DNA of 62,979 nt, counting the filler, from Reticulomyxa filosa (lineage: Eukaryota; Protista; Foraminifera): assembly GCA_000512085.1 (NCBI GenBank). It is 17 parts of 17 records of this genome, joined end to end, with 100 filler letters (N's around TTAATTAATTAA, not from the genome) between each part and the next. Parts side by side here need not be neighbours in the genome. Positions count along the whole stretch, not along the records: positions 1 to 14,033 come from ASPP01008888.1; 16 more parts are not named here. One strand, 5' to 3'. Of the stretch, positions 1 through 62,979 are shown in pieces. Each line of letters starts with the position of its first letter. Positions within the stretch are counted from its first letter, which is position 1. Position numbers and translations under genes: made by a program. The notes under the pieces are model-generated. The model saw only the letters and a program-made list of their open reading frames with translations. It did no database searches and was not told where the DNA came from.

Positions 1-42
1 CAACAACAACAACAACAACAACAAACACAAATCTTTTCATAG

Positions 43-1403
43 TGACATGTCCAACATACAAGACATTGAAATGAAGATTAAACTCGAGTTCTTAGAGGCC
101 ATTCGTGGCTGTGCCAAAACTCTCGCTTTTGATAGGTACGAAATTTGCACACACTGCCAAGGGTCTTCCTACGAACCCAAGGCCTTTGAAAATGCCTGCC
201 AAAAATGCCAAGGCACTGGCCAACTACCTTCATTTGGACAGAATTTCATGCAACATATCCCTTGCTCCAACTGCCATGGCTCGGGCAAAATTGTCATGAA
301 GTGCATTGAATGTCATGGCGATGGGCACATCCTTTGTCGCAAACAATTCACTGTCACTTTGCCAAGCGGCATTAAACCCAATGAACGTGTCAAAATTTTC
401 AATCAGGGTCACATCTTGCGCAATGCAGTTTGTTTTATTTAAAAAAAAAAATATATATATATATACACATATATGTATATAGAAGGAACAGAAAATTCTG
501 TCCAAGAAATTTCTGGAATTTTCTTGACACTGAACTGTGAATCCCGTTTTATATGTCAAAATAATAATAATGATAATAATAACAATAATAATGCTCCAAC
601 AGAATAACGGACAAGAAGTAAAGCAAGGGAATCTATGGATTGAATGTGAAGTGAAAGAACACGAACATTTTGTACGAGTTGGGAACGATATTCATGTAAC
701 AGCACATATCCCAATCTCTTTGGCATTAATCGGAGGCTCATTTGTGATTCCAACCATAAATGGGCCTACAGTGATGAGCATATCCCCTGGCGCAACCTCA
801 GGAGACTACAAAGTGTTAGAAGGAAAGGGTGTACTTTTAAACACAACAGCCGACAATGTACAACGCAACATCGAAGAGAACGATGAGAAAAAAGGCAATC
901 AAATTGTTCATTTGGAAGTCGATTTGCCAAACATAATGGAAATGCCAGAAGAGCAAAGACGATTGCTACATAGTTATGCCAAACTGGACAAAGAGCCCTA
1001 TGTTTGCAAGCCGAGTTCATTCGCCGTGCTCAAGCACATGAATGACTGGGACACTTTGTTTGGAGGGAGAAAAAAAAGATTTAAGAAAATGCATAGCTTT
1101 GGCATCGATTTGAATAATGAAAAACAAAGTAATGCAACCATGAATGAATATTGGGGCCAAAAAATAAAACAAATGTCGAGTGATTTTGATAATAGTTTTG
1201 ATCAGCATTCCGATTCACACAACAACGATGATAAAATAGACTGGGAAGACTTTGAACTTAGCTTTGATGAGCCAAAGAGCAACACAACACAGACACACAA
1301 CCAAAGTAATACAAACGAAGAAGCCGATGACAATTCTCAAACCAAAACACAAGAATTAAGGTTTAACGGTGTCATCGGAGATGACGAATCTGGAAAAGTA
1401 TAA
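43..1403 (+). CDS. Type I DnaJ/Hsp40 chaperone, 5'-partial (zinc finger plus C-terminal domain), intron 428-602
   Basis: Four CxxCxGxG-type motifs (CTHCQGSS, CQKCQGTG, CSNCHGSG, CIECHGDG), then VTLPSGI, GNLWIE, HEHFVRVGNDIH, ISLALIGG and GNQIV, typical of DnaJ_C. The GT..AG intron joins the two ORFs in frame. Confidence 0.9.
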
Positions 1404-1725
1404 TAACCTCGTTTTTTTTCGATTGCTTTTAGTTTTTTCTTTTCGAAAAAATTTATATTAAAAAAAAAAAAAACAACAAAACTATCAAAGCTTGGCTTTT
1501 GCAAAACGTTTTGATTTTTAGTCCATCGCAAAAGCATTATTTTTTGTGTGTCGAACTTATTCTTAATAAAAAGAAAAAGAGATTATCTTACAAATAAGGC
1601 TGATTCCCTTATCCCACAACGACCTCGACAATTTTTTGTATGAGCAATATTTAAAAAAAAAAAAGAAAACAAACAAAATTTGTCTTAGTTTCCGTTCTTT
1701 TTTTAAGATACATTTGTTCGCATGC

Positions 1726-2656
1726 TTACCACCCATTTCCACCTTCGCCGCCTTCACCGCCTTCGCCCCCTTCTCCACCCCCGGCGGCGGTATTTCCCTC
1801 TGCAGTGATAATCTCCCCTTCGCCAGGGGTGAGCATGTCGTCCTCCTCCATCACAGCATTATCACCAGAGGGGGCATTAGCATGCGATTTTGGCAGTTTG
1901 TTGGCATTGTGTAGGTTGGGGTGTGTTTTGTACAATTCCTCCAACTCCAAATCTACATCATTATCGTCTTGTTTGTCCTTAGTCTTAGCATTCTTTTTGT
2001 TATTGTTATTGTCGACTTTGGGCGAAGCGATTCGAATTTGAACCACTTCGGGTTCCTCATCGCTCTTGCTTTCTTCCTTGCGTTTCTTTTCTCCCTTGTT
2101 CAGCAGCGCCGGCGCGACAAGGACAGGCGCAACAGCCGCGTTGTTTGCAGGCTGCGCCATAACCAAGTACGTCTGTCCGTTGATCACAACCTGTTGCAGC
2201 ACCGGTTGTTGTTGTTGTTGTTGTTGCACAGGGATGAGCATGACCGGCGGCGATTGTCCAGCACCTGCCGGATTGAGAGCCGGCATAGCCGAGATGACAT
2301 TAGCAGCAGAAGCAGCAGGGACTGGTGAAGCACGAGGCGAAGCTGCAGGAGAGGCCGAGCGCGAAGAAGAATAGGGTACAGGTGCATCTTTGGGACTACT
2401 TTGAGCAGGGTGGTTATTACGTTTCGAGTCGACTTTGGTTTTGACATCGATCCGTCCCAATTGCGCTTGCACTTGTGCTTGTGGTTGTGGTTGCACTTGC
2501 GCTTGTGCTTGCGCTTGCGCTTGTGCTTGTGGTTGTGACTTTATTGGTCCCTCATCATACTCTTCTCCATTGAGAGTATCTCTTGGGTTACCCTCCTCGG
2601 CAATGGCATCTTGCAAACTTTTTTGATTGTTTAGTTTACTATTATTTTTCTTAAAC

Positions 2657-2693
<37 letters not shown>

Positions 2694-3555
2694 GATTGCT
2701 ACTGGAAAATTCACTTGTCGATTTTGCGGTGATCATCTTGTGCTTCTCTTTGCTCTTTCGTAGCCAACGCTGATAATAGTACACTGCGATAACGCAACAG
2801 ATCAAACCGAACAACACGATAGGCACCAAGATACCTGCGCCAATGTGAATACTCGTATCGCCTCCCCCTGTCCCTCCCGACTTGTTCGCTTGCAGTGTGC
2901 ACGACACATTATATTTGTAGTATGTTCCGAATTTCCGTTGCGACTTCGAATTGTATGCCGTCACGCCCGAGTCGTTATAGTCGTTTCTGCATCCATCAAT
3001 GTACATCACAAATTCATCTAATGACGAAGAGTTACTACTGCCGCAGTCGATTGTATTCAAAAACACTTGCTTTGTCATCACTGCTGCTCCTTTGCTTTCG
3101 TCGTATTCACATACAAACTGAAAACTGCTCGACGAATTGCGGTTGCACACTCCAAGGGTCACTGGGTAATTGTTGAATTCATACATGTCGTAGTCGCATG
3201 TTGTGTCGGCGCTACTTTGCATCGCAAACGACGTATACTGCGCGTAACAGCCAGTGTTGCCATCGCATCTGTACGCTATCCCTGACGAATGCGTATATGT
3301 CTGCTGCTGCTGGAGATTGTCTTTGCTGCAACCTACGCCTTTATACACTTCCAACGTTACCGTGTCCTTCTTCTTGTCGCATTTGAAGTTGTAACTAAAT
3401 GTTGATGATATCGTTCGGTCGAAACACACGTCCGGTGCATAGTTATCTCCTTTGTACGTCACATAATTACATGTCGAACTTTGACTTTCAACCAACACGC
3501 AACTGGCTAAAAAAAAAAAAGCGAGCAATGTAAAAGATTGATGCAATTTTATCAT
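1726..3555 (-). CDS. Single-pass type I membrane protein: signal peptide, Cys-rich ectodomain, one TM, low-complexity cytoplasmic tail
   Basis: 609-aa ORF. Hydrophobic N-terminus FTLLAFFFLASCVLVES, about 200 aa rich in Cys/Tyr, TM ILVPIVLFGLICCVIAVYYY followed by basic residues, then poly-N, (QA)n, poly-Q and (GGE)n tracts. Confidence 0.8.
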
Positions 3556-4638
3556 TATTTTTTTTTTTCCCTCCTTCTTCCAATAAAAAAGGAATAAAGT
3601 CCCTCTTTGTGCTTCATTTTAAGTACGCCAACTCCAATTGTAAATTTTTCAAAAAAGAAAAAATTGTGTCTTTTAATTTTTCCTCATATGCTAATATAAA
3701 TGTAAAGTTTATCTGCAAAACTTTTAAACGATTGTTTCCGTAACGAAAGAAACGAGCGCAGACAAAAAATCTAGAAAGAGAAGGAAAGATAGATATCGAA
3801 GAGACTCAAAGAATTGAAAATGGTGAAGCAACATCCTCAACAAACGGAACAATACATCAGTGGAAATCCTTGTAAGAGTCTGCACGATAGCTTTTTTCTT
3901 ATTTTATTCCAAGAATCGTAAGCACTGACTTTTGCCAAATATAGAAAATGTTCAGATTAAAACAAAAAACATACTAGTGAGATACTGAACTGTGCAGGCC
4001 TTTCTCACGATGACAACGAAGGAGGGAACCTCAAAAGTTCAAGTTTGTTTTTTAAAATTGTAAGTAAGAAGTGAGCTGAAGATGGGTCTAAATGTAGCTA
4101 CTGGCAGTCTCTTTTATAAACAAAAAGAAGAAAGAAAGAATTGCACTAGCAATAAAGAGACGAGTTCATCGTCACGCTCAACAAACTGTTTTTGATTATT
4201 GCAATTAAAATAGTAGTATGCGTTAGTTTCTTGTATAAAATAATTCAGAATTAATTATTCAAACTGAAAACATATTGTTAATCTTAAAGTAGGACAGATC
4301 CAAAATGTTGACGGGTTTGTTATTAAATATGTTAAGTTTATTATTATTTTAAATCAAAATGCTTGACTGTAGTACTCATGATGTCGTAATAAGTAGTTCT
4401 CGCACTACAAGTGAACTTTGGAACCATTTTATTCTAACAAACACACTACTCACTTTCACGACTTGTCTTTTCTCTTTCACTTGTTGAATCTTGTTGTTTG
4501 TTGTCTCTTTTATTTAAATTATTACTCTTTTGTTTTAAATTGTTCAAAAGAGCGAAAACCTTTCGTATTACAGTTTGCGCACTTCTTTCAGCAGCAGAAA
4601 ACCCACAATAGACGATGCATTTTAAATAGTTAAAAGTT

Positions 4639-4715
4639 TTCCGTGGACATTACGGTAAGATTAGAAGCATAAGATTTCACCAGATGAAACAATTTGCACA
4701 TGGGATGTAAAGTCT
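4639..4715 (+). pseudogene. Short degenerate WD40 repeat remnant
   Basis: Reads FRGHYGKIRSIRF, then after a 1-nt shift PDETICTWDVKS: a GH...WD signature with an internal deletion. Confidence 0.4.
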
Positions 4716-5296
4716 ATACCACATAGAGTTTCGCACCAGTTGGATGGATGCAATTGTTATTGTATCAGCTGGTAATGTGATTGAATCAGATTCTTCAGGG
4801 GAGTACAATTGAAATATTGAAGAGGAGAAAAATAAACAGAAATGTTCATAAAGAAAAGATTGATTTGAAATTGTCAACTGGTTAAAAAAAAAAAATAATA
4901 AAATTTTACATCAATTTCGTTGTGCCTGGATCACAAGGCAAAATAATAATTACCTCACTTTTTTTTTTATGCAATCGTCTGGTATCTGGAAAATATTTCA
5001 CATCATACGTATATGACACTTTTCAAACTTTGTTCTACGATTGTTTTTTTTTCTTATGAAGAAAACAATGTCTTTAGTGGAAATCTAACATTATTCTATG
5101 ACAGAACGAAGGAAAAAAAAAATAATATTACTGTATCCACAGTTTATTCAACTTTTTTTGTACAGATTGCTTAATGTATTTTCTGTTAATCCATTGGCTC
5201 ATTGCGTAGACTGCTCGGTACTACATTTTGAAGAAAAGTTTAGAATCCTTTAGACAGACATTATCCTAAAAAAAAAAAAAAAATTTTGTCAAAGAC

Positions 5297-6347
5297 ATGC
5301 CGTTGAATGCTCAAAAGGCGGGTTTTAATTCGGAAGCTGGCTTATTTATCACTCTTGTGATCAGCTTGCTATGCGGTTTGTACTGTTTGTGGCTGTTGTA
5401 CGTAGTCAAGCGCAACATGTGGGCAGTGTCACAAGAAAGACTAGAGTCCGAGATGGTAAAGGAAGTGCAGCTATCCATCCAGAGGAATGGCACGACAGTA
5501 GAAATGAGTATAAGTGAGTCAACTATCCCAGAAAAGAGTAGCAAAAGACCTGTGGTCATTGACTCCAGGATCAGATGGATTGTGACGTTGTATATCATTG
5601 GATGCATTTTAACATGCATTGGAAACGTGTGTGAGCACTTGATCTACGCATTGGCGGAGAATGCCGGGCGAGCCTGTGTGCGCGGATTGTACATAGTGTA
5701 TATGCGAATGTTTATTGAGGGGCTATTGTATTCGTTTTACTTAATGCGTACAGCGGTACTTTTGCAAGGAACTGCCTTTGAAATATCCAAATGTCGACAA
5801 TATTTTTTTGGGATTGCGCCCACAGTTACCTTTAGCAGCGTACTGTTTGCATATAATTTACGCTTGCAGCTCTTTCACTGCAGCAGAAAAGGCATTGCAG
5901 CAGATGTACTTTTTATACTGCTTCCCAGTGTTCAATGGTTTTGGAATGTCACGTTATTTGTTTTTTTGGTATATCATGTCCACAAAGTTAAAAAAAAAAA
6001 AAACAACCTTTTTTTTAGTGTGTACTTGTAGCTACAAATAAGTACTTTTTTTTTTATTTAAAAAAAAATAAAAGATTGCTAACGAGAAGGCTATTTCAAG
6101 CAGTCAAATCAAAACAGACTTAAAACAGTATTTGAAAAAACTGTTGCGGTTGTTCTTATTAATGCAGATATTTACTTTTACTCTCTATTTGGTTGGGATT
6201 GTGCCCGGTTGGGATGAAGCCCTTTGGTCGGTCGTAGTCATTGACCTCTCTGTTAATAGCTCCACTATGTTGTTGTCATTCAGTTTTGCAAAACCTGCTT
6301 TTGATATCATTTGCTTATGTACATCGCCCAATGCCAATGAAATGTAA
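5297..6347 (+). CDS. 7-transmembrane GPCR-like protein, intron 5987-6074
   Basis: Five hydrophobic helices in ORF 5297-6031 and two in ORF 6132-6347, joined in frame by a GT..AG intron. C-terminal Cys pair (ICLC) after helix 7. Confidence 0.7.
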
Positions 6348-6924
6348 TACATCTACGTTGTGCATACCATCCTATGCAGCCGAGAAAAACAAAGGGGAGG
6401 CACATGAGTCGTGAAACGTAAAACTCTTTTGAATTTACAAAAAGTAGCTTTTTTTTTTTGTTCTTTTGTGATCGCATTTGTGCATTTGCTTGCATGTTTT
6501 TGTTCGAAACTTTTCGTAATGTGCATATTTTTTGAAATATCTTAACTTTATGTGAAGCTTAAGACTCGTACATAAAAAAAAAAAAAAAAGATGGCCTTGG
6601 TCCTGACTAATAGTTCAACTAACGTATAATAATACAACGGATAATCGTACATCTCAATTCAAGGCCACATAACAAACGCTCCTCAAACCGCAAATGCAAG
6701 TCGACTGGGATTATTGCAGAAAAAACTCAATACTAAAATGCAACAATATGACCAATTTTCTCAAGAGAAACAAAATTAAGTCTCTTTTTTGGTGCCACAT
6801 TTTATTGTTCAAAAAAAAAAAAAGTAAATTTTTCTTAATGATAAAATTTCCTAAAGTACAATATGATCAAGCAAGAAAATCTTAGGCAACTCTAATTCAT
6901 ATACAAATAATTAAAAGAGTAAAG

Positions 6925-7349
6925 ATTAATCGACAATTATCCAAATATTCATCCAATTCTTTTATTTTCTCTTTGAAATTACAAATTAGCCTTTCCGATG
7001 TTTTTCTTCCCCTTATTTTTAGAAATCTCTAAATCTTGTTGAAATTGATTTGTACACATCACATTTAGGACATTAATTTGTTTTTTCAATGCTTTATTTT
7101 TGGAGTACTGACATCCATTATAAGGTTGAACTGGACATGTGTAATTTTATTATTCTCGAGATATTGTTTCAAATAATTCTCTCCAGCAATAAGCTGTCCG
7201 TTCGTGTTTTCATGCTCAGGACAATCGATGATTTGCAACTTGTTTGCAAACTGAACAAATGAAATCATTGATTTGTTCTTTTTCATTCAAGCATGACAGA
7301 CTTCAGTTAAAATTTTTTCTTTCCTTTTCTCATCTTCTGCTTTGCTCAT
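6925..7349 (-). pseudogene. RING-like/TRAF-type zinc-finger gene, frameshifted
   Basis: Across shifts it reads MSKAEDEK..., FICSVCKQVAN, IDCPEHE...AGENYLKQYL, TCPVQPYNGCQYS...VMCTNQFQQDL and ICNFKEKIKELDEYL. Colinear with the ORF at 13036-13413. Confidence 0.75.
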
Positions 7350-7755
7350 CTTTTATTTATTGATTTTGGGGTATTATTATCAATTTCCCAGAGTTTTTTT
7401 TAAATATTTTTTTTTCTAAGGAGTTTTTTTAAGTGTACCAGAACCACAAATGTATGGACAAACACAAGCTTGATAAAATGTAAAAAACAAGTACAATTAT
7501 ACTAATGATTTTATCTTGTAAAAAGTGCAACATTTTTACCAGATGAACAATCAAATTGTGATATTGATATAAAACCAAGTGAAGCAACAAATACAAACTT
7601 GCATGATTTCTGTATTGAATGTAGTTAAGTATGATAACTGTATTAAACTAAAGAGTTTATTCTAACAGTTGTAAACCAAAAATACTTAACATAAATATGT
7701 TAATTATTTTATTCAATTTACTTAAACAAATTTTTTATGATTGGAAAAAACGATA

Positions 7756-9144
7756 CTATCCCCAAATACAAATTGGGCCCTTGCATGAACCATAACACAA
7801 ATTAACACCACAGGTATTATTACTATTACCTTTTCGGTGGTTTTTAATTGTAGGAATTTAATACATAATATTCCATTTTCTTCATCCTTATTTCCATTGA
7901 TTACATGCAATTCACTTTTATTTGATCGAATATCCCAAAATCGAATTGTATTATCAATTGATCCAGAACATATTACATTTGAGCTACAACCAATTTCAGT
8001 ATTATTGACTACAAATGGTGAGTATTCAACAGCATACACATAACTTGTATGTCCTTTGAATACTTGAATTTTCTTACCAGATCGAATGTCACATAAACAA
8101 ATATTTTTATCAGATGATCCAGATAATATTGTATTTGCGCCACCAATAATTCCTAATTCATTTGATCCATATTTTACACTCCACACTGTATGTTTGTGCT
8201 CATTGAGCATAATGAGTTGTTTGGTTGTTTCTATATCCCATAATCGAATGGTATTATCCCATGATCCAGAACAAATGGTATATCCATTACCACCAATCAC
8301 ACCAATAATATTATTACTGTTGTTGCTATTGCTTTGCAATGGTGAAATGTCAACACACCAAATACCATCTTCATGTCCATTGAAAACATGTAATGATTTG
8401 GATGCTTCAATATCCCATAAACGAATAGTACTGTCATGTGATCCAGAACATAAATATCTACTACCATTAAATGATGAGAATTCAATGCCACAAACACCGG
8501 CAGTATGTCCATTGAATACTTGGAATTGTTGATTATTTTCAAAATCCCAAAAGCGAATAGTTTTGTCATTTGATGAAGAACAAATGATGTTACGGTGATG
8601 CTTATAGTAATAATATAATGAAAATTTTGCGCAATACACTGAATTTGAATGCCCATTGAATGATTGAATTAGCTTGTTGTTCTCAACATCATATACACAA
8701 ACTGTGTTATCATATGATGCAGAACAAAGTAAATATCTACTACCAAATATTGAATAATCAATATTCCATACATAATCGGTATGCTCACAGAAAGTTTTAA
8801 GTAATTTAGATGATGAACGAAATATATCAAGCATGAAGAAGATAGAAACCTATGTTATAATCAAATACATTTTTAAATATTTTGTTTATCATTGAATTAA
8901 ACATGAAAAACAAGAAAACATAACATAATTCGCAACAAGTTTGTCAAAATCACGTATCCATCCTAATTTAATGTTTAATATTCGAACCCAATGTTGAACA
9001 ATTAATTGAATTTCCTCTTTTTCTAACTAATTCAATCAAATATTACATATGATAAAAACTAAAAGCAGCTACCTTTCAAAAATATTTGCTAAAGCTTACC
9101 AATGAAAGTTGTGTTGCGGCTTGTTTTTCATTGTTGGTGGTCAT
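7756..9144 (-). CDS. Lineage-expanded WD40-repeat protein. Exons 9144-9100, 9026-8925 and 8849-7756, with one frameshift near 7840
   Basis: About 6 GH..CSGSxDxTIRxWD repeats and the family signature IGVIGGNGYTICSGS. The alternative frame restores the family C-terminus NLCYGSCKGPICIWG*. Two upstream phase-0 GT..AG exons. Confidence 0.88.
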
Positions 9145-9762
9145 GTCTCAATTTCTTTTATGTTCTTTTTTGAGTTTCAGATGTATGAAGAAGTTTTCAA
9201 AACACTTAAAAAAGGAAAGCAACTTATTCAAAACTGAGTTTAATATTTTGAATAAAGACTTTTGAAATGTAACAATTGTTGCAAACTATAATTAGGATTA
9301 CAACTCCAATACGAATTGAACATTGAATATGTTTGTTCCTTTACTAAATTTACAGATAGACAAACATTTGACTTTTGTCAAAATGATTTCTATTTTAAAA
9401 AAAGTTGAATGCCAGTTGGGGTCATTCAACAATACGATAACTTGGTTATCGTATTCGTTTGTGTGTTTGTTAAAAACAGTACTGTCTTTCGAATGTTATT
9501 ATTTGTTTGTACACACCAATTGTTGCTAATGATAAACAGTACTTGTCAATTGATAATTTGCTTAGATAATACCATAATAAAGAAAGTAGATTCATGACTG
9601 TTATAAACTAGAAAAAAACTCTATTTTCTTAAAAAAACTTGGAAAAAACTTTTTTGGAGTTGACAAGAGTTTTTTTTACACGAGTTGTAGTTCTTTTTTA
9701 AAAAGGGTTTAGCTTTAAAAAAAAAAAGCTGAACAGCTTAATAATTCCTCAATCTTAACAAT

Positions 9763-12335
9763 ATGGGTAATCAAAACACAACTCCCTTTCAAAGTTTAAA
9801 GGCTTTACCCACTCCACTTTCTCAATCTCAATGTGTGCTATATAAACACGAACTTCTAATTTGTGGAGGTTACAACCAAAGAACTTGTTATTCTTATCAT
9901 ACAATCAAAAATGAATACATGAATATCTGCTCGTATCCAAATAATGTTAAATTAGATGGACACTGTGTAGTGAAACTGATAGATAATAACAACAAAGATA
10001 GTAATGAAATCACGTTGTTATCTTTTGGTGGAGATAAAAATAATCGACATACATTGGTAATGAAATATGTAAGTGTTTGGAGTAATGATAACAATAATGA
10101 CAATGAAATTAATACATTAAACAATTACAATAAATGGATTCCTTTTACAGATAATCATAATAATCCGATTGTCATTGGAGGAGATAAAGATGCATATCAA
10201 GGAGCGCGTGGATTGATTGGTGGAAAAAATAATAATTTGTTATTTATTACTTACTTTCATAAAAATATTAGTGTATTTGATTTAAATAAATTTCAATTTA
10301 TTAAACATGATAATTTACCAACAGATTATATTGGTTATCATTGCTTTGTATCAAAACCAGAAATGATAAAAAACAATAAAAATTATGAAATGATATTATT
10401 TTGTAAAAAGACAGGATTATCAATTATATATGATGAAGATAATAACATTTTTCAATTTAACCAATTATCTGTTTTTGATGATATTTCATCATTTCGTAAT
10501 TATGCATATCTATGTATCAATGATATTATCTTACTCTTTGGTGGAAGTTATTTGGATGTTGTTTCAAGTCAGTACACAAATATTCAATTCGAGAAAACAA
10601 ATGGATGACATTTCAAAACACTTTATCAAATCCATTGTGTCATTGTGTTGCAATATTAAATGAAGATAATGCGTATATACATATTATTGGAGGATTGAAT
10701 GACAATACTAAGTCTGTGTTAACTCATACAAAAACGAAAGTGAGTGAATGGTTGAATGAAGAAGAAATTAAAAAGGAATTGAATTGAAAGTGAAAAAAGA
10801 AGAGAATAAAACAGTAAAAAAAGAAGAAAATAAAGTAAAAAATGATAATATTTTTTTTGTTGATTTGAAATTGTGCAAATGCAAATTCGTTTTTTATTTT
10901 CTTGAAATAGGACATGAAAGAGAAAGATGAACAAATAAGAAAGAAAGAACAAAGCGAAAATAATATTAATGATATCAATGATATCAATGTTATAAATATA
11001 TTTTCTTTTGTCTTTTTTTTTGTATTGAATATATATTTAAAAAAAAAAGGAAAAAATAAATGGATGGAATGGTGGAATCAAAGAGAACAAAAAGACAAAA
11101 CAGAAATAATTGAAAAGTTTAAAATAATGTCAAATGAACAATTTGGATTATGGTTATTGAATGAATGCAAATGGAAAAATGAGATCACAAAAGATGATAT
11201 TGATCCTATTCGTTTTTTACTTAATACTTATATTAGTTTTGTTATAACAAATCAAGATAATAAAGAAGATGAAGTTAATTAATTATATTATTTTTGATTG
11301 AATGAAAACAATAAATATATATTATATACATATATATATAAATAGTTAATAGCATATGTGATAATGGATGAAAAAAAAAAATTGATAAAAATGAAAGAAT
11401 TAACATTTGAAGAACTTCTTCGACAAACTTATAATTGTTTAGAATCAAAATCTTTTCAAAAAATTAACAAAGAAAATTTAAAACTACAGTTAGTCGATAT
11501 AAAGAATAATATTATTGAATCAGATGAATCTGTAAAGAAAGAATTTGCAAATAACAATGAACCTATATTTAAAATTATTTGGACTTCATTTCAACAACAA
11601 ACAATACTTGGAAAAACAAAAACAATAAAAAATGCATTGGTGATAATGATTGCTATAAGTGAATATGATGATAATAATATATGGAAAAATCTTAAGAATG
11701 TAAAAGAAAAGGATATACATAATTTTAAACAGTTATTTGAACAAGAATTAAATTATGAAATTGTATATAATCAATCTCCAAAAATGACAAAACAAGATGT
11801 TCAAACATTTTTGGCCAAATTAATTGTAAACTATGAACTTCATGAAAATAGTCATAAATATGATGGATTAATAATTATTATTTGTGGACATGGAGAAAAT
11901 GGAAATATGTTAGTAACAAGTGATGGAAAAGATGTATCAATTGATAGAATACGTTCATCATTTAATTGTCATGAAATGGAATCATTTAAAGATTTTCCTA
12001 AAATTTTTATTATTGATGCTTGTCGTGGTGAAGGTATTCCAAAAACTCATGAAATTGTAAAAAGAGGAAATGATATAACATATGGTCACAATGATGATGG
12101 ATTTTTAGTGATTTGGTCAACTACAAAAGGACATCAAGTAGCTGATTTATCATTATTGAGCGAATGTATGAAAAATGTTGTCAAGTCAAAATATAAGAGT
12201 AGCTATCCATTTAAACAAATGTTGCAAGATATTAGAACAGAAATAAGAAGCAATAAAAGTAGTGAATGGTATTGTGTAGAAAGTCAAGATACCACAGATT
12301 ATGACATTATTTTCCAACAAAGAAAATCTATGTAA
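9763..12335 (+). CDS. Kelch-like beta-propeller + Trp-rich domain + PB1-like domain + caspase-family (paracaspase-like, C14) protease. Exons 9763-10834, 10911-10988, 11050-11273 and 11346-12335
   Basis: GG-containing blades (LLICGG, LLSFGG, LIGG, LLFGG, HIIGG). Catalytic dyad IICGHG and IIDACRG. Phase-0 GT..AG introns link the ORFs. The model needs three single-A insertions in A-runs (about 10567, 10772 and 11052). Confidence 0.75.
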
Positions 12336-12391
12336 TTTTTTTTTTTGTAAGAAATAAGTAAATCGCATAAATTCAAAAAAAAATGTGTTCG

Positions 12392-13413
12392 TCACCAAAC
12401 ACGAATGGGACCTTTGTATAAATCATAATATAAAATGACCCCACAATAATCATTTATTTTTTCTTTATTCAATTTCTTCTTTTTCAGTGATATAAATTTA
12501 ATGCATAATATTACATTATCTCCTTGATCATGTACAATTTCTCTTATTTGATCGAATATCCCAAATCAAATTGTATTACATTTGAATTATCTCCAATCTC
12601 AATATTATTTATTACAAATTGTGAATATTCAACAGACTATACATAATTTGTATGTAAATTTACTATTTTGGTTCGAATGATAAAATACAATATCATGTTT
12701 GTTTAGATCTCGAATAGAAAAATTTTGATTTTGATTTTTGTCTATCTTTCCAACATTTTGAGTAATAATTTATATACTTCCATCATTGGGACCTCTTTTT
12801 TTATTTATGTTCAAAAATGATCCTCTGTCAGTGATAGACAATTCTTTTCATCATTGAAAATTGTTGAACCAACCACTGTTACACAAAAATTTTTATCTTT
12901 TATCTTTGGAGAAATTACTTTCCTTCACTTTTAATATTTTTCCTTTAAAATTGCAACTATTTTTTGAATTCGAATTTGATTTATTCAAATATTTTCTTCT
13001 TCTTATCCTCCTCCTAATTTTATTCCTTCATTTGATTACCTTTTTTTCAAATCAAATTGTCGAGGACAAATTACTAATAATTCAGACATCAATTTTCTCA
13101 TAGTTTTACCTTGCAAAAATTCGCAATGATCATGTTGTTGAATTGGACATTTTCCATTATTCTGTTTCAAATATTTTTGTAAACATTCTTCTCTAACCAA
13201 ACAAACTTGCTCTTCATTCTCGTGTTCACCACAATTCAATTCCATTGCATTATTTACAATTTGATTGCAAATACAACAAATTAAAGTATTCAGTCTTTGT
13301 GCTTCATTTGTCAAGGAAATCCATGATTTATTATAACACTCTGAAAGAGAAAAAACTGTCCTTTTATTTTCTTTAAGTTTTTCTTCTCTTGTCTTTGTTT
13401 CAAATAAGGACAT
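12392..13413 (-). pseudogene. RING-like/TRAF zinc finger fused to WD40, degraded and internally deleted
   Basis: LICCICNQI...CGEH...CLQKYL...CPIQQHDHC...ICPRQF, then SCNFKGKI after a shift. WD40 debris at 12392-12660 (HTNYV*SVEYSQF, WDIRSNK, LCIKFISLK, KGPIRVW*). Confidence 0.75.
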
Positions 13414-13743
13414 TGATCTTACTTATATAATAATGTATCAACTTTAGTTTAAAAAGGGTTTTGAAGGTGAAACAACAATATGGCATGCAATTCTTATGGT
13501 AATAATTTACAAAATTTGGATAGAATTTTCAAATTATTATTTTCTTTGTGTTTTTGAAAAAAAGCCTGTTACTTCTTACAAAATTAAATATGCATACACA
13601 GTTGGGTGTACATTGTTACAAAAACAATATTTCATTTTTGTTGAAAAAAATGACAATACAAATTAAGACCTTGCCTGAATAATTAAAATCCAAATTTAAA
13701 TTGACTGAATTGAAATGGAAATCAAAAAACTTTATTCATATAT

Positions 13744-14033
13744 TCATCCCCAAAAACAAATTAAATTTTTTGTACCATAACATAAATTAACACAGCTATT
13801 GCCATTTGATTTTTTTTCATTGTTGTTTAATCTCTTTTTCAATTCTATAAATTTAAGACATAATACTTTTTTATTTGTATTTATCACATACAATTCATTC
13901 TTATTTGACCGAATATCCCAAAAACGAATTGTTTTATCATCTGACCCAGAACATATCACATTTGAATTACCATCAATAACTTCACTACCGTTCTTTATAA
14001 CAAATGGTGAATATTCAACACACGTTACGTCAT
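13744..14033 (-). CDS. WD40-repeat protein, 3' end only (same family as 7756-9144)
   Basis: VEYSPF...NVICSGSDDKTIRFWDIRSNK...NLCYG...ICFWG*. Cut by a linker. Confidence 0.85.
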
Positions 14034-14133
14034 NNNNNNNNNNNNNNNNNNNNNNNNNNNNNNNNNNNNNNNNNNNNTTAATTAATTAANNNNNNNNNNN
14101 NNNNNNNNNNNNNNNNNNNNNNNNNNNNNNNNN
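14034..14133. other. Artificial contig-joining linker (first of 16)
   Basis: 44 N + TTAATTAATTAA + 44 N. Others start at 18052, 22481, 24301, 25941, 28859, 30013, 31194, 32546, 39451, 45758, 47280, 49395, 55760, 59507 and 61107. Genes are truncated at these points. Confidence 0.98.
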
Positions 14134-14315
14134 TTTTTTTTTTGCGCTTAAGGGAAAAAGTGTATCAGAAGATGTCATGACCCCAGGAAGACTACCAAGT
14201 ACAAATAATGCAACAAGTTTTTTGAAGCCAAACCCCCCAATATCCAAACTTATTTATTTCAAAAACTACGGGTCAGCAAGCCATAAAAAAAAATTTAAAA
14301 ATGTGATTTTGACTA

Positions 14316-16488
14316 TCACTTGTCTAATCCTGCTTCATGGCGCTCCGTCAAAAGTTCTTCTTCACTTTTTTTGATTAGGCCTCGAACGTGTTCGCTTATG
14401 TTTAAGTTCTGTAGTTTTGTATCCCCCCGATAAATTTGCAATTTATATGTTCTATACATGTGATCAACCGTTTAAACATAACTGATACGATTGTGTAGGT
14501 GCCATTTTTGCAAGTGACAGGAAAAGAAAAGAAGATGTCTTTAGCAACACCATAATGTGAACCGTCAGAGTACACAGCTAATGCCACATGCGCTCCCTCA
14601 GGAGTTCCAAAATGCCAGTCACGTATGGCATCTTTAATAGCATTGGCTGCTGACACGGCAGACGAAGAGTTTCTGCAATACACAAATTTGTTTGCTTTTG
14701 GTCAAATGTTGGGTAAGAATATTCGTTTTTGTTTTAAGCTCTTTCTCTTTACCCTTCAATAAAAAAAAAGAGGCTACATAAGCACTTTTTGCAATTACCT
14801 TGCTTCCAAAACAGCTTTTCCTCTTTGTTGAACGCTTGGAATAAATTCACCACTGACCCATTTTTCTTCCACTTCCGCTTTTTTTTGGACTCCATCTACT
14901 GCCACCACAGCATGGGAAACATCTGGAACTCTTGAACATCAAAATCAAGTGACGATGAAAAACAAATGAAGGAAATTTCGGGAGCATTACGTATACATGA
15001 CAACACACAAGCCATTCTTTTTAAAATATCGAAAATAATTATATACTCTCACCATTGATTTATAATGATTTTTTTTTTTTAAGAAATTTATTTTTCAATG
15101 AGAGATCTGGTGAGAGAAAGACTGAAAAGAGGAGATACTGTTTTGTAATGTGTCAAAAAAAAAAAGGAATAAAAAGTGTAACTGTGTGTTGGAATGATTG
15201 CCCCAAATTGCGACATTAGAAACAGCTCGAACAGGGACTCCCAATTTGTGAGCCAATTGGACAGTGGCGCGATTTTGATCTAATCGAGTCAAGGCCGCAA
15301 AGTTACGTCTTGGAATTTTAGTGGCGTGTCTGCTGCAGGTCAAGCAGTTGGTGTTGGCAGGATTAGCAACCACCAAAACCTTGCATGTTTCTTTTGCATA
15401 TTTTTGCAATCCTTCTCCCATGCTTTGGAATATGGGCGCATTTTTCGCCAACAAATCTTTGCGTTCCATACCAACACCACGAGGGAATCCGCCCACCAGT
15501 ATGGCATAATCCACATCTTTAAATGCCTATGCAAAAAAAAAAACAATAATATTTTAAAAAAAAAATAGTAATACAACAAAAAGAACTGTCAATTGTTCTT
15601 ACTTATCATTTACAAGTTCAATTTTTGTGTTTTTTATTTTTTTTTTTTTGTATAATGGTAATATGTTGGCTTTATTATTTAATTTTAATTTTCATTTTTT
15701 ACAATTCTTAAGCAAACTTGTATTTTTTTTTATTGCCCTTTTCAAAGCCTCTTTCTCTTTCTTTTTCTCCTTCTTCTTTCTTTCTCCCCTCTCTTCTCTC
15801 ATTTTACTGTTTGAATTAGTACGTAACAACAGCGGGGTCAGTGGTGGGAATCACGGCGTCCACCAAAGGATAGGCACCATCTTCGATTTCCATGGCCACC
15901 CCGTTTAATGCTTTCAATGCACTGGGAATTTCCAACAACGTCAATATCAAAGGTTGGTCCAATCCCAACACTTGGCCGCTCGCAACGAGTGGCACTAATG
16001 CATATCCTACTTGTCCAGCTGCACCGGTAATCACCACGCGCAAAGGTTCCTTAATCAATGTTCGTGCAAAACGATGTTGTCCTTTAAGTGTTTAAGACAA
16101 AAAAATCTATCCTTCATTTTTTATAATCTTGGATTTTTTTTTTTGCAATCACCGCAAAAAAAAAAAATTAATTAAAAAAAAAAGTTGACACTTTTGTCTT
16201 TAAGGCCCCGCATAACTCAACTTAAGTAGTCAACTTCTTCTCGAACTCCAAGTAAATATTTTCGAGCAGCTGATCGAAATGTCGCCGCAGTTAGTGCGCA
16301 GCCACTCACCAACAATTCTTTTCTTACACTTTGTAATTCCTTATGAATTTGGGACAACGCACTATTTCTCTCATTCAGTTCTTCTTTTGTTTTTCGATCG
16401 TTTCTTGGTCTTGCAAAATTTGTGTTCGCAAAACGCGTAATTTTTCAGTCAACAGTATTGTGTCTTCTTTTGATAAACCAGTAGACAT
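14316..16488 (-). CDS. MDH1: Cytosolic-type malate dehydrogenase, multi-exon, with a probable N-terminal extension
   Basis: [61 protein letters not shown] and FSFPV motifs. The last exon ends [12 protein letters not shown]. The core starts near 16060; the start at 16488 is tentative. Confidence 0.9.
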
Positions 16489-17307
16489 TGTCCCTTAATT
16501 GGAAGATAGATGAAGTCACCAAATTTTTGAAATAAAGCAAAAAAAAACTTTTCAGAACGCAACTACGCAACTTTTTTTAATTAAAAAAGTAACGATAATC
16601 CGATCACAAACAAAACAGACAACTTTTTTTGTGTAGTCGTCACAGTGACAAATCTATACACACCCAACAATTATTCAATCAAAAATTTCAATTTTTTCTC
16701 CAGTTTATATTTGATTGGCTTGTGACAAGTTAATTTGTTGTAATGTGTACAGTATGTGCCCAACTAACCTATAGAAAGAAAAAACTAGGCGTCCATAACA
16801 CCACAACAAAATTACCTTTTGTCAATGAAATCATGCGTGGTTGGTGGAGAAAAACGGGGCTAATTACTTACTTCACAACAACAAAAAAAAATGTGATCTA
16901 CTGAACAATCAACAACTTCAGGCATTTTCCTTTTCGAAAAAAAAAGACAATCAGAGACTTTTTCACAAGTTCTCTTCCCATCCTCCCTCAAACAAAATAA
17001 AAAGATGAACAGGTTTCAGTTGAACAAATCCAAGAATGCACATAAAACAAACATAGCGACTAAAAGCCACCCATTTCTATTTGGGACAGTGGATGCCCTT
17101 TTTTCCCCCAATTTTTGAAAAAACAAAGACTAAACAAAAAAAACATTTTTCATAACAAGGTTACTCAAAAATGATAGCCTGCATTTTATGACCGGTTATT
17201 TTCGTTTTACTTTTTTTTTTGTTTTTGTTTCTTTATTTTTTCTTTTGAGTTGTGTTTGAAACTCAAAGCCCCACGTTGAAAGAACAATGCCTTCGAATGT
17301 TAAAGTT

Positions 17308-18010
17308 TCATTCGTTGGTTTTCATTTCGGTGGTTTCTTGTTGCTTATTTTGCTTCATTTGTTTTTTATGAAGTTTGCGAATGTCGGTCAAATATTCGTG
17401 ATTCATAGCATCATTCGCGCTGATTCTTTTTTGAGGGTCAAACTGCAAAAATCCTTCCAATAAATTGACACCTTGAGTGTCCAGCATTGGAAATAACTTC
17501 CTTAAATCTTTGGCATCATAAGAAGGGAAATCGGGCTTGATTTTTTTTTTTTTTTGGATCACACATGCAATCACATAAATATGTACATATACATATTTGC
17601 ATAAGTATATATACTTATGCTCAATGTTCCATTGTCGTTATTTGTTCATGTGTATATTTCAATGGAAAAAATAAGAGACAGAGGAGAGGGAAGGGGGGGG
17701 AAAAAAAGGAAACTTTGTATTGAGGTAATTGGTCCATGTCAGGCCAACTTTCTAACGTAGGAGTGCCCAAGAGTTGAAAAATTTTATGTAATTGATCTTT
17801 TTCCGAAGTTCCTGGAAACAAAGGTCTTCCAGTTAACATTTCAGCAAAAATGCACCCTACGGACCACATATCCACGCTGGTGTTATAGTGTTTGGAGCCC
17901 ATCAACACATCCGGTGGTCTGTACCACAACGTCACGACTTCGTGAGTCAAACTTCGAACAGGAATACCAAATGCACGTGCCAATCCAAAATCGGCTAACT
18001 TTAATTGCCC
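17308..18010 (-). CDS. Cyclin-dependent kinase (CDK5/Cdc2-related), 3' part
   Basis: [36 protein letters not shown]...[13 protein letters not shown], and a last exon with [19 protein letters not shown]. Confidence 0.92.
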
Positions 18011-18151
18011 TTCCTTTATTTGGAATATATTTTATTTGGGAAAGGGGGGGGNNNNNNNNNNNNNNNNNNNNNNNNNNNNNNNNNNNNNNNNNNNNTTAAT
18101 TAATTAANNNNNNNNNNNNNNNNNNNNNNNNNNNNNNNNNNNNNNNNNNNN

Positions 18152-18182
<31 letters not shown>

Positions 18183-19111
18183 GTAGTAGTAACAGTAGTC
18201 GACAAGTGAAAGGTGTTAGCACATGGTCGGCTGCTGCCATTGCCATGGGGGTATTGAAGGATGCACTTGGGTCGCAGATGTGTGAAAATGAAAGTGTCTT
18301 TCATTTGTGGCAGTGGCTCAAGTCCATCTCGTTGCTCACACAGGACGACAAGATTTTGGAACTGTGGAAAGATGTCACCGTCTTCGAGGCGATTGCTGAT
18401 GCGCTTGGCAAAAAAGAGGTTGAAGATGCCAACAACAGGTCAACACTTTATCCTACTCAGCAAAATGCTTCGGAAGTGTTGCTCTTGGCAAGTAGTAGTG
18501 CGAGACCCAACAAACGCAAGGCGACGAGATGGGCGTTGGAAATCATCATTATGGACTTGATGGAGTGGGCGGTCCATGGTCATCGCATTTGGCAGTACGT
18601 ACCTTCGATCAATCCCTCCTCTTCCGCCACCAGTGCGACGATGGAATCGAAGACGGAAGATAGAGAAAACGCAAACACTGGGGTCACCCCCTCGAATGAT
18701 GACACACAAAAAAATGAACAGTTTAAGTGGAATAACAACTTGTCCAAATTGGTCCAGTTTGTGGAACAATTTGTTGACGTGGAAAAAGATTTGAAAATAT
18801 GGAAACGCGTCGTTGTACTGTTGCTGCAAAATCGCAAAGCGTGGCGGAGATTGGGGATCTCTGGCAACACTTATGGTGTCGACTTGCTCAAGTCCTTTTT
18901 GGTCGATTTGCTGATGGATGAATTTTTTATGGACAAGGTGCTAACTCTTTTAACTGGAGAGGAAAGTATCATCATTTCCTCGATGATCATTGCCGAACTT
19001 CAAGAACGTCCTCCGTGTCCGAATTTGTGTCCCAACGGCGTTCGAACGTTTTTGAAACAAACTTTGGGGGCTGGGTTTTCTGACTATATTGGGGTCGGTG
19101 CTGGGTTGTAA
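18152..19111 (+). CDS. Hypothetical alpha-helical protein, 5'-partial
   Basis: Stop-free frame of more than 300 codons with coding-like composition. No family recognised. Confidence 0.65.
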
Positions 19112-21039
19112 TTTTTTCTTATTTAATAGCTCGCGAACTTTATCACGATTTAAAAAGCTTCTTTTTTTTCTGCACATCAAATGATTCGGCTGCTCACTTG
19201 CATATAATGTGAGTGTTTGATACAATTTTTACACAATGTTGATTTTTCCTAGTAGTTTTGCTTCCTCTTTCGCAATGCAACTTGATTTTGTATGATTAAA
19301 AAAATAATTTTTTGTACAATGGTTATCAGAAAGTAATTATATAGCTTAAACCTTAATTTTTTTTGGAATGTGGGTTGTGTGATCAGCCAAATAGGACAAA
19401 TTTTTAAAGCTTAGACAGTCGCTTTAGTCCCACTTTTCAACAAACTTCCTATTTTAGTTATTTTATCATCGATATTGCAAAAAAAGGCGATTGTATTGTT
19501 TCTTTAGACAATCTTTTCTCACGTGTGTAATTCCATCAAGAAAAATAAATTTACACAATTGTTGGCAAAGCGTAAATATCATAACTTTATTTTCTGCACT
19601 GCAAAAAATAATCTGCCAAAACAACAAGAAAAACTAATGTTTCTCAATTACCATCTTCCGGTTCTCAATTGCACTGATTGAATTCTGATACAAAAAATCT
19701 ATCGTTTTCACGATTGATCGGAATAGCAAATTCAGAATTTTAAATCCGCTTTAGAACTTTCTTTAACATCTAAAAAAGAGTAATTATGTTTTTACGTAAA
19801 AAAAAGAAAATGTACAACCAAAGTTTACTTACTGATCAATGCATGGCAATGATTAAAATCTTGGTCAACAACATCATGAAAGATGGCAGTTGATGAATAT
19901 ATAATGTGAAATAGAAATCAAAAGGCACCGCGGTGATGGTCAAAAAAACGCCAGTGTAGAACAGCAATAAAAAGGAAAAAGAACAAAAAAAAAAAGGAAA
20001 AAAACAAATCAAACCAACACTCCAACAAAGGGAAAAAAAGGTAGAAGAAAAAAAGCACACACAAAATAGCCAACTCGGACAAAAAAAGAAAAAAAGAATA
20101 TAGCAAAAATCGAAAAACAATGAAAAACCCAGTACATTTTTGTTGGCTCTCTTTTTTTCACAAAAACATCAACACCAAAAAAAAAACAAAGATGAATGTC
20201 AGAATGAATTTAAAAACGAAACATTGCACCTGCCTAAAAACAAACAAAAACAAAGAAACTGTTCCTTATCTCAATCTCAACTCAAGTAAAAAAAAAAACG
20301 CGCTGTTTTGTTTTTGTGTTGAATAGTGGAGACCAGAAACAGTTTTGAGTGTTGTGAAAAAGAGTAATTGAAATAAGAGGGAAAAAAAAAAGAACGAAAG
20401 ACTTATACACACCTTTGAAGGACAAAAGAAAGATAAAACGGAAAAAACAAAATAAAACATAACATTTTCAAAAAACAAAACAACTTTTACAACTACTTGT
20501 TGAATTTTTTTTGTCACTCTGCAATGATTTAAAAAAACATATGTAAATTTTTTAAAATCATTACGTTGCATCTTCTTCTTCCCCTTTCTTGGTTTTTTTT
20601 TTTTCTCATGGTTTGGTCAACCACCAAGCGCGAGAAAGGAACGAGACAAAACAAAGTCACAAAACAACAACAACAACAAAAGAGTGACATCACAGCCGAC
20701 AAGTAAATACAAAAAAAATAACAAGCAACAACCTTAAAATAAAAAGGGGATTTTGAAAAAAAAAATCATAAAAAGAATTAATTTTTTTTTTTTTTGTAAG
20801 AAAAAAGTTGTGATCATCCCCCCTCCCCTTGTTATTTTTTTTTTTCCATGCTCGTGCATTTGTGAATACAAAAGGGACGGAGAAAAGGGGGGGAGGGGGA
20901 ACGTACACACAAAATTTTTTTTTTTTAAGGTTTCGATGCCGTAAATTAGTATCTTTGTCTTTTTGAATATTTTTTTCTTTGTTTCTTTCAGTATTGTCGC
21001 GATGGATTTTCTTTTTCTCATGTTTATGTTCTTTTTTCT

Positions 21040-22400
21040 TTTCAGTCGTAATATCGTACATAATCATATCATCATCACTCTTCGTGTCTGTTTCCGCGCC
21101 GTTGTCATCGTCGGCATGGTCATGATGATAATGTGTGTCAACGAAAGATATTTTATCTTTTTGTTTTTTTGCGTGGTCTTCCTGGAGGAGTTGTTTGCCT
21201 GTCCATGGCTTGTTGTTTCGTCATCCGTACTATAACTATCATTGGTATCACTATCCTTGCCATTAGTACGCTTATCCGCATTTCGAGTAAGACGATCATA
21301 ATCCGCGCTCGTGTACGCTTTTTTTGCAATTCATGCTTTCGTTTTTTTTCTTGTCCGCAGTTCCAATCGTCTCATCCTTTGACTGTGTGAACAGCAGCAC
21401 ATCGGTCGATTTGGTAGCTGTGTGCGTCACATTGATTGGCGCACTTTCGCTCGCGTTAACAATATTCAATGTACCGCCTGCCTTTGCCACGTCCAACTCT
21501 CCTCTTTTTTCGTCAAAGAAAAATGCGGGGGGTGGTTGCGATACGTCCATTTCCGCGTCGTTTTGGTTTGTACTAGAGATGGGCGGCGGCAGCGACGCAT
21601 TGACCTCCGTTGGGGCATTCTTCTCCTCGTTGCCTGCCACTTGCTTTTCTTTCGTCGCTTCAAATGACGCTTTCACTTCGTCGTTTCCCTCTTTTTTATT
21701 CGCTTCCACTAGTGCAACTTGTGGATTGACATATGTGTTATGTGTATTATTATTATTATTATTAGTTTTTATATAAAAAAAAAAAATCCCCCTTTGCACG
21801 CTATACGTGCGTATAGACTAAAGTATACGTTTTGTTTTTTTTTTTTATAAAAAAAAAATGTAAAACTAGGCGGTTTTGTAAAATAGCTGCTATTTCTTGG
21901 GGGCGGCTCCGCCACTTTGTACTTGAATTGAAAGCCGGAATCATTTGTGTTTTGATTTTTGGCGTCGTTTTCGCTCTCGTTATTTTCCAAGTCGCTTTCT
22001 CCTTCCTCGGGGATTGGGGAGGCTCGAGTTACCGTTTGCGCGGGACTCAGCTTGCCCAATTGGCCTAAAACGTCATTGCATTGCATTTTTGTTTGTTTGT
22101 TTGTTTGTTTGTTTGAATGTGTATGTGTGTGTGTGCGTGTATATGATGGACAAATATGTTGACTAAAACGTTTTTTAAGCGGTCTCGGCCGTGCACAGGT
22201 CTGTGTCTTGTAGCGTTTCCATTTCTTGTTTTTTAGTTTCTCCAATCGCTTTTTGGTTTTTTCGTCCCATCTCTTTTTACTCTCTTTCTTTTGTTGCGAC
22301 AATAGGGAGACTTTTGACTGATTTCGAAGCAGCGCATCCACGCTGTATCTTCGTGCATCTGCCGGTAAGTCGTCTTCCAAGTCTGGCCCCTTCAAGCCTT
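21040..22400 (-). CDS. Hypothetical low-complexity charged protein, 3' exons (boundaries approximate)
   Basis: GC-richer exon-like blocks (GPDLEDDLPADARRYS, LGQLGKLSPAQT, VALVEANKKEG and an Asp-rich tail) separated by microsatellite-rich intron-like blocks. Confidence 0.5.
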
Positions 22401-22441
22401 TACAAATTTATATGTACATATAACCCCTTATCAAATCATCC

Positions 22442-22480
<39 letters not shown>

Positions 22481-22580
22481 NNNNNNNNNNNNNNNNNNNN
22501 NNNNNNNNNNNNNNNNNNNNNNNNTTAATTAATTAANNNNNNNNNNNNNNNNNNNNNNNNNNNNNNNNNNNNNNNNNNNN

Positions 22581-23317
22581 TTTCCTTTCGAAAAAGACGA
22601 TTTGGAATATTCCTCAGCATCATCATCTTCTTCATCTTCTTCTTCTTCTTCTTGCTCTTCCGCATCCCAATATCCCAAAATCAACAAGTTCTTGCCAAAG
22701 GGGGTAATCCCACAAATGTAATAATCGGTGACAAACACATGGGCAATAGTCACATCGACAGACGCGTTGGACAGGGACGAGTGATCGTAGGACTCCTTTC
22801 GCGGATGCACTTTTGCGATCTTGACCCAGTCGACCCATCCGATCAACAGTGTATGATCATTTTGCCAGCACAGACAGCAGCGAAAAGCCAAGGAGTCAAA
22901 GGGCATTTTCCCCGACGGCTTGATTTCGGCAATCGGTTTGTGATGCTTCACGTCGTACAATTTGACGCCGCGGTCATTGGCCCAGGCGATCCATTCGTTG
23001 CAGCGACGAACGCAATAGATCGGCCCTTCCCCGCAGTGCAGCACGCGAGTCTCATTGCGAACGCGCTTGATTTTGCGTTCGAACAGTTGTTGGTGCATCC
23101 CCCCGCAAATGAACGTTTTCGTTTCCTTGAAGTCTGGGTCCAGCGACACCGTTAGTACGTGGTCCTCCTGGCTGAATTGGTACTCTTTCGATTGGTCTTT
23201 GAACACGTCTCGAATTATTACACGTCCTGTGCTCCTCCGAATACCATTGTTTATTTTTATAATTCGCACATTTATCATCGATTATCATTTGATCAATTAT
23301 GTTGTACATATAAAATA

Positions 23318-23355
<38 letters not shown>

Positions 23356-24300
23356 TATTTTATATGTACAACATAATTTGATCAAATGGTAATTTATCTA
23401 TTTTTAACAAACAAAAAAAAAAAAAAAAAAATTTATACGCACTGTCATTTTTTGCACATGATGCCACATAGTCTCCATTGCCACTGACGCTGATATCGTT
23501 AATTGGCTGAGTATGAGGTCGGTAGGTTTTAATAATGTTCCCTTGAGTGTCACAAATGCTAATGCTCCCTGATTCTCTTCCCAACACCAAGTACCGACTA
23601 TGCGCGGTTAAAAAACATGCCTTGTCTTTTTGGATCTCTTTATGCACTTCGCCGAACATGCGAACATATTTTACCTGCGGCTCGTGAATAGCTTCATCAT
23701 CGGCCCTCTTTTCTTCCTCTTCATTATTATTACTATTCTTTTCTGCCTCTATTTTTCTCTTTTCTATTTCTTCTTCTTCTTCAGCAGCTTGTTTTCCTTC
23801 TCCATTCTCATTACCCTCCTCCTTGTTCTCGTCGTATTCGCTGTCCGCGCGTAACAGAGAAAACAACGAATTGCTCTTTTGTGTGTCTGCAAACTCAGAG
23901 TACTTTGGAGTCTTATCCTCACTCATTATATTGACACTCGCTCGTGTCCCCAACGTCGGTTTGTTCGATATCTTTGTCGATAACGTACTCGGTCGAGATG
24001 TATGTTTTGGGCGATTCACTTCTTCTATCACTTTTGTTTTCCCTTTTGGTGTCGCAGTTTTCTTTTCTTCTTCTTCTTCTTCTTCCTCAACATCTTCTTC
24101 CTCCTCTACTTCCTCTTCTTCTTCCTCTTCCTCTTCCTCTTTTTCTTTCTTTTGCCCTACTTGGACAGCTCTCTTTTCATTTTTTGTATCGTGATGACTG
24201 TGGGACAATGATTTGGGAACATTGCTTGTGTGCACTTTGTCTGTATGCACTTTGTTTGTATGCACTTTGTTTGTATGCACTTTGGGCGTGCCGACATCTT
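22581..24300 (-). CDS. VPS41: VPS41 (HOPS subunit) N-terminal beta-propeller, internal fragment
   Basis: YLVLGRESGSISICDTQGN, HTQPINDISVSGNGDYVASC, LHCGEGPIYCV, IAWANDRGVKLYD, CCLCWQNDHTLLIGW and TDYYICGITPF match the Vps41 propeller motifs as I know them. Confidence 0.85.
24231..24284 (-). repeat. 15-bp coding tandem repeat (KVHT[N/D/S] x4)
   Basis: TGCACTTTG recurs at 24231, 24246, 24261 and 24276. Confidence 0.9.
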
Positions 24301-26040
24301 NNNNNNNNNNNNNNNNNNNNNNNNNNNNNNNNNNNNNNNNNNNNTTAATTAATTAANNNNNNNNNNNNNNNNNNNNNNNNNNNNNNNNNNNNNNNNNNNN
24401 TTTTTTTTTTGTCATCTTAACAACAAATTTTAAATTGTTCTGGTAAATCTCTTGATCTTGTTGGCACATGCAGATCACTCAGAATGCTAATTGTACTGAC
24501 ATATCTTCCTAACTAATATAATCCACTTACACAAAAACAAATCAGATTAGTCCCCACAACATACGTTCACTTGCAAGCAATGGACTTCCGTGATAAGTTA
24601 TTTTTCAACTTTTATAAATGAAACAATATCGGTTTGATAAAGGTAATTTTAATATAACTACATTCCAAAATTATACCGTACTTGAATGCAAATTTTTTAT
24701 TGTATAAATTAATTATTGGAATTTAACTCTCAGTTTGTGAACTACAATTTGTTTTTTCAATTATTAAAGCAAAAGCCACGTTGTATCCGTAGTACTGAAC
24801 AAGAGGACCTTGGGTTTCTATTCAATTTTTGGAAAATTACAGACAATCTTGATTGTTTCAGTAATCTTAAATTTCTTTTTCAATTTTTTGGAACAATTTC
24901 GCATGATGGCCGACAAAGATGAAAAATCAGCAGCTTCAATAACTTCAAACTTTTCTGCTAAACAAGAGTCAGCCATGCATAACACGCGCTCCGAAATTGA
25001 AAATATTCCATTCTTTGTCTTTTGTCATTTGGACATGCAACGGCAGTCCTATCAAATCAAAGAAAAAAATGATTGCTAGAATAAACTGTTATTTTTAAAA
25101 ACAGGTTCAAAAAAATAAGAAACACAATATTCAAGAATAAACTACAACTTTAAAATGCAAAAATATTTCATACTTACAAATAGTATTATCTTTTTTTAAT
25201 AAAAATATCTAATGTGCACGATTATCAAAATTATTCAATCAATAAAAACTATCATTACAAAAATAACAACTTCTGCAGAGATGAAGTAATATTCCTTCAA
25301 ATGAAACAGCAGATAGTCAAATAAAAGACAGTATGTCAGCTTTGCGCCAGTTGGACTGCCTGAACTATCCTCTTCTTTTCCTACAAGACATCTTTGAAAG
25401 CGTTTTATGAAAAAAAAGGGCCTGGCAAATGGTCAATTAGATAAAGTAGAAGAAAAAAGGATCTAAAAAAAACAGCAACTCAACAAATGGGCACCCCTCC
25501 AAACAAAGAAGGAGAAGAAGCAAAAGAGAACGCCAAAAACTGGAAAAATACTGAGTGAATCACAATTGACAAGAAGCTGCCAGTTTTGGTTTTTGAGAAA
25601 GCGACATCTTTTTTAAAAAAGAGTATTTTTACTTTGTTATTTTGTTTCTCCCAGATGCTATATTATGCTTTACTAAAATTTTGAGATGGAATGTGATGTT
25701 TGCGCAAACTCTCGACTATAATCTCATGATCGTCGATGTGGTCCTGGCTTGCTTGTTGTTATCATTGGTACCCTACAATTTGTCTTGTTGTGATGCCTCG
25801 CGCAACGCTGTCAAAGACAACGCGCGGATGGCTGACTGGCCCCACAGCAACGAGGCCACCATTTCAATCACCACCATTTCCATCATAACTAAAATGTAAT
25901 CAGCAATCCACAAATCCAATCTCCAATACAATCTTTCATANNNNNNNNNNNNNNNNNNNNNNNNNNNNNNNNNNNNNNNNNNNNTTAATTAATTAANNNN
26001 NNNNNNNNNNNNNNNNNNNNNNNNNNNNNNNNNNNNNNNN

Positions 26041-27812
26041 AAAAAAAAAAAAGTTTGGGCAAAGTCTCAAGTTGCGGAAATGTACCAAGCACAAGTAATG
26101 GACGCATTCAAAAAAAATAGTATCGATGGCAGATTATTTACCACTAGTGTACTTCATATGGAGGATATACGTGATCTTGGTATTCCCAACATTCCAGCTG
26201 GTCAGATCTTCAATGCTTATTTTGGGAAACATGCAGCAGAGATTAAAAAAAAACTAGAAAAAAACCACCAAAACTGGAATCCTGGTGCAACTGACCATGA
26301 ATTCAAATGCAGTGTGACAAATGGTAAAAACACCACACGTGTAATGATGAAGAAAACAATGACCATACGACAAATAAGAAATATGATAAACGAGACATGG
26401 AGTTTAAATGACAATGAGTATGAACTTATAGGTAGTGGACACACCTTGGCCGAACCTGACGTTACGTGTTTAGCTTTTTTTTTTGGTAGCTTATTTGTCA
26501 ATTTTTTTTTGGTGTGCATTGCTTAATACGGAACGAATTTAGAAAACTTTGGAACAGTACGGCATTATTGACTCGACAGTTTTTGCGTGTATAAGAAATA
26601 CACATGGTGGAGGCAGTGTTATTTCCAGTTTGTTGTTTGTCGTCGCTTTTTTTCTGGGTTTTGAGAGTAACTCTATTTTGTGGATTGAAGGTAATACAGG
26701 AAAAGAAGACACAGGAAAGGAATACGTAAAAAGACAAAACGTAAGAAAAGAATACGTAAGTAAAAGAGCTATAGCAAAAAAAGATATTCCAAAAGAAGAC
26801 ATTGGAAAAGAAGACGAGCAGAGAGTCCGTCATTTCAATCCCAAAAAAAATCCAGAAATCAAATTAGCAACTGAAAGAGATATAATAACATTAGACGATA
26901 ATGAGCTGATCCTACGGGCTCAAATGCCTTGTGGACATGCAATAGGAGCGCAAACTATGTACGAATACATCAAATGGAGACTTAGCAAGGATTTGGCCAC
27001 GACCGATATTTGTTGTCCTGATCCCAAATGTGCAAGAAAATGGGATTGGAGCCTGGTTGCCAAAGTAGCTGATTTGAGTATCTCAGAGAATTTAAGGTAC
27101 CAGCAGATAATGACAGACCGATTAATGAAAAGAAATGGAGTCAAAAAGTGTCCCAACTGTAAATCTTTGAGAGAGCCAAGCGAATCTCTTAATATTTTCA
27201 GGTGCAACACAAAAAAAAAAAAAAGCCTCTTTTTGTTAAATTTTCTTGGCATTGTTGTTGTTGTTGTGTTGTATGTGCAGGGCGGCTTGTTCTTCATGCA
27301 ACGAAGATTTTTGTTGGGCTTGTGAAAATTCTTGGAAAAGCAATGGACTACAAATTTGTGGAAATTCAGAGTGTCCTGTGTTGGATATTCAAATTATTTT
27401 GGATAGTTGCAAAAAAAAGACAACGTCTTTTGTTAACGTACAAATCCCGGAAATTAGGTCCTGTCCGCGTTGTCTGATGGTATTTTTTTTCCTTTTTTTT
27501 TTTTAAAGGGAGTGAACATATACATCATTTTTTTTCAAATTCATTCGAACAAAACCTTGCTACAAATTAAAATAGTTTGTGAAACATACAAATGGATGTA
27601 AGTCTGTAAAATGTAAAGGCTGCGGCTATTGGTTTTGCATGGCTTGCTTGGATGTTGCGAAAGGTAAAAATATTATTGAGTGTTTGGTTTATGTTTATTT
27701 GATAAACATGAATTCTTTTTACTATAAATACACAGCCAAAGATGTTTCAGATTTTTCTTGCTCATCACCTGGTAGGCAATGCACAATTGCACCTGTGCAG
27801 CAACTAATGTGA
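26041..27812 (+). CDS. SAM-like + ubiquitin-like + RBR (RING1-IBR-RING2) E3 ligase, multi-exon, 5'-partial
   Basis: FKKNSIDGRLF..IRDLGIP (SAM-like). LIGSGHTLAEPD|KTLEQYGI...RNTHGG (Ubl). MPCGH..CPDPKC, CPNC..CSSC..FCWAC..C..C and CPRC..HTNGCKSVKCKGCGYWFCMAC. Confidence 0.8.
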
Positions 27813-28091
27813 AAAAATTCAACAGACTAATGGCTCCAAATTGTAGTTTATTGTTACTATTTGTTTACTTATTTTGTCGGAAAAATGAAATGTTGTTTCT
27901 CGCTTTAATTTTTCTTCAATTAAAAACAAACAAATTGGGATTATATTTTCAAAAAATCAAAGTGAATCCTCTACAATAAAATTAGTGACGACAGAGTGGC
28001 ACAGTTCAAAAAATTATTCTCCTTTTTTTTTTACATTTGGCCCTTCTCAAGCAAATAATAATTAAAAATACCAACGTTTGAGTACTTTAAA

Positions 28092-28858
28092 ATGGAATCA
28101 AGTGATAACAAGTCAGAGCAAACACAGATAATGGATACTCCTACTCCTTTTGTAACGTTGGCCTCTTTACCAGTCTTACTTTCTCGTAGTCAATGTATAG
28201 TTTATAATCACGAAATTCTGATCTGTGGAGGTTGGGAAAATAAGACCTGTTATTCTTATCATACCATCAAAGATCAGTACAAGGCCATATGTTCGTATCC
28301 AGTGGATATTGAATTGGATGGGCATTGTGTGCTAAGACTTACAAATAATAGCAATCCAAATGGTATCACATTGTTATCCCTAGGCGGACAGTTTAAACAT
28401 ACATTAATAATGAAATATGTGAGTGTTTGGGATAATCCTGAAAACAGCGAGAATGAAGACAAAAGTAAAGAGACGATGGATGTTAATAAATGGACTGCTT
28501 TGACTGATAAATACAATAAGTCGATTTGTATTGGACGAAAGAAAGACAATTATAAAGGATTGCGTGCAGTGATTGGTGGCATTAATAGTCATTTATTATT
28601 CCTCACTTATCTGCCAGAGAATATTGATGTGTTTAATTTGCATACATTTCAATACGTGAATCATAGTACCTTACCAATAGGCAATAATATGTCATTTCAT
28701 TGTTTCGTGTCCAAAGCAGCAAATATAGCAGAAAGAGCAAGATCAAACGCAAATCAAAATAAAGATGCAATGCTATTATTTTCTGGAAAAACAGGACTAT
28801 CAATTGAATATGACAAACGTAACAACACATTTCAATATACTAACTTGCGTGTCAATTC
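28092..28858 (+). CDS. Kelch-like propeller protein, paralogue of the 9763 gene, 3'-truncated
   Basis: Shares SQC..HE.LICGG...TCYSYHTIK..Y..ICSYP..LDGHCV, HTL.MKYVSVW and HCFVSK blocks with 9763-10608. Confidence 0.88.
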
Positions 28859-28958
28859 NNNNNNNNNNNNNNNNNNNNNNNNNNNNNNNNNNNNNNNNNN
28901 NNTTAATTAATTAANNNNNNNNNNNNNNNNNNNNNNNNNNNNNNNNNNNNNNNNNNNN

Positions 28959-28992
<34 letters not shown>

Positions 28993-29048
28993 TGAAAGAT
29001 AACATACAAATAATAAACACATAATACACACTCATATAAAAACATTGA

Positions 29049-29990
29049 TTGAAAGTTAAAGACACGCCGACAAATTGCAAGGTCGGCCCACCCCGGAAAT
29101 GCACATTGAAGCTGGACTGCACCAAAGGTGTGGCAATATTAGAATGGCAAACTCCGCAGACGTTTGTCGGGAAAATAATGTACGAATTGTCGTACAGCTA
29201 CAAAACCGGCAAGGATGCGGAAAGCAAGAGATACAACAACTACATTGCACTAGGAGTCGTAGCACAAAGTCCGGTGTTCATTCCATTCAGCGAACTCTAT
29301 GCGTTCACTAAAGAATTTCAATGCGACTTGCTACAAATGAAAAAGCCTTGTTATATCCCAATCACAAAGTATTCCAAATGCGAACCATTCTTGGAATCGG
29401 CGATATTTATCCGTTGGTTACCTCCATTTATTCCAAGGTGTCTATACGTTATTCCTTTGCAAAAACCTTGCACATTGAAATTGTAAAACAATTTTTTTGG
29501 AGGTTATTCTTATATATACAAGTATACGTATACGTTACACTTTGATATAAACATATATGTACATATATATATATATATATATATATGTACGTATATATCA
29601 AAGTGTATGTTATACATAAGATATGGTGATACCTAAATCATATAGACAAGAACAAAGTAATGACTATGATTCACAATTATTTGCTTCGAGTTTGGACAGT
29701 GGTAAGGACGTGTCTTTGCCACAAGAAGAGTTGAAAAAAGAAGAGAAGGAGAATGTCGTAAGGGAAAAAGAAAAACAGCAACATGGTCTGATTTCTTACA
29801 AAAAATATGCCAAAGCACACGCTCGTGAAATAGTAATAAACAAGAACGAGTCGCATTTGTCCGCGGACTTGAACGATCCCACTCTTATTTATGTATGGCT
29901 CGTCAATCACAATATCCGTCACGAGAGTTCCACTGCGACATTGACGGAGCTGGTGGCTTCTCAAGGTCTATGTTTGACACTCTCTTGTTT
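29049..29990 (+). CDS. Fragment of a protein with a fibronectin type III-like segment
   Basis: GPP...AILEWQTP...IMYELSYS fits the FN3 W-x-x-P...Y-x-L-x-Y pattern. Two exon-like ORFs. Confidence 0.45.
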
Positions 29991-31479
29991 GTTTGCTTTT
30001 TTTTTTTTTTTTNNNNNNNNNNNNNNNNNNNNNNNNNNNNNNNNNNNNNNNNNNNNTTAATTAATTAANNNNNNNNNNNNNNNNNNNNNNNNNNNNNNNN
30101 NNNNNNNNNNNNAAATCTTTCTCCCGTCTACAAAATTTTTACTTTTGAACTTATTCGCTCTAGCAGAACTCTCGAAGACAAAAGAAAATTGTCAAAATGG
30201 GGCTGTCATTTTGAATTCCCAAAAAATGATTTAAATTATTGATTTTTTGGATAAAATTTTGGTTCCAGTTTGTGTTTGTGCAAAAGAGGGCTGCTTGTCA
30301 AAAAAAAGGGAGAAACTTCGCATTTTAAGTGATTTTCGCCAAAAATTTATTACAGCAAATTGGCTCGTAAAATGGACATGAATTGGGCTGGATTAAAGAA
30401 TTTAATCAAATGATATTTTAAAAAATATTGTTTCAAACCAAAATGACGCATGAAATTTACAATTAAGAAAGAAAGAAAATAAAAGCAAAAGCAATGATAG
30501 TTGTGGTTGTAGTATTTATCTGTGTATGCATATTTTGGTACAGAATCATTTTTCCAACAACATGAACAAATTTTTTGACCGATTTGATTTTTTTGAGTAA
30601 TTTTTTATCTCACTACACTATCCATAAACTATATTCTTTGTTCAAGGGAGCAATCGTAAATAAAAAGAGAAATCGTGTGAAATTGAGGATTAACAAAAAT
30701 ACTCTTACACGATGACTTTCAAGAGTCACTCCGATTTAAAAAAAAATCGTTGGAAAAACAAACAATGCAGTAATTTTCATTATAATAAAGATCGAAATTG
30801 TGTTTTTATTCTTTTCCAGCTTGTATGTCTTCTTAATGTAAAAACAAAACTTACTCTAATTTTTTTGGAGTCGATTTTATCTGACGTTTAATAAAATAAT
30901 TTAATTTTTGACTAACTTTCAAAAGGAATCTTGTTAACGAAGACGAAAGCCAAAATGATAAATTAATCATATATTGTTCATGTTATAGTATCAAGCAAAA
31001 CGCAAATCATTCTATTGACCTTTTATTAAATTTTAAATAATGTTCAAGGAAATATAGCTATGCTTGTTTTTATCATTATTTGAGAAGGAAAAAAAATGAA
31101 TTTATGGTATGAAAAAAATAATTTTCACATGTGAATGTTAACAAAGGAGTGATTAATTGAATCAAGTCTTTCTTTTTCAATAGAAGACAAAAANNNNNNN
31201 NNNNNNNNNNNNNNNNNNNNNNNNNNNNNNNNNNNNNTTAATTAATTAANNNNNNNNNNNNNNNNNNNNNNNNNNNNNNNNNNNNNNNNNNNNACGATGA
31301 TGATAATATAAAATTTTTATTTATTTCCTTTTGCACTTTGAAACTTTTGCTTTTTGCTATTTTGCCATGGGATTATGTATTTGGACAGATTGTCCTTCCC
31401 CTTAGTCGTTGGCACTTTTTTACCACTATTTTGGCTTGTCTGCCTTCAATGATGAAGGGGATTCATTATTTTTTATTTA

Positions 31480-32350
31480 GACCATGATGATCCCTGAGGT
31501 ACACCTGTTTCAAAGGTTGAACGCTTAAATTGGTTCCATTCAACAACTAACCACAAATACAGTCTTCTTTTCAAATTTATTTTTTTTTAGATTGGTTGCT
31601 TGTCTTGTTGGGCTACTCTCTTCATCATCAAGAAATATTGTATTGTGATATCAATCCCTTCGCAAATTCAATGTTTATTCCATTGATTAGTGATTCAATC
31701 CATGATTATTTAGTAATGCTTCTGACGAACTTGTAATAATCACCATTCCACAATGTAATATGTGAAATTACTCACATATTCCAATGCAAGTCTCATTGCT
31801 TCAATTTCTGATCTAATGTTTGTCGTAATGCCATTGATTGTATTTCCAACGCAATTTCGGCAAATATTTATGTTGAATGTCAAGTCATTTACCTCCAATT
31901 CCAGGATTTGAAAATGTACTTCCAATATCACAATACAATCAAAATCCAACGATAACAAAATTTCATCTGCTGCAAATGGTGATTTATTTGATTGTGGCAT
32001 CGTAGAATATTTGTAATTTGATTTGATTCTGTTCAACTGTGGCACTCCAGTATCAGTTTCATTGATGTATCTACATTATAATGTTGACAATTTGCCTATC
32101 CATGATATGTAATTCAAATGAGTCTTTGGTCTTGACTAATTCCAAGTCTGTGTGCCAACACAAAATTATGACTATTGAATCGACCTGATCATCTTATACA
32201 CTTGAAATACAGCTTCAACTCTTCTTGTCTTCATTTCAATTCAAGAAGATGAAAAACAACATTGGCTGTGTAAATATCCAAGTTTTCTCGAAGTTTTTCC
32301 ATGTGATAACCAAGAAACAATCCAAGATATTTCACATGATTGCACTCATT
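31480..32350 (-). mobile_element. Heavily decayed non-LTR retrotransposon (RT and RNase H-like debris)
   Basis: NHVKYLGLFL near 32320, INGITTNIRSEIEAMRLALEY near 31800, and RLYLWL and FETGVPQGSS at 31490-31565. Many stops and shifts. Confidence 0.55.
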
Positions 32351-32648
32351 TATGTTTGAATCTGCAATATCAATTTCATCTTTGTGAATTTTCTTTTATT
32401 TTGATAACTACGTCTAAGCTGCAAGTAACATATTCCATTTATTCGACCTATACAGTAGAATGCAAAGTAAAGTTAACACCTAAAACAGCACCTTATAGAG
32501 ATTATTGATTTTCTACATGAAAAACAACATTCAGACCTAATTTTTNNNNNNNNNNNNNNNNNNNNNNNNNNNNNNNNNNNNNNNNNNNNTTAATTAATTA
32601 ANNNNNNNNNNNNNNNNNNNNNNNNNNNNNNNNNNNNNNNNNNNNTTT

Positions 32649-32684
<36 letters not shown>

Positions 32685-32687
<3 letters not shown>

Positions 32688-33238
32688 TTTGAAGAAGACA
32701 ATGATGACATAATGTTTCAATTGCGCAAACAACAAATGGTCGAACTAATCCGCCGTGGCGAACATGAAAAAGCGATCGAGTATGCTGCAAAACATATCAC
32801 CGCATCATTTCTTGAACATGTAAAACAAAACAAAAATTGATGTTTTTTTTTTTTTTTTTTTTGTAGCAGTAAAAAAATGGCAATGCCAATTTACGTATAC
32901 TTTTTAATAACAAGTATAAGAACACATATTCAGTTGTGACCGTGGGGTGGGGATGTCGATTGTGCTTTGTTCAGCCAGAGAGATTTAAGGAAATCGAGAA
33001 AATAATGGGATTGGTGGTGTTTCCGAACCCGGACAACGCCAGTCAATGGATGAAAGCGCCGTTGGATCTGAAGGTGCGTTATGCGTTGGCGGACGTGATA
33101 AACGACTCGTTGTCGAAAACGCTTGGAGTGGTGGAGATGAACGAAGCGTTTGAAAAGGAAAGTGCGCAGTATTATGACTACATTGAGCAGCAAATGTTTG
33201 CACAGAAAAGTTTGGAAAGTTCGGACGGTAACAATAAC

Positions 33239-33269
<31 letters not shown>

Positions 33270-33706
33270 GCAGTAATAATAATAATAATAATAACAATAA
33301 CAGTAACAATAGTAACAATGGTAATAATAACAATAGCAGTGACTCTTTGACGATTGAGTATGTACGAGACAAAGTCAAGTTCAATAGCGAACATGTGTAT
33401 GGCGATAGTCGCTTGTATTACTATTTATGTGCTCATGACTACTACAGTGGCTTAGTCTCTGAGATGGAACAACAGTTTGCTCACAATCGTGTGGATCCCG
33501 CCACTGCGCCCAAACCAAAACCCAGAGAAGTGGTCTCTTCTGATAACATCCCACTTCACTCTGGACCTCCTCCACCGCCACCACCTTCATCTCATATTGG
33601 CTCTGGTTCCGAAATGCTACAGTTGCTACGCTTGCAATTTCGACAAAGGCAGCCCGAACAACGAAGAAGAGATGCTCTTGATCGAGAGAGAGCCAGCGGA
33701 GTGTAA
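32685..33706 (+). CDS. CTLH/CRA-domain protein (GID8/RanBP9-like), 5'-partial
   Basis: Exon DIMFQLRKQQMVELIRRGEHEKAIEYAAKHI (not in the ORF track) spliced to PERFKEIEKIMGLVVFPNP..LDLKVRYALADVIND. Confidence 0.8.
33229..33337 (+). repeat. (AAT/AAC)n poly-Asn coding microsatellite
   Basis: Visible triplet run. Similar runs occur at 2658-2692, 18152-18181 and 37374-37401. Confidence 0.9.
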
Positions 33707-34289
33707 GTTGGCATTTCGACCTTTCATTTCTTGCATACTTTTTTTGTTTTTGCATTTTGCAACAACTCATACTTATTTTCCCTCCCACTCTCACGTTTGC
33801 AAACACATTGCTCCTGGACCAACTTTTTGAAAACTTCTTTTTCATTATCTGCTGCCCGAAAACTGGTCTTTCTTGGCACAGTTGATGTTGTGTGCCAACA
33901 ACGTTCACTCTCCCCCTTTTTTTTTTTTTTTTGTGTTTTGTCAAACTACTAAAATCTTTGAGCTTGTCAGTTTTTTGGTTGTTGTTTTTTCCTAAATGTT
34001 TTCTCAATTTTATTCTAAACGAAACTAGTTTACCCCGTTGTGTCAGAATGACAAACGCTGGCAAAGTGTTTTGATGATCTTGCTTTGTTTTGTTTTGTTT
34101 TTGAGGTTGAGATCAGAGCCAACGCATAAATTTGACAAGTTACTCATAAACGATTTTCCGAGCTGATCTTTTCCATATATTGTGGTTATTTAAGTTTGGA
34201 AGTAATTCAAAGGTTTTTGCGTTTGCGAAACAAAAAAAAAAAGGAAGAGAAATAAAGCTTTTCAAGGAGCAGAATTAAAAAAACCTTCG

Positions 34290-36298
34290 ATGTCGACTAA
34301 TAATCAACATCAGAGCGGAAAAAATGTCTCAGATACAAGTGTGATGCTTTCACAATCTCTCATGTTCACAGAGGGAAGTGACATGAGCGATTCTTCTAAT
34401 CAAAATACTCACAACAAACACTCTTCTAAAGATTGGCGCACAGTACTGTCCCCGTCAGTGGCGTTTTTCGGTGTGCAGTTAATATTGGCTCTGGAAAGTG
34501 GAGACGGCAGCGCTTACTTGAGTGAGCTTGGATTGAGCGAGCAAGACTTGGGTTACGCATGGCTAGCAGCACCACTGCTCGGGTTGGTATTGCAGCCGTG
34601 CGTTGGAGCTTGGAGTGATCGCTGCTCGTCGAAATATGGCCGCCGAAGACCTTTCATAGGAATCCTGGGCGGTCTACTGGCAATCCTGTGTGCAATATTT
34701 TCCAACGCTAGCAGTCTTGGACAGTGGCTTGGAGATCATCCCGGCGATAAAGACGTTCGGCCAGTGGGTTTGTCGATTGGTTTGGTTTGTTTATTTCTTA
34801 TTGATCTAACTATTAATTGTGTCGAAGGTTTGCGATTATTCTTAAAAAAAAAAAAAGAAGGGGAAAGTACAAAAAAAAAAATTTATTTGATTGATGGGGG
34901 GGGGAAAAAAAAAAAAGGTCCCTTGAGAGCATTGATAAGTGACACATGCGATGAACAACAACAAGTGGAATCGAACAGTTTTTTCGGAGTTCAAAATGGA
35001 CTGGCCCAAGCCTGTGGCTATTTACTGGTGGCAATAATCTTTATCACAGCCATGTCATGGGGCATTGGAGCATTTGTACTTTTGTTCTGTATCATCTTCA
35101 CGCTTATGTCGGTGAAAGAGAAACCTGTAGATGCAGCCTCATTTCATCGGATGCACGATCAACCAATCAACTTCAATAAAGGCGATGGCAAAGAAATTAA
35201 TGATGACGATGGTGATGATGATGATGATAATGATAATGATAATGATAATGATGATGCCAGCATTAGCAATGTTGTCATCAACGGGGTGACAAAGAATGGC
35301 TTTGTTGCTGTAAAGGACTCCAAAAAGGTACGTCGCTCTTCGTCAATCATTGAACATAAACATATGTTTCGGGAAGTGTTGCAAGAAATATGGTGGGGAT
35401 GGAAACACGTTCCTGATGTTATTCTACGCTGCATTTTGTTCATTTTTTTGCATTTGTTGGCTTTTATTGCATGTGGATCTATCTAGCCGATTTTTATGGT
35501 CGATCAGTGTACGATGGACAAGCTCATGCGAAGGAGCACACCAAAGAATTTGATCAATATGAAAAAGGCGTTTCTTCAGGCTTGTTTACTTTGTCTCATT
35601 TTTTTTTTTTTTTTCAAAGTCTTTGGAATAAAAACTTGACGATTGAAATTTTTTCATTATTATTGGTTGGTTGTATATTGTTTTCTCCCTCTCTCTTTTT
35701 AGCCAATTATGCGTACATGGCAATGAGCTTGGTTGGTGGAATTTGTTCTTTGGCGCTGGATCCGTTAACAAAGAGATTTGGCGTTAAAGCGGTTTGGTGT
35801 GCATGCTTGGGAAGTGCTGGGTGTTAAGTTGCAATTTTGCTTGTATCAACACAAATTGATTTATTTCACACAAAACAAAAAATTACAGCGGCATTAATAA
35901 TGACTCCAATTTTCATTGGAGGACCAGTTGGTGGCGCAATAGCAGTTCATAGTCTCGTTGGATTGGGTTTGTGCGCGTCATTTTCCTTGCCTTGGGCAAT
36001 TGTTACAAAATATTCATTGTTATATGATCAGAGTAGGAGTGGACTGTGGTCCACAATTTTCAACTCTTCGGAATGTGTTGCAGAAATTTTGGTCAGTTTA
36101 GCAGCTGGCAACCTGGCTGACGCATTCAAACACTCCACTGCTGTGGTCATGGTTTTGGGTGGAATTTCTTTAGTTATTGCAAGTTTTTTAGTTTTGCGAG
36201 TCAGAGATCCATCTCATGCTTTTCAATATGACAAAATTGAGCCAGCTTCAAGTCATGAACAAACCCAAATACAAAAAGAAGCGGAGAGTTGGAAGTGA
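34290..36298 (+). CDS. SLC45/sucrose-proton symporter-like MFS (GPH) transporter, multi-exon
   Basis: WLAAPLLGLVLQPCVGAWSDRCSSKYGRRRPFI, GPLRALISD, FYGRSVYDG..YEKGV and SLPWAIV motifs. One T-run frameshift near 35435. Confidence 0.9.
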
Positions 36299-36592
36299 CA
36301 AGGCTAGAAGAAAACGATAGCAAGACAGATGAGTATGATAGTTTGTTGGGGCACAAAACGCCAGCATTGATTAACAAATCTCTTTTTTTTCTTTCTTTCT
36401 TGCCAAACAGGCCTTTTAAGATGTCTTATTTTTAAAAAAGAGAAAGCTTTAAAATAACATTGAAGTAAGAATTTGATTTGTTTTGCTTTGACCTTGTCAA
36501 ATTCTTTCCCCTCCTCCCCCATTTGCCTAGATGCAAAACACATGTTTTGGAATTTACTACGAATTTGAAGAGGGGAAAAGGAAATTTTTTTT

Positions 36593-38175
36593 TCAGCTAA
36601 GCAACTGCACAATTTCCGATGCATGTTCAAACGCTTGCGGGTACGTTGTTTTCACTTTTTCCAATTCTTTCACTTTTCTTTTGGCAACTTCCAAAGGAGT
36701 ATCTTTTTTTTTATTTTTACATTTTTATCAACTTTATTACTTGACAACAACGTTTTCACCATATCCACATTGTACTCTTCCACCATCATATGCAAGGCAG
36801 TGTTTCCCTGTTTTGTGTAAATAGAGGAATTTTATTTGCTCAAAAAAAAAAAAAAACGTGAATAAAGAGTTTGACTTAGAAGGAGTGTAGCAGCAATGTA
36901 ATATATGTGATATGTAAAAAGTAAGATGAAGATATTAAACAGTGTTCGGTTCAATGGCATTGATAGCATTTGGTGACATGACTTGGAGTAATAAGCATAC
37001 AAAATCTGTTTTGTGCCAACAAACACATTTATGTAAAGCAGTATTGCCAAACATGTCTGTGCCATCACAATTGATGTCGTCTTGTTTCAACATTCTTTGG
37101 AAATCTTCCAAAGTTGTTTCACCAAATTCAATTTTTTTGCTCAAAGAGTGTATTGCTTTTTTCTGATATTGTCCGAGACGTGTTTTTTCTTCCTTTTCGT
37201 CACTTTGATTACTGTGTTGTGGTTTATCGATCACTTTCCCTCCCACATCAAAGGCATGGGAGACTTTGAGTTGTTCCATGGTGGTGTCTTTGTGGACTCG
37301 ATCGAGTTTGCGATTGGCTTTTTGCATCAGCTCTTTTACCAAAGCATCATTTCGATGTAATGTTGTCAATATATTGTTGTTATTGTTGTTGTTGTTGTTA
37401 TTGCCCTTGTCTCCTTTTTTTGTTTCGAAATGGTCTACTTTTTGCTTGGCCTCTTGCTGGATTTCATCATTGCAATATTTTGTCAACACTTTTTGTGTCT
37501 CCACTTCCCCATTTTCAATTGCCACACGCAACGCTGTGCGGCTCCATTGATCTTTCAATCCTACATCAATCACTTTGCTTTGGCAGAGTATCTCCACGGC
37601 ATGTGCTCGGCCGGCTGTTATCAAATATGTAAAATTCAATGTAACGAGCAAAGAGATTCATATACGCAAATGAACAAACATAGATTTATTATTATCATAA
37701 AAAAAGATAACAAAAAAATAAATAAATAAATAAATAAAAATAAACAAACAAAACCGGCTGATGCTTCGTGAAGTGCTGTTTCTCCCCAATTATTGGCGGC
37801 ATTAACATTCAGTCTGCGATTTTCCGGTATTTGATCTTTGTTGCTCTCGCCAGGTACACACGAGTGCAACAATAGCTGAATCGCATTCACAGCATTGCCA
37901 GACACTGCTTTGTGAAGACACGTGTGCCCACGCTTCGACTTCAAATTCACGTCTATTTTTGGATGAGACAATAACTCTTCCATCACTAATGTCTCATCGA
38001 AATAACAAGCCCAATGCAGTGGTGTGTTGCCACGATCATCTTGTATATTCACGTTGTTTTTTTCGTCCTCCAGCAATTTCTTTGTCTCTTCCACATCTCC
38101 ACGCATGGCAGCAGACAGCAACCCTGTTGGCTCTGTGGAAGAAGGGGCAGATCGCTTCGCAGACTCGGCTTTCAT
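36593..38175 (-). CDS. Ankyrin-repeat protein, multi-exon
   Basis: GNTPLHWAC, GHTCLHKAV, GETALHEAS, SRTALRVAI, GNTALHKCV, and a last exon with GNTALHMMV and DTPLEVA. Confidence 0.9.
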
Positions 38176-38398
38176 CCACAAATGATGATTGATTATACAC
38201 AAAGCCCCCCCCAAAAAAAAAAATCCTGAACTATATTAAAACTATGCAGCACACAAATGTTATCATTATTTTGTTTGTTTGTTAATGTATATAGCACTTT
38301 GCAATTGTGCAAGAAAAATTTAAATATATACCAACAAGAAAAGGAGGCAGAAAGGACAGAAGTAAGAAAAAAAAGAGACTGATTTCATATTTCAAACA

Positions 38399-39342
38399 AT
38401 GCAAACTTCAGATACATCTGAAGCAGATACGCTTCGTTTAAAAGAGGAAAAGCGAGAGCGCTTGAGATGGCAAGCAGTGAAGGAGCTGGTCGAAACAGAA
38501 CAAACCTACGTGTGCGACCTGCAAATCTTGACAGACGTGTACATCGAGCCACTAGCCAAATGCGACATAATTTCAAAAGAGCAGCACGAATTAATGTTTA
38601 AAGAGATCCCTGCCTTAATCAAATTAAATCGCAATTTTTGTTCGAGTTACTATTTCAACAAAAAAAAAAAAAAGGTTTAAAAGAAACTATTATAAACAAT
38701 GGTCTTCAGTCCAACAAAAGAACAAAAAAGAAATTTACGCATGTATACACACATATATAATCATATGTGATCAGCACTGGTATCTCGATTTAATGACTGG
38801 AGTCCCTCTTCATCAAAAATTGGCGATCATTTTTTGAAATTTGTGCCATTTTTTTAATATGTATCAAGGGTATGCAAAAATCCATTTTTTTTTTTTTTAA
38901 AAAACTTTTTTGAACTCTCCAGAAGTGCAAAAAAAAAAAAAAAGTGATCATTCCTTTTTGGTTTAATTTTTCCATCAGTTTTTGACAAGAGAAGGAGGAA
39001 GAAGGGGAGCAAACAAATATACGATTGAAGCCATACATTTGGAATACACTTGCAAAAAATAAATAAATATGTATATGTGCATATACATATATAAAATATA
39101 TGTAATATATATATGTACATGTATACATATATATATATAATATGTGTGCATATATGACCAAAAGGTATTTAAATATCCATGAAATGGCATCAGCATTGCG
39201 ACGGAGATTGTATGACACAAATTCGCAATTCAAAGAGTTTTGTGACAAAGCCCAATTTCACCATCAGTGCAACGGCTTGGATTTACCTTCGTATCTGTCC
39301 AAGCCCTTTCAAAGGATGTTAAAATACAAGCTTCTTTTACAG
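38399..39342 (+). CDS. RhoGEF (Dbl homology) protein, 3'-truncated, multi-exon
   Basis: AVKELVETEQTYVCDL..VYIEPL, KIGDHF and LDLPSYLSKPFQRMLKYKLLLQ. Confidence 0.9.
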
Positions 39343-39550
39343 GTCATTTTTACTATTTCTTTTTTTTTTTTTTTTTGTTATTTGTTTGTAGTATTTACCT
39401 TTTTTTTTTTTTTTTTCTTGTTCTACTTCCTTTTTTCCCCTTCCTAAATTNNNNNNNNNNNNNNNNNNNNNNNNNNNNNNNNNNNNNNNNNNNNTTAATT
39501 AATTAANNNNNNNNNNNNNNNNNNNNNNNNNNNNNNNNNNNNNNNNNNNN

Positions 39551-40587
39551 CGGGAATTCAAACCCTTTCGGTTCCAACGTTCGAAGCGGAACAAAAATAC
39601 CAGATAAAGCAGCAATCACAACGATCAATGTATCATAAAAAAGAAAGCAAGAGAGAGAAAAGACAGGAGGGACTGATGCCTCCGATTGTGATCGACACCA
39701 AATACTTGTGCGAAGTATTACCGCATCCTCTTGGGAAGTATACGTTGCACAATACTGATAACCGCTATGGAAAAACGGGATTGCAGCGATTGTATTTCAA
39801 ACTGCGCAGCAATTTGGCTTCGCCGGTTGTGACATGGCACAGAGATGGAAGATTGTATCACAGTCGAGGCAGACCCAATCACTACTCAGATTCACGTTCC
39901 TCGTGCTTTCATGAAGCCGGCTATGATGCGTATTGCACCGGAGTCGTTTTTGCCAAAATGTGCGGGCTGCTCGCTAGATATAATTATGTGAACCAATCGC
40001 GGCTTCGCTTTGATAGCCAAAAGCGCATTTTGGATGACTTGATCGAATTGGATGTCAGTCAAAGTCAAGACACACCGCAGCCGTCGAAAAAAAAGGATAA
40101 GGAAAGGGACGTCGAACAAGCCACTCTTATGTTACGACGGCTCCAATTTGTAGAAAAATCCACCACTTCTTCGTCGATAGTACCACCGTCAAATGAAGGT
40201 CACTACGGCCATTTGGCAGTGAAGGAACCTTTTATCAATTACTTCTTTTGGAGAATGTGGAAATACAAATGCGCCGAAAAATGGATAGCCATTAAAAAAA
40301 CACATCAAAGCTATCCCAAAACGGGCGTCACACGGGTTCGTTCATTTGATCCCAATATCTTGGAACAATTGCACCAACACCGTACAAATCTGATCGATCA
40401 GCATATCAATTTTTGCAAAAAATATGAATTTATTTTTCCTGTTGACCCTAATAAAACCTGTGAACAAAATGCACTAGACAAAGTGGCCAGTGCAATAAAT
40501 GTTATCAAAGCCCAGGACTCAGTGTTTGATAGTGTGGCACTAGGTTCAAGTTTGGATGATATTCGATCTTATCTCAATTTTTTTTAA
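39551..40587 (+). CDS. CAF1-family (PARN-like) DEDDh ribonuclease, C-terminal part
   Basis: IDTKYL and FHEAGYDAYCTGVVF match the PARN exoIII motif HEAGYDAYxTG. Confidence 0.75.
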
Positions 40588-41292
40588 TCTCCCATTGTAC
40601 TTGGCCATCTAAATCCGAATTTTCAAAAAGTCTAGCCCATTTTTTCAATAGGGTGCTTTTCCTTACAAGGAAACAACCAAAACCCATAACCGTATTTTTA
40701 TTTTCTACAAAAAACAACCTTTCTAAATTCGCATATTATTTATCGCATACAACAAGTATTTTTTTAAAATCTTACATCTAACTAAATAGTGATGGTCAGA
40801 TATCTTACACAAAATGTACATATTTTTTTGCAGATCGAAATGCCTTAAATACAATTGCAATTAAAAAAGCAGACAATTTTCTTGTAAAAAAGTAAACACA
40901 TCATTGAGCTTTAATTATTATGCTTCTCTTTCGTCTGTGTATTCCTTTTTGAATCACGCATCAAACAACTTATTTCCCAAAATTTGAACCAATGAACCTC
41001 ATTTTATAACCACAATCTTAATTGCATTTTTTTGGGACAAAGAGGCACGTTTGCCATCCACAGACCGACATGATACGAGCAAAAATCACAATTGTGTAAT
41101 CACAGAAAAACGTGTGAACCAGACAAAAAGTTTTTCAAGCTAACCCAAAGCAAATTCCAGCGTATATAATTTTGAACTCATTAACATCAAAAGAGATTGG
41201 AAAGGAAACACAGGGCGGAAAAAAAAAGGGAAAAAAGCCCCCAACACACAGGTAATCTCTTGATCTCCCCTAAAAAAACAAACAAAAAAACC

Positions 41293-44200
41293 TCATCGGA
41301 ATGGGTTATCTGAATCTGAGGCAGTGTTGCTCACAGTACTGAAACTGGAATTGTTCCACATATTTGGTTGGGGCTGAGCCTGTGAATAGGTTAAAAGCAA
41401 ATGAAAAGCGGTTACAATTTGAGTAGTTTTGAATGAAAAAGCTAAACAATTTTGAAAAGTACATAACACACGTAACTGAAACATTGTTCTGGAAGTTTGC
41501 GTACATATTAGCATTATTGGGTACTGTCATTGGTCCCACATAGGAATTTCCTCCATATATCGGAGGAGAAGTCATAAATATGTTCCCCTGTGTGTTAAAC
41601 ATGCTCGGAGGGGCCGGCATTGGATTTCCCATCATATTGGAAGAATAATAGGGATGATTTCCAAAGAATGGCTGAACAATCAAAGCAATCTTTTTGTTTT
41701 GATTTGCTTTTTTTTTTTTTCAAACAAAAATAGAAGAAATTGGTAGATTTGAAGGAGGAAAAAAAAACCTGAGTGGTTCCATAAGGAGAAGTCAATGGCA
41801 TAGTAGAAGTCAATGGCATAGTAGAAGTCAAGGGTATAGTTGAAGTCAGGGGTGTAGAAGCTGTTCCAAAAGAACTGTTGATACCACTGGTGCGTTTGGT
41901 CAATGATGGCACAGTGGTACTAGAAGTGCCAGTAATGGAGTTGGTGGTAGTGGTGTTTTCTTTCAAGCTTAAATCAAGACCGTCTACCAATGATGCAAAT
42001 GGATCACTCAAGTCTTTCGTTTCCGTCGAAGCTGTTGTGGTCTTTGAGGTTTGTTCCTTTCTTTTCTATATGAATTCAACACACAATTGGCAAGAGTAAT
42101 ATACAATATTTGCTAAGGGGGAAAAAAAAAACACACACACACACACAGACAAGTAGTATACCTTGTCCTCCTCTTCATGCTTTTGCTGCTGATTCACTTG
42201 GGTTAAGACGCCAAGGAACAGATTGTTTTGGGGCGCCACGGGAGTGGGTTGAACGGGCGTGGTAGTGGTCAGAATTGTATTCGAAGGCCATGCGTTTATT
42301 AATCCCCCTTGATTTGGCATGACATAGCCATTGGGTATTGTCATCCCCATTGATGATACTCCTCCTATGTCCGTGTTCAGGTTCATGTTCACTGGGTTTG
42401 AATATGTGTTGTTGAATGCAGGGTTTGACGCTTGGTACAAGTTTGTCAAATTTTGACTGATTCGTTTTGCCGGTGTTGTGCCGGTTGTAGTCGTTGTGAT
42501 TGTGCTGCTAGTCGTCGTTGTGGAATTGTTATCCCACAAATCCTTCTTTTTTTTTTTTTTTTTTTTTTTATGTATGTGTTGTGGTGTCATTTTTTTTCGC
42601 ATGCACATTATATACATATTCAATGTACTGTTCATCTTATTTTGTGTTGTGTTTGTTCGTCCCCCCCAACCTCCCCAATCGTCTTGTTGTTTGGTAACAG
42701 GTTTTGTCGTTGACGTCGTTGTTGTCGTTTCCTCACTCCACATATCCCAGTTCTGAGAAGCAAAAGTGTAACAAAAAGTAAGTGACCCGCGGTTATAATA
42801 CCCCCTTTTTTTTTAAAAAAAAAAAACAAAAAAAATTTGAAAAGTACCGAATTTCCATTAGTGCTATTGAACAAGTCATCCTCGTCAGTTTTGGTATTGG
42901 AAGTAGCGACGAAATTACCTTTGGGATTAGTGACCGTTTTAGTTTGGGTGGAAGTCGAGTCAAACAAAAAATCATCACTCGGTTGTGGCAAAGTCGTCTT
43001 GGAACTTGTGCTGTTCGTGTTGGTCGCGTTGCTTGTCGGTGCAACCGTTCGTTGCGGCGTTTTGGCAGGGGTCGCTACTGGTGTTGCTGCTCCTTCCTCC
43101 CTTTCGCTGTCGCTCTCATCTCCGTCCTTTTTATTCTCCGATTTTTTCTCTTTTTTTTCTTTCGTTTTCACTTTTTCTTTATACCATTTCTTTTCCACAT
43201 ACTTGAATGCTGTTGTCAACACAACATATTTTTTTGTTTGGAGGGAGGGGAGAGAAATAAACAATACTTTTTTTTTCCCCTTCATTTCTTTTAAAATCCT
43301 TTGAACGGAAGATCGCAAAGAAAATGTTTATGTAGGACCCTTTCTTCCTCTCCCCCCCTTCCCTTTTTTTTTTTTGAAAACGCATACGCAAGTACTTCTT
43401 GTACTTATGCTGAAACATCAAAAGTAACAGAGACATGAAAGCATCAGCATCCCTTCTTTCTTTTGTTTTACCCAAATCTTTTTTTTAAAAAAAAAACAAC
43501 TTATAAATGATATATATCTCTATATTTTCTTCCCTCTTTCCTTCCTTCCAATGAAAATGTAGCGTGTCCTCAACTGAGGTACTGTTCCATGCGATCTCTC
43601 TCTCCCTCTCGAGGCAGGATGAATGTATCTTTTCCCTTTTTGTATCGAGCCAAGTAATGTGCGTTCGCCACCTTTTGTGTAAAGAATCAAACGCATTTCG
43701 ACATGTCATCACACAAATCGTGGCAATATTAAAAAGCATTTTTTTATTACAAATGTATGTATCCATATGATTTTTTTTTTTATTTCTTCCTACTTTTCTT
43801 CTTTCTCTAGGATTAGGATTAATAAAATTTTTTTAAAAGAAATTTTTTTTTTTTTTTTTTGGGAAAACAAATTCAAAATAATAACTTCGTTCCCTCCACT
43901 TTTCAATTTCTCAACCTCTTCTTCTGTGAAGTTTGCCATGGCAATGGACTTGACACGGTGCCCAAACTTACGACTTTTTTTTTTTTTTGGTGAAGTTGCA
44001 AAAAGCACAAATTTAGGACTTGCGAGAAATCATTAGTATACGTAACGAAAAAAAAACACTTACAACAAATAAAGTTGAGATATACAAATATAAATTATAA
44101 TACACAACATTATGTATCATAGTATATACATAATATTATATATATGTACATATATATGGTGGTGTGTGTGTGTCCCCTTCCATTGAGGTTTCAATGCTTT

Positions 44201-44574
44201 AACTGAACACCAGAACAGTCAGTGCATACAAATGTCGCAAAGTTGGTGCAAACATAGGATGGTGCCTGTTTGTGAAATATATTGTATATACATGCAAATA
44301 TACTCGATCCACAAACAATTTTTGCGCTTTGAAAATCAAAGCTTTGTTGTTGTTTTCATTTTGTTTAATTCATTGTGTACTTTTTTTTTTTTAAAAAAAA
44401 AAGGGGGATGTAAAAAAAATGTTCATTAAGGGTTGATCGATAAAAAAGACCGGCGTACTCAACTCGATTTGGACAATCTGCACACACCAAATTTTCTTTG
44501 TTTGATTTTCTGATCTCCTTTACTTCTTCCATCAATTGTTCTTCTTTTTTCTTTGCCGATTTTACTGGAGGCAT
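41293..44574 (-). CDS. ArfGAP of AGFG type with a long Thr/Ser-rich tail, multi-exon
   Basis: NLVCADCPNR|APSYVCTNFATFVCTDCSGV|..RKFGHRVKSIAMANFTEEEVEKLKSGGNE. The tail has DPF and a terminal NPF. Confidence 0.88.
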
Positions 44575-45085
44575 TTTTTTATCCGATTCAACGTAAATGT
44601 TTTACAAAATTAACGTTCTTATTTTCAAACACAATTATGCAATGAATTCCTTTGTTTTCTTCCAAAATATCAAAATTTGTGGACTTCTTCTTCCCGAAAT
44701 TAAATGACCGCAGTCAAAGTTGACCTACGCAAGGGAAAAAAAAAGATGAAAGTCAAACGGTTAGTCCCTTTTTTTACTCTCGTCCTTTTAGACAAATCCA
44801 GTGTCTGTTAAGTACAGGACTTAATTGTTACGTATCCCCTTATTGAATACAAACAGAAATCTTCACAGTATTTATGTTTCCAACTACGTATCTATTTTTT
44901 CGCTATTAATGCGTCGTTAGTATCATATTAATTTTTTTTTTTGCTAAAAGTTTCTACAGAGTATCAGAAGCTTTTTTAGACAAGCAAGATTCAATTTTCA
45001 CTTCCTGCTGTGCAAGACCAATCAAATTTTTACTGTTGTTTTGTGCAGTAGTTTTTTTGAAAAAATAGAAGAACCGAAGATAATA

Positions 45086-45690
45086 ATGGGCGGTCTATGC
45101 AGTAAAGATAATGGCCACATAACGGATGAGTCAGATCCATCAACTCAAAATGAAGAAATAAAACGCTCAAAAGATCAAAGGAAAGCCAATCAAGAAATTG
45201 ACAAAGCCCTCGGAGAGTACGAGCGACAACAGCAAAAAATAACATGTCGTCTGATGTTGGTCGGAATAGGAGAAAGTGGTAAGACGACGCTGTTGCGACA
45301 AATGAAGCAACAGTATGGACAGCCGTACACCATTTCTGAGCTAAGAGATGCTGCTCCACACATCCTTAAAGTTTGTATGTACGTTTTTGTTTCTTTTTTT
45401 TGCCCCTCTCTCCTCCTCCTCCCCACTAGATTAAAGTTACACACAAAAACAATTGCAACATTAACAAACAATGACCTCAGCATTAACATTAACAATAACA
45501 CTCAAACACGGAACAGAACTTGGTTGAGGCAATGCGAACATTAGCGCTGTACAGTGAATTGCTGGCAGAGCAAGGGGAACCAACGAGTGTGAGCAAAGAT
45601 AATGAGAGCATCCGTAACCGTGTCGCCACGTTAGAAAACGAAGAGTTCACACCGGAATTATGTGAACAATTTCAAAAATTGTGGGAAGAT
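45086..45690 (+). CDS. Heterotrimeric G-protein alpha subunit, 5' part
   Basis: MGGLCS (Gly2/Cys5 acylation pattern), ANQEIDKAL and RLMLVGIGESGKTTLLRQMK. A second exon ends FQKLWED. Confidence 0.9.
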
Positions 45691-45857
45691 GTTATCTAAA
45701 AACTGTGTTTCTCTTTTTTTTTTTTTTTTAAATTTTTTTTTTTTTTTTTTTTTTTTTNNNNNNNNNNNNNNNNNNNNNNNNNNNNNNNNNNNNNNNNNNN
45801 NTTAATTAATTAANNNNNNNNNNNNNNNNNNNNNNNNNNNNNNNNNNNNNNNNNNNN

Positions 45858-45920
45858 AAAAAGAAAGATTTTATTCCAAGCGGCGCCCTTGGCGCCGCTT
45901 GGTATAAAATTTTTCTTTTT
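45858..45920. repeat. 30-bp-arm hairpin with a GC-rich core at a contig start
   Basis: Arm AAAAAGAAAGATTTTATTCCAAGCGGCGCC, loop CTT, arm GGCGCCGCTTGGTATAAAATTTTTCTTTTT. 28 of 30 positions form Watson-Crick pairs. Confidence 0.92.
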
Positions 45921-46268
45921 CGCTTTTTTATTTTTTTTTTCAATTTTTTATTTTTTTTAATTTTAAGTTTTTGCTTTTTGAATATTGTTGTGGCTGGTAC
46001 TAATTGTGTTTTTTGTTTATTTTGTTTTATGTATATAATTATTTATTTATTCAGAAACGCTCGAAGTAAACGTTTTATGTTACTCATGCTTATTATTAAT
46101 TAACAAACCCTTTTAAAAAAAATAAAACTTAAAGAACATTCTTGGTTTTCGTGTTTAGTAATATGGAAACAGATATTATTTGGACAAAACTTTTTTAATA
46201 GCGACAGCCCATGCAATTCTGCTTTTTAAAAAGAGAAAAAAGTGAAAAATTTGAATTACAATGAAGAG

Positions 46269-46541
46269 AATCGATTTTCTCCATGAAAAATAAAGATTTA
46301 AATTTAATTTTTTTAAATATGAAATTGGTTTTATGATAAGTTTTTCCTAGGTTGATCAAAAATATGACTTTTTCAAATGATTTTTAAAAATTTCGAATGA
46401 GTTTACATAAATTGAATCTGTATTGAAAATAAGAAGTTTTTAAATCTTTTTGTTTTTATTTTAGGAATCTTCAGGTCACTTAGATACTTTTTAAAAATAA
46501 AATTAGATTTAAATCTTTATTTTTCATGGAGAAAATCAATT
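46269..46541. mobile_element. MITE candidate of about 273 bp with terminal inverted repeats
   Basis: 46273-46303 (GATTTTCTCCATGAAAAATAAAGATTTAAAT) is the exact reverse complement of 46507-46537 and extends to about 43 bp with 2 mismatches. Non-coding AT-rich interior; no clear target-site duplication. Confidence 0.6.
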
Positions 46542-47379
46542 ATCATCATAAGATATCGTTTTAGGCGTTCAGTTTTCTTTGCAACCTACTGTAATTCAAG
46601 TGCTTCATCATGTGAAAGCATGCATTGAGTATATGTTAAAAATAATTTTTTAGTTTGTATGAATCTTTTTTTTTTGTTTAATTGTAGATTTTTTTCTTCA
46701 TTTTACTTATCATTAAATGGTTCTTAATATGTTAGTTTGCAACTGTTAAACTTTGTTCATTACCACTTGCTATGAACATATAATTATTACTTTCTTCATT
46801 TGTAATTTTTTCTGAAAGTCTTAGTTGCTGGAACTATTACGTTTCAATTGGTTCGTTGTAATGACTAATTTGTTTAATAAGTTGTCATGCTTTCAGTATT
46901 TTGTCATCTTCTTTGTCTAAATAACAGCAGCAGTTTTTTTTTCATAGTTTAAATGAGAAAAAAATTTTTTCTGGACTACAAAAAAAAAATTATAAACAAA
47001 GCTAATTAATCTTGCACTAAACAGTGTCAGAAAAAACTCATTTGATACACAAAAAACAATATGCTGAAACAAAAATAAATCATACTTGACTCAATTTTGT
47101 TTGTTCATAAGTCAGTTACACTAAATATATTAAAGTCATTAAACATTTTTTGATAATATTCTATCAGATTACTTTGCAAAACTAAAAAGGATTTGACTTT
47201 TTTTTATAATTTATCATTGCTTAAGCAATGTTGATGATAACAAACAAAACAAATTAATGTATTATTCATTGTTTATTTTNNNNNNNNNNNNNNNNNNNNN
47301 NNNNNNNNNNNNNNNNNNNNNNNTTAATTAATTAANNNNNNNNNNNNNNNNNNNNNNNNNNNNNNNNNNNNNNNNNNNN

Positions 47380-48545
47380 AAGAAGAAGAAGAAGAAGAAG
47401 AAGAACAAAAAGAAAGAAATAGTATTGACATTTCTTCATCTCCTGTTTCATCACCAACAATGAATACCAATTTTGATATATTCCACTCATCAAGTAAATT
47501 ACTTAAGACTTTCAATGGACATACAGGTCAAGTCTTGAGCATTGCTTATTCGACTTTTAACGATGGTCAATTTCTTTGTTCTGGATCATTTGATAAAACA
47601 GTGCGTTTATGGAATATAGAGACCATCGAACAAATCCAATCATTCAATGGACATTTAAATACTGTGTATTGTGTGAAATTTTCACCGTATCATTATCATA
47701 ATCATCATCGCAATGTCATTTGTTCTTCATCACTTGACAGTACTATTCGTTTTTGGGATATCAAAGATAATCAACAATCAAAAATATTCAACACATATTC
47801 CAATAGTGTTTATTGTATTGAATTTTCGTCATTTAATGGTGGTCGATATTTGTGTTCTGGATCTGATGACAAAACAATTCGTTTATGGGATATTGAAACA
47901 TCCAAATCATTACATGTTTTCAATGGACATAAATATACTGTCAGATGTGTAGATATTTCACCATTGCAAAGCTGCGACAACAACAGTAATAAGAGCAATG
48001 GTATTGGTGTGATTGGTGGAAATGGATATACCATTTGTTCTGGATCATATGATAATACCATTCGAATATGGGATATTGAAACAACTAAACAATTGATTGT
48101 ATTCAAAGAGCATGAAAATTATGTGAACAGTATAAAATATGGATCAGGGACTGGTTGTGCAAATACAATATTATCTGGGTCGAAAGATAAAAGTGTTCGT
48201 TTGTGGGATATTCGATCTGGTCAACAAATTCAAGTATTCCGTGGACATCAAAATGCAGTTATGACTGTTGAACATTTACCATTTGCAGTAAACAATAGCG
48301 AAGTTGGTAATAGCTTAGATATCGTATGTTCTGGCTCATTGGATAATACAATTCGCTTTTGGGATATTCGATCAAATAAGAAAGAATTAAATGTGATTCA
48401 TGGAAATTGTAAAGAATATGGTGGAATACATTGTCTTACATTTTTACCATTGAAAGAAAAGAAGAATAAAAACACAAGGAATGATACTTTTGATTTCAAT
48501 TTGTGTTATGGTTCTTGTGATGGCCTCATTTGTGTTTGGGGATAA
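47380..48545 (+). CDS. Lineage-expanded WD40-repeat protein (paralogue of 7756-9144), 5'-partial
   Basis: 361-aa ORF with about 6 WD repeats, IGVIGGNGYTICSGS and the C-terminus NLCYGSCDGLICVWG*. Confidence 0.92.
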
Positions 48546-49064
48546 TTCAAGTCAGTAAGGGCTTTTTTTTTTGGGTTTTTTTAATTTGAAGGAGTTCAAT
48601 TAAAATCAAATTTCGATTTGATGTTTGTCAATTGCTATTGTTCTATCTTGTTCAAATGATAAAACAAATAATTCATAGATGTGAAATCTGGAAAAGAAAA
48701 GCAGCATTTATGTGACAAACAATTAGGTTTGATTTCGTTTTTTTATTATATCTTGCGAACTTGCAATTGTTTTGAAAATGAAAATGTTTATCCAATTTCA
48801 TTTCTGAAAAAACACGATTGCATTACAAAACAACTAACAAACTAAAAAAAAAACATTGTCTATTTTTAAATTTTATTTCAGATTATTCAAAAAAACAAAC
48901 ATTGTTTGTTATTTTTTTGGAACAAATTCTAAAATAACAACATCCCAACAACAAAGAAAAGGGAAAACAAGACCAAGTTTTGAACTTTATTACAATCAAT
49001 AATTAAAAAAGGAGGAACATGGTAATGTTTTTGTTCTTCTTTTTCAAAGTATTGCAAAACCAAA

Positions 49065-49394
49065 GTGATGAATGTGACATCCAAGGTACATTTTTCGGTG
49101 AAACAACTCCGAGTTTTGATGAACCGGCCAAGAAACATTCGCAATATTTGCATCCTCTCACACACTGGACACGGGAAATCAACAATAGTGGATTTATTGA
49201 CAAGTAGCGCAGGTATTGTTATCGAGAACAAATCCGACGACATGAAATATACAGATACACGTGCAAGCGTGGATTATGGACACACTTCTATCAAATCGGC
49301 ATATATATCCCTGTATCACGAGCAAGAGGAAAAAGAACAACAACAGCGTATTTCTTATCTTATCAATCTGATTGATGCTCCCAGTATGCCAACA
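49065..49394 (+). CDS. Divergent eEF2/EFL1-like G-domain fragment with altered GTPase motifs
   Basis: VHFSVKQLRVLMNRPRNIRNICILSHTGHGKST, AGI, YTDTR, SIKSAYISLY and YLINLIDAPS are colinear with the eEF2 N-terminus. Confidence 0.75.
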
Positions 49395-50439
49395 NNNNNN
49401 NNNNNNNNNNNNNNNNNNNNNNNNNNNNNNNNNNNNNNTTAATTAATTAANNNNNNNNNNNNNNNNNNNNNNNNNNNNNNNNNNNNNNNNNNNNTGTGAT
49501 GCAAGTGCCAAATACTTGCGATAAATATGACGTTATTCGAATTTCACTTCAATCTTGTTTGCTGGCATTGCACACCACAGTCACTTTCCAATTGCTCGCA
49601 GACAGGTATTGCAATCTTTGGAGATCTATGTATATTGACAATATATGTTTTCTTATGATGTGATTGGAAAATAGTTGAAACATTATAACTTGGAATATAG
49701 ATTGCGCATATAACATGGTAATAAGCAGATAACCACTTTCAAATTGTTCGATTTTCTTTCGATACACCATGCACCACATTACATGATATGAACCTTCAAT
49801 TTTTTTTTTCAAATTATACGCATTCAAAGCGCAATACCATAATCCATATCCAATGCACGCCGTCACTAAAATTGATATTTGTTCAATGATGGACAAATAC
49901 GTTTGATTGGAAAAATGACAGGCACACTTGTTGTAATGTGGCTACATGACTCGTTATATTGGATTTCCATCAACAACAAGATTTGCCACTTTGATTACCT
50001 TCATGTCTGCAACAATCGATATATGCTGCTACTGTTACCGTTGCTGCCACTGTTGCCATTATTGCTGGGAAATCACTGCATCACCAATGACAATGTAAAG
50101 CAGCGACAACTATCCATTTTCATTTGTACACTTTTAAATATATATTCAAAATTTTAAGCAACACATATACATATTTAATCAATATACGTATAAAGATGTT
50201 ATGTCGAATATGTATATACAAAAAATACTTTTTCAAGCAATGAGCCCAATCACGATTATAACGTCAGGTGATATGAAAGAGGGACAGGCGCAATAACAGC
50301 AAATCATTGTGGCATGATAAATTGAGTTCTTGCTGCTCGAGATAGCAGTGGCCACCCACCATGCCGACGCTTTTGTAAGCTCCAGTAGAGTTTCGTAACT
50401 TAAAAACTCGTCTTCACATTATGGACATCCCGTTTCAAA

Positions 50440-53400
50440 TATTGGAGACTCGGACCATCGTTGCGACGACGTCTTACTTCTTCCACAAACAATTATCGCT
50501 TTGGTGGACATGTAAAGTAACGCATTCCTTTGTACATACAATCGTGCTTGCCAATCATCCACATCTGTCCGCTCGTCTGTTGCGAAGTGCATAGTGCCAA
50601 TGAAACGGATTGTGGCCATCATGCAATTGGTAAATTCCACTATCGCACAATCAAGAGACTTATAGTCACTTTTTTTGATTTTGTCCACTCGTTTGAGTTG
50701 CGTTGTTTGTCTTGGTCGAACTCATCCAATGCTAAAGGGTGAGCGAGTTATGCAATGCAAGTGGTTCACATTGAAGCGCATTGTTCGTCCAATCTAGACG
50801 TTTATTGATTCTTCGATCCACACGTCGACATCAATGCAATGTATTTCTTCTTCGTCCGTATCTTCAATGTTTTTTATGTATTCATGATGTCCACTGCTCA
50901 ATTTCACTCGTTTCCTTATACTGTATTTTGGAACGTCGTCTTCGCCGATTGCCGTTTTGACCAGGTATTTTTTAAAAAAAAAAAGATAGCATAAATATTG
51001 AATTTTGTTTTGTTCATTTGTCCTAATCTCCCTTCTATCTCAATAGCAACTGACAAACCTTGCACATAAAGTATGTACTGCCAATCGATCATTTAGGTAT
51101 TTTTCATTTAACTCAATGTCGTATACGTACTATCCGTTCATATCTTTTCCAATGTACAATATTGTCTATTTTTCCAAATTTCAAGTTTATCATTGCACAT
51201 TGTTTGAAAAAAAAAAATAGTCAGATTAACTTCTTTTTTTTCCTGTGTCAATCTGCGCTTGTTGTCGAATGATGTATTTGCTTTCTTCACTTCCGTCATC
51301 GCTGTCGTCTGTCGCTCTGGTTTTCACTTTCCAAATCGATTGAATGGTGACAATTGAGCTTCGTTTGACGAAAATACATCTTCCTTTGGGACACTCTACA
51401 TTTTACGCTCAAATCAAGTCACTATCAATTGATAAATATCTTTTGACTTCAAGCAAATATTGCAAAACAAAAACAAGACCAAAAACAAAACCTGAAAGTA
51501 TCGATATTTGCTGTCCACGCTATCATGAGCATCAGGAGTCCATATGCCTATAAAGGAAAGACAGCAAATCATTACATATTAAAAAAAACTGTCTCTAAAA
51601 AAATTAACATAATTCAATGACAATAACTTCGCTATCGGAAAAAGGAGAATAATCAATGTATTTGATGGCATTTGTTGTTTCCATTGATGAAAATTATGCA
51701 GCCGTTGGGCGTTTTTGGATCCAATAGCTTCACCAAAGGAATCATTACTTGAGAAACGGAGCCTTTTCGCGTAAAATGACCACGACCTATATTTGTTTCA
51801 AACTATTTCTTTCCCGGCACTGTGCCATTGTGTTCGATGATCCCTCCAATGTATTACACCACTCCTGCTTTCCATAAAAATAACTTCACATAGTCTCCAA
51901 TATTGAATTGGATTTTCGATAACGGCGCTTGCGGAGGTGGCGTTGTCTCGTTTTCGTCATCGATGTCGTTATCGTTGTTACCATCAGTTTGCTTTCCTAC
52001 ATCAAAACAAAGTCCAACAATAATCAAGTACTTATTTTTTTTTTCTAAAACAAATAAATAAATCATACAACTAGATTCTCTATATTGAGAGCGCACCAGA
52101 ATGCAAGTAACGTCAGCGAGCAAGTATCCACTGTTTTCGGCACACTGTATCGAACCACACACAAATATGGTAATACAAGGTAAGTCGAATCTTTTTTTTT
52201 TGTTGCGATCATATCATCATCACAGTCGGCAGCTCCCACAACATTGATTTTCCCATCACGAGCCCACTGTGTACATTGAGCAACTCCAAAATGACCACTT
52301 CTTCGACTTTGTCAGACTTCAATGAATTTGACATCAATTAATTTTGCCACGAGCCCAGTCACAAGCAGCAAAGCCATATCCGTCTTGGCAATGTAAATGG
52401 GCAAAGAATTCTTCAAATGCAATTATTTGCATAGGGCTGCCACCCATCCAAACTAAATGCCAATGGCAATTTGATCTTTGGAGAAATTGGCTTTTTCCTC
52501 AAATACTTTTATCACTTTCAATTTGCCTATTTTCGTGTTGTCAATATCAAATAAGGTATCCATATAATATATATGTATATGTACATATATATATATATGT
52601 ATATATATCAATTTATACACATTCAACATTAATTGCTTGGCCCACTTGTGGCAAATCAGAATACATCCCATTATCACATTGATATATTGGACGGGCTTTG
52701 CTTCATCTTTTTTGGTCTCTTTGCTGCTTTCCACATCGTCTTCATTGGCAGGTTTCAATTCCACTAACTTCAGCTGCTTGTCGCTTTTCGAGGCTTGTTT
52801 TTTCTTCTATTGTTTGACCATTATTTTGATCTAATCGTACAAATCATTCACAACTCAAAGGGGACCAGCAAGCCTCTTCCACCAGACGCCACAAAGTATT
52901 GCGTGCAATCTACAATTTTGTCGTGACCATTAGGCGACAATTATCCAACAAAATGACAAACATTTACCAATCGTCAAAGCTGACCGACTCCACAAACACA
53001 GACTTGCCAATGTTGCCTGTGTTGAGAATGACCATATCATCAGTTTTTACGGCCGGGGCTTTTTGCGTCGCAGATGGTTTTGCAGGAGGCACATTCAATG
53101 GGGGAGTGGTATTCAGCGTCGTGCTCGACTCGCGCGCGCGCGTCTGACCATATCTTCTATTTTTGACTGAAGGACACTTGAGTTTGAAGGCATCTGCCAA
53201 ATCTCGCAATTGGCCCAATTCGATGCCGGAGCGCAATTTTTTCTCAAAGACGTCTTCGCAGACGGATGACTTACTTATGTCGCTGCAGTTGGAATTGTGA
53301 TTGCTCCAAGCAGGCTGCTATATGCTTAATGATTTCAACGATTTCGGGGCGCTTTGTAAAATACAAGCGATCGTCGGCGGCGGTAAAAAGATACTTACCA

Positions 53401-54770
53401 CTATGTCCATTGAGATTCCATGAATCTATTTCGATACCAATCATTTCAGGATTCGTCGCTCATAGGGCCACAGGGTCAATATACTTTATTACATGTCTGT
53501 CCTCGCATCAATCGCACATGATCGTTGAACTTTAGATGTTTCAGCAATTCGTGTTTGAAATGGTGTCTTCTGTTTTGCTCAAGTTTTGTGCTTCCCATCG
53601 ACCAGTTTGATTAATTTGGGTTTTTTCTCTTCGTTTGTGGAACTGCTACTTCCAACAAATGTCACAGTCAGAATTTCGTTACCCGTTTGCTGAACAATTC
53701 ATTCTTCGCCCCGAATGCGACAAAACGTGATATCCTTCTTGAGGCGCTTTTTCACTTCGTTCCGCTTCTTCTTATTTGAACAATGATTCTGTGCTGGATT
53801 TGGACGACAGCACTTGCAACACTGATTGTCATAGAATGAACAAGCCACTATCTATTTTGGTTTGAAACATGGCTTGCCTATGAAATTTTTCGTCGTTGGC
53901 ATTGGGATCACATGTGTCCAACTCTCACTCCAATGAAGGGCTTAACTTACACGAGTTGTTACCAGCCTCTGTATCAATATATTTGACAATAGCTGTGTCT
54001 TTTTCTGCCAATTGATGCGATCCCCAACGTTCAAGTGGATGTCGTGCTTGATAATATCGGCCTGCTGCACAATGTCGAATGGCTCGTTGATGATTGAACC
54101 CAAGTTTTCGATGAGACGCTTTGATGGTGCGAAAAAGCCTCGATATGGATACGTCTTAGACTAAGAAGTGTCCTTGACTGTGCCGTCCATGGTATTGGCC
54201 GAAAAATCATGCAATACGAGTTTGATCAACGCCTCTTTGCAAATTCGTGAGTAAATAATCTTTGTCATCTATATTCCAATCACATTTATTGGGCCGCCAA
54301 TGTTGCAATTCAAATACAATAATTTCACTGTCGCTTAGACTATCAAATCCAATGAATATCACTTGCCAATGTTGTAATATTTGATTTTTACAAACTTGCT
54401 TTCACTCAAATCGCCGTTATATGACCTTGGCGCCCAAATGTTCAATCGCTTGAGATCGGCGGATAAATGCTCATCAATTGGAAGTATTTGCGTCCTTTGA
54501 ATGTCCCGACCGTAGCATTGGCATCACACTCGTACAGTTCCACTCCAATCATCGGCTCTGCTTGGCTAAACTCGATCTTTTCCACATACTTCACCATTAG
54601 ACGGACTTTGGTTCATCTTTTTTGGTTTCCTCGCTGGGTGGCCAATTTTCCAATAAAAAATAAAACATTTTCCGATCTCAAAGCTGACCGGTTCCACAAC
54701 TACATTGACAATGTCGTTCTTGTCGAGAACGATATTATCTTCTCTTTTGAACAAGCGCTTATGCGCAATC
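50440..54770 (-). pseudogene. Decayed multi-CAP-Gly repeat gene (about 10 units)
   Basis: Units include VKYVEKIEFSQAEPMIGVELYECDANATVGTFKGRKYF (54480-54595), NTMDGTVK..YRGFF (near 54160), ELDTCDPNAND (near 53910), MIGIEIDSWNLNGHSG (near 53420), PNGHDKIVDCTQYFVASGGRGLLV (near 52890), HNGTVPG/FETNIGRGHF (near 51810) and GKHDCMYKGMRYFTCPPKR (50497-50553). Many stops and shifts. Confidence 0.8.
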
Positions 54771-55859
54771 TTATAAGTTTTGGGAATAATCTCCCTATTT
54801 TTTCTTTTTCATTTTTCATCATTTTTTTATCTTTTTTTTTGCTCTTTTTGGTCTTTTTTTTCATTTTTTTCAATTTCCACTTTTTTCATTTTTATCTTTT
54901 TTTTTCTTCTTTTTCCAACACTTTTGATCATTTTTTTCTTTTTTTTTTCTTTTCTCATTCTTATTTTTTTTCTTTTTCTAAACAAAATTTTCCCCACTTT
55001 TTCCCCTTTTTTTCCCTCATTTCTTTTCCCTTAATTTTCCCCATCCCTCTCAAGTACAAATAAAAAATAAAAAACAAAAAAAACTTCACAATCTTTTGTT
55101 ATTGTTCCTATAACATACACAAATTAAAATAATTTTTCATTTTAAAGAAAAAAAAAAACATACTTTGACCGTTGAACTTGAAGCTCCACTTCCAATCACC
55201 TATTTTGTTTTTTCTTGTCACGGGGGTGGGAGGCAACACTTTTTTTTTTGGGGGCATGCCTATTCAAACAACAAACAAACATTTGATAAAAAAATAAAAT
55301 AAAAAATAAAAATAAACCTTTTTATTTTTTTTTCGACGCAGGGGTGGCTTCAACCCAAGTTTTTCTTTGGAGTGTGTACGTTTTTTTTTATTGTTTTTTT
55401 TGATGGACGGGTTGCGGCTATAAATACACATCAAGTTAATTATATCAAAAAAAAAAAAATGTATATAACAAACCTTGATTTCTCCTTGCGGAGACGGGGG
55501 GCCTTACCCCATAATATTTTCTTTTTTTCTCTTTTGTTGATTGATGCAAAGCATCCAAATAAAAAGACATTTTTTTTTTTTCAAAGTGGACTGTTCTGTT
55601 GCAAAAACAAAACCACTTTTTTTCAGTTGCAAAATTATAGAAAAAAAAAGAAAAAAAAGACCTACTGTTTGGAGAGTGCGAATGCACACTAATTACAAGC
55701 TGGACCAGAGACAACAAAAAAAAAAAAAAAAAAAGCCTTTTTTCGTTAAAACATAAATTNNNNNNNNNNNNNNNNNNNNNNNNNNNNNNNNNNNNNNNNN
55801 NNNTTAATTAATTAANNNNNNNNNNNNNNNNNNNNNNNNNNNNNNNNNNNNNNNNNNNN

Positions 55860-56949
55860 CGGCGTCCTGCCGATCTATCGCCCGCTCGACATGCCGGCGA
55901 TCGACGCCATGACCATGCGCGCCGTGCATCCGCTGCGCGCTCTCGATCATGCCGGATTCGATCTCGACCATTTCCCGCGTCGAATACCGCGCAAGCTCGA
56001 TCTCGCCCGTTGCCGGGTCCGCGCGCTCGGGCTGCAACTCGACCAGCGCCGGCGAGGCCATCACCTTCGCAAAGGCGCTCTGGAACTCCTGCGGGTCGTC
56101 GTTGATGTAGCGATGCAGCGCCCGCGCAACGTCGTGCCGGTCGAACACGCTCTTTTCGCCGGTGATGAGGGTTAGAACCTGCTCGGGCTTCTCTCGGATC
56201 AGCTCGGCATTGCGCCGGGCCGCTTCCTCGTCCAGCCGCGACCGCGACACGTCGAGGCCGCGCCGCTCCATCTGCGTGGCATGGACGCCCATATGCTCGG
56301 TCGGCGCGATCTCTAGCCCGCGCTCCATGTGCGAACGATGGTCAATGCGAATATCTAGCCCGGCCATCGCAAGGCGCTCGTTGGCGATCCCCTCCCACCT
56401 CTGGCGAAGGTCGCGGAGCTGCATATCGGTCGTCGGCAGGTCGTGCGCCAACAGCCATTTGTTTTCGCGCTCAAGATAGGTCTTGTCGCCTAACCCGCCC
56501 TCCGTCACCTGCCGCGTGGTCATAAGCAAATGGGCATGGTGATTGCGAACGTCGCTCGCCTCGTGCGGCGCATGAATGGCGAAGTCCACGGCCGCGCCGT
56601 AGCGGTCGGCCAGCTCCTGCGCCATCTCCCGCGCCGCCTCTAGCCGCTGCTCGGCCGAAAGCTCATGCGGCAAGGCAATCTCGAACTCCCGCGCAACGCG
56701 AGCGTCCTTCCGCTTCTCGGCAAATTCGGCGGCGTTCCACAAGTCCGACCGATCCCGCGCCCAATCGGCGTTCACGCCTTCCGGCAAGACGATCTCGGCA
56801 TGTTCAACACCCTGCTTGGCCGTGTAGTCGTGCGTGATCCCGTCGCGCTCGTTGGTCAGCTTCTCCCCGGCACGATAAGCCATTGAGGCGACGGCGCTAC
56901 GGCCACCCGCCCGCGAAACTGGCTTCATGCTGAAATGGTAGATTGCCAA
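55860..56949 (-). CDS. traA: Ti-type conjugative relaxase TraA (MobA/MobL, MOBQ), 3'-truncated
   Basis: TTG start after GAGG. MAIYHFSMK..SR..GRSAVASMAYRAGE, LWNAAE..EKRKDARVAREFEIALPHEL, the HUH motif AIHAPH..NHHAH, and RIDHRS. Confidence 0.95.
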
Positions 56950-56980
56950 CCCGTTGCCTCGATCCCGTTTCCGCCTTTCC

Positions 56981-57037
56981 CGCCAGCCTCCAAGCTGGCG
57001 GCGCGCTGAGTTACGCAGTAACTCGTAAGTGCGCCCT
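56981..57037 (+). promoter_or_regulatory. oriT: MOBQ-type oriT with nic core
   Basis: Inverted repeat GAGTTAC-gca-GTAACTC (57008-57024), then TAAGTGCGCCCT (57026-57037), matching the RSF1010/Ti-family TAAnWGCGCCCT core. A second inverted repeat CGCCAGC/GCTGGCG lies at 56981-57000. Confidence 0.9.
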
Positions 57038-57220
57038 TCTCAACTCAATCGCTACGCTCTTTCGCTGATCGGTGTGGCGCTCGCGGCAAGGTCGATGCAA
57101 TGAACTGAGGCCGGAATTGTGCTGCAAAACCGCTGAAAACTCAAGCGCAACAGGCAAACGCTGGAAAAGACGGTCGGGAATGATAGTCTAGGCGAACAAC
57201 CGGAAAAGGAGATTTGAGGA

Positions 57221-57526
57221 ATGGCGCGCAAAACGATCGAACAACGCTTGGCCGAACTGGATGCGCAGCGCGCCACGCTCAAGGCCCGTCTGTCGAAGCA
57301 GGAACGCGCCAACGACACGCGCCGCAAGGTGCTGCTCGGCGCGCTCGTCCTGCATCGCCTCGAACACGGCAAGGATGAAGAATTTTCCCGGCGCTTGGGC
57401 GAATGGCTCAAGCGTGAGCTGCCCGACTTCCTGACGCGCCCCGGTGACAAGGAACTGTTTGCCGACCTGATCGACAACGCGCCGGCCGGGGAGACGACAG
57501 GCAGCGCCGGGGGGACGGCCGCATGA
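57221..57526 (+). CDS. Small mobilisation accessory protein (MobC/MobS/TraD-like)
   Basis: 101 aa with a coiled-coil N-terminus and RANDTRRKVLLGALVL. Lies between oriT and traG; GGAG/GAGG upstream. Confidence 0.8.
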   Translation: MARKTIEQRLAELDAQRATLKARLSKQERANDTRRKVLLGALVLHRLEHGKDEEFSRRLGEWLKRELPDFLTRPGDKELFADLIDNAPAGETTGSAGGTAA

Positions 57527-59187
57527 GTCAGGCGAGACTTGCATGGGGTGCGTTCAAGAACATGGTGCGGCAGGCCGCGCGTGATCCGCTATGGGCGTTC
57601 GTCGCTCTGCTCGCCGCACCTTTCCGCATCTGGAAACCGCTTCTCGGGCTTCTGTTCCTCCTTGTTATCGTCCTGTTCGTCGTCGGCTTCGGCGGCCGCT
57701 TCGCTCTCGAACAAATCGGCTTTCGCGTCGGCTCGGTTCCGGTTCTCCTGCTCGATCTCGTCACGCTGCTGGTGCTGCTGGCGCTCGCCTTCCGCTTCCT
57801 CACCAATCCGCTGATTATCCATTTCGGGGATATGGACGGCGAAACCCACGGCTCGGCCCGCTTCGCCACCGACAAGGAAACCGCCGCCCTCGCCCGCGCC
57901 GATTCCGGCCTGCTGATCGGCCGCGACGGCAAGACCGGAAAGCTCCTGCGCTATGACGGCCCGGCCCATCTGCTGACGATGGCACCGACGCGCACCGGCA
58001 AAGGGGTGGGAACCATCATCCCCAACCTGCTCACCGCCGACCGCTCCGTGATCTGCATCGACCCCAAGGGCGAAAATGCCAAGATCGCCGGCCGCGCCCG
58101 CCAGCAATTCGGCCCGGTCCATGTCCTCGACCCCTTCGGCGTCACCGGCCAGCCCTCGGCCGCCTTCAATCCCCTCGACCAGCTCGACCCGGCCGGCCTC
58201 GATGTCGCGGAAGATGCAAGCACCTTGGCCGACGCCCTCGTGTTCGATGAACCGGGCATGGCCGGCGAAGCGCATTGGAACGAGGAAGCCAAGGCGCTCA
58301 TTGCCGGCCTGATCCTCCATATTGCCGCCAGCGCGCCGCGCGACAGGCGGAACCTCGCCACCCTGCGCGAATATCTCACCCTCGCCCCTGAAGCCTTCGC
58401 GGCGCTCCTGAAGGACATGCAGGCATCAACGGCCGCCTCCGGCCTGATCGCCCGCGCTGCAAACCGCCACCTCGGCAAATCCGACCGCGAGGCGGCCGGC
58501 GTCCTCTCGGCCGCGCAGCGCCATACCCATTTCCTCGACAGCCCGCGCATGGTCGCCGTCCTCGACCGATCCGATTTCGGCTTTGCCGATCTCAAGCGCC
58601 GCAACGTCTCGGTGTTCCTCGTCCTGCCGCCCGATCGGCTCGCCACCTATTCCCGCTGGCTGCGCCTGCTCGTCGCGCAAAGCCTCACCGACATGGCCCG
58701 CGATCCCGCCAAGCCGGCCGTGCCGGTCCTCTATCTGCTCGATGAGTTCGCCGCCCTCGGCCATCTGGCCCCCGTCGAGCGCGCAATGGGCCTCATGGCC
58801 GGCTACGGCGTCCAGCTCTGGCCGATCCTGCAAGACGTTCACCAGCTCCGCGCCACCTACGGGCAACGCGCCGGCACCTTCCTGTCAAATGCCGGCGTCC
58901 TACAGGTGTTCGGCGCCAACGATCACGACAGCGCCCGGCTTGTCTCCGATCTGCTCGGGCAGGAAACCGTTGTGTTCCAGACCATGAGCCGGGCGCTCGA
59001 TTCCGATAAATCCGGCATCTCCTACGGCGAGCAACACACGGCCCGCCCGCTGCTGACCCCCGATGAGGTCCGCAACCTGCCGCAGCATGTCGAATTGCTG
59101 TTCCTCGCCGGGCAACGGCCGATCGTCGCCGGCAAGCTCGCCTATTATGCCGATGCAGAGTTCCGGGGGCTGTATGACGCTGCCTGA
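57523..59187 (+). CDS. traG: Type IV coupling protein TraG/VirD4
   Basis: Two N-terminal TMs, HGSARFA, Walker A APTRTGKG, IDPKGE, FNPLD, Walker B LLDEF and RPLLTPDEV. The start overlaps the upstream stop (ATGA). Confidence 0.95.
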   Translation: MSQARLAWGAFKNMVRQAARDPLWAFVALLAAPFRIWKPLLGLLFLLVIVLFVVGFGGRFALEQIGFRVGSVPVLLLDLVTLLVLLALAFRFLTNPLIIHFGDMDGETHGSARFATDKETAALARADSGLLIGRDGKTGKLLRYDGPAHLLTMAPTRTGKGVGTIIPNLLTADRSVICIDPKGENAKIAGRARQQFGPVHVLDPFGVTGQPSAAFNPLDQLDPAGLDVAEDASTLADALVFDEPGMAGEAHWNEEAKALIAGLILHIAASAPRDRRNLATLREYLTLAPEAFAALLKDMQASTAASGLIARAANRHLGKSDREAAGVLSAAQRHTHFLDSPRMVAVLDRSDFGFADLKRRNVSVFLVLPPDRLATYSRWLRLLVAQSLTDMARDPAKPAVPVLYLLDEFAALGHLAPVERAMGLMAGYGVQLWPILQDVHQLRATYGQRAGTFLSNAGVLQVFGANDHDSARLVSDLLGQETVVFQTMSRALDSDKSGISYGEQHTARPLLTPDEVRNLPQHVELLFLAGQRPIVAGKLAYYADAEFRGLYDAA

Positions 59188-59363
59188 CGTGACAAGAAGC
59201 GGACCCGGCGCATAGCGCCGGGACTTTGTTACGAACGGCCCTCCGGCTCTCTACGGCGCTATTGGGGAGCGCGTTCGCCTCCGGGCCGGCGCGGCTTGCG
59301 CCGCGATCCACCCGCCGACCTGGTGCAAGCTCTATTCAGGGAAACGCCACGGCCGCGACGATA

Positions 59364-59417
59364 GCCCCCCGGCCGGCCCGCTCTCATCATCTAGGGCCGT
59401 AGGGACGGCCGGGGGGC
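59364..59417. repeat. GC-rich 12-bp inverted repeat downstream of traG
   Basis: GCCCCCCGGCCG (59364-59375) pairs with CGGCCGGGGGGC (59406-59417). No U-tract. Confidence 0.7.
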
Positions 59418-61225
59418 GGGCCACGCGCGCAAGCATTAGCGTATTTAGCTATTTACGTATCAACGTGCATAAGGCTCGATCGGCGGCAATCCGTGCTGTG
59501 CCAGAANNNNNNNNNNNNNNNNNNNNNNNNNNNNNNNNNNNNNNNNNNNNTTAATTAATTAANNNNNNNNNNNNNNNNNNNNNNNNNNNNNNNNNNNNNN
59601 NNNNNNACACTGGCAATTTCCAAAAGCTCATTTTTCAAGTTTCTTATTTTTTTTTTTTTTAAATAGGAGAAAATTGCAAGTCAAAAAGATTGAAAATAAA
59701 ATTTTTTTTAAAAAAATAAAGTGAATAAATTTGAAAAATGGTTTCAAACGTGGGGTTTGGCGATATATTGGAGTATGGGACGAAGAATCACGCTGAGTTG
59801 GAACAGCGACTACCGACGGAGTATGACAGGTATTCCCAAAGATATTGCTAGATTGATGCCAACATCAATGCAAATGGCAGTGATAATAATGGCAATCGTG
59901 CAATGCTATTTAAAAGATCAACTTAGCGTCACGTATACAAATTAACTTTTTTCTATGTAATATATTTGTATATATGTATATATATACATATATAACAAAG
60001 AATGGAATTGGTGGCGTCTGATACCGAGACTTACTTGTTTATCGTTTGCAACGAGTTCAATAGTATAAATCGGAAACAGACAAGTAGAAAAGACAAAGGC
60101 AAATGCGATGGACTCTTGATTGAGCAATTACATTGAAGCAGATGTCAATAACGAAGATGATGATAGAAATGAAAAGGAGGAAGAGAAATGGCATATGATG
60201 CCATAGACGACAGCGGATGATGAGACATTTGGAATAAGAAATTACTTGCACTTTTTGCGGCAATTGCAAAGCAAAGTGGCGAACAGCAGTTGTGTTCGTA
60301 CTACCGAGTATCTCACAAAGATCTGGCCGACATGTTGCAAGACAAACATCGATAGGTACTCTACAACATCTTTCATCCCGTTTTCTTTACCTTTTTTTCC
60401 ATCACCTTTCTGTCCAACCTCAACATCAACACTAACACAAACATGTATTTGAACATGAATTTGAATTCGAGTGCAAATTTCAATGGAGATTATCATTCTT
60501 CTACTGTTACTTCAGTAGCAAATTTACAAGCGCTATCCGGCAAGGATCACGTGTGCATGTTTTTGTATTTGTTCATCTTGTTAGCTCAGAATAGCTCAAA
60601 TTACAAAAAGTAATTATGATATAGCATTCATCAAAGAGCAAATGATAAATATTATAACGACTTTGGAAAAACAATAAATAATTTAAAAAGATCACAATAC
60701 AATAATAATTGATTTAATTGAATTTTGTGAACAAACAGTAATGTAATTTCAACAAGTTTATAAGAGCTTTAAATATACTATCCAAAAAATAAGTATTGAG
60801 TAATTTTATCATTATGCAAAGGCAACATGTGATAGTGTAAAGTAATAAAAAAAGATGATAACAGTGAATAGTATGTAAATCATGCACGAATTATAATATT
60901 CCCAAAAAAAAAATACAGTATATGTCTATTTTTCGGCGCAATATTTTTTTCCACTTTTCAATTTAATAATTTTGACATCGTCCAAAAGCTCAGATGAACA
61001 AGCAAATATTATCACAATAAAAATCATCACAAAATAAGCAAACGGCAATTGCTTCAAAAATTTTATAGAAATACAAAAATTAGAAACCAAATTTTTATTA
61101 TTATCANNNNNNNNNNNNNNNNNNNNNNNNNNNNNNNNNNNNNNNNNNNNTTAATTAATTAANNNNNNNNNNNNNNNNNNNNNNNNNNNNNNNNNNNNNN
61201 NNNNNNAACACACGCAAGAAACGGA

Positions 61226-62399
61226 ATGCACAAAAGATGCCAGAACGCTCAAAAGTTCTTCCAGCAATCGCAACCAGTCTCCAACCATCCTCAACAGAGC
61301 TCACAAATTGCCGATACTCATTGGGTCCTTCCTTCACCAACAGCAATTGCATTTTGTCCTGCGAGATTGATACATCGTCGTTGGAAGCAAAAAGACCTAC
61401 AGTCATTATGGAACGAGTTTATAGACCATTCCCGAGAGATTTCGTCCCACTCGTTAAAACACGCACGAGCTCCCACCAAATCCGACAAACTTCGATCATG
61501 TCGCAATTTTGCAGCATTGGGTGAGTACTCCAACGCTTTTCGAGCGCTTCACTCCCAAGGACGATCGACATACGACAAGTGCACAATAGATACACTTAAA
61601 GCGAACCAAAGATCGATTTAGAGTCATTTAGTTCAACGCCAAGAGATCCATTTACGAAGGAAGAAGTAATTGCATACGCACAGAAGTTACGTCGTTCTTC
61701 GTCCGGTGGTCCTGATTTTTTCTCAGCGCAATACCTCCTGGACATGATCCCCTTTGAAGTGGAATCGGGTGTTGTAAGTCAATGGACACAAGTGGCAAAA
61801 CTCATTGGTGAAGACGAAGTAAATGTAGATGGTGCTGCAATCGCATATGGGGCTCGATTGATTGCCATTCCAAAACCAGACGGATCCCCTAGGCCAATAG
61901 TAATTGGATGTTTACTTCGATGTACAGCAGCAGCAATCCTCCCACAAGGCACAAACACGAAATACAACAAGCGGTGGGTGCGAAACAGTTTGGAATCAAC
62001 GTCCCTTCATGAGTGGAGGTATTCGTACATGGATTCAAAGCGGCTGTCCAATGGGCAAGCAAGGACAAAAACAGAGTCGCAGTCAAAGTCGATTTCAAAA
62101 ACGCTTTTAATATTATACGTCGTAAAAAAATTGGAATTAGTCGGTTCGAGTCTCCAATCATTATTCAAGTATGTTCATGGTTGCTATGGGAACATTCGTC
62201 ACTGTTTCTGCCAACGGGTGAAACCATTCCGTCATGTACTGGCATACAACAAGGAGATCCACTCAGTGGATCCATATTCGCAATAGTCTTGGCTGATGCC
62301 TTGGAAAATTCTTTTCATAATCACGCGTGCTATTGGGCAGCGTACAACGACGATTTGACAATGGCAGGTACAATTGATTCTATCTATACTCGCATATAA
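61226..62399 (+). mobile_element. Frameshifted non-LTR retrotransposon reverse transcriptase, CRE/SLACS-like
   Basis: GEYSNAFRAL, SSGGPD, ARLIAIPKPDGSPRPIVIG, QFGI, KVDFKNAFN, GIQQGDPL and AYNDD occur in order across three frames. Confidence 0.85.
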
Positions 62400-62748
62400 T
62401 GACTTTGTTCCAGAAGTTAGAATTTGAAGTGTCCTATGCAAACAGTAATTAAAAAAAACTAAATAATGACTCTGAAAAAAGTTTTAACAAGTTTTTTTTT
62501 TTTTTTTAAGGGAACAAACTTTGCAGAGACAAATGCTGTTAGTCTACCTTGTATAATTCAAAAGACTTTTCTGTTTTTAAAAATTATGGTTGCATTAAAA
62601 CGAGTTAGAAATGACCATAGAAAGATCACAACAAACAAAAATTTGAATGTACATTTGCATAATCTTATTGTAACATCACTGATGTCGAAATGATACAAAT
62701 TTGAGAGTAATAATTTTTCTTTTTCTTTTCGAAATTCAATAGTTTTTG

Positions 62749-62971
62749 TCATGGTAGTTGTATGAGATTGAGATTAACAAAGAATTCAATCACATCACAA
62801 ATCATCGATATATTTTGATGATCGATATCACGTGCCCATTTGCTTTCATTTAACAGCCATAATTGAAAACGTTGTTCTGATAATTGTTTATACTTTTCAA
62901 TTATCTCTGCTCGTTCTTGTTTCATTTTTATTTTTCATCCATTGTGTCCATTTCTTCTTTTCTTCTTTTTT
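62749..62971 (-). CDS. Exon or exon relic encoding a second copy of the Trp-rich domain of the kelch-caspase gene
   Basis: After a TTAG acceptor it reads KKEEKKKWTQWMKNKNE, then after one extra A: QERAEIIEKYKQLSEQRFQLWLLNESKWARDIDHQNISMICDVIEFFV. Confidence 0.75.
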
Positions 62972-62979
62972 CTAATTTG

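What the first reader, a model, noticed from the sequence alone, without database searches (positions are those of the whole stretch)
9763..12335. Myristoylated kelch-like propeller fused to an oligomerisation-type domain and a caspase-family protease
Seen: four ORFs join through phase-0 GT..AG introns into one protein. It has an MGNQNTT start (Gly2, Thr6), a GG-blade propeller, a charged linker, a Trp-rich domain, an 80-aa segment ending LVDIKNNIIESDESVKKEF.....FKIIW that resembles the acidic motif of PB1/CIDE-N beta-grasp domains, and a protease with intact GHG and DACRG. Established: caspase-family enzymes are activated by induced proximity and PB1 domains polymerise. Inference: a single-chain membrane-tethered sensor-oligomeriser-protease, an architecture I do not know from characterised proteins.
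Basis: partly seen in the sequence, partly recalled or inferred. Interest (0 to 1): 0.8.

Follow-up and report, generated by a model that had tools for sequence, protein, structure and literature searches.

The report
Kelch–PB1-like–caspase fusion gene of Reticulomyxa
This is an already annotated gene (RFI_12261) of the foraminifer Reticulomyxa filosa, one copy of a large family that joins a kelch propeller, a small helical domain, a PB1-like domain and a caspase-like protease in one chain; the architecture is real and uncharacterised, but this copy has three frame breaks.

Summary
The window is R. filosa contig ASPP01008888.1. The finding's span, 9763-12335, equals the public gene RFI_12261 (806 aa).

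The one-protein reading is supported by intact paralogs. At least 20 public models hold kelch, beta-grasp and caspase together, and 74 of 90 caspase models carry the beta-grasp.

Only the 11274-11345 join is a confirmed GT..AG intron. The kelch and linker part has two 1-nt frame breaks (10561-10566 and 10770-10775). The Trp-rich exon needs a third correction (A-run 11051-11056). I could not map reads, so assembly error versus pseudogene stays open.

It is a beta-grasp whose best matches in three libraries are PB1 domains, then CIDE-N. No sequence profile detects this.

The protease is closest to animal caspases (Z about 22, against MALT1 18 and metacaspases 12-16). Its His/Cys dyad is intact. 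The residues that bind the P1 aspartate are not conserved: Asp replaces Gln, and an invariant [RK]-G sits in the inter-subunit loop.

The MG start occurs in only 33 of 106 family N-termini. Sensor, oligomeriser and protease roles are inference.

The parts
9763..10560 (+). Exon 1, first part (frame 1): Met-Gly-Asn-Gln-Asn-Thr-Thr start and kelch-type propeller blades (about five GG-motif blades by eye).
   Evidence: ORF list and translation. Identical to residues 1-261 of the public protein P0069. Weak Pfam kelch hits here, clear ones in paralogs.
10561..10566 (+). Frame break 1 (frame 1 to frame 0) inside a kelch blade, next to the TTT run 10562-10564. The blade continues as ...KSVHKYSIRENKW in the other frame.
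   Evidence: Three-frame translation. tblastn of paralog P0006 switches frame here. DNA alignment to the intact paralog shows a 16-nt (not 3n) length difference.
10563..10769 (+). Exon 1, second part (frame 0): last kelch blade and the start of the charged linker (...KVSEWLNEEEI).
   Evidence: 61% identity to P0006 residues 64-130.
10770..10775 (+). Frame break 2 (frame 0 to frame 2) in the A5 run 10770-10774.
   Evidence: 1-nt gap against intact paralog L001 at this spot. Frame 2 then reads GIELKVKKEENK..., matching the paralog's GIELKIEKKEDE.
10775..10834 (+). Charged Lys/Glu linker (frame 2).
   Evidence: Aligns with the linker of P0060 and P0006.
10835..11049 (+). Intron zone before the Trp-rich exon. 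Phase-0 GT donors lie at 10835 and 10859 (the latter homologous to the paralog's donor), and the only acceptor is AG 11048-49. It is either one intron of 191-215 nt, or two (10835-10910 and 10989-11049) around a 78-nt Lys/Glu/Asn mini-exon at 10911-10988.
   Evidence: Sequence. Alignment to L001, whose single intron lies here. No read evidence was obtainable.
11050..11273 (+). Trp-rich exon, predicted as a four-helix bundle (KWMEWWNQ...). Frame break 3: A6 at 11051-11056 where the intact paralog has A7, so the exon is 1 nt out of phase with the acceptor.
   Evidence: AlphaFold model mde0d1140b4a9: helices 2-11, 15-27, 30-40, 49-71, pLDDT 65-86 in 10-residue blocks. No Pfam family.
11274..11345 (+). 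Intron, 72 nt, GT..AG, phase 0. This is the one confirmed splice.
   Evidence: 24-codon gap in tblastn of P0006. Homologous intron with conserved ends in L001.
11346..11588 (+). PB1/CIDE-N-like beta-grasp domain (81 aa). It has a conserved basic beta1-beta2 hairpin and a near-invariant I-I-E-S-D-E acidic patch at beta4/alpha2.
   Evidence: Two AlphaFold models. Foldseek top hits are PB1 of p40phox, KIAA0049 and NBR1. VIA-align: MEKK3 PB1 Z 9.0, then NBR1, Par6, p62 and DREP3 CIDE. The ESM Atlas shape search returns PB1 families.
11589..12332 (+). Caspase-like (Peptidase_C14) domain. Key codons: His 11889-11891 (GHG), Asp 12015-12017 and Cys 12021-12023 (DACRG), and the invariant Arg-Gly 12063-12068 in the disordered loop between the large- and small-subunit-like halves.
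   Evidence: Pfam PF00656 E 1.2e-19. Caspase-3 by profile, 2.9e-11. Foldseek caspase-8, -7, -3 and -9 at E 3e-11. VIA Z 20.8-22.7 for caspases. Column counts.
12333..12335 (+). Stop codon TAA.

Best explanation
The locus is RFI_12261. It is one copy of a multigene family so far seen almost only in Reticulomyxa filosa. Family members are single-chain proteins with five parts in order: a kelch beta-propeller, a charged linker, one or two small Trp-rich helical bundles, a PB1/CIDE-N-like beta-grasp domain, and a caspase-like cysteine protease.

Shown here: the domain order, the folds, the intact His/Cys dyad, the recurrence in paralogs, and the conserved intron positions.

Inferred mechanism: the Trp-rich, beta-grasp and protease parts form a fixed effector cassette. 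It is wired to interchangeable N-terminal binding modules (mostly kelch, also TPR and a TRAF-like zinc finger). Binding or clustering through the N-terminal module, together with beta-grasp-mediated self- or hetero-association, brings protease domains together. They then dimerise and activate as initiator caspases do, possibly with self-cleavage at the invariant [RK]-G in the inter-subunit loop. The S1 pocket probably does not select aspartate and may prefer a basic P1 residue.

As assembled, this copy carries three 1-nt frame breaks at short homopolymers. I lean slightly towards assembly undercalls in an intact gene, but I cannot exclude decay.
For: Identity and annotation.

Fusion is real:
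- Paralog P0060 has kelch and linker in one open 1080-nt exon, followed by Trp-rich and beta-grasp/caspase exons with no independent start.
- Loci L003 and L004 are collinear without frame breaks.
- 'Kelch gene + caspase gene' pairs annotated 61-146 nt apart are the same gene split at the conserved intron.

Recurrence: among 237 collected proteins, 90 have the caspase domain, 74 of these also have the beta-grasp, and 20 have kelch, beta-grasp and caspase.

Other N-terminal partners, with seamless junctions: TPR in RFI_04677 and a TRAF-like zinc finger in RFI_37412.

Folds:
- PB1-like beta-grasp in two models and three libraries.
- Caspase Z 20.8-22.7, against MALT1 18-18.7 and metacaspases 12-16.5.

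Conserved residues: His 28/31, Cys 29/31, Asp in place of the caspase Gln 30/31, [RK]-G 31/31 and 30/31 in a loop with pLDDT about 36.

Assembly-error lean:
- All three breaks are single-base shortenings at homopolymers relative to the intact paralog.
- There is no in-frame stop elsewhere in about 2.2 kb of 25% GC coding sequence.
- The neighbouring WD40 gene on the same contig has the same kind of break in an A4 run, just before its conserved C-terminus.
Against: - No transcript or read evidence could be obtained, so expression, splicing and the three breaks are unverified.
- The closest paralog locus, L005, has an 8-nt indel in its kelch part, which is unlikely to be a sequencing error. So decayed copies do exist in the family.
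- Breaks per locus are 0, 0, 0, at least 3 and 3, which is heterogeneous rather than uniform noise.
- An 11-A run inside the beta-grasp exon is in frame, so homopolymer calling is not uniformly bad.
- Oligomerisation is untested. No sequence profile links the beta-grasp to PB1 or CIDE-N. The canonical PB1 beta1 lysine is missing. Structural Z-scores for PB1 (8-9) are only 1-2 above generic ubiquitin-like folds.
- What the kelch module binds is unknown.
- The P1 preference is read from alignments only. The loop carrying the second caspase arginine is four residues shorter, and its alignment is ambiguous.
Confidence: 0.6

Rival explanations
1. This copy is a pseudogene. The three frame breaks are real mutations and no functional protein is made from 9763-12335. 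The architecture is then a fossil of an intact family member.
For: There are three frame breaks within 500 nt. The family is large and highly paralogous. Locus L005, the closest relative of this copy's protease part, has an 8-nt indel and further breaks in its kelch part. The break at 10561-10566 sits at a run of only three T, a length that consensus sequencing rarely miscalls. A much longer A11 run nearby is in frame.
Against: Each segment stays open in its own frame for 74-329 codons in 25% GC DNA. The catalytic residues and every near-invariant family column examined are intact. With three neutral indels one would expect some nonsense substitutions, and none is seen. All breaks are single-base shortenings at homopolymers, and a neighbouring unrelated gene shows the same defect, which points to contig quality.
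Confidence: 0.3
2. There are two units rather than one. The kelch part is a separate or decayed gene. The product actually made starts at an internal ATG (10914, or 11064 in KW-M-EWW) and comprises only the Trp-rich, beta-grasp and protease domains.
For: All three breaks lie upstream of the ATG at 11064, while the 1.27 kb downstream is pristine. The public annotation calls many such short models (P0001, P0008) and about 100 stand-alone kelch proteins. From 10914 the frame is open through the 61-nt intron-like stretch to 11273.
Against: In intact paralogs the Trp-rich exon begins upstream of that Met with conserved K-W and has no start of its own. The gap between the 'kelch gene' and the 'caspase gene' (61-146 nt) is the conserved intron. 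Three random breaks all falling in the first half has a chance of about 1 in 8, so the pattern is not significant. The read-through stretch VINIFSFVFFFVL is typical translated T-rich intron.
Confidence: 0.12
3. The beta-grasp domain is not an oligomeriser. It acts as an inhibitory pro-domain packed on the protease, or as a ubiquitin-like or Ras-binding-like docking site for another protein. Activation would then not depend on PB1-type polymerisation. This is compatible with the architecture and rivals only the mechanism.
For: No PB1 or CIDE-N sequence signal. The canonical type-B beta1 lysine is absent. Ubiquitin, SUMO, RBD and FERM-F1 domains score Z 7-8, close to PB1 at 8-9. The domain always sits within about 10 residues of the protease. 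Family members such as P0221 lack it.
Against: PB1 tops every structure search, in two models and three libraries. The acidic I-E-S-D-E-D patch at the beta4/alpha2 position of the PB1 OPCA motif is near invariant, and a conserved Lys/Arg cluster lies on the beta1-beta2 hairpin. These are the two complementary surfaces PB1 and CIDE-N use.
Confidence: 0.35

Closest known systems
Animal initiator and effector caspases (peptidase family C14A: caspase-8, -9, -3, -7, CED-3, Dronc)
   Same: Best sequence and structure matches: caspase-3 profile E 2.9e-11, Foldseek E 3e-11, VIA Z 20.8-22.7 over about 200-220 residues. It has the His/Cys dyad in G-H-G and x-A-C-R-G contexts. Large- and small-subunit-like halves are joined by a disordered loop. 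An N-terminal non-catalytic region could recruit or cluster the enzyme.
   Different: There is no death-fold (CARD or DED) pro-domain. A Trp-rich four-helix bundle and a PB1-like beta-grasp take its place. A kelch propeller sits in the same chain. Asp replaces the Gln of QACRG in 30/31 members. The column aligned to the first P1-binding Arg is P/K/E, and the loop with the second Arg is 4 residues shorter. The conserved site in the inter-subunit loop is [RK]-G, not Asp-x.
PB1 domains (p62/SQSTM1, NBR1, p40phox, Par6, aPKC, MEKK2/3, MAP2K5)
   Same: The fold and topology match: beta-beta-alpha-beta-beta-alpha-beta, about 80 aa. PB1 is the top hit in PDB by Foldseek and by VIA (Z 8.1-9.0, rmsd 1.9-2.8, 72-75 residues) and in the ESM Atlas. 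There is an acidic S-D-E-D-type patch where the OPCA motif lies, and a conserved basic hairpin.
   Different: No match to Pfam PB1 in any of 22 members, and none by profile against PDB sequences. The first half of the OPCA motif (D-x-D/E-G-D) is not conserved. The beta1 lysine is absent. An extra short helix follows alpha1. I know of no PB1 domain placed directly before a caspase-family protease (own knowledge).
CIDE-N domains (DFF40/CAD, DFF45/ICAD, CIDE-A, FSP27, Drosophila DREPs)
   Same: A beta-grasp of the same size with Z 7.2-8.1 (DREP3, CIDE-A, Drep4, FSP27, DFF40/45). It is a charge-complementary oligomerisation module tied to a cell-death effector (established knowledge).
   Different: It ranks just below PB1. 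No Pfam CIDE-N signal. The partner enzyme here is a protease, not a nuclease.
Paracaspase MALT1 and metacaspases (C14B)
   Same: An acidic residue two positions before the catalytic Cys (D-x-C) and a conserved basic residue in the processing loop recall these Arg/Lys-specific enzymes. This rests on established knowledge of their S1 pockets, recalled and not re-derived here.
   Different: Structurally more distant than caspases: MALT1 Z 18-18.7, metacaspases 12-16.5. No p20-p10 insertions of the metacaspase type. The sequence context is A-C-R-G as in caspases.
Kelch-repeat substrate adaptors (KLHL12, KLHL20, KLHDC10)
   Same: The family profile of the N-terminal domain hits these solved kelch propellers (E 1e-5 to 2e-3). 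Pfam Kelch_1 is above its cut-off in paralog P0060.
   Different: No BTB/BACK or F-box partner. The matches cover only the last two blades. This copy by itself scores below the Pfam cut-offs.

Membership tests
Peptidase family C14 (caspase/metacaspase/paracaspase fold) | Match to the family profile above the curated threshold | tested here: met
   PF00656: 71.3 bits against a cut-off of 21.4, E 1.2e-19, profile positions 4-229 of 233.
Peptidase family C14 (caspase/metacaspase/paracaspase fold) | Catalytic His and Cys in place | tested here: met
   His182 (G-H-G) and Cys226 (A-C-R-G) of exon 3, aligned to the caspase-3 dyad. Conserved in 28/31 and 29/31 paralogs.
Caspases proper (C14A) | Closest structural and sequence relatives are caspases rather than para- or metacaspases | tested here: met
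   VIA Z 20.8-22.7 for caspase-3, -8, -9, -4, CED-3 and Dronc, against 18-18.7 for MALT1 and 12-16.5 for metacaspases. All top Foldseek and HMM hits are caspases.
Caspases proper (C14A) | P1-aspartate pocket (Arg179, Gln283, Arg341 in caspase-1 numbering; textbook knowledge) | tested here: not met
   Gln is replaced by Asp in 30/31 members. The column aligned to the first Arg is P15/K9/E3. The loop holding the second Arg is 4 residues shorter in the HMM alignment. This is alignment-based and the loop alignment is ambiguous.
Caspases proper (C14A) | Death-fold (CARD/DED) pro-domain in initiators, and Asp-x processing sites in the inter-subunit linker | tested here: not met
   The upstream domains are a four-helix bundle and a beta-grasp. 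The conserved linker site is [RK]-G.
PB1 domain | Ubiquitin-like beta-grasp fold of about 80 residues with PB1 as nearest structural neighbours | tested here: met
   pLDDT is 85-95 over the domain.
PB1 domain | Match to the Pfam PB1 profile or to PB1 sequences | tested here: not met
   No PF00564 hit in 22 members at E up to 10. The profile against PDB sequences gave only RACK1 noise at E about 1.
PB1 domain | OPCA acidic motif (type A) and/or conserved beta1 Lys (type B) | tested here: inconclusive
   The second half of an OPCA-like motif (I-I-E-S-D-E-[DA]-V) is near invariant. The first half is not conserved. There is no Lys in beta1, but a conserved R/K cluster lies on the beta1-beta2 hairpin and beta2.
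PB1 domain | Head-to-tail homo- or hetero-oligomerisation | not testable with these tools
   Needs biophysics on the expressed domain.
CIDE-N domain | Fold and family profile | tested here: inconclusive
   Z 7.2-8.1 to DREP3, CIDE-A, Drep4, FSP27 and DFF40/45, within 1-2 units of PB1 and of generic ubiquitin-like folds. No Pfam hit.
Kelch beta-propeller | Kelch repeat profiles; six-bladed propeller | tested here: inconclusive
   This copy: Kelch_6, Kelch_2 and KLHDC2-type hits at E 0.013, below the cut-offs. Paralog P0060: Kelch_1 at 25.7 bits against a cut-off of 20.1. Family profile against KLHL12 and KLHL20 at E 1e-5.
N-myristoylated proteins | Met-Gly start with small or uncharged residue 3 and Ser/Thr at position 6 | tested here: met
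   M-G-N-Q-N-T-T at 9763. This is the motif only.
N-myristoylated proteins | Gly2 conserved among homologues; actual lipid attachment | tested here: not met
   Gly2 is present in 33 of 106 aligned family N-termini, against Ser2 in 40 and Ala2 in 10, and in 4 of 13 caspase-fused members. Attachment itself is not testable here.

The most novel reading that the evidence does not exclude
Reticulomyxa (and perhaps other Foraminifera) runs an NTPase-free, single-chain counterpart of apoptosome or inflammasome logic. Dozens of paralogous proteins couple interchangeable binding modules (kelch, TPR, TRAF-like zinc finger) through a polymerising PB1/CIDE-N-like domain to a protease. That protease has the caspase fold but a para/metacaspase-like preference for basic P1 residues and self-processes at an invariant [RK]-G. 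The system would serve immunity, self/non-self recognition on cell fusion, or controlled severing of parts of the giant syncytial cell.
Probability: 0.2. Interest if true: 0.8.

Novelty: new variant of a known kind. Interest (0 to 1): 0.5.

Why it matters
True caspase-type proteases are usually treated as an animal invention. The R. filosa homologues are already cited as the one protist exception and are used as outgroups in caspase trees (PMC5982838, PMC10959488, PMC10565124). None of those papers, nor any paper in the searched library, mentions what the protease is attached to.

This work adds three points:
- The protease almost always follows an unrecognised PB1/CIDE-N-like domain. It is often preceded by a kelch, TPR or TRAF-like module in the same chain. 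This is a recruitment and sensing solution different from death-fold adaptors.
- The family is large: 90 caspase-domain models were collected here. Its two unnamed domains gave only 77 hits among 1.84 billion representative proteins, and 18 of the 20 looked up were R. filosa.
- The P1-Asp pocket is not conserved. Calling these proteins 'caspases' in evolutionary arguments may therefore be premature.

All three points can be tested with recombinant domains from intact paralogs.

Tried and rejected
- The genome search 'own' holds no genome for this window.
- Rfam found nothing in the window.
- Pfam found no family for the Trp-rich or beta-grasp segments, either singly or across 22 members. A profile of these two domains against PDB sequences gave only RACK1 at E about 1, which I take as noise.
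- The ESM Atlas feature search for the Trp-rich domain gave nothing usable, and its structure rows are generic small helical bundles. I therefore do not claim it is a new fold.
- Rejected partners. HSP70 (P0180) and WD40 (P0057) fusions have intron-like junk between the parts and look like merged gene models.
- Rejected splices. The 26-nt and 23-nt 'introns' of the public CDS delete conserved blade residues and are far below the 87-nt average intron. The read-through of 10989-11049 gives a Phe-rich stretch that paralogs lack.
- No canonical GT donor in any phase joins in frame to the AG at 11048-49 (checked by hand).
Window exons were used one by one by reference. The only joined sequences used were database proteins such as P0069 and P0060.
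- The Glöckner et al. 2014 genome paper is not in the library, so the sequencing chemistry could not be checked.
Full report
**Source of the window.** The caspase-type ORF (11358-12332) finds 59 relatives, and all named ones are Reticulomyxa filosa RFI_* proteins. A search seeded with paralog P0006 returned P0069, 'hypothetical protein RFI_12261', 806 aa, on a contig of exactly 14033 nt. That contig, ASPP01008888.1 of GCA_000512085.1, is identical to the window. It carries a called gene at exactly 9763-12335 (+).

**What is in the sequence.** Every listed feature is present:
- MGNQNTT at 9763.
- GG-motif kelch-type repeats.
- A Lys/Glu linker.
- A Trp-rich segment.
- An 81-aa segment ending FKIIW.
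- A Peptidase_C14 domain (E 1.2e-19) with G-H-G and D-A-C-R-G.

Kelch identity is weak on this copy (E 0.013). It is clear in the family. Kelch_1 is above its cut-off in paralog P0060, and a 20-member profile hits the KLHL12, KLHL20 and KLHDC10 structures.

**Gene structure.** The intact paralog P0060 (L001:3001-5421) has three exons. The first holds kelch plus linker (residues 1-360, one open frame). The second is the Trp-rich exon. The third holds the beta-grasp and the protease. The two introns are about 65-70 nt.
- The window shares the second intron: 11274-11345, 72 nt, GT..AG, phase 0, with conserved ends.
- Frame break 1 lies at 10561-10566, inside a kelch blade.
- Frame break 2 lies at 10770-10775, in an A5 run.
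- Frame break 3: the Trp-rich exon behind the only acceptor (AG 11048-49) has A6 where the paralog has A7.
- The intron before the Trp-rich exon is either one intron from 10835 or 10859 to 11049, or two introns around a 78-nt mini-exon.
- The public CDS masks the breaks with 26-nt and 23-nt 'introns' and reads through 61 nt of T-rich sequence. The average R. filosa intron is 87 nt (PMC13746701).

Its 'three A-run indels' is close to the truth.

For assembly error:
- All three breaks are single-base shortenings at homopolymers.
- There is no in-frame stop or loss of a conserved residue anywhere else.
- The neighbouring WD40 gene has the same defect in an A4 run, just before its conserved C-terminal motif.

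For decay:
- Breaks per locus are 0, 0, 0, at least 3 and 3 in five loci.
- The closest paralog locus, L005, has an 8-nt indel in its kelch part.
- An A11 run in the same gene is in frame.

I put an intact gene at roughly 0.5-0.6.

**Is the fusion real?** Yes, for the family.
- Of 237 proteins collected, 90 carry the protease, 74 of those also carry the beta-grasp, and 20 carry kelch, beta-grasp and protease in one model.
- 'Kelch gene' and 'caspase gene' pairs with consecutive locus tags lie 61-146 nt apart on the same strand. They are collinear with P0060. The annotation split them at the conserved intron.

**The two unnamed domains.** AlphaFold2 was run on a 22-paralog alignment (mean pLDDT 83.8). 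It gives a four-helix bundle for the Trp-rich part and a beta-grasp for the next 81 residues.
- Foldseek against the PDB ranks PB1 domains first: p40phox, KIAA0049, NBR1, Cdc24, Par6, then Par3-NTD, DFF40/45 CIDE-N, and ubiquitin or SUMO. Best E is 4e-3 and probability 0.99-1.0.
- VIA-align against 48,161 chains ranks MEKK3 PB1 (Z 9.0, rmsd 1.9, 72 aligned), the 2o2v chain B PB1 domain (MAP2K5–MEKK2 complex), NBR1, Par6 and p62, then DREP3 CIDE (8.1). Generic ubiquitin-like folds follow at 7-8.
- A second model, built from the window's own exon 3 with a different alignment, gives the same PB1 list for residues 1-81.
- The ESM Atlas shape search returns PB1 families: plant NLP, TFG, Bem1/Scd2, Cdc24 and sequestosome-1.

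No sequence method sees this relationship. Column counts show a near-invariant I-I-E-S-D-E-[DA]-V patch where the second half of the PB1 OPCA motif lies. They also show a conserved R/K cluster on the beta1-beta2 hairpin, but no beta1 lysine. Oligomerisation remains an inference. The helical bundle has no informative match, and it was never searched on its own.

**The protease.** Mean pLDDT for the beta-grasp plus protease model is 83.6.
- Caspases dominate. Foldseek gives caspase-8, -7, -3, -9 and -6 and CED-3 at E 3e-11 to 1e-9.
- VIA gives Z 20.8-22.7 for caspases, 18-18.7 for MALT1 and 12-16.5 for metacaspases.
- The family profile hits caspase-3 at 2.9e-11.
- His and Cys are conserved (28/31 and 29/31).
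- The Gln of QACRG is Asp in 30/31 members.
- The column aligned to the first P1-binding Arg is P/K/E.
- The loop that carries the second Arg (S-W-R in caspase-3) is four residues shorter.
- The disordered loop between the two halves (pLDDT about 36) has an invariant [RK]-G: 31/31 basic and 30/31 Gly.

From textbook knowledge, para- and metacaspases use a D-x-C acidic pocket and cleave after Arg or Lys. I therefore suspect a non-Asp, possibly basic, P1 preference. This is an inference from alignments.

**Distribution and partners.** A profile of the two unnamed domains, scored against 1.84 billion representative proteins, found 77 hits at E up to 1e-3. Of 20 looked up, 18 are R. filosa. One is an unnamed ENA protein and one an unnamed JGI metagenome protein.

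Besides kelch, the cassette follows TPR repeats (RFI_04677, seamless junction) and a TRAF-like zinc finger (RFI_37412). The HSP70 and WD40 'fusions' look like merged models.

**Myristoylation.** The motif fits (G2, T6). However, Gly2 occurs in only 33 of 106 aligned family N-termini, against Ser in 40 and Ala in 10. Among caspase-fused members it occurs in 4 of 13. At best it is a sub-family trait and it is untested.

**Literature.** R. filosa caspase homologues are known. They are grouped with animal caspases (Klim et al. 2018, PMC5982838) and used as outgroups (PMC10959488; PMC10565124). No paper in the library combines Reticulomyxa with kelch. None of the passages I read (those mentioning Reticulomyxa) refers to the domain architecture.

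**Verdict.** The architecture and the PB1-like fold hold up. The membrane tether, polymerisation and induced proximity are not shown, and 'caspase' needs the caveat about the S1 pocket. This is a new variant of a known kind, of moderate interest. The particular copy may be defective.

Noticed in passing
window 7429-8834 (-), break near 7780-7800: The neighbouring WD40-repeat gene (Pfam WD40 E 7.7e-41) loses its conserved family C-terminus ...GNSNNTCGVNLCYGSCKGPICIWG* to a 1-nt frame shift in an A4 run (…ACCGAAAAGG…). The public model instead extends it with another exon. This is the same kind of defect as in the finding's gene, and it hints at contig-level homopolymer undercalls.
   Followed up: partly
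window 13039-13413 (-), annotated gene 12392-13413: The N-terminus of the downstream neighbour is homologous (37% identity, E 8e-29) to the RING/TRAF-like zinc-finger module of RFI_37412 (P0202). In that protein the module is fused to the same Trp-rich and caspase cassette. Pfam finds nothing on the window's 125-aa piece.
   Followed up: partly
window 13744-14033 (-): The C-terminal end of another WD40 gene of the same expanded family (…ICSGSDDKTIRFWDIRSNK…NLCYGTKNLICFWG), cut by the contig edge.
   Followed up: no
window 47-1597 (+): A DnaJ-type chaperone gene: CXXCXGXG zinc-finger domain (E 4e-10) and DnaJ_C (E 2.7e-16) in two ORFs. The 5' part is apparently cut by the contig start.
   Followed up: no
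window 1726-3555 (-): A 609-aa ORF in the GC-richer part of the window (up to 53% GC). It has a Cys-rich N-terminal region, one hydrophobic stretch, and long Gln/Ala/Pro/Asn low-complexity runs. No Pfam family matches.
   Followed up: no
L003:2722-5742, L004:2287-5535, L005:2528-5258: The public annotation splits three paralogous kelch-caspase genes into a 'kelch gene' and a 'caspase gene' only 61-146 nt apart. The gap is the conserved intron before the Trp-rich exon. Counts of stand-alone kelch and caspase genes in R. filosa are therefore probably inflated.
   Followed up: yes
L003:6442-9742 (-) and L001:1-639 (-): Paralogous kelch-caspase genes sit next to a 1795-aa NACHT plus HEAT-repeat gene (L003) and a TPR_12/NPHP3-type TPR gene (L001). 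These are other repeat-rich, signalling-type families.
   Followed up: no
L001:6257-6798 (+): A second kelch-family gene start (67-70% identical to residues 6-154 of P0060) lies about 840 nt downstream of the intact paralog. This suggests tandem arrays of the family.
   Followed up: no
P0052 (JGI metagenome, 243 aa) and P0235 (ENA, 344 aa): These were the only two of the 20 hits I looked up that come from outside the R. filosa assembly. P0052 has the beta-grasp followed by the start of the protease (38% identity). It is perhaps from a related freshwater foraminifer.
   Followed up: no
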